DNA of 64,000 bases, taken from the NCBI GenBank assembly GCA_030265395.1, contig JARFYF010000022.1:18473944-18537943 (forward strand). Reading direction: 5' to 3'. Of the stretch, positions 1 to 64,000 are shown piece after piece. Every line of letters begins with the position of its first letter. Within the stretch, counting starts at the first letter, position 1. Source of the DNA: Rhina ancylostomus. Lineage: Eukaryota. The notes beneath the pieces were generated by a model that saw only the letters and a program-made list of their open reading frames with translations, was not told the origin of the DNA and made no database searches. The translations under genes were made by a program, and so were the position numbers.

Positions 1-1474
1 ATAAGAAATGCCCTATTTTGCTAAATGTTAATAAATAGTGAAGAAGTGGCACAAATTTAGCCAAAAATACAAATTGAAAATTAATACATAAATTCTCTAA
101 GTAATTTGCATTTAAAATTCCCCAACCTTTGCTTTGGTTTGTCAATTTCACCTACTTTATGCTGATACCCTTGTAGAAACAGTACCTTCCATATGTGAGT
201 GTGCATGCATCAGGTGAATTTGATCTCCGGCTGGGACCATCTTGCCCTGTATCTGCTGCTTCAAACCTGAACCACAGCTCTCAAATTTAGAGTAAATGAA
301 GTCTTTGCAGTTGGTGTCCAATTCACCAGACCATAAAGGATGAAATTTTGAACATAATCTGTAATCTTCCAAATTGATTGGGAGTGAAAGAAAAATACAG
401 GGATTATACCTATGATTTCCTGATCTATACCTATAAAGTACACATTAACTTCAAAACAAATTTGCATCAATACAGGCAATTTCATAATGGAATTTGTCAC
501 CTAGTATGTCATATCTTAATGGTGTGCTATTGCAGATTTAATCAGCAAGATATTTTAATGACTTTAGGTTGGATTTTGTTTTGAATGAACCCTTTAATGT
601 AGGTGTGAATTGTAATTAACTTCACCTGATAAATCTGTAAATTGTGTCAAAAGCTAAAGTGGATGAGATTTCCTTTCCCTGGAGCCTCACTCAGTTTTTC
701 TTCAGAGTCAGACTACTTCTGCACTATCCCCAAATTATCAGAGTCCACATACATTACTTTGTATACGGTGGATGGCTTCTTATAAAATTGTAATTGCACA
801 GCCTGTGATTTGAACCATTGAATTCAATAAAAAGAACTTACAGGAACTGCATCAAAGATTTTTACCTACAACATTCACAAAAAAAATTAAACCAAACTAG
901 CATTACAAGTGGTTTCATTTAGGACCAAAATTGTAAACTCAATTTAAGCTGAATAGTGCAGCTAAGAGATTCCTCAGAAGTGAAAATCTCAAACTGCTTG
1001 ACTACAGTATCAAATGGAATACAAGAATATGTTTGCAAATAAGTGTAAAACTGTGAATGTAAAAGTGCATATACTCTGTTAATTTAGCATTTGTTCAAGA
1101 CTAACATTAGTTCAAATAGTCTGAGTACAAAACCAGAGTAAGATTCCATCAAGGAGTCTTGCTCCATTTTGTTGCAATGTCAGCTCAGACTGATTTACTT
1201 AGGCTTCTGTTAAACTAACTGAAACATTCATTTGAAGCAAATGTAATTTTTATTGACGGTCAGATTCCATGAAAAAATGAAACTCTTCAAAAGCAGTTAT
1301 TTTAGTTTCACTTGAGCTTGACACCACACAGATCTGAAAGATAGACTTATCTGTAAAAGTAGCATTAGTGCAGTGAAACGTTGGCTCTGCATTGTAATAT
1401 TGTGTAATTGGAAACTGAAGTTACTGTCTGGGCTAACCTGATACTTGAATAAAATGGTGAAATCATATAGGAAT

Positions 1475-1670
1475 ACAAAATAAAACGGAAAATGTTGGAT
1501 TATGCAGTAAGTCGATCGGCATCTAAATCGGGAACAATATTTATTGCTTCAAGACCTTTCTTCATTGTTCTGAAATGTTAACTCTCTTTATCAGTCTACA
1601 GATGTGCCTGACCTACTGCATATTTCCAGCATTTTCTGTCTTTGCAGATGCTGGAAATCAAAAACAGAAT
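1475..1670. mobile_element. Decayed Penelope-associated fold-back (pLTR-like) element
   Basis: Arms resemble the copies at 32.3, 39.8 and 43.3 kb (acagatgtgcctgacctactgcatatttccagcattttctg; tgcagatgctggaaatc). Confidence 0.65.
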
Positions 1671-2814
1671 ATTTTATTACTGATTGAGAAAGGGCTTTTA
1701 GAGTCTTTGAGTTCATGTAATTGCTTTTGTAAACAGTTTTGATCTTATTTTGAAGAGTTACAGTGCATTTAAACTTGACATTTAAATTTCTAACATTTGG
1801 AAGACAATGTTGTTCCTTGGGCACTTCTAGATCACCATTCCTGTGAAGTATGAGACTAATAAGGTGCAAAAACTGTCTTGTTTCAGTAAGAGTAGCTATT
1901 GAAACAGGACTGGTTACAAGTATAAACAAATATTTCATGTTGTTATGAAATGATTAAAAGTCATTTAAAGCAAATTTGTCTCAGCTAATTTATTGCCAAT
2001 TATGATGGTGATTCATAAATTAACAACATTCCTTTAAACTCCTAAAGAATATTTTCTTGGGAGTTGTATGTATTTTTTCAATGTCTATTTTGGTTGACCA
2101 TCTTTTATAGCTATTATTTGTTTTTTTGTGCAAATAAAACTATTCTAACTATACTCACGTGAGTATATTTTCTAATTCAAAACAGATGTATGACACTAAA
2201 ATTTTAGGCATGTTAATTGTTGGGAATTAAAGTTAATATACAGTTGCATTGCCTAGGTTTCTCAGTCATTGTCCCATATGAAATCATCAAACATAAAATT
2301 ATAACTACTTTCATGTTTCACCACATTGCATTTTTTCAAAAAAAAAGTTTTACTCCAATCACCTTGGGAAATCTTAATCAGTCACCTCATGACCAAGGCT
2401 TTCAACAGGAAGTGGGCCACAATTTGATGCCACTTATACTATGCTGCAGTTTCTCTGTGGTTTTGAAACAGAAGCACCTTTGCAGACACACTAAATTGGG
2501 GATAAAGGGTATAGATATATTGTACAGAAATTGTGAAAACAGTTTTTTGAATCTTCAATAATATGACTGTTGATTTATTCNNNNNNNNNNNNNNNNNNNN
2601 NNNNNNNNNNNNNNNNNNNNNNNNNNNNNNNNNNNNNNNNNNNNNNNNNNNNNNNNNNNNNNNNNNNNNNNNNNNNNNNNNNNNNNNNNNNNNNNNNNNN
2701 NNNNNNNNNNNNNNNNNNNNNNNNNNNNNNNNNNNNNNNNNNNNNNNNNNNNNNNNNNNNNNNNNNNNNNNNNNNNNNNNNNNCTCTAATCCACTCAAAT
2801 AGAAAGAATTTAAT

Positions 2815-3160
2815 ATTTGGACATGATGTCTTTCACTCCAAGAGGTTTACAGCCAATTAAGTACTTTGAAGTGCAGTTGATTTTGCAATACAGAAAATTC
2901 AATTTGGGCGAAAGGTCCCACAAAGAGCAAGGTGATAATGAAAGATAAATAGTTGCAAGAGCATTCAGGAGAATTCCATTGCTTCATGGTTGGATTGTGC
3001 AATATTTTAGCCCAACTAAGTGGGAAGATGGAGTTTCAAGTCTCTCTCCGAAAAAAAATTGTATCTCTGATGTGGCAGTGGTCCACTAACTGAACCATCA
3101 GTCTAGACTTGTGTGAAGCCTCAAGAGCAGGACTTGAATCCAGACCCTTCCACATCATTG
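2815..3160 (-). mobile_element. Deu-type (SacSINE1-like) SINE, decayed
   Basis: tttacagccaattaagtactttgaagtgcagt...aaggtcccacaaagagcaaggtgataatga...ggacttgaatccagaccctt (reverse B-box); similar to copies at 11.4, 39.1 and 52.5 kb. Confidence 0.65.
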
Positions 3161-4166
3161 GTCATATGTTAAAGGTGATCATCATGTCATCATAAAATTG
3201 CATGTTTGAATAACAGAGTACAGTATGTACTCTTAATCCAAGCAATTATTACTGGAAAGGAATTTTAGATACCATATTAAAGTTTGCACAATGAAGCTCC
3301 AGCCTAACTTGTTCCATTATGTATTCAACTTTGTTTCTGAGTACATCTAGACTATGTTACTTCAGCTGTATATTAGTATACCACAACCTTTGTTAAGAAA
3401 ACAAAACCTATCAAAACTCTTCTAACCTTAAAAAAAAATCACTGCTGGTTTACTGATGGTAACCAGGCATTTAGATGTGCAATTAGCTAACAAACTAGTG
3501 GCTTTAAATGCCTTAGTTATGAGATTGAGAGTGTGGGGAGTCATATATGTTTTCTTTGCGGAAAGTCCTTCAATTGATGAACCTGGGGGAATGGATAAAT
3601 TGAAGCTTAATGTTTACTGATAGTTTTTTTTGTAATATATTTGTAATTTGCTACAAGTTCACATGCTACTTCAAATGCTATACATTGGAGACTTTGGGCA
3701 TTATCAAAACTAAAATTAAAATAAGCCACTTATAGTTTAGAACTTTGAATTGGTTAAGTATGAAATAAATAACATATGGGGCGGGACTATTAGTGCAGAA
3801 TAGATCTGATTTTATTCTACATCTGGTGAATGAAACTCTTGAAGCTGTCAGATTGGTAGTAACCATTCCCTAGCACAAATAGCCTCAGCCAGTGCAAAAT
3901 CCAAACTCTGTCATTCACAATAATTTGCTTCCTTCAACTCTGAAGAAGCTTCGGTTTTGCAAATTCCATCCTGTACAGATGATGAATTTTGGCATGCTGA
4001 TGTTTGAAGAGGAAATTCAATAGTTATTGTACCAGATGCAACATCATTTAACTTTGAAGCCAGTGCAGAATCAAACACATTAAAGCGAGAGGATAAAAAG
4101 GTAATATTTCAGCACTTCACAGAATTGAAGTGATTTATTAAATGGAGTTAAGAGGCATTCACCCTA

Positions 4167-4418
<252 letters not shown>

Positions 4419-7400
4419 CTAAGGCCAATGGAAGAAGGGATGTAATTTCCATTTGCTACAGGATACACGCAGACGGGAGATTGCAAGCACTGCCATCCCT
4501 AAACTATACTTAAATCTGGGAACTTTACTTTGAAACAAGCATTGTTCTACATCACATTAAATTTGACAAGCAGAAAATCTGCTTTAAAAAAAGATTGGTT
4601 AAAGTCTTAACCGAACTGTCCAGCGTTGCCACAGTTAAATCCGTAAATATAACAAACGGCTTCAAATTCAATATACTTCAAGTGACTCCTGTTAAGGTCG
4701 CTATTTTTTAAATTATGAATTATGAATAAAGTAAATTGTCATCTTGTTTTAAAATAAATCTGGTTAGACGCTAAATAATTTTCAATGATGACAGTTTGAT
4801 AAGGTTGCAATTTTCAAGTAGAATTGGTAAAAAGGTTAACAGTCACATCAATTAACAGTTTTTTTTACCCACTTGTAATTATCAAAAGCCTTTAAGGTGG
4901 AGAAAACATCCCAATGCACTTCAGGATTGAGAAATAAGTGGATACCATTGAAGGGCTGACTTCAGCGGACTATTACATGGGGGCCGGGTACAGGTTAATT
5001 TCCTCAGTTGCTTTGCCTCGCACACTTTAACATGAAAGATGTTGCCTTTGAAGTAACTCTATTAAGTCAGTCGCCGACGAGAACATTTCACTGCAAGATG
5101 GCTACAATATCCGTTTACTTTCACAATCACTTAATCTTCGGCCTGCTTAATGGAGATGGCCCTGATAACTCCGGTAATCAAATCTATCACCGCACGTATT
5201 AGAATGGCGATACAATTAATTTACAACAGGAATAAAGACAAATGGAAGTGTACGAGGTTTGCTTACTAGCAACCGTTAGCTTGATAAATATCGAGCTGCA
5301 TACTAGGTGAATCTGGAACATGCAATAATCAGCACTGTCGACTCCACCGATCATAGTCCTGCTTGTCAATTTTATTGCGTGGAAAACTAAGACCGAGAAA
5401 CCTGTTTCTACATTTTTCCCCTGAATAGCGCAACCTCCAGTAAGTGAACTGTTGCATTTTTTTTCTGGAGAGGGGGTGGATTGGTGGAAAGATCTGCAGC
5501 AAGTTATAAACTGGGCCCTGGCATTGTATCTGGATACGTAGAATAGTGCAGTGTAGCAATTTCTGCAAACCTTGTATACCTTCAAATTGATACCATGTTG
5601 AGCATTATCCTTTCTGTTAGCTCATGTCTACGTTATTTAGAACCCGAATTTAACTGCCCTTCAATGAACTTCCTCATTCGAAAATCAAAACAGGAAAAAA
5701 ACATAAATTTCTCGAGCTTTAAAATATACACGTTTCGGATTTGCAGCGATTAAAGGACAATTCAGTGTTATTCTACTAAAGGTGGTGTAGCAAAGAATGC
5801 GTTACACATCTCAGTGAATGATTTGAGGCGTTGTACTTTTGAGTTGCATTAAGGTTACATAGTGAATGTCTGCTTCAGTGGATAATCAACACAGTCCTTG
5901 ATTTTGATTCGGATTGTGATTGTCCCGCAGTGCCAATAGATTCGAGTAGAAATCCAAGGCTTGAGACTCAACGCGTGCTCGTTTTTTTTTACTTTTATGC
6001 ATTAAAAAGCAACAGGGTAAAAGAAACTGCTCCAGTGAGATCTCGTTCTCGGTTTGATTAGAAATTGTGAAAGTTTAGATGGTTTTAGAACGAGGAAAGA
6101 TATTCAAAAAGAGAACCCATGAAACAGAAGACTGAAAGCAGATACCTTTTATCTCTAAAACGATCGGAAACACGAGCACTTGATGGGAAAGTCTTAAGCT
6201 GCAGTATGTTTTCATTGCATGTTTAATTTCCTGCCTTGACTTCCCTTAATTCCCGCGTTTTGATGGAGTTCTATATATATGGGCCTTCACTCCGTTTCAT
6301 TATTACAACTTACGCAAACAGATCAGCACAGTGTTCCAGTGTTCGGGCGAACTGGTGTCTGTGGAAAAGGGACTTGTTTGTTTTCAAAAGCATTTATGGG
6401 GCTAAATGAAAATGAGAAAACTTTGTAGGGCGCACATTTAGTAAAAACAAATGCTTATCGTTGCAAAGTCTGTGAGAGTAGATGGATTTTTATCTAAATT
6501 GAATATCGTCTACAATTTGAGACGAGTTTCATAGAAAGAGAAGCGAACATAAAGCGAATGCGATGGCAATAACAATTGTAAATAGAAGCGCAAGTTTATA
6601 TATAGCGTTGTTTTTTAATTCCGGGGAGTGAATGAAGCGAAATTATAATTGGGAAGATTCTTAATGATGGTTGCTAAGATTCACATAAATGCGAATTGCC
6701 CCAAGTTTCTGCGGAAAATCCCTCCCCCTCCCCAGTCACCAGCCGTGCTATCCTTCTATTGGTTTGAAAAGTCGTAACTCTACTGATACTGTCTGCAGTG
6801 CCGAGAAGTCTCAGTTCCGCACCAGGAGCGGGTCCATCTGCTGTCAGATTCAATTTAGATCCTTTTCCAACCCAACACAACGTGACCCAAGGAGCTTGTA
6901 ATCCCACTTAACATTTACATTCATATATATATAAATCGCTTTTATCATTGACTCCCTGTGAATGTGAAAACATTGGCGCTCAACTTTACACATTTCGCAT
7001 AAACTAACGTCTATTGTTACAGTGCAGACTAATCTTCTTGGGTCCTTTCTACGCATGAAGCACGTTGCAATAACTCAAATACAACATTGGAATATTGTTT
7101 AAAAAGCTAATTGAAGGGCTGATATACTGTACACTTCTCGGGTTACTATTATAAATGCAAACGCTATATTGCTTGCGGTAGGGTTTTATTTTTGAACAGA
7201 AAGCTTCCGTGACGATCTATTGAAACTTAATGGTAAGTCTGTAATACTGACGAAATTCAGTAGGAGAGACTGTTTTGAAGACGTTGAAAGACCTGATAAA
7301 AACTGGCCACACTGAACCTTCCTTAAATCTCAACGCCTGTTTCTGTTTTATTTTAACTGAAATGTGCATAGAATGCCATTCCCTCAATAGCAATAGGAAA

Positions 7401-7807
7401 ATGCTGCATAAATACAACCAGTCCGTTTTCCATAATGTACTACAGTTTATCCTTAAGCAATGTGCTGGATGTTATTTCATGGATTCTGCGCAATGAACAA
7501 TTTAAAATCGTATATGAAATTGTTTGAACCGTTTGAACATTAACCCTAATCGGACCACGAATCACTTGGACTAACTGCGGGCAATTTATCCCATCCGATG
7601 TGGAGGACGGTTTAATAGGAAGCTGCAGTGTTTCCTCTGAGACTCTGAGTAAATAAATGGAATTTGAAGTTCTCATAAGGTTTGTTCTTTGATATGTTTT
7701 TCGTGTGTTACTGATATCCCTCAAATCACTAGGATAGTGTTGCTTGCATTATTGCTAAACGCTAGTCCCCATTCCCCCATTTGTTTTTATCGTCGCTCAC
7801 TCTTTAC

Positions 7808-8106
7808 CTGCACTCGGGCTTCTGTCAGGTCAGTTCTCAGTGCGAGCTGTTCCCTGGCATAAACATCGGGGTAATGAGTCTTTTGGAAAACCTTTTCCAG
7901 TTCCTCCAGCTGGTAACTGGTGAAGGTGGTTCTGTTCCTACGTTTCTTGCCCTTGTTGCTGTCGTTGTCGCCTTTCTCCATGGCACTGGGCAGCTCGTTG
8001 TTGGCTCCTTTCATTGCTGCCTCTTTAACGCTGAGGTAGGGGCTCTCCATCACTGCAGGGTCTGAGCTCTGGGGCAACTCCGACTCTCCCAGTGGGCTGT
8101 CTTTAG
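7808..8106 (-). CDS. ALX4: ALX4 coding exon 2 (299 bp), homeodomain residues 1-46
   Basis: Acceptor ttgtttttgttcag|CT completes the phase-1 codon (A). Translates [16 protein letters not shown]...[51 protein letters not shown]. Donor CAG|GTAAAG. TFTSYQ is diagnostic of ALX4 versus ALX1/ALX3. Confidence 0.97.
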
Positions 8107-11100
8107 CTGAACAAAAACAAGAGCAGAATTAAAGGAAACATTTGATATATCTTTACGACTAAAATACACTCTTTAGTAATCCTCTCATCCCTTAATCTTT
8201 TGGAGTATTGAATTACATTCCTACCTAAAACGAATATTGCTGCCAAACGGTCTTTACTAGAACAAATATAACGGCTAATTTCCAATATTTGTTAAAATGC
8301 CACCAACCATTAAATCTAATGCACTAAAAGTCGGAACCTCGTCAGAAAATGTTATACAAAAATGAAAAAGAGGATTAACAACCAATGATTTACAACCTTG
8401 AATTGTCTCCACCCAATACATTCCTTTTCTTCCCTCTAAAAATCTTAATTTAGATATTCGTGAAAATGGCGCCAGTTTTGTTTAGTGCCAGTATATTTTA
8501 CCAATATGATCGCTTGCTGCCGAATGATCGTTTAAAGTAGCCGTTTATTGCAATGTTATCAATCCCACATTCATACCTTTTGCTCTATTTGTATATATTT
8601 TTAGAAATGACTAGACGGAGAAACTATTTTACTTGGCTCTTCTTGTGTCCCACTACCTGAATCTGTGCTAATTAATGGTCTGAACTCGGAGAAATTAAGA
8701 CTTAGATAAACTTTTTACATTTACAAGTAAAACAGTAATACATGCCTTTCGGTAATTTATATTTAAAATAGTTATCGAAAAATATCAATTGAATACTTAA
8801 TGCTACCTTCCCATAGAGGTTTGTACATATTTTATCCACATACAATTTGATTTATAATTTTACACAATTGTGTTACGTAGCGCTGCTTTTGGCTAATGCA
8901 AATTTAAAACGGGAAGATAACAAGCAAATTATCGAGCCGCAGTGTTCGAAGAATTATTCGAAAGAACTTTAAAATAAGTCTCATTAAGAAAAGAAACGTG
9001 CGCGTGTTTATCTGTAGGTAAGTAGCCAGCTCTAAAATTGTTCGGTGTCATAGTACTGAGATTAAGACGGCCGTCTTCTGGATACTGTGTCTTTGTATCT
9101 AAACTAATTCGATATTCCCCGATTCTTCGGTGTCTGTGGGAATTCTAAGGTTTCCTACAAACATCGGTTAAGGGCTCATGTTAATCGATCATGATCATGT
9201 TCCAGGTATACTGCTTCCTTAGAAGTATGTGTTATTGCTGAATCCCTTAATCAAATATTGAATTTTATGTTGGTAACCTTTCCAAGAAAATTTCCCAAAA
9301 TTCCACATTCCAACTGGCATGGAAATAGAGGATAAAGTTCCGACGTTCTCTTCCGTCACCACCACGGCGACCCCTCTCGCCTGCCACACACCCCTAACAC
9401 CCTGACTTCATTCAACAAAAAAAAGTAACTCATCTTTCTACGCAGCCTAAGCTTCTTCGTGAACAAACATGAGGAACTTTTGGCAGTGGTTGGATATTTC
9501 CATCTGATCCGAATTGACAGCATGCGACATTTATACGCCCTTGTTCGGATGTTTACTTCGAAAAATAACAACTGGGAAACTTAGTATTTTCTCATCGGGA
9601 TTTATTTAGATTGTTGTTCCGATTAAAGGAGCGCCCATATGTAAACGTAATCTTCATAAATGTGGCAAACAAAGGAAATACAGTTGCAGCGGGAATGTGA
9701 TGTGGCCATAACTTTTAAGATGTACTATGCAACTACAATAGAGATCCAAGACTTCACAGCACTCATACTCCTAAACCACGGCAATGATAATTATGTGTCA
9801 GTCATGTACTAAAGGCATTACAGTCTTGAGTGGATGGCTTGGCCTTCGGGGCACAAGTTCGGTCAGCAGGATCCCAGCTATGTCTTCTGCGCTTGGATTC
9901 CAAAACTAGCGTGGGCCTTCTAGAGTATCAGTGCATGGGAAATAATGCAACTTGGCATTAGGCAATTTTATATTACGTAAGGTATAAAAATTCATTGTTC
10001 ACTTGACGTCCATCAATGTCGATTGAACTCTCCACATATCCCGTCCCTTCCAAATCAATACATGCGTTGCCATTTTGCAGAGAAGGTACCTCCAGCGTCT
10101 TTTGCCTACTGCAGCCCTTACTGCAGAGAAATAGCACAATTCAACCAGTTGAAGATTAATATGTGTTTTCTTTGACCTGCCTTTAATTACGGATTAAATA
10201 AAAACACACATTGGTAGACATTCATCAATTACAAATTCCGCATTTTGATAGGAAGAGTCGATGAGGTGCAACTTCTTTCAACTTTCCAGTTATATTTGCA
10301 TCATTAGGGAAAGCGAGAAAAAAGAGTGAAAGGAAAAAATGATTTGACATTTTCCTACTTGACAATATCTGTCAAACCTATCTGAATGCATTGATGTTGT
10401 TTACCAAATAACGTCATTTCCTGCTAAACCCCGACTGTTTCCTAACTAGTTTGGACGATGTATCTGCTACAGGAGGGCTGCTGGGCGACTCTGACGGGCG
10501 TCTCGCACCCCCAACCCGCCACCACATACCTCAAACCCCTCATGGCAAGATGTTGTGAAGTAGTTCATTATTTCAAATAACCTTCCGCATCCAGTAAATG
10601 AAGAGAACAGTTTCTGATGTTCACTGTTAGATATATGTTTCAGCACAAGCTTTCAAAATCCGCCCGCGGGCCACTTAACATTCCGTATTTCAGCAGGCAG
10701 GCGAGTTTTTGTCGTGGAAACTCGTAACGGACGGCGAGTCTGCCACAATTTATACTGCTTTTGCTGCTGACACAATATGCACTTAACGATACAAGTAAAC
10801 ATTGCCTCCTGAAATACGTAAGGCCGTGTATCTTTATTTCAAATTGATTCTATCTTGTCTGATTATATGTTTCACTTTCTTTAGAAACAATTTGCATCAC
10901 GATCATTGATTGTGGAAGGCAGCTGGTTCTCTACATAAGATCAGATTTCTTTATTAGTCACATGTAGCGAGCATCTTACACAATCGACTGTAGCCTGTAA
11001 TTTTCAATGGTTAATATGGGATAATGTAGCGTCATAATGAAAAGAAGGAAAGTTACTTTAATTTCCCTTAAGACATGCACACAGCTGTTTTACAGTGCCA

Positions 11101-11374
11101 TAATTTGGATTGTTCAAAAACCTTCATTATTTCCTTGGACACTGGGCTTGTCTTATCTCGACAGCGAGGAAGTGGGTGCATTTAACTGTTTGGGCTATCT
11201 TATACAGTGGGATTTTTAAAAAAATCTTGAGGAAAATTGTTATCCGTCCAGTAGGAAAAGCGGGGAGCAAATCATTATCCCAGGTTTTCGTTTGCGGTTC
11301 GTGAATTTCTAACGCAATGTCTGCCTCGGACATTGCACGAATCTGGCTTCTTGGATCATTGTGAATAGCAAGAC

Positions 11375-11505
11375 TCTCACTTAACGCCTTTCACGACCTC
11401 GGAACGTCCTAAAGGCTTCACAACCAATGAAGCACTTTCGAAGTGCACTCATATTTGCCATGTAGGAGGCACTAGACAAACTGATTGCAAAAGAACAAGG
11501 TCCAA
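11375..11505 (-). mobile_element. Deu-type (SacSINE1-like) SINE 3' fragment
   Basis: aacgcctttcacgacctcggaacgtcctaaaggcttcacaaccaatgaagcactttcgaagtg; same family as the 2.8 kb copy. Confidence 0.65.
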
Positions 11506-12100
11506 CCCACCTACCCCTCCTATCGCAGACTGACCGACTTCTGTATCTTCAGGACAAGGATCGCTCTTACCTTCCAGCCTCTACGATAATGCGCATTGAA
11601 AAATCAAGGCAGATTTCCACGGTGGAGTTTCTACAGTTGATCGGCTCAACAAACAAAAATGTCCCTTTTTTGTGCGAAAAGGATGTGAACGAGAGAGAAC
11701 CCAGTCCAAAGCGAGCAGGAGTGACAATGTGTGTTTTATCAGCGTTTTTTCTCAGTGAAAGTGGTGTCGGGAACTCGCTCACCGCTCAGCCTATGATTTA
11801 AGGAGCGGAAAATGCCAAGAGAAAATGCGTCATTATCCCATGTGTCCTCAATCTCCCCAAAGAAACCTACTCCGAGGACGTGCAGCGCGGAGCCGCTCCC
11901 AGTACTTCACTCTCACACACAATCATTCAAAAGATTTTACAATGAAAACTTGATTTGTAGGCGGGTTTCAAAGATAGCACCAAACGAAAGCCAGTCGGCT
12001 TTTATGCAGATAATGTAAATGGCTCGCATTCTGCAGTAGGGGTGGATCGAGATTTGCCAACCCGTTCTTTAGCCTGCGTTCATCCACTTCTAATTGAAAA

Positions 12101-12125
12101 TCACTGCAAATATTCCACAGCCTGT

Positions 12126-12197
<72 letters not shown>

Positions 12198-12318
12198 NNN
12201 NNNNNNNNNNNNNNNNNNNNNNNNNNNNNNNNNNNNNNNNNNNNNNNNNNNNNNNNNNNNNNNNNNNNNNNNNNNNNNNNNNNNNNNNNNNNNNNNNTCA
12301 CTGCAAATATTCCACAGC
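12101..12318. other. Assembly artefact: 72-nt poly-G plus N gap flanked by a 21-bp duplicate
   Basis: G run 12126-12197 runs into N 12198-12297; tcactgcaaatattccacagc occurs at 12101-12121 and 12298-12318. Confidence 0.8.
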
Positions 12319-13674
12319 ATGTGAGCCCACCCCCCACCCCCCCACCATATTACTGGTAGGAATTTGGGTTGTTACAACCTCACCCAGTACCATGAATGGT
12401 ACAAAGTGATCAACCCAATTACAATGTGGAGATAATTTAGAGTGCCTTGTGAGGAGCTTCACCGTAGTGTAAACCGATATACTTGTAGTGGATTTTGGAA
12501 CTATTGCATTCATGTGGATTTGCCTTGAGGGTGTATTTGTTGTAAAGGTTTTGTCGTTAACCGTAATAAAATTGTGGAAACTATTCTTCGACTGCCTTTC
12601 GAATACAACTGTTCAAAAACACAGAAGAATTTGCGGCATATTCCCGAAATATTTTTAAAATGATTCAAGTTTTGATTCTGATTTATGTGCAACAGAAAGG
12701 TACAAACATCTGCTCACGGACTGCACCTATACAAACACAATACATCATTTTAAATGTCTTCAAAACAGAGACTAAGCATTTGAACGTAACCAGTTATTTT
12801 GTTGGAACGGCGTTGGCCCATATTTCCTTACTATAATTCAGGCAAATTGGTTCTATTGCACTCTGCTTTGGTGTTGTAAGTTAAACCGTGGACTGAAATC
12901 TAAATTTGTAGCGTTTTGCTTCAGAAACATTTTTGCCATCTATTCAATGGATTTAAAATTTTGCAAGTGTAATCTTAAACTGTCATAGTACACACTGGGA
13001 TTATACCAAAGTAAGCATAATTCCGATCATATCAGCAGGTTTTTGCTGTTCCTTGAAGATGTCAACCGGGTGCTCGTAGAGCAGAGTTATACACAATCAT
13101 CTTGTTGGCTTTGTTTTAGCATAGGAGCGTTAAGATGGAAGCGGTCTATTTCATCTCACTTTGAAACAGATGTTTAGAGTTCCCAATGCACTGGAGAGCC
13201 AGCTGACCAGGGCTCCATATGTAGACATTATATGTGGCGTCAGAAACGCTCATGGTGTCACAAGGAAATTAAAGTAATTTTTCTTCTTTTCGTTTTGGTG
13301 CTACGGTATTCCATATTATTCATTGAAGATTGAAGGTCAGAGTAAGTGTATGTAAGAAAACATACGATGCTCTGTTGAAACAGAGGTTTGGTGCTCCCAC
13401 GAGATCTGGGAACCACCCGGACTCATTGAAATTGGACTTTGTTAGGAGTCAGACTCGCAGTACAGCAGAGGGATATCACCTACTGAAGAAGGAATAAGAC
13501 ATCCGTAAGGGCGTCTATCGCAGCACTATAAAAGTTTTTGACTCCACACATGAAGATTACATGTGAAATCGCAGTCAGCTGGTTCTCCCATACTTTGAGA
13601 ACTTGGAAGAGTTTCTTCAGCTCCCAGGACCTAATTGCAGACTCCCAGATTATGCGCTACCTGGACCTCTTTGC

Positions 13675-15100
13675 ATAAGAAAATAAGAAATAAAAACAAT
13701 GAATAGGCACTTTGGCCTCGCTTTCTCCGCCATTCAATAAGATCATGACTGATATTTCACCTCAACACCACTCTCCTGTACTGACTCCATATATATATGC
13801 ACTGATTTACTTTATCGCTGATTTTTTTTTAGAAATTGGGTCCCAGAGTCCTACAGCATAGAAACGGGCTCTACAACCCACCCCTGTCCTTGGCGACCAT
13901 CAAATACCCGTACATACTGAACCTATTTACAGTGACTGAGCCCCCACAGCTCTCCTGGGTGGAGAATTTCAAAGATTCTTTTCCTCTGACAGGAGACGTG
14001 TCTTTTAATTTCAGTCCTGAGTAGCTAATCACTATTTTGAGACTACGACCCCAGCCCCCAACCACCCACGACACACCCCAGCCAGGGCGGATATACTTAT
14101 TCTGTAATATCCTCAAAGAATTTTGCATCTTTCAATGGCATCATCTCCCTTTCTTCGAAAGTCTGGAGACGAAGGGCCGAGTCTGCTTAATCCACATTCC
14201 CCCCCCCCCTCAAAAGATAATCCCCGGCACTCAATCAGGTGAACCTTTGTTGCCCTCCCTCTACCACATGTGTATGTTTCCTAACGAAAGGAGACCAGAC
14301 CTCTATATAATATTCCGGTTGCTGTCTCACTAGGGTCCTAAAAAATTTACACTTTTACTCAAATTATCTTGCAATAAAAGCCAATAAATTCTTTGCCTTT
14401 CTAATTATTTCCGTGCATGCTAATTTTCGGTGATTTGTGTATAAGGCCACTTAGGTGCCTCTTCCCTACCTGGGAATGCACTGCTTTTCTACCTTTTTTT
14501 CCTGCCAAAGTGAACAGCTTCAAAATGTCCAGCTTACATTCTATCCACCATGTCCTCGCCCATTCATTTACTCTGTCTATATACCCCCTCCTCCGAAACT
14601 TCTCTTCACCTCCTCATAACTCTCACCGTCACTCATCTTTGGATCATCAACAAACTTGAATATGTTACACTTGATCCCCTCATGTAAGCTATTGGCACAG
14701 ATTGTGATTATCTGGAGACTCTGATCTCTGCCGCACTCCACTAGTCATGGCCCCCAACCCCCGCCACCTCCAAAATCGACTCGTTTATCCCTACTTTCTG
14801 TTTCCTGTCCGTTCTGATTCGTAATCCACGTTAGCATACTGCCTCTGATCTAGTGTGCTCTAATTTTGTTTAATGCCCATTTGTATGGCACTTTCAAAGC
14901 CCCAGTGAAAGTCCAAATGCACCATAGTCTCCGCCACCCCATTTAACTAATCCGCTATTTTAAACTTCAAAGCACCAATAGATTTGTCAAACGTGAGTTC
15001 CCTTTCATAAATCCATATTGACTTTGTCCAATCCAATCATTTTCCAAGTGCTCCCTTACCACTTCCTTAAAATAGATTCCAGCCTTTTCTAACTACTGAG
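13675..15100 (-). mobile_element. CR1 LINE, 5'-truncated and decayed
   Basis: 3' end motif ataagaaaataagaa...ctccgccattcaataagatcatg; RT remnant near 14880-14925 resembling VYLDFQKAFDKVPH on the minus strand. Confidence 0.75.
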
Positions 15101-17024
15101 GTTCAAGGTGACAATTCCTTTGCCGCACAGCACTGTACTCTGATTTGGGTCTTTGTACCGAGGAACCTGGACTATCGATCCACCTGCAGACAGGAGAGCA
15201 ATTCGTTCCCCTTGCCTGTGCGTTTCAAGCGCTTGGCAGTCAGATTGCCGATTCAATGCTGGGTTGCATTCCAATTTTTGCACCAACGGTCACCCAAACT
15301 GCTCACACGCACGCTGACGAAACTGTAATCTCTACATTCACTTCGGCGCGCATGAAAAATTGTGTTCAGTCACAGGTGGGTTTATAAATTCAATTCCGGT
15401 CTTGCTTAATCCCTGCGGGTGCACCCAGACTGGCGAACATTTCTCCGATTTCAGATGCACACTGTCTGCTCACCATTTGTGGTGAAATCGGATGCATCCA
15501 AACGCTTCCTGAAACGTGAGCACATGGCGTGACCGTTCAACTTGTACCAGCTTGCATCCCTTTAAAAATAACATTTGACAACAGGAAATGATTGCAACGT
15601 ATCAATCGCAAATCAGGTTGAGGTAAAGAATCTTTGACCCATTTGATCAGAGTACCAGCCCTGCCATTTTCCTACTCGCTGGCTGTAATGTCCTCCTTCA
15701 GCCCCAATGTGATTTCGGTGTCCTGGGTTCAACTTCCCTTCCTGCCAACCTGTCTCAGCTGTTGAGTACTGTCTACAAATAAACACTTAGTCTGTTAATA
15801 GTTCCTTCACGACCTTCAACGAGTGTCTTTTTATACTGCCTACTAGAAAGGATCCCAAACATTTTATTCCCACTTCAGATGGTCCTCCTGTCCCCTCATT
15901 TTAAGACCCTCTCCTCTAAGTAGAAACATTGAATAAAGCTGTTCGTTTTCATTCGATGTTTATAACTAAAGTAGGGAATGCCCAATTCTGACAATATTCG
16001 CTCTCTCCTTGCAGTTCGAATGCCTGCGGTTCAGGATATCCCGAAGCAGCCCACCTTTTCTCTCCTAGGTCTGTGCGGTCCTTTCTGGGTTGCTTGTTTA
16101 GAAGGACATCTAATTATTTTTCATAGTTCGACCCCTAACAGTCGGGTCTCATTGGTAGCTTCATAATTNNNNNNNNNNTCCTAGAACCTGGATAGATTAC
16201 ATCGTGCGACGGGTGGAACCGCACTTCGTACCACAGGTGTAAGTGACCCGAGATTGCGCACGCACATATAGCTGCTCAGAACACAAAAACTACGTAAGCA
16301 GGCACCTGAATCAAGCAAGGAGTTTCACGTTTCCCAAAAAATGTTCTCATTAAGTTACATTATTGAACTATATTCTGTAATCAGAAGGATTAACCGTGCA
16401 TGCCTGTTTCTTTATTCCTTGTAGTTGCATTGGAATTGGAGCTCTTCCCCGCCAAACGCCAGGGGTGCACTGGTTTTAATGCAGGTGCTTGGGTGTCTGG
16501 TGGGACTGGTTTCCCAGCTGTGCGCCGCACAATTTCGCATGTGCCTAACAAATGAGAGCGAAGGTCACATCGCAGCCTTCATATCAGCGCTCACCCTTTA
16601 CACGAAAGGAAGACATTCAGCTAATGGAAGGGCAACATTTGTGCACTTGATTGTCGGCAGAAATGTGTTAAGGGTATAAGAAAGGGAAAGCACAACAGAA
16701 ATTTCCTTTATTTGTGTTTACTTCATTTCTTCTAACTACACAACCCCTACTGACAAATGGACGAGTAGATAGCCATGTTCCGAGTTCCTCTGGAAGTTTA
16801 TTCCTACTCCTGCAATGCGGCCTCAGGCGTGGAGTCACACGCACAGACAGGGAAATGATGGGCAGCACTGGTTCATAATTGTGCTGCGTTGTATCTGCTA
16901 ATTGGGAATTGAGAATCCATTGCGAACGTTTGTTTACAATTATCAAATGACGTTTATTGCTGTTGAATATTTTTAATGAATTGGGTTTAACAATAACTTT
17001 CGCATTGCATTAGTGATGGACTTT

Positions 17025-17500
17025 TCTAAAAGAAGAGAGGAATCATGGAACGGAAGGACGCCGTTCGGCCCATTTTGCCTTTGTCTACTTTGGGGCTCTT
17101 TCCGCACCGGCGTACTTAGCTATTTCACATTTCAAAGTCCCTATGAGTCTGCTTTTACCACCCTTTCAGGAGCACATTCCAGTTCAGGGAAGCTTTCTCA
17201 ATATGTTTTAAACGTTTTCTTCAATCTCCTTCGATCGTTTTCCTCTATTCCCTTCGGTTACCTATCTACCTGCTAAAGAAAACAGTTTATTCCCCTTACT
17301 TTTGCGATCAAAGCCATTTAAATAGTTCCACACAACCTCTCGACCTTCTCTGATTTAAGGAGAACACCACCAGCGCCTTCAGCCCCATTACGTAACTGGT
17401 TGCTATTCTCCGGTACCATTCAGCTAAATCTCTTCTGATCCTTCCCTTTGAAGACTTGGCATCCTCCTTAAGGTGTGATTCTCGGCACAACACTCCAGTA
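17025..17500 (-). mobile_element. CR1 LINE 3' fragment, decayed
   Basis: aatcatggaacggaaggacgccgttcggccc tail; aaggagaacaccaccagc and aaatctcttctg...catcctccttaaggtgtg match the reverse of the CR1 ORF2 C-terminus. Confidence 0.6.
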
Positions 17501-19179
17501 CACGATGCTAATCTCTAGTTGCAGAAATACTCATATTTACCCAGAATATGAAAGCCCTAAGCACGACTATGTTTCTTCACTTTGCTGTGTTTCTCTGCGA
17601 ACAGTAGTTGTTTGAGGCACAAAACTATAGATATGCTCCAGTTTGTACATACTACATCCGGTAGAGGTATCATCACCTCACTGGTATGTCAATGTATAAC
17701 TGGAACATGGGTGGCTTTGTCAAACTCCATATTAAATTCAAGAACTTGTGTAAACCTGCTCAGCGAGACCACTGAAAACAAAATGACCGGATTTATTTGA
17801 TCGTTTTCCATAAGAAACTGGCTAAGACTAGTTGCACTTTAAAGTCACAAGGTAATCAAATGTCCAACAGGCCTCAAAATAAATCTTTAAATCATAAGTT
17901 TCAATACATTTTAACTTAACTTAAAATTTCACAGAAAATTACCTATATGTGTTAATCCATTTTTAGTCACTAATTTATGTCATCAAACAATACCTGTAAA
18001 ATTCATCTCTCCTAAACTTAGGCATACTGCTCATTAGTACCACTACTATTGTCAGTTCAGAGGCATTCACTTTTTTGGCAGCTTGTCAATTTACAACTAN
18101 NNNNNNNNNNNNNNNNNNNNNNNNNNNNNNNNNNNNNNNNNNNNNNNNNNNNNNNNNNNNNNNNNNNNNNNNNNNNNNNNNNNNNNNNNNNNNNNNNNNC
18201 ACCCTTATGATTCTCTCATTGGTGTCCTCGGTACAGTTGCCACCTGATTTTGCTGCTTCACTGCAGATTTGTGAAATCAGAATTCCACACATGTAGCTTG
18301 TTATAGGAAAACGGCGACCTTGGCAATAAACTACAACCAGTGCAAGCATCAGTGTCTTCATGGGACATAATACCAGAAATCTCTCTGCCACATTCCTTGA
18401 GGCCAAAGATTTTCGTATAAGGATTGTACAGATTTGTGTACAAGGCATTCCCATAGATTTGTCCCCATTACTGCGTTGTCTTTTGCTTATTTTTAATGTG
18501 CAGGAGTACATTCCAACATGACTATTGCCACCTGGCTGAAATAAAGTAACAATGCAGACTGCATACTGATCTTGGAACGTTCATGATCCGTCTAGCTGAG
18601 TTTCTCGTTAGTACAATTGCCTAGATCGGTGTGTAAAGTCTTTCATATTTTGGTTAATCTTGTTCCAGAGGCAGGAAAGCAATATACGGTGACATTTTAA
18701 AATCATGAATAATTACAATGTGGTAAAATCGGAGAATAATGGAGCAGTAAATTTTGAATGGCATGGGATAAAAACAACAGAAAATATTTTGTCCTTTAGT
18801 CCCTTTGTTAATTCCTTGACTTCCTCTCCTTGTGACTTCCCCAAAAGTATCTTCACGTTCCACAGAACACTGCAATGTTAACATGAAGTAGAAGTACTAT
18901 AATTAAAGGAAAAAGAATAATTCCCTCCTGTGGTGTTTTAATAAAACCAATTACTGCTCAGTGAATGGAGCAATGTACATCATCCATAGTATACAATGTC
19001 CTATTATACAAAATGTTCATATTTAACATGTAAAAGGTATCAGTAAACTTAACTGTGATGTCTAAATGAAAAAAAAGTGTTTTTACACTCTAAAAATAGC
19101 AGATATAGCGGGAAGTTATTTGCAATAGAAATACATCTAGAGAAAGTTTAAGTAAAATTGCACTCAGACGTTTATGACA

Positions 19180-19570
19180 TTGACAGAGTAATGGTTTCAC
19201 ATTTAGAAGCCATGTTCAAATTCAGCTTAAACCAAAGGGATAAGAATATCTTTACGTTTTGTAAAGAACTTGTATGTAATACAGTTGAGCCGTGCCAGCC
19301 TAGTTCCTAATGAACATGTGCCTAGAGGACAAAACAATACCTAATTATCTATCAAGTTTTCCTCATGGCTCACTGAGTTTACAGATTGGCTGATGTTGGT
19401 AATACGAAAAAAATGTTTCACTGATGCAGGGTGTGTTACTGCCAAATGCTGGGGTCGAGAGAACTTGAACCAATTGTACTCTGTGTAACATGGTAATGTT
19501 TAATGCTGACACCAACACTGCTTACTGAAATTGGAAGTGTTTCATTCTGCAGCTTTGAGGACCAAAATAA
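19180..19570 (+). mobile_element. LF-SINE-like tRNA-derived SINE relic
   Basis: Ordered motifs tttcacatttag, B-box gttcaaattcagc (19214), cagcctagttcctaatgaacatgtg (19296-19320) and acaaaac resemble the LF-SINE consensus as I recall it. Confidence 0.45.
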
Positions 19571-21169
19571 ATGATAAGAATTGAAATACTCTGTACCCTA
19601 ATCCAGCTTTATATCAAGGGTTCAGTTGGTTCAGTTAGTTCCTCTAAAAATTGCATATAGTGTACATTCTCTTTTCATATCACCACACTTAAATAGATGT
19701 TTCAAGCTTAAATGTTAAAAATTATGAAGAGCAGTAGGGATTCACAACTTCTTGGAAGCTGCAAGGTAAAGCCCAGAGTGATTCATAATTTAACATTCAC
19801 ATAAAAATGTCAATGACTTATAACATATGTGAGACAGTCATTTGTTTTTCTTTGTATCCTTATTTGTTTTTCTTATAAAGGCGAGGTTAAAAAAACATAA
19901 TGCTGATGAAGTACTTGAAGGTGAATCGTACAATGTGATTTGTACAAAAACTAAGGTCGATTTTTTTGCTGTTCCAGTAACAAAATTTCGTTAACTAGTG
20001 CATATAACATGTGAGATTCAGACACCAGTTTTATTGTTGTTTTTATGTTCTTGTAAAATAGTTTAGGTTGCACGCCAGCTTAAACCTAGGAACATAAATT
20101 GAAATAAGGGGATGAAATAAGGAGAGCATATGACAGAACCCAAAGGTAATAGGTATTAGTCTGCCCCATCGGTGGCATTTCTCACCAACCATAGTATGAG
20201 TAGTTCTCTTGGCAGTGGATACAGTAAGACTCTGGGCAGAGTTGGATACCGGATATGACAGCCCTTCTCTTCAGTTAAAAGCCTGAGATAAATAAGTCGC
20301 TTTAAAGTGCACCCCACACCCAGACGCAGGTTTTCACTAACATGGACTGAGTCAAGAGCATATTGGCACACGTGACAATATGAACTCGGGAACTGGGTTC
20401 CAATTCGCTTCTCAACCACCGTAATAACGACTGTGCTACTTCTTTTGCGCTAGTCCAATTTAACTTAGTATTCTTCACCCAGAGGCCATCTTGACTTGGA
20501 TTGAGATTGTTCTGGTACAGAATAACTAAAGTTTGAAAATTAAGCTTCGGTTCTAAGCCCCCTAGTTGATTATCTGGACTTCATAACTTCTATTCTGTTA
20601 CTAGAAAATGGAGGTGGCTGCCTGCTCTGTTAAATCTTGTTGGGAGAAATGTCCAAACAATGCTTTATGATCACTGACCTCACTTGGAATCGCTGTTGCA
20701 ATATTACACTCCATAGAAACTCCAGCCTTCTGTTTCCCTGGGTGTGCATCATGCAATTGTTAATCTCACTTTTCAAAATTCAACATGAAGACAGGTGATA
20801 TATTTTCACCAAACTTGATTAAAGGTAGTTAGAGTCATTAAAAATCTCGTTGGAGGAAACCGTGGAAGTAAACCTTATTGCCGTGTCTATGTGATGAATC
20901 TATCCCGGGGAAAAGGTTTAGTCGTTCATAGGAGGAGAGTTTCAGCCATTTGTGGCCTTGACCTTTCTCTNNNNNNNNNNAGTAACGGTTACTTGGCTAT
21001 TTCGACATATAACCCAATTTCATTAGCAAAAAGAAAAAAAATACAAGCATTAGAACTTTCTAGAACTTCATCACTAAGCCTCGATTTTTTAAATCAACAA
21101 TCTTCTTGATAAATTGCTGTCCCTACCCGACGACACAGCCAGACTACCTTCACCGCGGTATACGAGGGC

Positions 21170-21260
21170 AATTCACCACCGCCACCTCAGGGTACTTCGG
21201 AATGGGCCATAAACACTGGGTTTGCCAGCGACACCAATAACCCATAAAAGAATAATGATA
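21170..21260 (+). mobile_element. LINE 3' tail fragment (CR1/L2 group)
   Basis: gaatgggccataaacactgggtttgccagcgacaccaataacccataaaagaataa resembles a common chondrichthyan LINE tail. Confidence 0.4.
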
Positions 21261-23308
21261 TAAAGACAATCAAATACCACTGAATAATGCTTAGTACCGA
21301 GACACAAGAGACTGATGACGATTAGTACGTCTTGCCCTGAAGCAGACTCGAGAAGCTGCATTTTTGCAATTCTCCACTGCATATGCTTGGATGTCATATT
21401 GTATTAAATTCAGATGAAACTTGGCACTTTTGCAAATTTTTCAATAGGTATCTCTCGAGTAAGTTGATTAATGGGAGTGCCTGCTAGTTACTGCCTTATT
21501 TTGACCCCGTTGTTCCCAAATCAGAACAGAATGAATGAGTTCAGGTTATGTTGCATCCGCCAGGATTCCAACATCCTTGATATCACTAGCTGGCCAGCGA
21601 TGCCCCAAGTCACAATATGGTGAACATGTGATTCCTCCCAAGCAATGTAATTGGTTGCATCCCAAATATCCTTTATCTCAGGGTCACTTTTACGTTGGGT
21701 AGGATATACATATTTACAATTATTTATATTATCTCTGCTATAATCACCAATTCGGTCGTTTACGGAATGATACATTTTTAAAAAGCCGCTTGAGTATTCT
21801 CGTGTCTTCTTTAGTATCGCGCAGATAATTTGGCTTGCGATTTTGGCATGTATCCAACAAGACAATTTTGTTATATGATTCATTACACCATAATGGACTT
21901 ATTAAGGCATCTTATAGCGTGTCAGTCCTGGATTAAGATTTAATAGGACATATGACCAAAATCTTAACATTCTTGCGTCGTTTTTTTTTCTGTATCTCTT
22001 TCAATTGGCAAAGAAGCCGTGGGAATGAAGAAGCGGTAATACATTGTCCCAGCGTATGTCCGCTCACTGGAAGGGTAAACTCGTTAAGCTTGGAATGTGG
22101 AAATACTCTATCTAAATTTTTAAAAATCTGGGTTACGCCCCTACCCGAAGAAGAAAGCTGTGGGGCTTATGGAAACTGAAATCTCTACTTTGGTGTTAAC
22201 ACGGGGTAGAGCTATCTGCCGACGTTATCAATACATTCTTTTTTACCGTACAGGACGAGCTTCAGCTCATCACGAGAAGGACTCAGTAGTGTCCATTCGG
22301 GAGACTATTTATACCTTGATAAGGTACCTGCATATTTATATATTGCTCTGTTACATCTTCCATAAAGTTACGAACAAATGAATAGAAATCACACGTCAGG
22401 ATGACTCCTGTTTTGATCCAGTAGACAGATTCTTGCAGAAAATGTCAAGATTTACCTTTGTTGTAATTCTGTTTTATGCAGAAGCAGAAGTTTAGGCAGT
22501 CTTGCAGGGAGGTGAAATAAAATGAAATGTCGAGTGCACAAAGAACTTCCAAGTTCATTTTGCTGTCTTACCTTAACTCGGGGCAGTATACTCGTAATCG
22601 TTTTATAGCTTGTTACAGATTTATCCTGGAATTAACTTTCTACTGTTTAAGCTTCTGCACTATATATTTGTTTCAGCTCGAATACTTCCTGATGCACATT
22701 TGCTTCTTGAAGACGGTACACTGAGGTATTTTAGGCCCAATGTCTGTGCCGTAAGTATCATCTGATTTGTTTTTTTTTATTGAAAGGAAGCACAGTTTAT
22801 AGAATAATTAAAGATTGACCTTAGAATTCATAAATGCCACATTCACTCTGTACTTGGATTGACACCGGGGGAAAGATTTCTTCTAAGCGTTTCGTGTAAC
22901 CTAACCCGAATCCATTCGTTTACCACGTTGCTTACATTCACAATGTGGGAGCTCTCCATCTCGAGTATTTACACTTGTTGCGAAGTATAAATATAAATAT
23001 CCAATTGTGTTATTAGCCTTCTCCAATACTAAATCATGTCATCAATTAATTTAAGATTTGTATCTACTTCAAATAGCAATATCTTCAGCTTCAACTCTCA
23101 TTCTACTACCTCGAACCTTGAATCTTCTGCTGGGCATCCAGTTTCACCTTTAGCAAATCTGAACCAGTCCAAAACCATACTGTTTATAATCTAAACTACA
23201 GCAAACGCCAGTCACACATCCCTGTGCTTGCTGACCTATACCAGCTCATTCACCAGCCAGATCTTGAATTCAATGCTCTCGGTCTTGTTTTCAGGACCTC
23301 TCGTCAAC

Positions 23309-23330
23309 TTCTCTCTCTCTCTCTCTCTCT
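23309..23330. repeat. (CT)n microsatellite
   Basis: About 10 CT units read directly. Confidence 0.9.
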
Positions 23331-24299
23331 ACTGTCACCCACCTTCCCCCCCCCCAACCCGCCTCCACCCGCCAGACATATTGTAACCTCCTCTCGCCTC
23401 CGGAGAACGGTGCCCTTCAATAATAGACGCCTGTCCATTCTTCACTTTCTTCATTCCACCAGTGCCCAGGGTCTAGAAAGCCTCTCCACCCCCCAAAAAA
23501 AAGTAACCCCCTTAACCCCCTGTTCTCCTCTAAGATTCCCCTTAAAGCTTGCATCATTAAATCACCCGCATTGATTGAACCTCCTTCATCTGGTGTCACT
23601 GTCTGAATTACCGTGCTCCCGTGAAAAGAAAACCTTTGGTTGCTTTCCTACCTCGAAGGCTACGTGTGAAGTATCTCGAGCCAAAAATGCAAAATTATTT
23701 TCAAAAGGAAATGAGCATCCAGAGGGAAGGTACTGCTTGAAATACTTCGACGTGTGCCTTAAAATACTGTGGGTTTTTTTTTGGGGGGGGTTTCCTTTCA
23801 TTCGAAAGAATTGCAACCTAAAGGACCGATCAAAAGTAATCAGTTGTTTAAAGGTTGACAATGGAAGGCCCTACATTACTCTAGTATCTGTAAATCCCCC
23901 ATTAATTGGCCGCATTTCACTGTCCATGGGGCTGTGTGCAGTACAACAGTTCGACTCCTCCGCTCACAAGGTTCTCACGAAAAACAATGAACAATGTTGG
24001 AGGAAATGTATTCTTGTCCTATGTTGGTGGTTCTTTGCTGCGATGTTTGTATCTTTTGCGAATGGCTTCACTATTAAATAACTGAAGTAGACTAGACTGG
24101 AGTTAACATTAAGCATTCATCGTTACGTTACAGCGACCAAAAAAAAACTAACAATGTAGCCTGCACACTCAGTCAACGGAAAGTGACATTACCTCTTTCG
24201 CGAGATTGAACGTCACTCGTCAAATTGCTCCCAAAGAAAAACAAAGCTAATGTTTATTGCATAAATCAGTCAAAAGCACTCAGCTTTTTTCACTTTCTC

Positions 24300-24800
24300 T
24301 TTTTTTTCGGGCGGTGGCAGTTTGAGATGTGAGTTGTGCAGGGCTCAATCCGCTGTAGGGGCACTTCTCATTTGATGGGAGCCAGCGGAGTTTTTGCTGT
24401 TTAGTGGGAGACGGAAAAATTTTACCCAGATTAAGTCCAGGATGGCCAATGAATCTGTGGCGGCTATGCACCCGTCCTCCCACTGCCCTGCGCAACCCGG
24501 CTGATGGATGAGTTGTTAATATAACCCAGCACCTTTCGACTCGGGGCGCCGCTCCTTCGTCAGCGCAGGCTCGTTGAGTTATTGCCCAGTGTCCACTCGC
24601 ACGGCAATTTAACGGGAAGTGAAAGCACAGGTGCGGCAGGCACAGGGGAGCGGAGCTGGGGCAATGCATTGCATGGTGCAGTCTCACGCCAGTAGCATTC
24701 ACTCGCCTTTCTGCTTTACAATCAACACAGCAGCCTGTCCTCGGACACGTCCCGTCGCCCAGGACAGAGCTTTCATTTCGGCCCATTCCTGGTAACCAAA
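24300..24800. promoter_or_regulatory. CpG-island-like segment in ALX4 intron 1
   Basis: Visibly high GC and CpG density relative to the AT-rich background; CCAAT at 24446-24450, TATAA at 24520-24524. Confidence 0.6.
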
Positions 24801-25244
24801 CCGGTCAATAATTTATTTCTTTTGTGGTCTCATTGTTTGTTCTCCAATAAGCAATTTCAGTTAATTTACTCGAATCTGCGTTTTGCTCGAAGCAACGAAT
24901 CTAATTGTCTAAAGCGCCGTTATTCTCTAACGTAGTTCACGGGAGGCAAAGAAATAACGGTCAAAATATGGTTTAAAACGAAGCAAACAACACATGCACA
25001 CTCACAGATCCAAGACATCCTCTGTCTCTCCACAGCCAGTCTCGTCAAACAATAAAAGGATGATAGCGCGTTAAAGTTTACCACTGGGAATAAGTTCTAG
25101 ACTTGACACTGCAGAGGTCCAATCTTTTAAAGGCAGCCACTGTCGCACTGAAGTACGTTTTAATTTCACGCAATGTAAGGACGAATATTCAATCACTCCC
25201 AACCCAAATGGCCCGAGATGAAGTTCCCCCAAGGGATGACTCAC

Positions 25245-25596
25245 CGTAGCAGGGTATCAAGGCGCCGTTGTGGCTGGCTTCTTGAATCTTCTTGTTTTGA
25301 GCAGGGGACTTGGCCGTCCTGCCAGCGCTCTGCATATAGAGATATTTGTTAAAGGCGCTGTCGCCGGTGGGGTTTTGAACGTTGGTGTCCAATGGCTCGC
25401 ATTCCTGATGGAAGGGGTTCCTCGACTTGTCACCATAACTTTGGCCTTTGTTGGCCAGGAAGTTGGGGCCGAACTTGTCACTTGGCTGGAATGTTCTAAA
25501 AGGAGAGTGTTGATGCTCTCTCCCCTGCGGAGTTGGGTTATAGTATGAATCCATACTCGTTATATCACAATATGACACGCAGGTTTCCCCGTTCAT
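25245..25596 (-). CDS. ALX4: ALX homeobox 4, coding exon 1 (352 bp, ends phase 1)
   Basis: Translates MNGETCVSYCDITSMDSYYNP...SPFRTF..DKFG..FL...HNGALIPCY, matching the ALX4-specific N-terminus (MNAETCVSYC...). ATG at 25596-25594; donor G|GTGAGT at 25245/25244. Confidence 0.95.
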
Positions 25597-25950
25597 TCCC
25601 AAATACAAGTTTCGAGTACTTGAGCGCTCTGGCAGACTCGCAGCACGGAACTGACTTGTGAACGATTCGGAATCGCGGAGCATAGAAGGGAGTTGACTTG
25701 AACTCGAGTCCTTTTGTGGGTTTTTTCGTGAGAGGCAGGGGCTTGTAGATGCAACAACTTGCTATATCCCAGACCCTCAGCGTCTCCCACCTCTTCCCCC
25801 CAATTAATATGTAGATCAGATAAATGGGGAGGTCAGATCTCCTCACAAAACACTTCAAAAGAAGGGACAATTAAACACATGACAGTAATGTAATTAGGAG
25901 GATGAATATATATCTGTTCTTATCTTAAAATCCAACCCGGGTCAATTTAG
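25597..25950 (-). promoter_or_regulatory. Putative ALX4 5' UTR and proximal promoter
   Basis: Lies immediately upstream of the ATG. CpG-rich, followed by an AT-rich segment with TAAT/AATTA motifs (about 25800-25900). The TSS cannot be determined from sequence. Confidence 0.55.
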
Positions 25951-28900
25951 TGAGCACGCTGTACTTGATTTGCAACGCCCCTGTTGAGTCCCGGCTTTGT
26001 CTGAACACTGCAACTCTGTTACATTTTTATGATCTTTTTTTTCAACGATAAGATTACGCATAAAACATTGGCGTAGGAAAGTGGTATTTAGTTTAAGTCT
26101 GTAAAATGTTGTCATTCACATTTCAGCGTTTAACAAGGAAACTGAAGTGAACGATGACTTGAATGCACATTTATTCACAGAAAACTGACATCGAGCAATA
26201 GTCTTCAATGAAACTTTGAATGTCTAAATTCAAACCGAAATATTTTTTTCACTTCGCCACTCTAGTGGACTAAACATTCGTAACAGCCACTTCCAATGAT
26301 TGCCGGCATCAAGTTTCGTTAACTGGTCTAACGGTAAATCATTTCACCAATATGCCACTTTGGTTAAAGCTCTGCGGTCACGTCTCGGTGTTCCTTGCTT
26401 GTAGTGAAACCCACTTTAACGCTGTTTGAGGAGCCGGTTCAAAAGCTCGATGCCGATCCACGACAATAGGCGAACTCGCCTGCTCATCACTTTTAAAAAA
26501 CTTATTGCTGCCATTGTTAATTCTTTTCTTAAATAACCCTGGGACCTAATGAAAACCAACTCAGAAGTTTCAATTTAAACTTCCTTTACATTCATCCCCC
26601 AGACAATTCAGTGTTAAGAGCCAGTTTCCATAAATCCCTTGGAGGAACATCTTTAACAAATTTGTACCTGAATGTTTTTTTCTGATATGTTATAACTTGT
26701 ACATTTGTAATGAGCCGGCCATAAAATAGTGGAAAAAAAATGAGCTGAGCAAGATTCAGAATAATGCAAAAATTGAAGAAACCGCTGTTTCAGTATTGGA
26801 GTTTATTTCGGCAATTATATCTACTCATCTACTTGTTTCCAGATCATTAGAGTATCCATACAGCGGAAGGTCATACCGGTCTATAAATTCACGCACTCAG
26901 AAAGAGTGGTAGAAAAATGCAACGCAGATAATAACTTCCTTATGAAGGAGTTTTATCTGTGTTCTAATTTGTATTTATTTCATATATTGGCTATGAATAT
27001 TCCGTGCTTATCCTCCATTTCCATTGGGTTGTCTATGTCTGCCATTTTTAAACATACGCGCAGATGCAAACATAAAACTTAATTCCCTATTGTTTTAATA
27101 ATCTTGGCGATTTCTTCATTGGTCATGTCTTATAATTCCCGTCTTGCATCACTCTTAGGGTTTAGCACTTTTCATTGTAATTGAATTTTTGAATTCAATA
27201 ATTTTTTAATATGATTTTTGGACGGGGTCAATAAAACTCATTGTAAAGACTTTAGAAATCGCATGCCGGGTTCTTATCGTGAAAGAATGGAATATCATGA
27301 ACTGCGGGGGCTAGCTGTCTTTTTAAAACATATAATTTGCTTCATCGATGCAAATAACCAACACAGCAGTTTTATACCCTTTGTAACTATTCATCATGAA
27401 GGGGAGACTATCAAAAGAAGCATACCCTGTTTCTTAAAGTAAGCTGTAACTGCATTACTTATAGCTCCTCTAAGCTTATGCAACACTTTACACAAGAAAC
27501 AATCGAGATCTTGGTCACCAGTTTAACCATTTGTGAAAATCGTGTCGGCTCTCTCGTATTAAGACCAGTAAGCCCGGGAATCTTTGAACCAACATTAAGC
27601 TTATAATGATAAAATATAATGTGTTGTTTGGCGTCGCAGCTCACCGGTTCCACATCCTTCCCCTAAAACAAATAAAATTGAAGGTCATAATACAAGACGG
27701 ATGAAGCATGCGAGCATTCCGACAGGTTAATACCGTTCAAAAACTCTGTAGATTAGTCAGGAACAACATTTAGGTGATATTTCATGCAAGGTACTATTTG
27801 TCTTTTCCCATGTTAATTTGAATTTGAAAGTATTCTTCAAAGTCATTAAATACGTACCGTGTAAACTTGTAAATACATTTATCTAACGTGAATGCACATC
27901 CTAACATGAATCAACAAGATACCTCACAGATTGACTGCTGTACAAGGGAATGTTAAATTACTAAAACCAGTTCAATAAATTATTCCTTTTTAAAAAAAGG
28001 TCGTCAAGATTGTATATTATTTAAATGTAACAAAATGTGTGAGAAAGTTTACTTTTTAAATTTCCTTCTCAATATTCGATCTGAACACTGCAAGTTTAAA
28101 TTCAACGTTTTCATCCCACCCCGGACAGACAACAATCGAGTCTATGGGATACAAACGTAGGTGCAGGAATTTTAGTTCCACCCAAATCAACTGCATTTAG
28201 CCATGGACAATGGGGGAGATAGTGAGCGGGTGGGGTGGGGTGGAAGCATTGCTGTTAACGAAAATACGACCATAATAAACCAAAAGTCCTTCGAATAGAT
28301 TAGGATTATTCATGCTAAATCGTTTCTCCCGGTAGGCGAATGGAAATATTCGCTAGTAAATTTTATCCTTCCCTCCTATGTGACAAATTTAGGAAATTAA
28401 ACAGGATTAAACTAGGATTAAGATGTAAAAAGACCCCAAGAAGGTGTTAAAATAACCTTCCCTACCTTGAAGAATTAATTTCTCCAATTTCGAGCCCTTA
28501 TTCTTTCTGGTTATTTTAAAAATGCTCTGATGCTTGCATTAGAGGCACATTATGTTGATTATTATCAACAATGCTGAATATTATACTGACATCAGCTATT
28601 AAAAATTCTAGATTTTTTATCTGCCAGATTATCTAAATAAATTAAAGGTAGCGCATCACATTGGCAGAGGAATAAAATAAATCCTAAACGATTAATGTTT
28701 AAGTTTACAAATGAAGGCAAATATTGATTTAAATGACCTGCTGAAATAAAATATAAAATCTTGAGTTAGTGAATATGCAGGATTGGTGAACACAAACCTC
28801 CAGCAAGGCTGTACATTCAAACATCAACATTGACAGTTGGCATGTTTTGTTCTTTCTGATGACACTGCGCTATGCATTTTGTATATTTTTAATTGAATCA

Positions 28901-29192
28901 TATATTGTAAAACATGAAGGAATATGGGGTTCATTTACTGAAATAAATCACGACGAAAGGTATAGACAGTCACTCTGTTAATGCCAGTATAGCAAATCGA
29001 GATTTCAAAGTAACAACTCTGGTCGGAATCTGGTAGTTATAACCCGCCTTCACTTTGTTCTATTATTTTTTTAAGAATCTAAATAGTTTCATCTTGGCAT
29101 AGTTCCATAAACTATAGTTAAACTTCTGTGTTAGAACACCTTTGGCTACAGAGTCCTTACCTGAATTGCAACTCAGAGCTGATCTAATTGAT

Positions 29193-29264
29193 GTATTTCA
29201 ATATAGCTAAAATTACCCCAGCACTGATTTACTTGATTAAGTAAGTTTAGCTATATTGAAATAC
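29193..29264. repeat. Inverted repeat, 24-bp arms (1 mismatch), 24-nt loop
   Basis: gtatttcaatatagctaaa (29193-29211) pairs with tttagctatattgaaatac (29246-29264); pairing extends inward over TTAC/GTAA. Confidence 0.9.
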
Positions 29265-32200
29265 GAATTGTGGACTGCAGATTCCTCAATATGGATATGG
29301 ATATGGATGTACTATTTTAGGTCAGGGTGAATTCAATAAAAAACAATAAGAACAGCTGTTTGAGGTGGGTGAACACCCGTATCCCACCTTAAACGAATTA
29401 ATATCCAACTAAATACTTTTTTTATTTACAAAATAAAACAATAAAAGCACCAGTGCAATAAAAACAACAGTACACAATTTGGGTAACTGTTATTAGTTTT
29501 CAAGGTATATTTAATAACCTTATTAATTAACTTTGCACACATGTTGGTGTCAAATCAATGCATGTTTGATTTTCTGTTGGTTTTCACACTTTTCGAAATC
29601 TATTGCTTAGCTTGTAAAGTAAAAGCAAATTCATCGAAGTAATATAGCATAAAAATATGGTATTTATTTTACATACAATATACAATACTTTGCGACAATA
29701 TTACCTAAGTTTCCCCGAACTGCGCTTTTTTTCTTGTTTGACTTCATTAAGATGTTCATGAAAGGACATGGTAAATGTCAGTTGAAGTTCATTTCCGTTG
29801 CTAAAAAGCAGGTAGTCTGCAGTTCACAGTAGTTTATGTTTTACTCTGAAGTTTGGGCATAAATTGGGGAAACTATTTTTTTTCTTTAAATGTGTGCTTC
29901 ATTAATAATAAACTGCACTCGGGATATATTTGATTCTGTAACGGACTGCAATCAGCATTGAATGGGTTGTTCTGGATATTATTTCAGTCAGCAGGTCATT
30001 AAGCGGGAGAGAATATCATGTTCAGCAAAGTTGTAGACAACGTCCGTAAAACAAAACTGTAGCGGTTTTAGGCAAGTATTTCTGTGTTTCTACATTCTGT
30101 TGCTGCGTCTCCCAGTGTAATTTTATTCTCAAACTTCTTGCACTTTTCGGCAATAATTCATCTGTATTGCGACAGAAATGAACTTTGACAATTACTGATA
30201 TAATTCTGTCCAGGAATTATTATTATAATATTACACACTTGAGTAGTTTAAGATAGAATAATCCATTGGATCCTTCGAAATTGCTATTGTCTAGTGGAAA
30301 CAGTTGGATCTTTCGATTTTGAACACAACGGACCGTTTAATTAACGAATTATGGCAAGTAGGAAATCAGAGCTTAAAAGGTAAAACGGTATTCAATTGAG
30401 AAATGTTTTTTTTTAAGCATAGCTCTTGTAGAGCCGTTTGTCTTTAATCACACCCATTCGAACTTTGCGTGAAACTAACATAACTCTTAAGGATCTTACA
30501 CAGAACCAAGAAACGTCTTGTGCAGTTTGCATTAAAAAACTGCAGTTAAATACACGTTCTGAATTTTGAACTCGAAGTTAATAGGACATCCTGCAATTAT
30601 CTGAAAGGGAAAAAAGAATGAGATTTTGTTTTTCTCTGTGATTCGTCTAGGATTCCCTACAAAGCTTTACAGCCCCTATAATTGTACACATAAGAGGTTA
30701 ATACCACGTACTGGGCTTTCAGTTTTAATCGTGAATGGATATAATAACACATTGTTCTGACATAGGCAACACTATGATACTATATTTAATTAGCTCATCT
30801 ACGATTATACCAACCCCGTTGACCATGCCATGTTCTCATAGTTATTGAATTAAATTTAGCCGCAGATTCAAATATGTTACTCTTTTCGAACCACTGGAAA
30901 TGAAATTCAGGGAGTGATGTACTTTAAGGGAAAATATCGAAACACGTGTTATGGGAAAGGAAAATGTTTGATGCTAAGTTTGGAAAATGTGGTGAGTATA
31001 ATGTGGTTAGAATGAAAACAAAATAAACTGCCATTACGAATAAGGATTACCGGGCCACATGACTTGTGATATGCATCATATATTATGCGTATTATTCCTA
31101 AGGTCACCAGCGCCGTTGTATTGGTGCACTGTATTTGGCGCATTGAACTGTATTATACCCAGCATTGTATACACCGCATACACTGACTTTAGTGTAGTTG
31201 CCAGATCCTACCGAACCCCATATGCTACACCGATTCTCAGGTAGTCTTGGTGTCGGGACTGTCTTCCATCCACTCCAATTCCGTGGGTTCTGAGGTGACT
31301 GACCACGCCAATGTAAGTTTCGTACACTCTGCCACAGGTGGGGTAAGAGGCGTTTAGAAGGGCGGGCAGGTGAGTGATTCAGGAGTTGGTGCCTCTTTCT
31401 GTCACTCATGCTGATGCTCTGTGCATTCCCAATGGACGTGACCTTCTCAATTCCATCCCAAATATTTCTTCTCCATTTGAGTGGTCATGGACGAGGGATT
31501 CCAATGATTTGGTGGGGATGCTACACTTATTCAGGGAAGCATGGAAAACCACCTGGGACCGTGTCCTTTTGCCCGCGTGACAGAAGTGAGTAATCGCACC
31601 TGCGGTAGGAGCTGACAGAGTGTATCTAGGGCCGCAGTGCTGGGAATGTTGGCCTGGGAGAGGACACTGATGTGGGTTTGGCTATCCTGCCAATGGATAC
31701 GGAGGATTCTGCAGAGACAGTACTGGTGGTATCTCTCCATGTTTTGAGGCGCCTGCTGCAGGTCGTCGTTGCCTCGCAAGTGTCCATGAGGGTGGAATAA
31801 CTGAGGTCCAGCAGAGCATGAGCCGTGTGCTGGATTTAAGGCCTTGATTTTCAAGCAACATTTTTTTAAACTGGCTCAATGCTTTGCGAGTGCAGTAAAG
31901 GCAATGAAGAATTTTATCACTGACGTGTGCATTCATAGATGAAGTGATCCACATTTTTCAGGGTCTCAGAATGGATATTGTCAGAGGGTAGTGCCGTACA
32001 GTAGGCAGTGGAGCTTTGTTTTGCAGCTCTGAAGTGAAAGGCCCATTCTCATATATACTTCATTAAACGAGTTGATGATGACTCAGAGCTCAGCCTTTGA
32101 ACGTGTGTATAATCAAATATCATCCGCATTCCACAGATGGATTACCAACATTATCTAAAATGGAAGTGATGTATATGTTTGACATGTAGATTAGCTCCAC

Positions 32201-32295
32201 GCTATTAGGACCCTTGTTGGAAATGGAGCCCAGGTGCAGCTTTACAAAGAGCAATAATGAGAGTAACGTTGGGGTGACAACGCTGCCTTCCTTGA

Positions 32296-32515
32296 CGAAA
32301 GACACGATGACGCTGGAGGAACTCAGCAGGCCAGGCAGCATCTGTGGAGAAAAGCAGGCGGGCAACGTTTCGGGGCAGGACNNNNNNNNNNGGACCCTTC
32401 TTCAGTTGACCGCCTGCTATTCTCCACGGATGCTGCCTGGCCTGCTGAGTTCCTCCAGCATCATCGTGTTTTTTTTTATCTAGATTCCCACATCTGCAGT
32501 CCTTTGATTCTCTGG
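32296..32515. mobile_element. Young Penelope-associated fold-back element with hammerhead core and 17-bp TSD
   Basis: Inverted arms of about 65 bp (32302-32366 and 32405-32469). Direct repeat aacgctgccttccttga at 32279-32295 and 32516-32532. Confidence 0.9.
32361..32408 (-). ncRNA. Candidate minimal type I hammerhead ribozyme core
   Basis: Minus strand reads CTGAAGA-A-GGG(TCC..TGC)CCC-GAAAC-GTT. A 10-N gap lies in loop II, with GGAC repeated on both sides. Stem I is imperfect in this copy. Confidence 0.55.
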
Positions 32516-34259
32516 AACGCTGCCTTCCTTGATGGGTCTTTCGTGGAACAATCAGTTTGGAACATAATTTGCATGCCATCATGAAGTCAATAAGGAGAAT
32601 ATCCTTGGGGATGTAAATTCAAGGTAAAATTGATAGAATTAACAACTCTTGTGAGTCAATAAAAGACCATGCATAGTGGTTGATGATGCTTCCTGCGTTT
32701 TCTCTTGGAGTTAACGCTGATGACATTCATGTCGGTCATGTCTGTTCACTAGCCTAATGGCAGTTTTAAAAAATATATATATATATATAAGTGGCAAGAG
32801 GAATACAATTTACGGAAGTTGGAAATACTCACCTTGACTGGACCCAGATGATACGCTCATTGTTGGGCATCTACTTCAATCCCATTGCCTCATTCCCCTC
32901 CCTATCCTATAGACTCACTGACCTACAGTTGCCGCAATTCCCTCTCTCGTTTATAAACATCAATGCCCCACACGCAGTGATGGCTTTACCTGACAGGAAT
33001 AATTAATAAGCGCAAGCAACGTAAAAATGATGGATCTTGGGGAAGTGTGCCCAGCTTCTAGGTAATCCAACAAATGATCTCTACTAGATCCCAGATTTAA
33101 TTTCGACGTGCAGACCCATGTTGAGGCAAGAAGGAAGGTAGACCGTGGTTCTTGCTGTTTTTGTACCCCAGCTCCTGTCTGATGACAACAACCGAGAACC
33201 CTCCGTTTCCCGAGAATTGAAAGATGATTCGTCCGCCAAATAAATCTGGCACTCACAAAATTCAACATTAAGGCTGAGGTGGGGTATATTCAGGGGCATG
33301 TGCTTTCCACACTCTACCAGTGACTGAAGAAAGCCAATGGTTTTGCGTTTTGCTCAGAACTCGAGGTATCCCAGAGTTATCAATATTCTCTACACTCATT
33401 CAGGCAAGATCTGATGAAATACATAAATGGTTTATTTCAGCAGCTGTGTTCTTTTAGATACTAGTTCCTGCATGGATAACGAAAAGGGTTTAGAATCATT
33501 AAACTGTGTAGGACGAAATAAGGTGTGTGATTAATCCACCCGAAAACGAGAGGTCCCATTTAACATAATAGTTAAGGAATGAACTTGAGACACCTTTTGG
33601 ATTGAATCGCCGTAGCTTTTTTTTGAGGACCAGTATAAGCGCAGACAAGAAAATGGAAACTTCATGTGGTTCGCAAGAGAGGAAAATTCGCCAAGAACGT
33701 GTCTAAATCAAAATAATCGAGTAATCATTGCCCATCACAATTTAACCGGCAGTTTTCTTAACCTCAAAAACTCACTTGGCAGTTCGTTATAAGTCCTATT
33801 CTGGAGTGAAATATTTAATTACATGTTCTTCATGGGTAAATTCTTCACAGCCTCAGGTAAAAAGCAACACTGGACACTCTAATTACAAGACAATGTCGGA
33901 GAGTGTACCGCTCCACAGAATATGCATAGGTGTATTTTGATCAAATGAATTCTAACTACATTTAAACATGCTTAATAACATCCCTTTAAAAAAACAGGTT
34001 ATCTCTTGAACAGAATACGTGTTTACACAATATTCGGTGCCAGCTTCATCTGTTGCAGTAAACACCAAAGGCACTAACTGTTGTAAACAAAACGACATTT
34101 TAAGGAAACAAAATTGTTTTCCCCAAATGTTTATCATGTGATAACGTTACCACGGTCTTTACTTGTTAAATAAGCGTGTGATCTGTTCATGAAATTAAAG
34201 GTTTGGAATTTTATGTTTACAATTTGGCGATCTACATCATTCAAAGAATAGGGACTGAT

Positions 34260-36575
34260 CAAAGTCAAAGTCAAAGTCGAGCTTATTGTCATCTGCATAA
34301 GTACATGTGTGCACAGGTGCAATGAAAGACTTACTTGCAGCAGCATCACAGACACACAGCATCATATAAGCAGCATTCACAAGAAAGCATAAATTAAACA
34401 TAAATTATACCCAATTTTTACCAGAAAAGACAATCAGAAAACAAAAATAACAAAATCCATTTTAGTGCAAAATGGTCAAAGTGGCTTATGTTAAAGTGTA
34501 GTGATTAGGTTTCGCCGGCTGGTTCAAGGACAGAATGGTTGAAGAGGTGGAACTGTTCTTGAACCTGGTAGTGTGGAACTTCAGGCTTCTGTACCTCCTG
34601 CCAGATGGTAGCTGCAAAAAGATGGCATGGTCCAGATGGTGGGGATCTTTGATGACGGATGTTGCCTTCTTGAGGTGGCTAGTGCTTCCTGTAGATACTG
34701 CTGATGGTGGGGAGGGATGTGCCCATGATGCTTTGGGCAGAGTCCACTACTGTCTGTAGCTTCTTACATTCCTGCACATTCGAATTGCCGTACCAGACCA
34801 TGATGCAACCAGTCAGGATACTTACAACAGTACATCTCTAGAAGTTTGTTAGTGTTCGGTTTTGTGACAAGCCGAACCTCCTTAACCTCCCAAGAAAGTA
34901 AGGGTGCTGATGCACTTTCCTTATGATTGCATCTATGTGCTGAGACTGGGACAGGGCATCTGATATGTTAGCGCCCAGGAATGTAAAGCTGCTGACCCTC
35001 TCCACCGCCAATCACCCAACGTAGACCAGTGAATGTTCACCCTTCTTCCCCTTCCTGAAGTCAACAATCAGCTCTTTAGTTTTGCTGACATTGAACGAGA
35101 GGTTGTTGTTGCAACACCACTCAACCAGGTGTCCTATCTCACTCCGGTAAGCTGACTCATCACCACCTGTGATGCGACCAACAATAGTAGTGTTGTCAGC
35201 GAATTTGAAAATGGCATTGGGCTGTGCTGAGCCTCACAGTCACGNNNNNNNNNNNNNNNNNNNNNNNNNNNNNNNNNNNNNNNNNNNNNNNNNNNNNNNN
35301 NNNNNNNNNNNNNNNNNNNNNNNNNNNNNNNNNNNNNNNNNNNNNNNNNNNNNNNNNNNNNNNNNNNNNNNNNNNNNNNNNNNNNNNNNNNNNNNNNNNN
35401 NNNNNNNNNNNNNNNNNNNNNNNNNNNNNNNNNNNNNNNNNNNNNNNNNGTAGTCAATGAGCAGCAGCCTGACATATGAGCTTCTGTTGTCCAGATGGTC
35501 CAGAGCAGAGTGAAGAGCCAGAGGAATCACATCTGCTGTTGACCTGCTGTGGCAGTAAGCAAGTTGAATCATATCCAGGTCATCTATGAAGGCAGGAGTT
35601 AGTTCGCACCATAACCAACCTCTCGAAGCACTTCAGTATGGTTGATGTAAGTGCCACCGGACAGTAGTCATTGAGGCAGCTCATCAAGCTCTTCTTGGGC
35701 ACTAGTATAATAGAGGCCTTTTTGAAGCAGGTGGGAACCTCAGACCGCAGAAGTGAGAGGTTGAATATGTCTGTAAGTACTCCAGCCAGTTGGTCACACA
35801 GATCTTTAGTACTTGGCCAAGTACGTCACCTGGAACCACCAGATGCCTTTCATAGATTCACTCACTTGAAGGATGCTTGGCCATCAGCCTCAGAGACTGA
35901 AATTACAGGGTCATCTGGAGATGTGGGGTCTTGTGTGGGTGTGTCGTAGTTCTCCCTATCAAAACATGCATAAAAGGCATTGAGCTCATCCAGGAGTGAT
36001 GGGTCATTGCAACTTATGCTCTCCATCTCACTTTTTAGGAAGTTATATTGTGCAAACCCTACCACAGCTGTTGAGTGTTCATCTGTGAATCCAGTTTAGT
36101 CTGAAATTGCCTCTTTGTGCTCACGATGGCCTTCTGGTGGAAGAAGCACAGCCAAGTGGTCGGATTTACCAAAGTGCGGGTGAGGGATGGAGAAGTAGGC
36201 ATTCTTGAATGTGGTATAGTAGTGGTCAAGTGTGTTGAGTCCTCTAGTATTGCAGGTGATGTGTTGATAGTAGTTAGGCAGAGACTTCTTCAAGCTAGCA
36301 TGATTAATGTCTCCCGCCACCATGTGACAGGCATTAGCGTACACTGCTTCATTCTTGTTAATCACAGCACTTAGTTCCTCTAGTACTAGCTTGACATCTG
36401 CTTGAGGTGAGATGTAGATTGCAGTCAGGGTGATGGTGGGGAACTCCCGTGGAAGGTAGAATGGTTAGCATTTCACTGCCAGGTGTTCCACATTGGGGCA
36501 GTAGGAATGGGACAAGATCGCCACATCTGTGCACCATGATGTGTTTATCATAAGACAGATGCTGCTGCCTCTTAG
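34260..36575 (-). mobile_element. Rex1/Babar LINE, internally deleted, containing a gap
   Basis: APE remnant VAGDINHASLKKSLPNYYQHITCNTRG.NTLDH...FGKSDH; RT remnant QLAYCHSRSTADVI.LALHSALDHLDNRSSYVRLLLIDY; (GACTTT)n tail at 34260-34280. Confidence 0.92.
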
Positions 36576-36690
36576 TCCATAATACTATGAAGATATATGT
36601 AGCTTTATTGATAACTTTCATTATTAATTTGCAAAAAGAATGGCTCTGCAGTGTCATGAAATGTCAATGTTTTAAATTAATTAATTCAAA

Positions 36691-36729
36691 TGTTACAGAC
36701 TAGGTTACTATTAGTGAATGTCCCTTTAA

Positions 36730-36767
<38 letters not shown>
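36691..36767 (+). mobile_element. LTR 5' end with (TG)n, truncated by a gap
   Basis: tgttacagactaggttactattagtgaatgtccctttaagattgtgtg closely matches the start of the LTR at 39172. Confidence 0.6.
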
Positions 36768-36867
36768 NNNNNNNNNNNNNNNNNNNNNNNNNNNNNNNNN
36801 NNNNNNNNNNNNNNNNNNNNNNNNNNNNNNNNNNNNNNNNNNNNNNNNNNNNNNNNNNNNNNNNNNN

Positions 36868-37090
36868 TTATCCAAGCTCTCAGTTCATCACCCTTATTCC
36901 TGATACTTCTTGCATTTAAGTAAATGCACTTTAGCCTATCCACCTTTCTACTTTTATGTCCTATACTCTGCTTCTCCTTCCTCAAAGCCTCTCTACATGT
37001 TAGATCTGACTTTTCCACATCCACTCCTTCCTCCAACCTATCCCTCCCCCTGCTTCCCCTCTGCTTCCCATCTCCCTCGCAAACTAGTTA
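36868..37090 (-). mobile_element. CR1 ORF2 N-terminal (APE) fragment
   Basis: Minus-strand LKCIYLNARSIRNKGDELRAWI. Confidence 0.85.
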
Positions 37091-37539
37091 TCCATTTCTT
37101 GGGTCTAGACCTACTATTTATGGCAGTAGTACCCCTTGGTCAGGAGGGCTTCACTGGTGAGGACCTGCTTCCATAGATTAGGTTGCCACTATTAGACAGG
37201 AGAGGAATGGGCACTGGCTAGTCACTGCTCATTTAAGTAGACCCGATAAAATCATTCTGTGGCTCTAGGCTGTGCACCACTGTTTTAGATTCACCAGCCA
37301 GACAAAGCATCCTCTTACCATCCAAGCCTTTCATATCAGCCAATGTAATGGAATATCACATAATAGGGTACAGGCTATGCCACCAAACACTAGAGAGTAC
37401 ATGCCTTCCTACCTAAACTTTCCCCAAAGGACAACAGCTTCATCCTATGAGTAAATCTAGTGAACCAACTTTAAGACAAAGTCCCTGCAATAGAGGAAAA
37501 AATACCATTTGTTACTCTAATTTCTTGCTGCTTATCCAA

Positions 37540-39090
37540 GTTAACTTTATGTATTTCATTATCAAAATGCTTGCATCCTTCTGAAGCCAAAGTTTAATAG
37601 CTTTTTTGCCATTTAGCACATTCATTTTTTTATTCACCAGTCAAAGTGAATAATGCCTAATTTCTGTAAATTGTACTCCTCTTGCTTCTTTTTCCTACCC
37701 ACTTAAGTACTCTATGCTCCATTGTTGTGTCTTCCTCACAGGTTATTTTCTGAGCCTTGTACGATCAGCATATTAGGATACATTACACTCAGTAGCTTCA
37801 TCACAGTTGAACATATTAACATATATACATATAATGTAAATAAATTTGGCCTCAGCACTGACTGTTGTGGAATCCCTTTTTTTCTTCCCCATTTGCAACA
37901 GTCTGACAAACTGAAATCCCCCATGCATTCCCACTGTCTTTTTTTGAACATGGTTTCCTAGACGTCTCCTCATTGCTTCCTGCAAACCGTTAGGCAGGGC
38001 GGTGATTTAAAGAATCGCTTTGAAATGTCAGCTTAACATGTTAGTTTTGTTTCTCTCTCCACAGATGCTGAGTTTTCCAATAACTTTGTTTCTATTTCCC
38101 ATTCTCTGTTTAAATTCCACTGACCAATCCTCTGTCTATTGCTACTAATATAATTCTCAGCTTAATGAGCATATTTTGTGTAAGCCATTCCTGTACAACC
38201 TTTCAAATATCCACACACACTTTATCCACTGGCTCTCTATTATCTACCCCTTGAGTTAATCTTCCAATGTTCTTGGATTTGATTTACACTGTCTTCCTAA
38301 CATAAAACCACATTCACTATATTTAATCATAATCTGATTTTCTAAGTACCCTTAGAATTCATTAGTAATGAATTCCAGCATTTCCTTTTGACTGATGTCG
38401 CCATATCTGGTGTGTAGTTCCCTTTTTTAACTTTCCCTATCCTAATGAATAGCAGTGTTACATGTGTTACTTTTCAATGCTTTAGGACCAGTGGATTTTT
38501 GGAATATCAAAACAATGCATTTACTATCTGAACCTAGGATGTAAGCCACATGATTATATTGTTGACTGGGCAGAGGGTGGGATGCTTTAGGGTCATTAAA
38601 TTCTCTAGTACATTTGTTTTACTAATAATTGTTTTAAGTTCCTCACTCTTATTTGTCTCTTGGCTCACCATTATTTTTGCCATTTTTTTTGTCTTCATAA
38701 TATTTAATTATGGAATCACTTCCTTATTCCCTTACCATTATAAATTATTATTTCTCAGTCTCATGCAGATGTATATTTACTTTTGCTACTCTCTTCCAGT
38801 CAAGGACTTGTAGAAGTCTTTACAATCTTCTTTATCTCTGACTTGTTCATTCTTCCTTTTTAATTTTTTTTATGGGGTCCATCTATACTGGTTTCTAAAA
38901 CTCTCCCTTTCTTCAAACTGACTACTTTCTGAGGAAATGTTATAAGCTTCTTTTAACTCAATATATGCTTAACCATTTGCTCAGGCATGAACAGATTATA
39001 TTTCCCATGGGTTTTTAATTTTCAATGGGATGTATATTTGCTGTGAAGCTTGCCATTGCTTGTCTGCTATTACAGTGCTTTAATGAGATA
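37540..39090 (-). mobile_element. Old decayed CR1 LINE
   Basis: GIPQQSVLRPNLFTLY (like GVPQGSVLGP.LF.IY) at about 37830-37880 plus further eroded ORF2-like sequence; a pLTR half-copy lies at about 38030-38100. Confidence 0.6.
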
Positions 39091-39099
39091 CAGAGCCTT

Positions 39100-39208
39100 A
39101 CATCCATATACCATAATTCATATCTTTTTTTGAAATGCTTCTAACATTCTACATTGAAGTGCTTTTGCAATTGTTATGGACTAGGACTATTAGTGAGTGT
39201 CCCTTTTA

Positions 39209-39246
<38 letters not shown>

Positions 39247-39760
39247 NNNNNNNNNNNNNNNNNNNNNNNNNNNNNNNNNNNNNNNNNNNNNNNNNNNNNN
39301 NNNNNNNNNNNNNNNNNNNNNNNNNNNNNNNNNNNNNNNNNNNNNNAGTAGTTATTAATAAAGTAGTTTTTAACATTTATACATGTCTCGGTGTGTTTCT
39401 TTTGTTGCTGGTTCATAACACAATGTAATCTCTGTTACAATGTGGAAAACTCAGCCGTCAACTTGTGCACAAGAAGCTTCCACAGCAGAATGCAATAAAT
39501 AGTCAGATAACTTGTTACTGAGAAATATATTTGGAATAAATATTGACTGGAACATCAGGAATATCTGTCTGTTCATCTTCAAAAAAAGTACAATGAGATC
39601 TACTACGTTTATTTTGAAGAGCTGAAAGGTTCTTAGTTTAATGCCTTATCCAAAGGATAGCACCGACAACAGAATTTACCCATCTCTGCAATGCAAATTG
39701 AACTCAAGGTTTTCTGATTCGGAGGCATGACCGCAGCCAAATGAGCCACAGCCGACCCTG
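39100..39760 (-). mobile_element. Deu-type (SacSINE1-like) SINE interrupted by a solo LTR
   Basis: tgaagtgcttttg|caat...gtaatctctgttacaatgtggaaaactcagccgtcaacttgtgcacaagaagcttccacagc...ttgaactcaaggttttctgattcggagg...tgagccacagccgac. Confidence 0.7.
39172..39420 (+). mobile_element. Solo LTR (probably Gypsy-type), interior in a gap
   Basis: Termini TGTTATG...CATAACA form a perfect 7-bp inverted repeat; 4-bp TSD CAAT at 39168-39171 and 39421-39424; AATAAA at 39357-39362; internal (TG)n. Confidence 0.8.
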
Positions 39761-39774
39761 TGGACTAATTTGGA

Positions 39775-41320
39775 AAACAAATAAAACTGCAGATGCTGGA
39801 ACCTGAAACAAAACAGGAATCTGAAACAAAAACAGAAATGCTGGAAAAACTCAGACAGTCAAACAGCATCTGTGGAAAGAGAAACCAGCCAATGTTTTAG
39901 GTCAGTGATCCTTCCTCAGAACTAGTTCAGAGGTATACTTAAATGATCAGTGTTTCTTGAGGTAGTGTTCTAACCGTTTCCAGTGCTCCACACTCAATGC
40001 CATGCATCAGCACATGCATGCTCTTAACTTCTCTCTAACAATACTGACTTACACTGTCTCAGAGCTATCATGGCCCATGGTTCTATAGTTCTATTTCATT
40101 CTTTGTTGCATCCATTGCTGCAACAGGCAACTCTTTTATTTCTTTCTGAGATAAAGGACCACAAGCTCACCTAGCTCTTGACTTCAAATACCCTACCTCA
40201 GCTTTCTCCCCCTTCATTTTTTTCCTGACTCCCATATCTTCCCAGAGCTCCAACCCCTGTGATGTTTTCACCATCTTCCCTGATCTGCCCCTCTCTGACT
40301 CGAAGCAATCAGTCTTCAGCAGAGTTCTCCGCTTTGTACCCTCATGCCCACATGGGTCTGACATGACGTTGAACACTTCTTCCACTGCCTCCATCTCAAT
40401 GCCCACTTCTTTACCCAGGAATCCTCACCCCAGACTGTTATCCCATCTCCAGTATTCTGGATCCATCTGGATCCCCCTTCCTTTCTCTCCATGGCCTCCT
40501 TTGATTTATTCATCATGAATTGCTGACATGTCATTGACCAACTTGACTTCTGTGGTCCCCTCACTCACTCCAACCTACCTCCTGAATGTGAGTGACTCTG
40601 TTCACTGCAAACCAATCCAGATTTTGTTATCTAACCCACGCTGCTGTAGTTTGGAAAAACGACCTCTGCCTTGTAGCGGCCAAATGTAAGCTTTCAGATA
40701 CATACTCATACCTCCCTCTGGAACCACAATCCCACCAGCTAACATCAGGCCATCAGACTGCAGTAGATCTCATTTCCTCAGGAGATCTTCCTACTACAGC
40801 CTCCAACCTGGCAGTGCCCCAACCCTGAACTGCCCACTGCTGCTAACTACCCAAGATCCACAAACAGGACTGTCCCAGTAAACCTATTGTTTCAGCCTGC
40901 TGTTGCCCAGCTGAACTAATTTCTTCCGACCTTGACTCAATCCTGTCCCCTCTGGTCCAGTCCCTTCCCACTTACGTCCATGACACTTCTGATGTCCTCT
41001 GCCATTTTGACATTTTCTGACTCCCTAATCCCAATCGGCTCAGCTTCACCATGAAAGTTCAATCCCTTCACACCACTAACCCACAACAGTAAGGGCTGAG
41101 AGCCTCCATTTCATCTGGAAACACTCCTAACCACACCCCCTGCACCCTCTCAACAATATGCCCACTTGGTTGGTGGATCTTGTCCTTATGCTGAACAACT
41201 TCTCTTTCAATTCCATTCAGTTCTCAGGAAGGGTTGCTGACCTGAAATGTTGATAGGTTTCTGTTTCTGCAGATGCTAGCTGACTGGATGAATTTATCCA
41301 GCATTTCCTTTTTTTATAGT
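39775..41320 (+). mobile_element. Penelope-like retroelement relic (RT remnant between inverted pLTR copies)
   Basis: Frameshifted remnants PCDVFTIFPDLPLSDSKQSVFSR.L.FVP, AAVVWKNDL...LSDTYSYLPL, LPKIHKQDCPSKPIVSACCCPAELISSDLDSILSPLVQSLPTYVHDTSD, FTMKVQSLHT and LVLMLNNFSFNS. pLTR copies at about 39775-39925 (minus) and 41217-41320 (plus). Confidence 0.88.
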
Positions 41321-42039
41321 CGAACTTCCCAACTCTATCCTGGCCTACTCAACTTTAGTTACTATGACTTTACTTGAATTTACATTTTGTATATAAGTAT
41401 ATCATTCCCTGACAATGTAATATCCTATCATTCTGATCATTCCTCATCCTAGATAACCCCATCCCATAATATAACCAATTAACCTATTTCATTATCCAAG
41501 ACAAGTTTATAGTTGACTTCTTTCCTGTTTAGCTGTAGAAAACATTGTGCTGGGACATTGTCACAAATACATTTCATACACTTATCAAACAAGCTATGAC
41601 TGATTTGTCCTGTCTACAGGAAGGTTAAAGATATTCATGTTTATTGTACTACCTTTGTCAAAAGCTCTTTGTATTTTGTGATGAATACTTTGTACAACTG
41701 TACAAGTTCTGTTGGACAGCCCATAAAAAACTCCAGCTGTATCTTCTGTCTCTCATTGTCATTTATTTACATCTATAGTGATTCCCTATCATTATTGTCT
41801 GAAATTACTGCTCATTATTTTTCTTATTCCATCCTTTAACATCATGGTTTTCATTGTACTATTTTCCATTTAATTTATTTTTGAAGGATCATGGAGCCTG
41901 GAAAATTTACTTCCTAACCTGGATCACCACACAACCACACCTTTTTAATGACAATCTGAACAGGTTTGTCTGTATTTAAGGTATTAATAGCTATCTTGTT
42001 TTGAATGCTTAGTACTTTCAGATAAAAACCTTTAATTTT

Positions 42040-43315
42040 AGTATCATAGAATCATTGAAATTTATGTCACAGAAAGGAGCTCACCTGGCTCATTGTGTCT
42101 GCGGTGGCCAAAATAGGATCTACTTCTCATAATCCTGTAGTTTAAGACTCTCTAAGTACTGATCCATGTACTTTTGAAAAGCGATGAGTGTTTCTGTCCC
42201 CACTAACCCATGAAGAAAGAAGTTCCAGACCTCTTCTACTTATTGGGTGAAAAATCTTTTCTCAATTTCCCTCTAATCCTCTTCTCTGGATAAGTTCATG
42301 TCCCCTGGATAGTGACCTCTCTGCCAAAGAAAATTGTTCCCTCCTGATGACCCTGTTTAGGTCTCTCATAATTTTATATACCTGAAATAAATCTCCCTTT
42401 AATCTTTGTTTCAATGGAAACAGTCCCAGTCTAGCCAACCTCTCTGCAAAACTAAGGACTAAAGCGAATTCATCCATTTCCGGCAATAGCCTATTAAATC
42501 TCATTCACACCTCCTCCAGTTCTCTTCAGCATTGTGCTCTGAACTGTACACAGTACTCTAAATGTGGTTAAACTCGTGGTTCTTGGAAGACATTGCTGCA
42601 TACATTTTTTATCCATCAAATAAAGGGATATAATTACTTAACTATGTTATCTTCTTCATCTGGTAACTCAGGAATCATGCCCTCTAAGATCTCTACATTT
42701 CTTAATATCTCCTTTGCTTGTTTGGCCTCTTTAAAAGCATTACCACTTACCTGTTGGATTAAATTCTATTTGTTGTTCTAGTCCCCACCCAACAAGTCTG
42801 TTGATATCTTGCTAATATTGTTCTTCTTCTTCTTCGCATTCTTCTTCAGTAAAAGTTCAATGCTAATATTGGTATCATCTGCAAACTTCTTAATTTTGGC
42901 CTTTTCATTTAAATTCACACCATTGTTATACCACATAAAATAAGGGAATCTGTACACAGCTCTCCAGTAACCAACTCCCTCATCGACCATTATTACCATT
43001 TGTTTCTTCATACCAAGACAATTTTGAATCCCAGTTGGATTCCTAAGATTCCATGGACTTTTACATTCTGGACCAATCTGCCATATATAACCAAATGGTT
43101 TCCTCTCATCAACCTCCTTGTTGCTTCTTCAGAGAAATCAATCATTAGGCTTGAGTGACTTTGCTTTAAATTTTATGCTAACTGTCCTTCATTATCTTGT
43201 GCCTCTTCAAATGTTGATTTATGGCATCTCTCAGAACATATTCTGATAATTTGCCCATTATTGACGTCAGTCGACAGTTACTTGTCCTTTCCCTTTTTAA
43301 ACAATGGTACTATAT
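42040..43315 (-). mobile_element. CR1 LINE, 5'-truncated and decayed
   Basis: LSFAERLARLGLFPLKQRLKGDLFQVYKIMRDLNRV...SRGH, KIKKFADDT, and an atcatagaatcat tail. Confidence 0.85.
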
Positions 43316-43319
43316 TAAC

Positions 43320-43512
43320 AAACACAAAATACTCCAAATGCCAGAAACCTGAAATGAAACAAAATAGGCTGGAACTACTCATCTGTGGAGAGGGAAACCG
43401 TTTTACCAGTATTCTGATGAAAAGCCATTGACCTGAAAGATTAATTTACTTTTCTTCTCTATGGATGCTGCCTGATCTGCTGAGTATTACCAAAAATGTC
43501 TGTTTTATTTGT
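43320..43512. mobile_element. Decayed Penelope-associated fold-back element
   Basis: Inverted arms (atctgtggagaggg / tctctatggatgctgcctgatctgctgag); core CTGATGA at 43414-43420 and TGACCT-GAAA ending at 43438. Confidence 0.75.
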
Positions 43513-46500
43513 AGTCCTCCAGCATTATGCCTGTAGTCAGAGGAGACTGGAAAACAGGAGATAACATCTGCAGTATTTCCACTGTGCTTCTTTTTATTGC
43601 CTGGGAATAACTTTTATTCAGTTCTGAGAACTGATTCTGTTAATATGCCAATTTTATTTCTATGCTCATCACCTTCTTTGCTTCTCAGTCTTCGTCCACT
43701 ATTCTTCATTCTGTACCATCCTCCACCCCTTTGTCCATGGAGAAAGCTGATATAAGTGTCTCCCTCTCCACAGTTGAGTACTTTCAGCCTTGGAGCTGGA
43801 CCCTAGTTCAGGCGGCCCTTGTCCTGGTGCAGTATTTCTCACCTCAGTCCTAAATATCCGACCACTTATTTTGAAACTGTGATCCTGGTTCTGCAGCCAG
43901 TGGAAACATCAACTTCACATCCATTCTATCAAGCCTCTTAAAATTTGCATTTTCCTAAACTAACAAAAAAGGAGCCATTAATGGGTAATTCAAGATACAA
44001 AATTAAAGAGCTCTTGCAATCAAGGATTATATTCCAATTGCACAGTGCACCAGTCAGTTGCCCGTAAAGAAAATGGAAGAGGCAAATAAATAGAGACAAG
44101 GCTGTAAAACAGAGATCAGTCACCTGGCTCTGGCACACTGATATTGCGTGTGTGCTTCTCAGAGGAAAAGTATTGTAAATTATATAATATACAGAATTAT
44201 AATATTTAATATTACATTAAATCTAAATTCGATGTGGTTGATTATGCATTCCCACCAGCTGGCTCCTAGTATTGTTAACTTGCACAATTTTTGACCTTCG
44301 GTTTTGCAATCCGAGAAGTCATGTTTTAAAGCATTACACTGGACACAAACATTGCAAAATTGTACAGAGCATCTCTGAGTGAGTGTTGCGTCAATTCTGA
44401 TGCATTTCAAATCGTTTTAATGACAACTAGGCATTTATATTTCTTCGAGTGTATTGTGACAAAGAAAAAAAAATTTAATTGTCTAATGCCAGTGACGTAA
44501 ATTATATTTTGATCCATTTGTCAGATCTGATAAAGTGTTTGCGGCGGCGGTTTAATGTGATTTTTCACATTAAAATGCTAANNNNNNNNNNNNNNNNNNN
44601 NNNNNNNNNNNNNNNNNNNNNNNNNNNNNNNNNNNNNNNNNNNNNNNNNNNNNNNNNNNNNNNNNNNNNNNNNNNNNNNNNAATGCTAAATAGATTTCAT
44701 CTTCTTTATTGGTTCGTGTTGTGGATTTCTGTTGTTGTCTAGACTTTTAATCTAAACAGCACTTGTATCAAATCTCAACCATGCAAAACAGCTTGGAATA
44801 ATTTATATATACAGTAACAAGTGGTCTTCATGTAATGTAAAGCATAGAGTTGCATTACAATAAAAGTTTAATTAATATAAGCTAGTACATTGGACAATCT
44901 TAACATTTATAATTTGTTTCCTTCATCTTATCTGGACGCTAAAGTTAATTATATTCCAGTTGCTTGGTCGCTCACTCATTTTAATTATAATTATGATTTA
45001 TGCAAGATGACCTACAATATATATTTCAAACTCCCTCTTCCAAACGTCAAACGCTACCATTACTTAGTACAGTTAGGGACATGTACTGACATTTTTGTAT
45101 GCAGAAGATACAGTTTTCCAAGTTCTGCCAAAATAGGATTTCCTAATGATGGAATTTGAATCAGGCATAGTTTTCCTTCGAGTTATTATTTGTTCTAACA
45201 CTGTCCAGACAAGTGAACTATTCTGTCTCCACTTGAATGAGGAACCCCTTAAATGAACAGATTTGTTAATTGATCTCCTGATAAACTAAATTGATTTTCA
45301 GCGCCTGCCTCAAATGCAGCTTCAATGAATGGAACATTTCCGAAAAGTCCGAGCACTGGAGCAGTCAGAGGCATGAGACGGGGATAATTTCACCGTCTAT
45401 TCACGTCTTCCGCTCAATATTCCACCGTCCATTAATTGGAAACTTTCATGCCACGTTTTCCATTTTCCGCTGATCGACCCGCAAACTCGCGTGAAATTAA
45501 TTTGCACGAATTCCTTTATTATGAAACATATTATCGATGGAAAGAGCAAGATATCAAAATCGTATTTCCAATATCATATTGCCCATATTTTCTGGTTTTA
45601 TTATCTAAATCCGTGAGCATCACACAAGACTCCACCCTATCATCTCAGCGTCAGTGCACGTTGTCCTTGTAACGCAGCACGAAACATTTGAAATAGGGAA
45701 AATATTATTCCTTGTTTAATGAAGGTTATGGTGTTTGTCGTCCGCACTGATAGATAGTAAAGAAGCACTACACATATCTACTATCATAGTTGATGGATTT
45801 AACAAGTATTTCACTAGAATGAAACATTTCATCCGTTTTAAATTATTCCAGCATTATTAATGTTATCTGTCTGTAGCTAGTCTAACAATGCGCAAGTGCA
45901 GGTTTTCCTATTCCCTCGATAACTCTTATTTATCTAATCGATAACTGTTATTTTGTTTCTCAGTTTTCCGAAGCCAGCGAAGTGCGCTGATCTCAAGGCT
46001 CATCACAACAGAGACGGAACTAAATTCAACTGCAGAGAAAGCGCGGACAATTCAACGAAGTTGACACTAAGAGGCGAGTTAAACTATTCTTAAAGCAACG
46101 GTTTTAAAATGACGTGCATTCAATAACTTCAGAAATTGAATATTGGACTTATTGATGGGCAGGATTCGAAAATAATTTCAACTTGCTTTTATAGTAACCC
46201 GTTTTTATCTGTTTTTATTAATTTTCACGTGTTGAAACTCGGGAGATAAAAGAACAGCGGGAGCACTGAGAGATAAATCGAGTCTGCTGTGAAAACAATC
46301 AGGTCTTGTGGTTTTCATTTTACTCCTTGGCCTTCCTTAATAGATAATTACATGCATCTTCTTCCTGGTCTGCGAGGCAGAGGACTTGAGAGGCTTGTCA
46401 AATAAATAGTCATATCTGACTTCAGTGGACAATGCTGAACCCTGATCCAACTTTTCATTGCAGATTAACCTCTGGAGCTGAAAGTCAGATGTGAGTATGT

Positions 46501-47599
46501 GGCATGTCCTGTCAGTCGGGCCATGTCGGCCTCTCCTTGACGTCACTGACCCCAGAAAGCTGGAGCTCTGGTGAAAACCATGTGGCTGAAGAGAAGGAAC
46601 TGCTTCACCTTTAGCCCTGTATGAATTTCCAGTTTATTAGTTCAAGGTTCAGATCGGTGTCAGTCAGAAAAGAACGATGTTCTAATATTAAAAGCCAACG
46701 TATTGATTTGCCAGGTCTGGGGACAGAGTGCCATTCAGATATGCTGATAATAATCATTTTGGTACACCACCCAAACTAGACAAACCCCATCTCACATACA
46801 TTCTCTGTCATCTCCTTTCCATTTTTTTAAAAGCAGCAACGTATTTCAGCAATGCTACTACCAGCTGAGAAAAGCAAAGCTTTGGCATTTTATTTCAAAT
46901 TATTGCAAAACACCTGAAAATAAACCAATAAAAAATAATTAACTCTTGCGACTTTTGTGAAACTGCTTAAAATATTATTGATTTTGTAACTTTTCGGCTA
47001 GTTTCATTTCAATGTTTCAGGCAGTTTAAAAGCTGTGAGGAGTTGATAAACTGACATTTGGTCTGACTAATGTTTATTTCTTCCATCTAGATCTATGACA
47101 TTTGAAATGAGATCCCCTTAATGTTTTTAGAGATTATACTGATTCTTAGCAATTTTTAACACCATGAAATATGTCTTGTGTGAAGCTTACCTGTTTATGA
47201 AATAATCAAATCAGTGGGCATTAAAACAGCTAATAATAGGAGAATGTTGCAAAAGTACCTAGATCTTCTTTTGTTAGCTGCTTTAATGCTAGTGCGACTC
47301 ATGACAGGATGCAGTGGGGCTATTGATATTTGATCTGATCTGTTGGCTTTGGGATTGTGTCGCTCTGTATATTGCATGTTGCTTTTGTTATTTGCATGAT
47401 GTCAGTGTTGCTACTTTGCCAGGTGGCACTTCATCTTTATGATGTGTCTGGTGCTACTCTTAACTCCCAAGGCCAGTGGCCGTAACCTGCAGCATTTATT
47501 CTAAGAATCCTCCTTAGAAACTTATTATTCAATGACATCACCTCTTATTTGAGTAAGTATGGATCACCTCACCCAATTACTCCTGTAGGATAGCATCAC

Positions 47600-48450
47600 A
47601 AGGAGATTTGTTAGTGGCATTGGAAAGGATAGCTTGGTAAAGAAATGGAATCTTGAACACTTGATTTGGAATAGAGAGATTCAAGGCAGGAATAGGAAAG
47701 AGTCTAAAAAAACAAAAGGAATGAAGTCTCTAAGAAGGGCGACCAGAGAGTTTGGAAATCTTAATTGTGTATACTTCAATGCAAGGACTCAAGTAAGTAA
47801 GGGAGATAAAGTGAGGGCACAGGTAGACTCATTAAAAGTATGATGTTGTTGTTATTGCTATAGTAGCACTTTAGTAAGCCTAGGAATGGCAATTCAAACT
47901 TACAGCAAATCAGTGTTGCTGGGATTTTAGTCAAGATCAGGAGGAGGATAACAATCTGAAAGGGAGAGGCATAGATCGAGTGAACAGTCAGAGACTTTTT
48001 CCTAGGATGACAATGGCTAACAAGAGGGGACATAGTTTCAAGGTGATTGGAGGAAGATATAAGGGGGATGTCAGGGGTAATTTTTTTACACAGAGAGTGG
48101 TGGGTACATGGAACACTCTGCCAGCAGAGGTTGTGGGGCAGATACATTAGGGACATTTAAGATACTCTTAGATAGACACATGAATGATAGAGGAGTGGGG
48201 AGCTATGTGGGAGGGAAGGGTCAGATAGATCTTAGAGCAGGATAAAATGTCGGCACAACATTGTGGGCCTGTACTGTGCCGTAGTGTTCTATGTTCTATG
48301 AGAGTTTCATAATGTTGGAGAGGGAAACCATGACAGCCTGGAGGAGGGATGATATGGGAGATCAACAAATGAAACCCCTTAGACTGAACTGAAAAACAAG
48401 AGAGGAGTAATTACACTACTGGGAGTGTACCACATAGATTTTCAAATAGG
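47600..48450 (+). mobile_element. Old CR1 ORF2 5' fragment hosting a younger CR1 3' insertion
   Basis: LNCVYFNART.V.KGD.VRA at about 47760-47820; the APE-like sequence resumes after 48300. Confidence 0.6.
47963..48300 (+). mobile_element. Younger CR1 LINE 3' end
   Basis: RGIDRVNSQRLFPRM.MAN.RGHSFKVIGGRYKGDVRG.FFTQRVVG.WN.LP.EVV-like sequence, followed by a 3' UTR and a (TTCTATG)2 tail. Confidence 0.9.
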
Positions 48451-48499
48451 GAGTTGTCAGAAACAATTTTCCTCTTCATTATGTTTTGTTGACACTCTC

Positions 48500-49760
48500 T
48501 AACTGCTTTGTTTTCTCCAAAAAGAGATTCCAAGATTTTCCATATCCTGCTGACAGGGTAATTGTGGTTCCCTATTTTCTCACTTTTGTCTTCTTTGAAT
48601 AGTGCTTTTGCTATTGGTCAGTCTACAGGCTACTTCCAGAATCTAGGGAATAGTGGAATATTACCATTAATTCAGCTGCCAACTTTCTTCAAACCAGATT
48701 TTGAAGGCCATTGGATACAGGAGGTCTGTCCTATTTAGTTCTTAAGCACTTTTTGTTACCAATCTTAATTATTTTTAAGTCTTTCATTCATATTAAATTC
48801 TTTATTCTTAACAATTTCTGGTTTGCTTTGTCTTCCAATTTGAGAATAATACTAAGTATTGTTTGAACATCTCACCTATTTCTTACTTCCCATTATAACT
48901 TCTGTTTCAGTCTTTGCAGATTGATCTAATTTCTGATTTTTTTTTCCTCCTTACATATGTAAACATTCTTGCAATCTTTTTTGTGGATTATTAGTTCACC
49001 CTCTTTCTGCTTTCTGTCACTGTATTATGATTTTACTCATTCTTTGCTGGTTTCCAAAACATTTCCAGTCCTCAGATTTACCACTTTTGTAGCAACATTA
49101 TAAGTCTTATTTAAGCTGATACTATCCTTAACCTCTTTGGTTAGCAGTGAATAGAGCATCTTTCTAGTTTTGAGATTGCAATAGTAGGCATATCTTTTAG
49201 AGGGTTGTGAAATACTTCTTTAAATGTTTGCTACTGTTTATTTACCATTTTAATCTAATTTCCCAGTCTACCTCAGGCTATTCACCCCTAGACCCACACA
49301 ACTGAGTTTATTTATGTTAAGATTCTAGTTTTTGTTGCTCTTTAGCTCAGTGTAAAATTCCCCCTTCTTCAGAGGATCCCTTACCTGACAAGTAATCCTT
49401 TGTCATTGGAAGGTTAGGTTCTAATCTATTTGGAGTGTTTAAAATAAGAAAGTGATTCAGCAGGGTAGATAGAACAAAAAATTATTTTCTTTGGTAGGGA
49501 AATTTAGAACAAGAAGGCATAAAACTAAATTGTTCAGCCATTTAGGAGGGGTTAAACAATACTTTAATCACACAAAAGGTAGCAGATACGTGTGACTTTC
49601 TCCCTTAAAGTTGCTTACTTCAAGACTGCTTAACAAGGATAATAATGCAAATGCAGCAAAAACAGAGCTGAATATGCAGTATTCCAAATCCAATGGAATG
49701 GTGAAATGCATTTAAAGGTCTGAATGGCCTACTTCTGCTTTTTTATTCCAAAACCAGATT
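48500..49760. mobile_element. Heavily decayed CR1 fragments (minus about 48500-49400; plus about 49420-49760)
   Basis: Eroded ORF2-like sequence; the plus fragment ends aatggtgaaatgcatttaaaggtctgaatggcctacttctgct, a CR1-type tail. Confidence 0.5.
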
Positions 49761-50439
49761 TGAAACATAACTATATTTATATCAGAATTTCAAACCAGTG
49801 AATAAATCTCTACCTCACAGGTATTTGCAATTCATCCAGGATTAAAATAATGTTGGCACTAACTCCAGATTTCCAGTGCAGTTTACTACTGGTGTGGAAT
49901 TAAAATCCCTTAGCGTCAATGCAGTATAAATATAGCAGTAGATAATTAATAGTTTTAAGCAATTCTATTGATAGCATCACTGCAGTAGATTTAGACAGTG
50001 GCGGAGATTCAGCTCAGATATGCTTGAAAGGTGCGATAAATAGAAAGAAAGTCTGGAAATATTGTTTACCTGAATCAGTTAAACAGCAAAAGTTAGACTT
50101 GTGCAACATCCCAAACCAGCCCAGCATTTGTTGTCCTTAAGGTAATTCACAATGATAAGACAGAACAAGTTGTAGACTCACTTTCATATAAACGAAAGCT
50201 GATTTTTCCCCCAAAATTCCGTAGTACCATTCAGATTGAGGGTAAATATGTTTTGTAACAGTCTGGATCTATATTGCAACTTCTGTGCTTGGAACTAAAT
50301 TAAACAGCTGTCAGGAGTTTAAGGTCAGCTTTGGAGTAAGAACTAAGAATTATTACTCTGTTGTTTTTCTGTTTAGTGGATGGAAGCCTCCAGTCCTTAG
50401 AATAACTGTACGTGCTTCTCTTTGTAATTTTAGATCTGA

Positions 50440-51330
50440 TCAAAAGCTAGGTCCTACTTTTATCAGTAATTTATGTTTGCTATGATGTGGCTGTGAGGCT
50501 GTGACACGTTCTGTTGTCCACAGCCTTACACTGAACATCCAAATGACCAGGTCATTTACCGACCAGGTCCCCTGCATCACACTGCCCTCCAAAAATAAAA
50601 GTTCAGAATGAGACCTTGGAATACAGGGACCACTTCCCATTATCTTGGGAGCCCCCTCTTAGCAAAGGCAGATTGCTGATGAAATTCACCACCACCTTCA
50701 ATGTTCCAGAATAGACCTTGGTTGACAAAGGAAAAGGGCATTTGAAGATCAAAGGTCATAGTCCGCAACTGGGCAGCAGTGATTTATGCACTCCTATATA
50801 TTTTGGAGACCTGGATTCTGAGACCAATTATCTCAATTCCACCAACAGTCTCTGCAAAGTCTTCCATATTAATGGGAATGATAAGCTAACCATCATCGGT
50901 GACTTGTAGGCCAACATCCCCACCTTAGTCATCCCCAGTCAGCTATGTTGGGCTGGCCATACTGATTGCATGTCTGATTCTAGACTACCAAAATAGGCAC
51001 TCTGTTCCAAGGTATGTCACAGGAGGAGATTGCCAGATGGACAAAAAAGGCATGGATGTGTTAAAAGCTTTTTTGGGAAGTGTAACATCCCCATTGACTC
51101 CTGGGAACCTCTGGTTCATGACCACTCCAAATAACTTGAGGCTGTGCATCAGGTGCATGCAGAAGTCCTGCAGAAGGAACCCAGCTACCTGCCCCATTGG
51201 TCATCTACTAATCCATCAGTGGACAAATCTGCATTTCCCACATTGACCTCAAATAGCCACCCCAGAACCTACAAAACCAGAGTAGAACGAAGTCATCCTT
51301 GATCACTAGCGACCGCCAAAAAGAAGTATG
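50440..51330 (+). mobile_element. RTE LINE 3' fragment, decayed
   Basis: YLGS.LLAKAD..DEIHHHLQC-like segment near 50640-50705; aacatccccattgactcctgggaacctctggttcatgacc; tail aagtcatccttgatcactagcgaccgccaaaaagaag. Homologous to the 31.2-31.7 kb element. Confidence 0.75.
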
Positions 51331-51957
51331 TTTTATTTATGGAAAGTGCAGACATTCATAATTTTTTTTATACCTGCCTCACTATGACAATTATAATTTA
51401 GTTCAATTAATTGACCAATTAGTAACAAGTACCAAAAATGTAAATCAATGTTATTTGTTGTCAGGATAAAAGATTGTTAATTATTACAAATTGCCTTATG
51501 GAATTGAGGTTATAATAGTTAAGAATCATAAGTTGCCCTGTTGGGATAGTGCATCATTTCACCTGTGGATATATTTTTTATGTATTGAGTTATTACTAAT
51601 AAAACCGTATCTTTTCATGGGTTATATAAAATTATTTCAATCATGGAGAATTGTAAATGGACAATCTGGTCATGTCTGGTCAGTGTCTTCAGCAGTAGGA
51701 CCAGAATGAGGTTGGAAATTTAAAGCACTGAATCTCAGGTGACGAAAGTAGCTATACCCTGTGAAAGGCATGCTATGATAGTCTAAACAAAACTTTGAGC
51801 CATACGTCTACCTACATTTCCACCATGATAGATAATTATACAATAATAAATCATTTGCAATCTTGTTTAAGATCTATGTAATTAGAAAGGCTGATAAAAG
51901 ATTTTACTTGTGAAAGATAACTCTAGATGCCCCCTAATATCTATAATGCTTAAGTCT

Positions 51958-52001
51958 ATTGATCACAATCTAAAACTTTGAAGTTTTAGATTGTGATCAA
52001 T
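51958..52001. repeat. Perfect palindrome, 21-bp arms, 2-nt spacer
   Basis: attgatcacaatctaaaactt-TG-aagttttagattgtgatcaat. Confidence 0.95.
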
Positions 52002-52519
52002 CCTAAGCATTGTGGTTTCTGCAGTAATCACTGTCATTTTAAATTCTTCTTTTGTCTGCTTGAATGAATTAGAATTAGAATTTTGGCATGCTTTTCCCAC
52101 TGAACATTAATTAAAGTTTATTGATTTAAAAAAATGGCTACATATTTTCATTTTAGAGAAGACAAAATATTACAATAGTTTTATAACAAGATGTAACATC
52201 TCAAATTATGATTTTCTTCTTCCTGCTCTGTGATGTCACTAACGCAGCATCTGCAGGCAACCAAGGAGACTCCATTCAAAACTAGAGGCTGTAAATCAGG
52301 GAGGTCTGTCAGATACTTTGGAGCTATCTTTGGATATTGCTCCCTTTGGATATTGTTTTTATATGCTGTCAAATTTCCCTTTTGTTTTGTTCTTGTAACA
52401 GTATATTTTTTATTCTGTGATGTGATTTATTTAATTAAAAATGTTAGGACAGAGGACAGGACATAGTTAGTCTTTTATTGGAGAACGAAAATCAGTGCTA
52501 ATGATTTTTTGATTCTATT

Positions 52520-53335
52520 TCTTATCAGCTTGTGAATCCTTCATCCTGAAATGCTTCAAATCAATGAATTACTTTTCTAGTTATGTAAGAAAACACAAAT
52601 GTCAATATTCACACAAAAGCCCACAGACTTTAAATGAGATGAATAAGTTATTTTGGTGGCACTGGTTGATTGAAGAATGTTGCCAGACAATAAGACCATA
52701 AAATCTTAAGACCACAGGAAGTAGGAATACAAGTTGGCCATTCAGCCCTTTCATCCTGCTTCATCATTCAGTAAGCTCATGGCTCACAATTGTCCGAGAG
52801 AAAAAAATTCTTCTTAAGCGGACATCCCTTTATTCTGAGACCATGCCCTCTCAACATTTACTGCCTAGTCCCCTAAGCATCTGATGTATTTCAATAAGAT
52901 TGTGTCTCCGTTGAAACTCCAATATGTAGAATCCTGGTCTGCTTTACCTTTCCTTGCAGGACAACACCCCCTATATCTGGGATCATCCTAGTAAATCTTA
53001 CCAGAATTGCATCCATTTAAATTCTATTTTGTTCTTTTGATCTTCCTTACAAAATGTACAACTTCAAATTTTCACTTATTATAATTTATATGCCAACTTT
53101 ATGCCCACTCACCTAACATATCAAGACTCCAAGAGAATTGTTTTCCTTTTTTGTGATAAGGAATTGTTTACATTCACTTGAAGAAGCAGCCATATCCCAT
53201 TGGAATGGCAGACATCCAGCAATGTGGCATCTTCCATTCTTCACTGATGTGCCAGCCTGATTGTATGTTCAAGTGCCGAACGGGACTTTAGTTTTTAGCC
53301 TTCTGACTTAGACAAAATTTCTATTGACTTAGGTA
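52520..53335 (-). mobile_element. Deu-type SINE split by a CR1 3' fragment (about 52690-53125)
   Basis: SINE-like halves at 52520-52690 and 53130-53335; the insert begins taagaccataaaatcttaagaccacaggaagtagg...ggccattcagccc. Confidence 0.6.
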
Positions 53336-53639
53336 GTCTGATCATTGTATGTAACAGTAACATTCAGCTTTCATTGGTGGAGCTGCATCCCGTGTGTAAC
53401 ACAGAAAAAAGCCATTCAGCTCAACTGGCCTAGACTAGCCCTTATATGCTCTCAGTTTTTTTGCACTGCTATTTAGCATTATTAGCATGATAATTCTATT
53501 TTCCCTCATGCATTTATCCGGATTGATCATGAATGTATCTGTGCTATTTAGCTCAATTGACATGATGGTCAATTCCACTCTGTAATTTGAATATTAAAGA
53601 CAAAGAAGGGTAGACAATGACAATGAAGGATGGTACAAC

Positions 53640-54492
53640 TACCACATGGCAACAACCTTCCCCTCAATGTCAGCAAAACAAGAGAGCTTGGTCATTGACT
53701 TCAGGAAAGGGGGTGGTGTACATGCACCTGTCTACGTCAATGGTGTCAAGGTTGGGAGGGTTGAGAGCTTCAAGTTCCTAAGAGTGAACATCACCAATAG
53801 CCTGTCCTGGTCCAACCATGTAGATGCCATGGCTAAGAACGCTCACTAGTGCCTCTACTTCCTCAGGAGGCTAAAGAAATTTGGCATGTCCCCTTTGACA
53901 ATCACTAACTTTTATTGATGCACCATAGAAAGCTTCATATCTGGATGCATCTTAGCTTGATATAGCAACTGGTCTGCCCAGGACCACAAGAAACTGCAGA
54001 GAGTTGTGGACACAGCTAAGCGCATCATGGAAACCAGTCTCCCCTCCATGGACTCTGTCTATACCTCTCACTGCCTTGGTGAATCAGCCAGCATAATCAT
54101 AGACCCCTCCCACCCAGGTCATTCTCTCTTCTCCCCTCTCCCATCAGGCAGAAGATTCAGGAGCCTGAGGGCACATACCACTAGGCTCAAGGTCAGCNNN
54201 NNNNNNNAGCTGCTATCCCACAGTGATAAGACTATTGAGAGATTCCCTTATACGATGAAATGGACTCTTGACCTCACAATTTACCTTGTTGTGGTCTTGC
54301 ATCTTATTGTCTACCTGCACTGCACTTTTTCTGTAGCTTTGACACTTCACTGTGTATTCTGTATTGTTTTACCTTATACTACCTCAGGTCACTGTGTAAT
54401 GAATTGATCTGTATGAACGATATGCAAGATAAGCTTTTCACTGTACCTTGGTACAAGTGACAATAATAAACCAATCCAATTCCAATTCCAAT
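53640..54492 (+). mobile_element. Rex1/Babar LINE, 5'-truncated
   Basis: LVIDFRKG...VESFKFL.VNITNSLSWSNHVDAMAK.AH..LYFLRRLKKFG...DPSHPGHSLFSPLPSGRRFRSLRAHTTRLK; AATAAA followed by a (CCAATT)n tail. Confidence 0.93.
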
Positions 54493-55638
54493 ATGTTTGA
54501 GGGGAGATTAGCCCCAAAAATCTCCAGGAGGGGGCATCTTTGGAAATACTTTGATATTACTGTTGACCTATAGGCACCTCTCACAATTCACTGAGGCAGT
54601 TCACCATTCTATTGATGGAGGGGTGAGATGTGAGATGACTAATGCTGACAGTCAGTAGCCCATAGGAGTTACATGTAATCGGAAAGACTGCTCCAACTCC
54701 TATCAGCTCCAAATCTGTTTGTTATAGCTTTGGCAGGGTGCAGTGACATGGAATGAATAACGTGCATCCATGAGGCAAGGAGCCAAATGCCTGTTTAGTG
54801 CAGCCAAATGAAACCCCTCTGTAAGACCTTCTAGCTGGTATAATATGACACCAGATGTATTTCAATCTAGTGCAAAATTTTTCTCCACCACACCAACCCT
54901 TGATAGGACAAGGACAAATTTCTCTCCCTTTGAATTCATGTATAAAAATAGTTTAATATTAAACCATGAACCATCGTGGAAAATTATTGCAGATTCCTGG
55001 GGATAACCATAAGACTTTTCTGATTCTCATTCAGCCCTGAAGTGCATTGTCTGATTCCCCAGACAGTGCCATCAATTAGAAAATATTCCTTTGAGCTTCT
55101 TTACAACTGATTTTGGTTTGGAACTAGTTATTGGGTGTAGACTCTCTTCCAGTCGGGGTTTTCCATGTGCCTGTGCTTTAAGTTAGTGGATTGCATCATT
55201 TTGTGAATGTTCTAATCTTGTCAAAGAAAGCAATATAGTTCTCTTTTTCAGTTAACTTTTGTTTATTAAATGTTTACTATGATTATTATAACATGAAACA
55301 TAAAATGTTTATGTCTTTTATAACAACTAAAATAAAATATTTTTGTGTGAATATTTTTATTCAAATTTTGCAAAATGTCATGAGCTAAATTTCAAATAAG
55401 GGACTGTAATAATTTCACTAAAAATGCTAAATGGAAACTTATTAAAATTCATGATATTGCAATTTAACTTAAAAATTATTATTAATTTGATAATAGCTCT
55501 TAATGAATCATTATTAAATACCATTATTTAATAAAGTACAACTTTCTAAAAGGAATCCGGTTGGTATTGCAGACAGGATACATTTCACTAATTTAGCAGA
55601 TAGCTTTTATCTTTGCAATTTTGGTGACTGAAGCCCAC

Positions 55639-56124
55639 TATCATGGTTCTGAGTACTGGCTCCTTAGATGCCTTGTTGTACAGCACATGGATTCCATGCG
55701 GGACTGATTGCATAATGACACACACCTGAGCCCCATCAGGNNNNNNNNNNNNNNNNNNNNNNNNNNNNNNNNNNNNNNNNNNNNNNNNNNNNNNNNNNNN
55801 NNNNNNNNNNNNNNNNNNNNNNNNNNNNNNNNNNNNNNNNAAGTACCTGGGTTTCTCTAGCACTAGTTGCCAGAGTATTGGTCAACCTTTGGGTATACTT
55901 TGGCTCCTGGCTGCTTGGAGTAGTCCACTCTAGAGCAGTCTTGTGTTCTCTGTTCTGCTTTGAATATGCAGTTTGTGTTGGGATTCCCCCTCAGATCTCC
56001 AAGGCAAGATTCCTTCCAGTTGCTGCCCGTGTTTGGTCCTGAGGAAGTATCCTGGCTCCAGTCTTGTACCAGTGTGCTGCATTTGTGTTCTCTGTGAGCT
56101 TGCTCTTTGCTCAACATTGTGACA
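55639..56124. mobile_element. Possible solo LTR, containing a gap
   Basis: GC-richer block bounded by tatcatgg...tgtgaca (degenerate TG..CA termini). No matching TSD found. Confidence 0.3.
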
Positions 56125-56934
56125 CACCCTACCAGCTCCAGGAACATGTATATATCTTACTCTCAGTTGCGTGTGTCGACATGCAATTCAGTACCTTCTG
56201 TGTGGTGTGCTCAGTCAGAGTCATATAGCACAGAAACTGGCCCTTCCATCTGCCATGTTCGTACTCTGTTTTGAAATTTGGCTCCATTGAACCACTGCAG
56301 CATATGCACATTGTACTCAACTTTCATTGCTTCAGCAGAGAAAAGTTTCAAAAGCTGAGCTCAACTTGCACACAAATTAGTGTGTGCATAGAGGGCATAT
56401 GAATGAGAACTAATTTTTACTCCATAATGTCAAAAGAGAGAAATTAGCAAGTTGTTGACATTTTCATATCAAGAAGAATGCAACAATATGCAAAAAAATT
56501 AGAGGGGTAAAACAGATGATCCAATGTTGATTTGTTTTAACTGGGATTATTATTTTTCCAAATCATATCAGGTACAGCACTCCTCCACTTTTGGATTTTA
56601 GTGGAGAACTGAACTCCTTCTTACCTTTGGTTATTGGCACTCTGGGCAGCAATGTGACTGTAATTTGAAGCATTAATTGGCAGTGCATTAATTGTGGAAG
56701 TTGGCAAATTGAATTGTGATGGCTAGTCTGTTTTCTTACACAGACCATTAGTATGTAAGGTAGCCATTTGATGATATAAAATCTTGAGCAGTACAGAAAC
56801 AATGCCATCANNNNNNNNNNNNNNNNNNNNNNNNNNNNNNNNNNNNNNNNNNNNNNNNNNNNNNNNNNNNNNNNNNNNNNNNNNNNNNNNNNNNNNNNNN
56901 NNNNNNNNNNTCATGTTAAGTTGGACTGGTTAAA

Positions 56935-57296
56935 AGCGGGTGATAGTGGCACAGATGGTGGAGCTGCTGTCTCAAAGCTCCAATATAACCTGGATTCAAT
57001 TCTGACATCTGGTGCTGTATGGAGTTTGCATGTTCTCCCTTTGGCTGTGAGTGGTTCCCCTGTGGGGTCAGTTTCCTCCCACACCCCATTCCTTCCACCT
57101 CCCAAAGACAGATGGGTTGGTAGGTGAACTGGTCACTGTAAATTGCCCCAAGTGTGTAGGTGAGTGGTGGAATCTGGGCGGAGTTAACAGGAATGTAGGA
57201 TGGAATAAAGTAGGATTAGTGTAAACGAGTGGTTGGCTGGATGTGATAGCCCAAACTATCTGTTACTACATGTTATGACTCTTTGACTATGACTCT
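56935..57296 (+). mobile_element. HE1-type V-SINE
   Basis: A box TGGCACAGATGG, B box GGATTCAATTC, V-domain tggagtttgcatgttctccc...gtttcctcccaca...ccaaagac...tgtaaattgcccc, and tail tatgactct..gactatgactct. Confidence 0.88.
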
Positions 57297-60200
57297 AAAT
57301 ATCACACATACTGTGTTAAGAAGCCAAGTGAAAATTGTTGAAAATTGATTTCCATTTGTGTTCTTGCAGCTATGTAGAATACAATAGGAGAAGCACATTT
57401 CTTTTGGAAGCTTTATGCACATTTTTGACATCAGACATGGGCATCTTGGTGGTCGTACCACTTGGAGCTGCTTGAGCCAGAGAAAATGAGCAATGAACAT
57501 GTCCAGTGTCAGTGTCTGAGCTGGGATCTGGCTATCCCACTCCCCAAAGGGCAGTTTGGATTTCCTAGCTATTTGAAAGCGGGAAACACAAGGCAGGGTG
57601 ACGGTGAGAATGCACCATGTAGAGGAGTATGTTTATACCATCTGTATCGTGCAAGTGAAAAAAAATCATATGATAAGGAATGTGATAAGGTGTAATTATC
57701 TATGAACATACCATCTCCTGTGGACTCTGTGTCTCCTGTAACATTGGTGTTTGCCATGACGGTTCCAATCATTAAGATTAAGAGACTATTTCCTCTGGGA
57801 TAATGAGTCAATGCAGAAGCACTTGTCTCCCACCAGTCTGCTGTATGCTCACTTATATCCAGTTTGACTGGTGAAAGTGATCCAGTAAGTGTCATGCAAT
57901 TTTTGGCCGGTGTTTGGTTGATACACTTGCAATAGTCATATAGTTGGGAGTTTACAGAAGTTTTGATATTTGGTTGGTTGTCTTGGAGTACTGTATGTTA
58001 TATGAAGGTGTGCTGTGACATTATTTCCTGCCTGAAGATTATTCTCAAGTGAATTTCAGGAAGCAGATTCTGCTACTGCCTGACAGCAAGGGAACCAAAT
58101 TTTGAATGATAGTTATCACACATTTTGCTCATATGACTAAGATTGTATTTCTAACCCAATAATTCTTTTATTTGCTGATGGCCAATTTCTAAACAAGTAT
58201 AAATGTTATGTTGTTACACATGTTATTTGATGGATTGTTCTAAGATTGAGTGGAATTGAAAATCCATATATAGCTATAGAAGATTTTAAAAATATTGAAT
58301 TTCTTTGTAACTATATTATTGTTTTGACATTGTACTCAGAGGTTACCAGTATGAGATATATTACAACAACTACAACAACCACTATTTGGACAATGCTTTT
58401 TGTGCAGCAGAAATTCTCAAAGGGCTTTACAGAAATATTACCAAGGGAAAATTTAGCAAAGTCTGTTCATGTCATCCAACCTGTAAATATGCTGATTACA
58501 GGGTGGCATTTACTTGTTCAGCTTCTGTCCTTGACTATGCTGAATTTTCTTGCCTGAAATGAGATGTCCAATTATTAGTTCCTTCAGGGAAGGAAGAAAG
58601 AAAAATCTAGGTTAAAAGCTGTTTTATGGAAACCACCATTTATGCATGATGGTTTATGATATTCATCAGCTTGGATGCTCTTAACAGATTTGGACCCAGC
58701 CAAGAGAGTGAAATCTGAGTCCAAAAATAGGTTTTCAACCAGTAATGGGTTCCCACTATTAATTCTAGAGTTAGCAATGGTTCAGAAAACAAAACAATCA
58801 AAAAGGTATTACTTTCTTCTGACTTGTTAGCTGTCTCTCTACACTAAAATCCTACTGGCTCTTGCACTTTGTTGCTGTAGAGGGCTATTACAATTTTTCT
58901 TCAACCAGAGGTATTGAATAATTACACAGCACTTTAATACCCAGAGCGCTGAAGGGCATTTCTTTTTCTGTGATTTATGGTATTAGTCACACTATACTCG
59001 ACAGCGTTTTCACAACAATCTCTAGCTATGTCAAAGATCACACACTGCTTATGACCACCAGCATTACTGTGTTTTGAAACCATTGCTGCAATTATGAACT
59101 CTCAAATGTAGTTCTATTTTTATACTAAAATTCGTTTGATCATTGCCATCTGCTGTGAATTCTTCAATGTTTACAGACTGCCGTAGTTTGATGATTTACT
59201 GGAGGTGGAAGAACAGTTCACTTTATTGGAATTTTCTAATATTTACTGCTTAATGGATGATCCAATCTATTCTTAACAAGGTGACCAAGGTACTGCCATC
59301 TGTAATAAAGAAAAAGTTCATAATTATTGGCTTGGCACATTATCTATTCTGTACTATAGGGTGGATACCACAATGATCTGTCCATTTAAATAACTCTCAT
59401 TTAAACCTAGTTATATTGACTTTAAGCTGATAAAATCAAATTGTGTCCCTTTAATTAGAAATAAAAACACATACTTAAACAAAGGAAAAAATGTCTTGAG
59501 TTTCAGATATCTTGCACAATTGTGTTTTAAGAATCTGGAATCTATTGAACCTATTGAATGTTTTGCTGTTTTTTTTATTACAGTTTCTGTGTTCACAGGA
59601 AGAACTGAATGTCAAGAGCAGGATGATGTGCCAAACTAGCATTATTTTTCACCTGGAAAATTAAATCTACATGCATAAGCCTGACTAAGCTGTCATTAAG
59701 GATCTTTTTCAGTCCTGACTCCAGTTGAGCTTCATGTAAATCAACTGATAATGTTTCCTTGAGAAAACAACATTGATGTTCTTAAAATTATTTGACTTTG
59801 ATAGCCAAAGCTATTGTTATAAGCTGGTATCTCTCGAGGACAATCAAGATGATTCCCCACCAGTTGTTTTAAGTGACAGAATTATATGTTACAAGTAGCC
59901 TGAAGAAAATGATTAACACTAGAATGAGGTTGATGTGCACATAACTATTGTCATTTTTGTTGTTAAGATGAGTACCTTGATTGCTTTTCTCTATTAAGGT
60001 GACATATCTATTAGCAATTGGCATTTCAAAGCAGAAAAATTAACATTACTTGGAAAGAAAAGCTGATCTCAATAAGACTTCAACTGGAAAATGTAATCCA
60101 AGATTAACTAAATACTGAACAATTCTCATACCAAGTCCAAAGACATGAAAGATCATTAGTTCCATATTCAAACACTTTATACATTTGATCTATATATTCC

Positions 60201-60477
60201 CCTGATGTTATGCTTTTATGAATTAAATGGGATACATGCATTAAAATACCAGCAAGTGTTCAGTCAAGGGTAAATCTCAAACCAAAAATTTTCATTCAGG
60301 AGTAAATCTCAAGCATACACATGGATATTACGGACTGTAAAGCTTTACAGTGTCTTTAGTAACTTCCTGGTACAGCCATATACCTTAAGAACTCCAGCAT
60401 CTAAGATTCTCAAGTCTCTTCATGATAAATTAATTGCTGTAATTTGCTGCAGTGGAAAGTGTGTTCCTTCCTCACTT

Positions 60478-60610
60478 TTACAGTTCTGATGGAAGGTCAT
60501 TGACCTGAAACACTAACTGTATTCCTCTCTAACCAGAAGCCACCTCACTAGTTGAGGATCACCAACATTTTCTGCTTTTTCAAAATCAAATCTCAAGATT
60601 TTGCTTTTCT
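60478..60610 (+). mobile_element. Penelope-associated pLTR half-copy with decayed hammerhead fold
   Basis: acagtt-CTGATGG-A-AGGTCA-T-TGACCT-GAAAC-ACT-aactgt, with complete stem I and stem II pairing. Confidence 0.7.
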
Positions 60611-63600
60611 ATTTCCATACAATGCATACAAAAGTAATCTCAGAAAATCTCTTTAAATACTGTTTCACAATTCCCTAGTGGATCTTAGCTAAATTCTTCT
60701 TTTTTCCAGTTATAACCCAAACATGAAATACAATCATAAATCACTTCCTGTTGACTGATAAGGGCAGTATTAGACTAAATGATGGTGCTAAGACATCTCT
60801 GCAGAATCATGCAAAAGTTGTCACTGAAGTAAAGAAGGGGACTTTAGGAGAAATAGGTAACCAATGAGAAAAAACAGCTGCTGATCTCTGTCACACATTG
60901 AGCACTACTACCCAAGACCAATTTCACCCTCATAATCTGACTATGAAAGCGTTTTTAGTGGTATATGACAAGTAGCTTTATGGGTAACTTTTGACAGGCA
61001 TAGGATGCAAGGTTGTTTGCAAATTTCCAGCTTCTTCAGTACTTGTATCTTCCATAGACTACATTAATCTAATTTAAAATTGCAAATTTTTACAAAATGT
61101 TCACTTTCACAGATGCACCCTGATAACAAACATGTGCAAGTTGAAAATCCTGCAAACGGAAATTCAGCATTTAAAGGTCAATCAAGTTGAAGGCTGCACC
61201 TTAAGTGCAGAGAATAGTGGAAATATTTTGGAAAGAGAGCATCGATGAATATGTAATGAAACACAGACTGATCAGGCTTCAGGCAGTGTTTTAAAATTAG
61301 GACAGTTCATTCCTAGTTCAAAAGGACACAGAACAATACTAGCACTTACAACACTTACAGCAGAAGAAAATGACACTGACCTCCCCTTTCACATCCAAAG
61401 GAGGAAATGCTTAACACGAGCGTAACAATCAGCAGAAAAAGCATTTCAGGAGGTAGCTATCAGAGGGCAGTGAGAGGAGTGCACGAAAGGTTATGACTTA
61501 GCAGCAGTATTTAATTTCCTGAGGAGAAGGCCAGAGTAACATTCTCCTCTACCTCAGTCTTGGGAAAGGAACCCAAAAATAATACAGGCTAGTTACTGAT
61601 AAAATGTCACAAACATGTATCAAATAGTCTGCCAAGTGAGTAATTTAGCTTTTAAAAGCTAAGTTTAGCACATTGTCCAAAGCAAATACAATTGCCCTGA
61701 AAATAGATTTCATGCATTTATAGTGCACTAAACTGTTGGGTATCTTAAGTGCAATCACTATTTTAGGTCACCTACAAAAAACTGTGTAGTTGCATTAAAG
61801 TTTGCACTAAAATGGCTCAAGTGCTGAAATGAGATTTGTGTGTTTCCTGCAAAGAATCAATGTGATTGCCAAGAGAGTCAGTCACATTGGTGGATCTGGG
61901 GTCACATATAGGGCCCACTGGAGAAAGGTGGCAGATTTCCTTAGGAACTAGATGGGTTTTTATGGTAATATTGGTATGCAGGATTTCCATTGCTCCGCCA
62001 CGTTCACTAAATAATTTCATAAAAAGCAAAGCTTGCAAAATAAACATAATTTAGATTGATTAACTGTATATCATCTTTAGCCATCATCATGCCTTTGCCA
62101 TTTAATAATTAACTCTCATCATATGAATTGAATATTTTGTCATTAATGATTGCATAAACTGTCTGGAACTAACAATTTCTTCACTTGGTTTTCTTTTCCA
62201 AAGGTGGCTTATTCAGTGATTACAGAAACACATTAATACAATATTACAGTACTTCATGATACACACCATTTACAGTTTCAAATTATCACATGGTCATCAC
62301 TAGCCAGAACACACTCAAGCCTCTGTGGTGCCCAGTGGTCCTGGAAATCCCCCATTGTATCCATGGATATTGCATGGTCCTTCTCGAGGGGGACACAGGC
62401 ATGGACTTAACCCCAGAAAAGGGGCAGGCAATTAGCTCAGGCAGAACCCTTGACTGCCCGCCACCTAGACACATGAATGGCCACCTTTGCCAGGCCCAGG
62501 GGCAAACTGACCAGGAGACTTACTTTTCTTGTGGCCATCTTCTGTAGCCATCCATCTGCTGTTAACAAAGAGCAATGGTTGTTCAAAAGATCTTTGCAGA
62601 TGTGTAGATGGTCCGAAATGCATGTTGAAAAATGACTAATGTAGAGATCCAGAAACTCACAGAAGAAAAATAATTGTAATGAGAAGACTTACATATTTTG
62701 TGCATTCAGAGAAAGTTAATAAGGTTATTTCCGTCTGAAAAAATTGTTAATTATAAATCAAATGCACANNNNNNNNNNNNNNNNNNNNNNNNNNNNNNNN
62801 NNNNNNNNNNNNNNNNNNNNNNNNNNNNNNNNNNNNNNNNNNNNNNNNNNNNNNNNNNNNNNNNNNNNNNNNNNNNNNNNNNNNNNNNNNNNNNNNNNNN
62901 NATGCTCTGGCATTTACTTTATTCAGCAAATCCTTTACAGCTTGGATTTCAGTCCAAAATAATGTATAGCATAGATTTTTTTAAGCACATAATCAGAGAC
63001 ACTAGCATAAAAAGATTCAACATATTTTGAGCTTCCATTAAGATTTGTACTAGCTTTAGAAAGCTTTGTATTAGACGCATTCCCTATCTTTAAACCTGTC
63101 TGTGCCAAATCAATGAAGAACACCTGGTGAAGCATTAAAAAGGAAAACTCAACAAAGCTGTTCTGTGCAATTGAAGCTCTTGTTCATTATGCAACTTAAA
63201 ATACAAATATAATTAACTGTATAATAGGTACAGGGAATAAAGCAGGAATGATGAGGAAGGATGACTTAGAGCCAAAAGAGAAATTGGAAGGAAAAAGAAA
63301 GATCAGATTACATGCAAGGATGGAAAGAAAATTAAAAAATGTAACCTTTATGTTTGAATAATTTACTACATGCAAGGATGAAATTCAGCTGTTTAAATTG
63401 TTCCCTTTCTAGGCCATGGAGATTGATTGTCTTTGCAATGACAATCAGCATTTTGTAAAGAGGGCAATTACATTGTTAAGTATGAGCATTATCTTTCTGT
63501 GGTAGGCTGAATGACCAGTTAATGTGGAAATTCAGAAAGTTCCTAAAAATAAAGGAGACAAAGAGCAAGATGAAAGACACCAAGCATTTGGTTTAACTTT

Positions 63601-64000
63601 AGCAGGAAGCTCTGGAGATTTGCAGTGTGTTACAAATTTCTACTTCTTAATTTGTTGGCCAAATGTGCAATGTTAACAGTGTGTATTGTGAATTTTAAGT
63701 TGAAGTTATTTCGCAGAACAGTTTGATCCAACTTGTTTCTAAAATCTACAACTGCATTAAAGAATTACACACACCAAAGAACATTTTGATCTCTTTGCAA
63801 CATTTTCTTTATTATCTGTAGAAAACTACAGTAATTTTTATATGTTAATTCTTAAGAGGTTTTATATGCTCCCCATCTTAATAAAACTTTCAAGGACGGT
63901 AAGTTATTGACACTCTTTTCATCTCACCTACCCTGGTCCCCAACCTTGTCTTGGTGCCTGCAAAAAAGGTTTTGTGAGGCACCTTCTTGAACTGCTGTTG

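Follow-up and report, generated by a model that had tools for sequence, protein, structure and literature searches.

An inverted pair of truncated Penelope-like pLTR ends in Rhina ancylostomus and the arm ends of its family

The insertion units of endonuclease-bearing (EN+) Penelope-like elements (PLEs) have been described as combining an inverted truncated copy, a one-sided tail of 30-40 bp and target-site duplications (TSDs) of variable size (PMC2377424; PMC3846280; PMC8557442), together with a pLTR hammerhead, a TATA and an Inr-like motif (in Adineta Pen2a) and assembly trouble at the centre of the unit (PMC3846280; PMC8557442). The minimal hammerheads of metazoan PLEs share a common core, an unpaired base between positions 9 and 10.1, a G10.1-C11.1 pair and a palindromic ACGU that replaces helix III (PMC4209133). 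Neptune-clade PLEs encode an RT, a CX2-5CxxC linker and, at the C-terminus, a GIY-YIG domain. Poseidon PAc of Anolis belongs to a different clade from the family described here; it has two RT starts a tail apart, its hammerhead cleavage is dispensable, no RNA-seq ends are reported at the cut site, and inverted units are not discussed in the portion of that paper on which this comparison draws (PMC11167929). In the same work the tail is explained as the distance between two RT start sites, both target strands are cut and extended, and hammerhead mutants of the anole PLE still insert in vitro (PMC11167929). Two further systems invite comparison. Non-LTR retrozymes are non-coding, pLTR-related and equipped with a type I hammerhead (bioRxiv 10.64898/2026.07.22.740005), and in the twin priming of L1 the second target strand primes a second cDNA, resulting in an inversion with a TSD, while complete 5' ends carry an extra G (PMC11702581).

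The window, a 64,000-nt stretch of R. ancylostomus contig JARFYF010000022.1, contains an insertion with the layout of the EN+ PLE units, namely pLTR arms, an inverted 5'-truncated copy, a one-sided tail, a TSD of variable size, a minimal hammerhead and a gap at its centre; it differs from them in having arms of only about 100 nt and no ORF. It is almost certainly composed of two 5'-truncated pLTR ends of a high-copy PLE placed head to head. In family numbering, where 0 is the first base after GUU, the tail-less arm (32296..32405, sense on the minus strand) runs from -28, the hammerhead C3, to about +69, and the tailed arm (32405..32513, sense on the plus strand) from -3/-2 to +103, with the single G at 32405 common to both. 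Only the tailed arm bears the 34-nt PLE tail (32480..32513), which was absent from the initial annotation and prolongs the right arm by 34 nt. Two extra bases relative to the family 3' ends, GG at 32514..32515, separate the tail from the TSD and are likely untemplated. The inverted segments proper (32298-32366 and 32405-32473) are 69 nt long, 93% complementary and 38 nt apart, close to the arms of about 65 bp first noted. Relative to the family, the tail-less arm shows 6 substitutions in 86 aligned nt, and the tailed arm 5 in 106 plus a 3-nt T expansion.

The hammerhead relic occupies 32360..32405 on the minus strand, with CUGAAGA at 32405-32399, helix II across the assembly gap and GAAAC-GUU at 32371-32364. 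The minus strand of the centre reads CUGAAGA-A-GGGUCC[10 N]GUCCUGCCCC-GAAAC-GUU, in agreement with the core that had been picked out initially, and the predicted cut falls between 32364 and 32363. By its sequence, the motif is a minimal type I hammerhead of the Penelope type, as had been proposed. The first base of the right arm is 32405/32406, which puts it 2-3 nt ahead of the cleavage-site equivalent and agrees with the earlier estimate of about 3 nt.

That the insertion was retrotransposed into its present site is well supported. The left (32279..32295) and right (32516..32532) copies of the 17-bp direct repeat are identical at 17/17 positions, and the chance of such a 17-mer near both element ends is about 4e-7; the left copy has a single-copy equivalent in a paralogous LINE (L294). 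The host sequence is an older, decayed LINE RT region with approximate limits 31559..32586 on the minus strand, interrupted at a QG-type motif. When the element and one TSD are removed in silico, the flanks read ...PIKEGSVVTPTLLSL... and the restored frame reads PIKEGSVVTPTLL. The restored flanks align across the junction to the paralogous LINE fragments L292 and L294; the scores are 79 and 71, where the highest among 100 shuffles reached 41 and 34, so that both the TSD and the splitting of a LINE RT motif, as the initial annotation had it, can be regarded as real. By its motif, the host LINE may be RTE-like; Pfam returned just a weak RVT_1 match (E 0.2) for a LINE paralogue. Decayed LINE-like endonuclease and RT frames also lie on the minus strand of the window at 35134-36464.

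The family to which the arms belong is abundant. Its 31-nt core has 641 exact copies in the source genome (reversed control, 0) and two body anchors have 1050 and 379. Searching the same genome at the DNA level yielded 2086 candidates, of which 40 were scored. Longer copies run upstream through the pyrimidine-rich pLTR into a GIY-YIG end, a CX2-5CxxC linker and a Penelope-type RT, and the arms can therefore be identified as pLTR ends of an EN+ PLE. A pLTR 3' of an ORF with RT and GIY-YIG is seen at L042/L241, L246, L252 and L258; L246 reaches from the end of the RT across all of the 469-nt reference (82% identity), and L258 is a fold-back laid out like the window copy, its sense arm being of sufficient length to include RT sequence. 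A 360-aa frame at L248 matched Atlas clusters with PF26215, PF01541 and PF00078 (score 0.94). Pfam found 0 families for 4/4 short ORF pieces and, in another set, weak RVT_1 matches for 2/6; its best match to decayed ORFs was a weak RVT_1 at E 0.03. Of 20 partner loci, 10 have the linker between RT and endonuclease, in two cases with an internal stop, and on this feature the parent element would be Neptune-like. All partner ORFs seen are fragmentary, and an intact autonomous parent was not found among the 20 loci, which were drawn from 150 scored matches.

Among 177 arms of the family, 109 have the long end (+103), 49 the short end (+69) and 11 another end, with 8 ending at gaps; thus, 158/177 arms stop at one of two fixed positions 34 nt apart. 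TSDs were found in 29/84 scanned copies and measure 10-16 bp (median 13), against 17 bp in the window copy.

The centre of the insertion is interrupted by a 10-N assembly gap (32382..32391) inside the helix II region. On the family reference the sequences on either side of it overlap by 4 positions, which implies that no family sequence is missing, and it may conceal a duplication; with that overlap alone the element would measure 206 bp, and a concealed duplication would make it longer. Since 14 of 26 10-N gaps among the family loci show no such overlap, assembler habit is no guide to what the gap holds, and none of the matching contigs listed clearly spans it. A short, non-coding sequence with inverted arms and a central run of N could in principle be a MITE derived from a DNA transposon, or an artefact of assembly at the gap. 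The arms, however, are asymmetric and show homology with an RT-GIY-YIG element at its 3' end, the TSDs vary from 10 to 17 bp, gap-free hairpins of this kind number 35, and an independent species has both flank junctions. The link to the RT-GIY-YIG element, the gap-free hairpins and the 3'-end and TSD data refute either origin, to which we attach practically no credence.

Whether the hammerhead could act is a separate matter. In the family fold, helix I has 3 bp and helix II 4 bp. In the window copy, helix I has no 5' strand and carries substitutions in its 3' strand; helix II is substituted as well. When the gap is collapsed on the 4-nt overlap as a hypothesis, C3, G16.2, U16.1 and U17 are predicted to pair in the fold-back at P >= 0.98, such that helix I is not formed with the core and the NUH triplet free, as an active hammerhead would have them. 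The hammerhead of the window copy is thus predicted to be inactive. No hammerhead family was matched in an Rfam search of the window locus, and a match to RUF6-5 (32311-32485; E 5.7e-8) scores 47 bits against a gathering score of 70, is therefore sub-threshold, and arises from the long hairpin alone. With the minimal PLE hammerheads (PMC4209133) the focal family shares the core, the unpaired base between 9 and 10.1, the G10.1-C11.1 pair and the palindromic ACGU; it differs from them in its GUU triplet and an A at position 7, where a sister PLE family has GUC and U. The sister family (CUGAUGA, 5-bp helix I, 417 exact cores) would, by its motif, be the best candidate for an active ribozyme. It also shares the 34-nt tail type and the 5'-end peak discussed below (L261-L290, L295-L414).

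In a test set beforehand, the core was expected to be more conserved than its flanks. It is not. Core positions changed among copies at a rate of 46/630 against 187/2646 for neighbouring positions (p 0.86); purifying selection on the core among copies is consequently rejected, and the pattern fits the expectation of neutral decay. That two families retain the core tells no more than that it was kept by their parent elements.

A more direct record of how the copies were made is found in the 5' ends of the arms. The focal sample comprised 180 loci from the first 100 listed matches per anchor; 3 duplicates were removed, and 83 of the 177 arms were dropped because their 5' ends lie at N gaps, leaving 94. 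For the sister family, 120 loci less 1 duplicate, and less 26 of 119 at gaps, left 93. The loci are first listed matches on a few contigs, picked by exact anchors, dropping arms at gaps biases the sample towards short, simple copies, and breakpoints are ends of local alignments, uncertain by a few bases. Within these bounds, 17 of the 68 focal ends between -60 and +31 fall at -32..-28, where 3.7 were expected (p 1e-7), and none of 5000 scan simulations reached this peak. The sister family has 18/64 ends in the same interval (expected 4.4). By comparison, the neighbourhood of the cleavage site holds 5/68 focal ends at -3..+3 (expected 5.2), none of the 68 at exactly 0, and 8/64 sister ends at -3..+3 (expected 6.2); the two families pooled give 16 ends against 13.2 (p 0.25). 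The whole core is kept in 47/94 focal and 64/93 sister arms.

These data bear on the reading first given to the insertion, that of a young non-autonomous ribozyme element spreading as a unit, with its RNA 5' end possibly set by hammerhead self-cleavage. The start of the long arm 2-3 nt from the cut position agrees with it, as do the few decayed CpGs of the window copy, a pooled post hoc window at -2..0 (11 ends against 5.6 expected, p 0.03) and another count in the GUC-bearing sister family (8/29 ends at -3..+3, expected 5.2). The weak post hoc excess at -2..0 makes a small class of cleaved templates possible, though not the rule. The arm of the window copy, however, matches the template for two bases upstream of the cut, which would occur by chance in about 1 in 16 cases; focal ends show no excess at the cut site, half of the focal arms keep the core whole, and the peak of ends lies 28-32 nt upstream. 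Moreover, every hairpin junction is unique, and the insertion is common to other species. Self-cleavage of a mobile unit is thus very improbable as an account of this locus, and spreading as a unit and youth of the element are largely refuted. Junctions had also been expected to be placed non-randomly with respect to GUU, and they are, but the peak is not at GUU. Overall, the ends suggest that most inserted cDNA was copied from uncleaved RNA.

The position of the peak suggests a source for this RNA. In the family sequence, TATATA begins at -63 and the A of a TCAGTC lies at -32; such a distance, 31 nt, is typical between the TATA and the Inr of a promoter. Of the read-through copies, 91/138 have an AT-rich word at -63..-59. 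This arrangement is unlike that of D. virilis Penelope, for which a TATA-less internal promoter has been described. Copies that start at A(-32) carry a G in place of the family C before it in 11/15 cases (background 0.30, p 7e-4, several families pooled), and in 6/9 outside the set in which the signal was first seen. An extra G of this kind marks capped full-length L1 copies (PMC11702581). On these sequence features, the 5'-end peak probably marks the start of a capped RNA at a TATA/Inr-like site. Among copies that start at -31 (e.g., L087, L102, L317, L385), a T precedes the start in 16/29 (background 0.35, p 0.02), possibly an untemplated A on the cDNA or a misread modified first base.

An alternative source of the pile-up at -32..-28 is a 3' splice site, made up of a pyrimidine tract and CAG, or a structural stop of the RT. 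The tract and CAG are conserved in the focal and sister families and an intron of D. virilis Penelope extends to the 5' side of helix I (PMC4209133), which makes splicing a rival to a capped start; some sister-family copies also carry, by eye, 10-19 nt of filler before their start. Many ends, however, include the A and G of the supposed acceptor, and no common upstream sequence was seen among the copies. Of the 9 solo peak copies that could be scanned, 7 have their TSD no more than 4 nt from the end, leaving no room for an upstream exon, and both the extra G and the 31-nt TATA spacing agree with a capped start. Splicing or a structural stop is therefore considered unlikely.

Thirty-five gap-free hairpins were present among the 94 resolved arms, with distinct junctions in 35/35, and the junction of the window copy recurs in 0/412 other loci. 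With every junction distinct, a self-amplifying MITE or non-autonomous family is rejected, and the non-autonomous element that the initial annotation had seen in this insertion loses its standing as a mobile unit. The same applies to a non-LTR retrozyme. Retrozymes are direct tandem units with a hammerhead in each (bioRxiv 10.64898/2026.07.22.740005), whereas here the pair is inverted, one core is incomplete and there is no amplification as a unit. The 25 fully classed hairpins consist of 23 long+short, 1 long+long and 1 short+short, although only 43% would be mixed if arms were paired as expected from solo copies (p 4e-7), of which 14 have short and 31 long 3' ends (n=48). The arm that reaches further 5' is the short one in 11 hairpins and the long one in 10, with 2 ties; the impression by eye that the tail-less arm has a lead is thereby rejected. 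The window copy, with one tailed and one tail-less arm, is of the common type.

The hairpin is probably an insertion by-product, likely of a single event carried out by the parent's own RT-endonuclease, its hammerhead being predicted inactive. The predominance of tailed plus tail-less pairs (23/25) suggests that the arms were primed from both target nicks, a reading that we favour by a small margin of belief over its negation. The inverted arm may have arisen otherwise, by fold-back self-priming of one cDNA or from an antisense template, with the endonuclease trimming one arm by 34 nt. Self-priming with endonuclease resolution has been suggested in print (PMC3846280; PMC8557442) and, combined with trimming, would also yield one long and one short arm. 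If the first strand were fixed, though, the unpaired centre would always belong to the tailed arm, while it is seen on 10 long and 11 short arms with 2 ties, and in the window copy it belongs to the tail-less arm; a hairpin intermediate that can flip would evade this objection. Trimming is further at odds with the +69 end on solo copies (14 short against 31 long of 48) and with in vitro work on the anole PLE, in which a +69-type end is an RT start (PMC11167929). Self-priming is accordingly judged rather unlikely, if less so than splicing is for the 5' ends.

Under two-nick priming, the proposed course of events would be as follows. The parent RNA would be capped and transcribed from the TATA/Inr-like promoter, starting 32 nt before the GUU site, and longer read-through RNAs would serve as templates too. 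The endonuclease would nick both target strands 10-17 nt apart, and each nick would serve the RT for internal priming, one start being at +103 and the other at +69. Each cDNA would either terminate early or reach the capped end and run off after some 100-135 nt; end-joining would link the two into an inverted repeat with a one-sided tail. As the templates appear to be mostly uncleaved, the hairpin would be a dead-end by-product. The process would resemble L1 twin priming, except that L1 cDNAs cover adjacent parts of the RNA (PMC11702581) and those here cover the same part from two fixed starts. More broadly, and with somewhat less than even confidence, the stubs may be viewed as a fossil record of the vertebrate Penelope cycle, in which capped, uncleaved RNA is copied, both nicks are primed by one complex, strong-stop-like cDNAs are ligated and the hammerhead acts on the capped leader. 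If this is true, the hammerhead would serve the capped leader, in decay or translation control, instead of the making of templates.

The hairpin layout itself has already been published, and the window insertion is an unremarkable dead copy of a kind already known. Strict pairing of long with short arms and a 5'-end peak with an extra G characterize the family studied here and are absent from the passages of PMC2377424, PMC3846280 and PMC8557442 on which the comparison with EN+ PLE units draws. Likewise, two-nick priming, the 5'-end peak, the cap G and the pairing rule were not found in the PLE literature searched, a collection with few subscription journals. Real interest is confined to what the family as a whole records of the replication cycle, the single insertion being ordinary. 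The family statistics point to a precise RNA start site and to a rule of pairing (one tailed, one tail-less arm), and bear on the role of the hammerhead and on the origin of inverted pLTRs with one-sided tails.

The age of the insertion can be approached through other species. In organism D, contig record 25 spans 31643-32337 with 54 differences over 685 nt, and record 32 spans 32491-32704 with 24 over 214 nt; in organism B, record 15 spans 32449-32874 with 18 over 428 nt. As the junctions are present in the contigs of B and D, the insertion is older than splits at about 4% and 8-11% flank divergence, and it could serve as a clade marker, being common to several species. Of 192 positions aligned with the family majority, 11 differ in the copy, near the family non-CpG average of 7%, so its non-CpG divergence is typical. 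At 2-4% change per copy, 25-50% of 17-bp TSD pairs would still be perfect. In favour of youth, only 1 of 8 CpGs has decayed (7/8 kept) against about 60% in the family; the copy (32296-32513) may hence be of less than average age or sit in a stretch of low methylation. On balance, the description of the element as young is not supported.

Other copies show minor variations. By eye, filler of 10-19 nt was seen between the TSD and the element start at L310, L358, L379 and L052, and that of L310 partly repeats the target. At L111/L112 and at G000:C12:20633782-20633961, pLTR units lie in direct tandem, about 150-165 bp apart; such units could permit dimeric, retrozyme-like hammerheads. The window itself holds two more decayed pLTR/hammerhead fragments of related PLE families, at 39800-39905 and 43410-43485.
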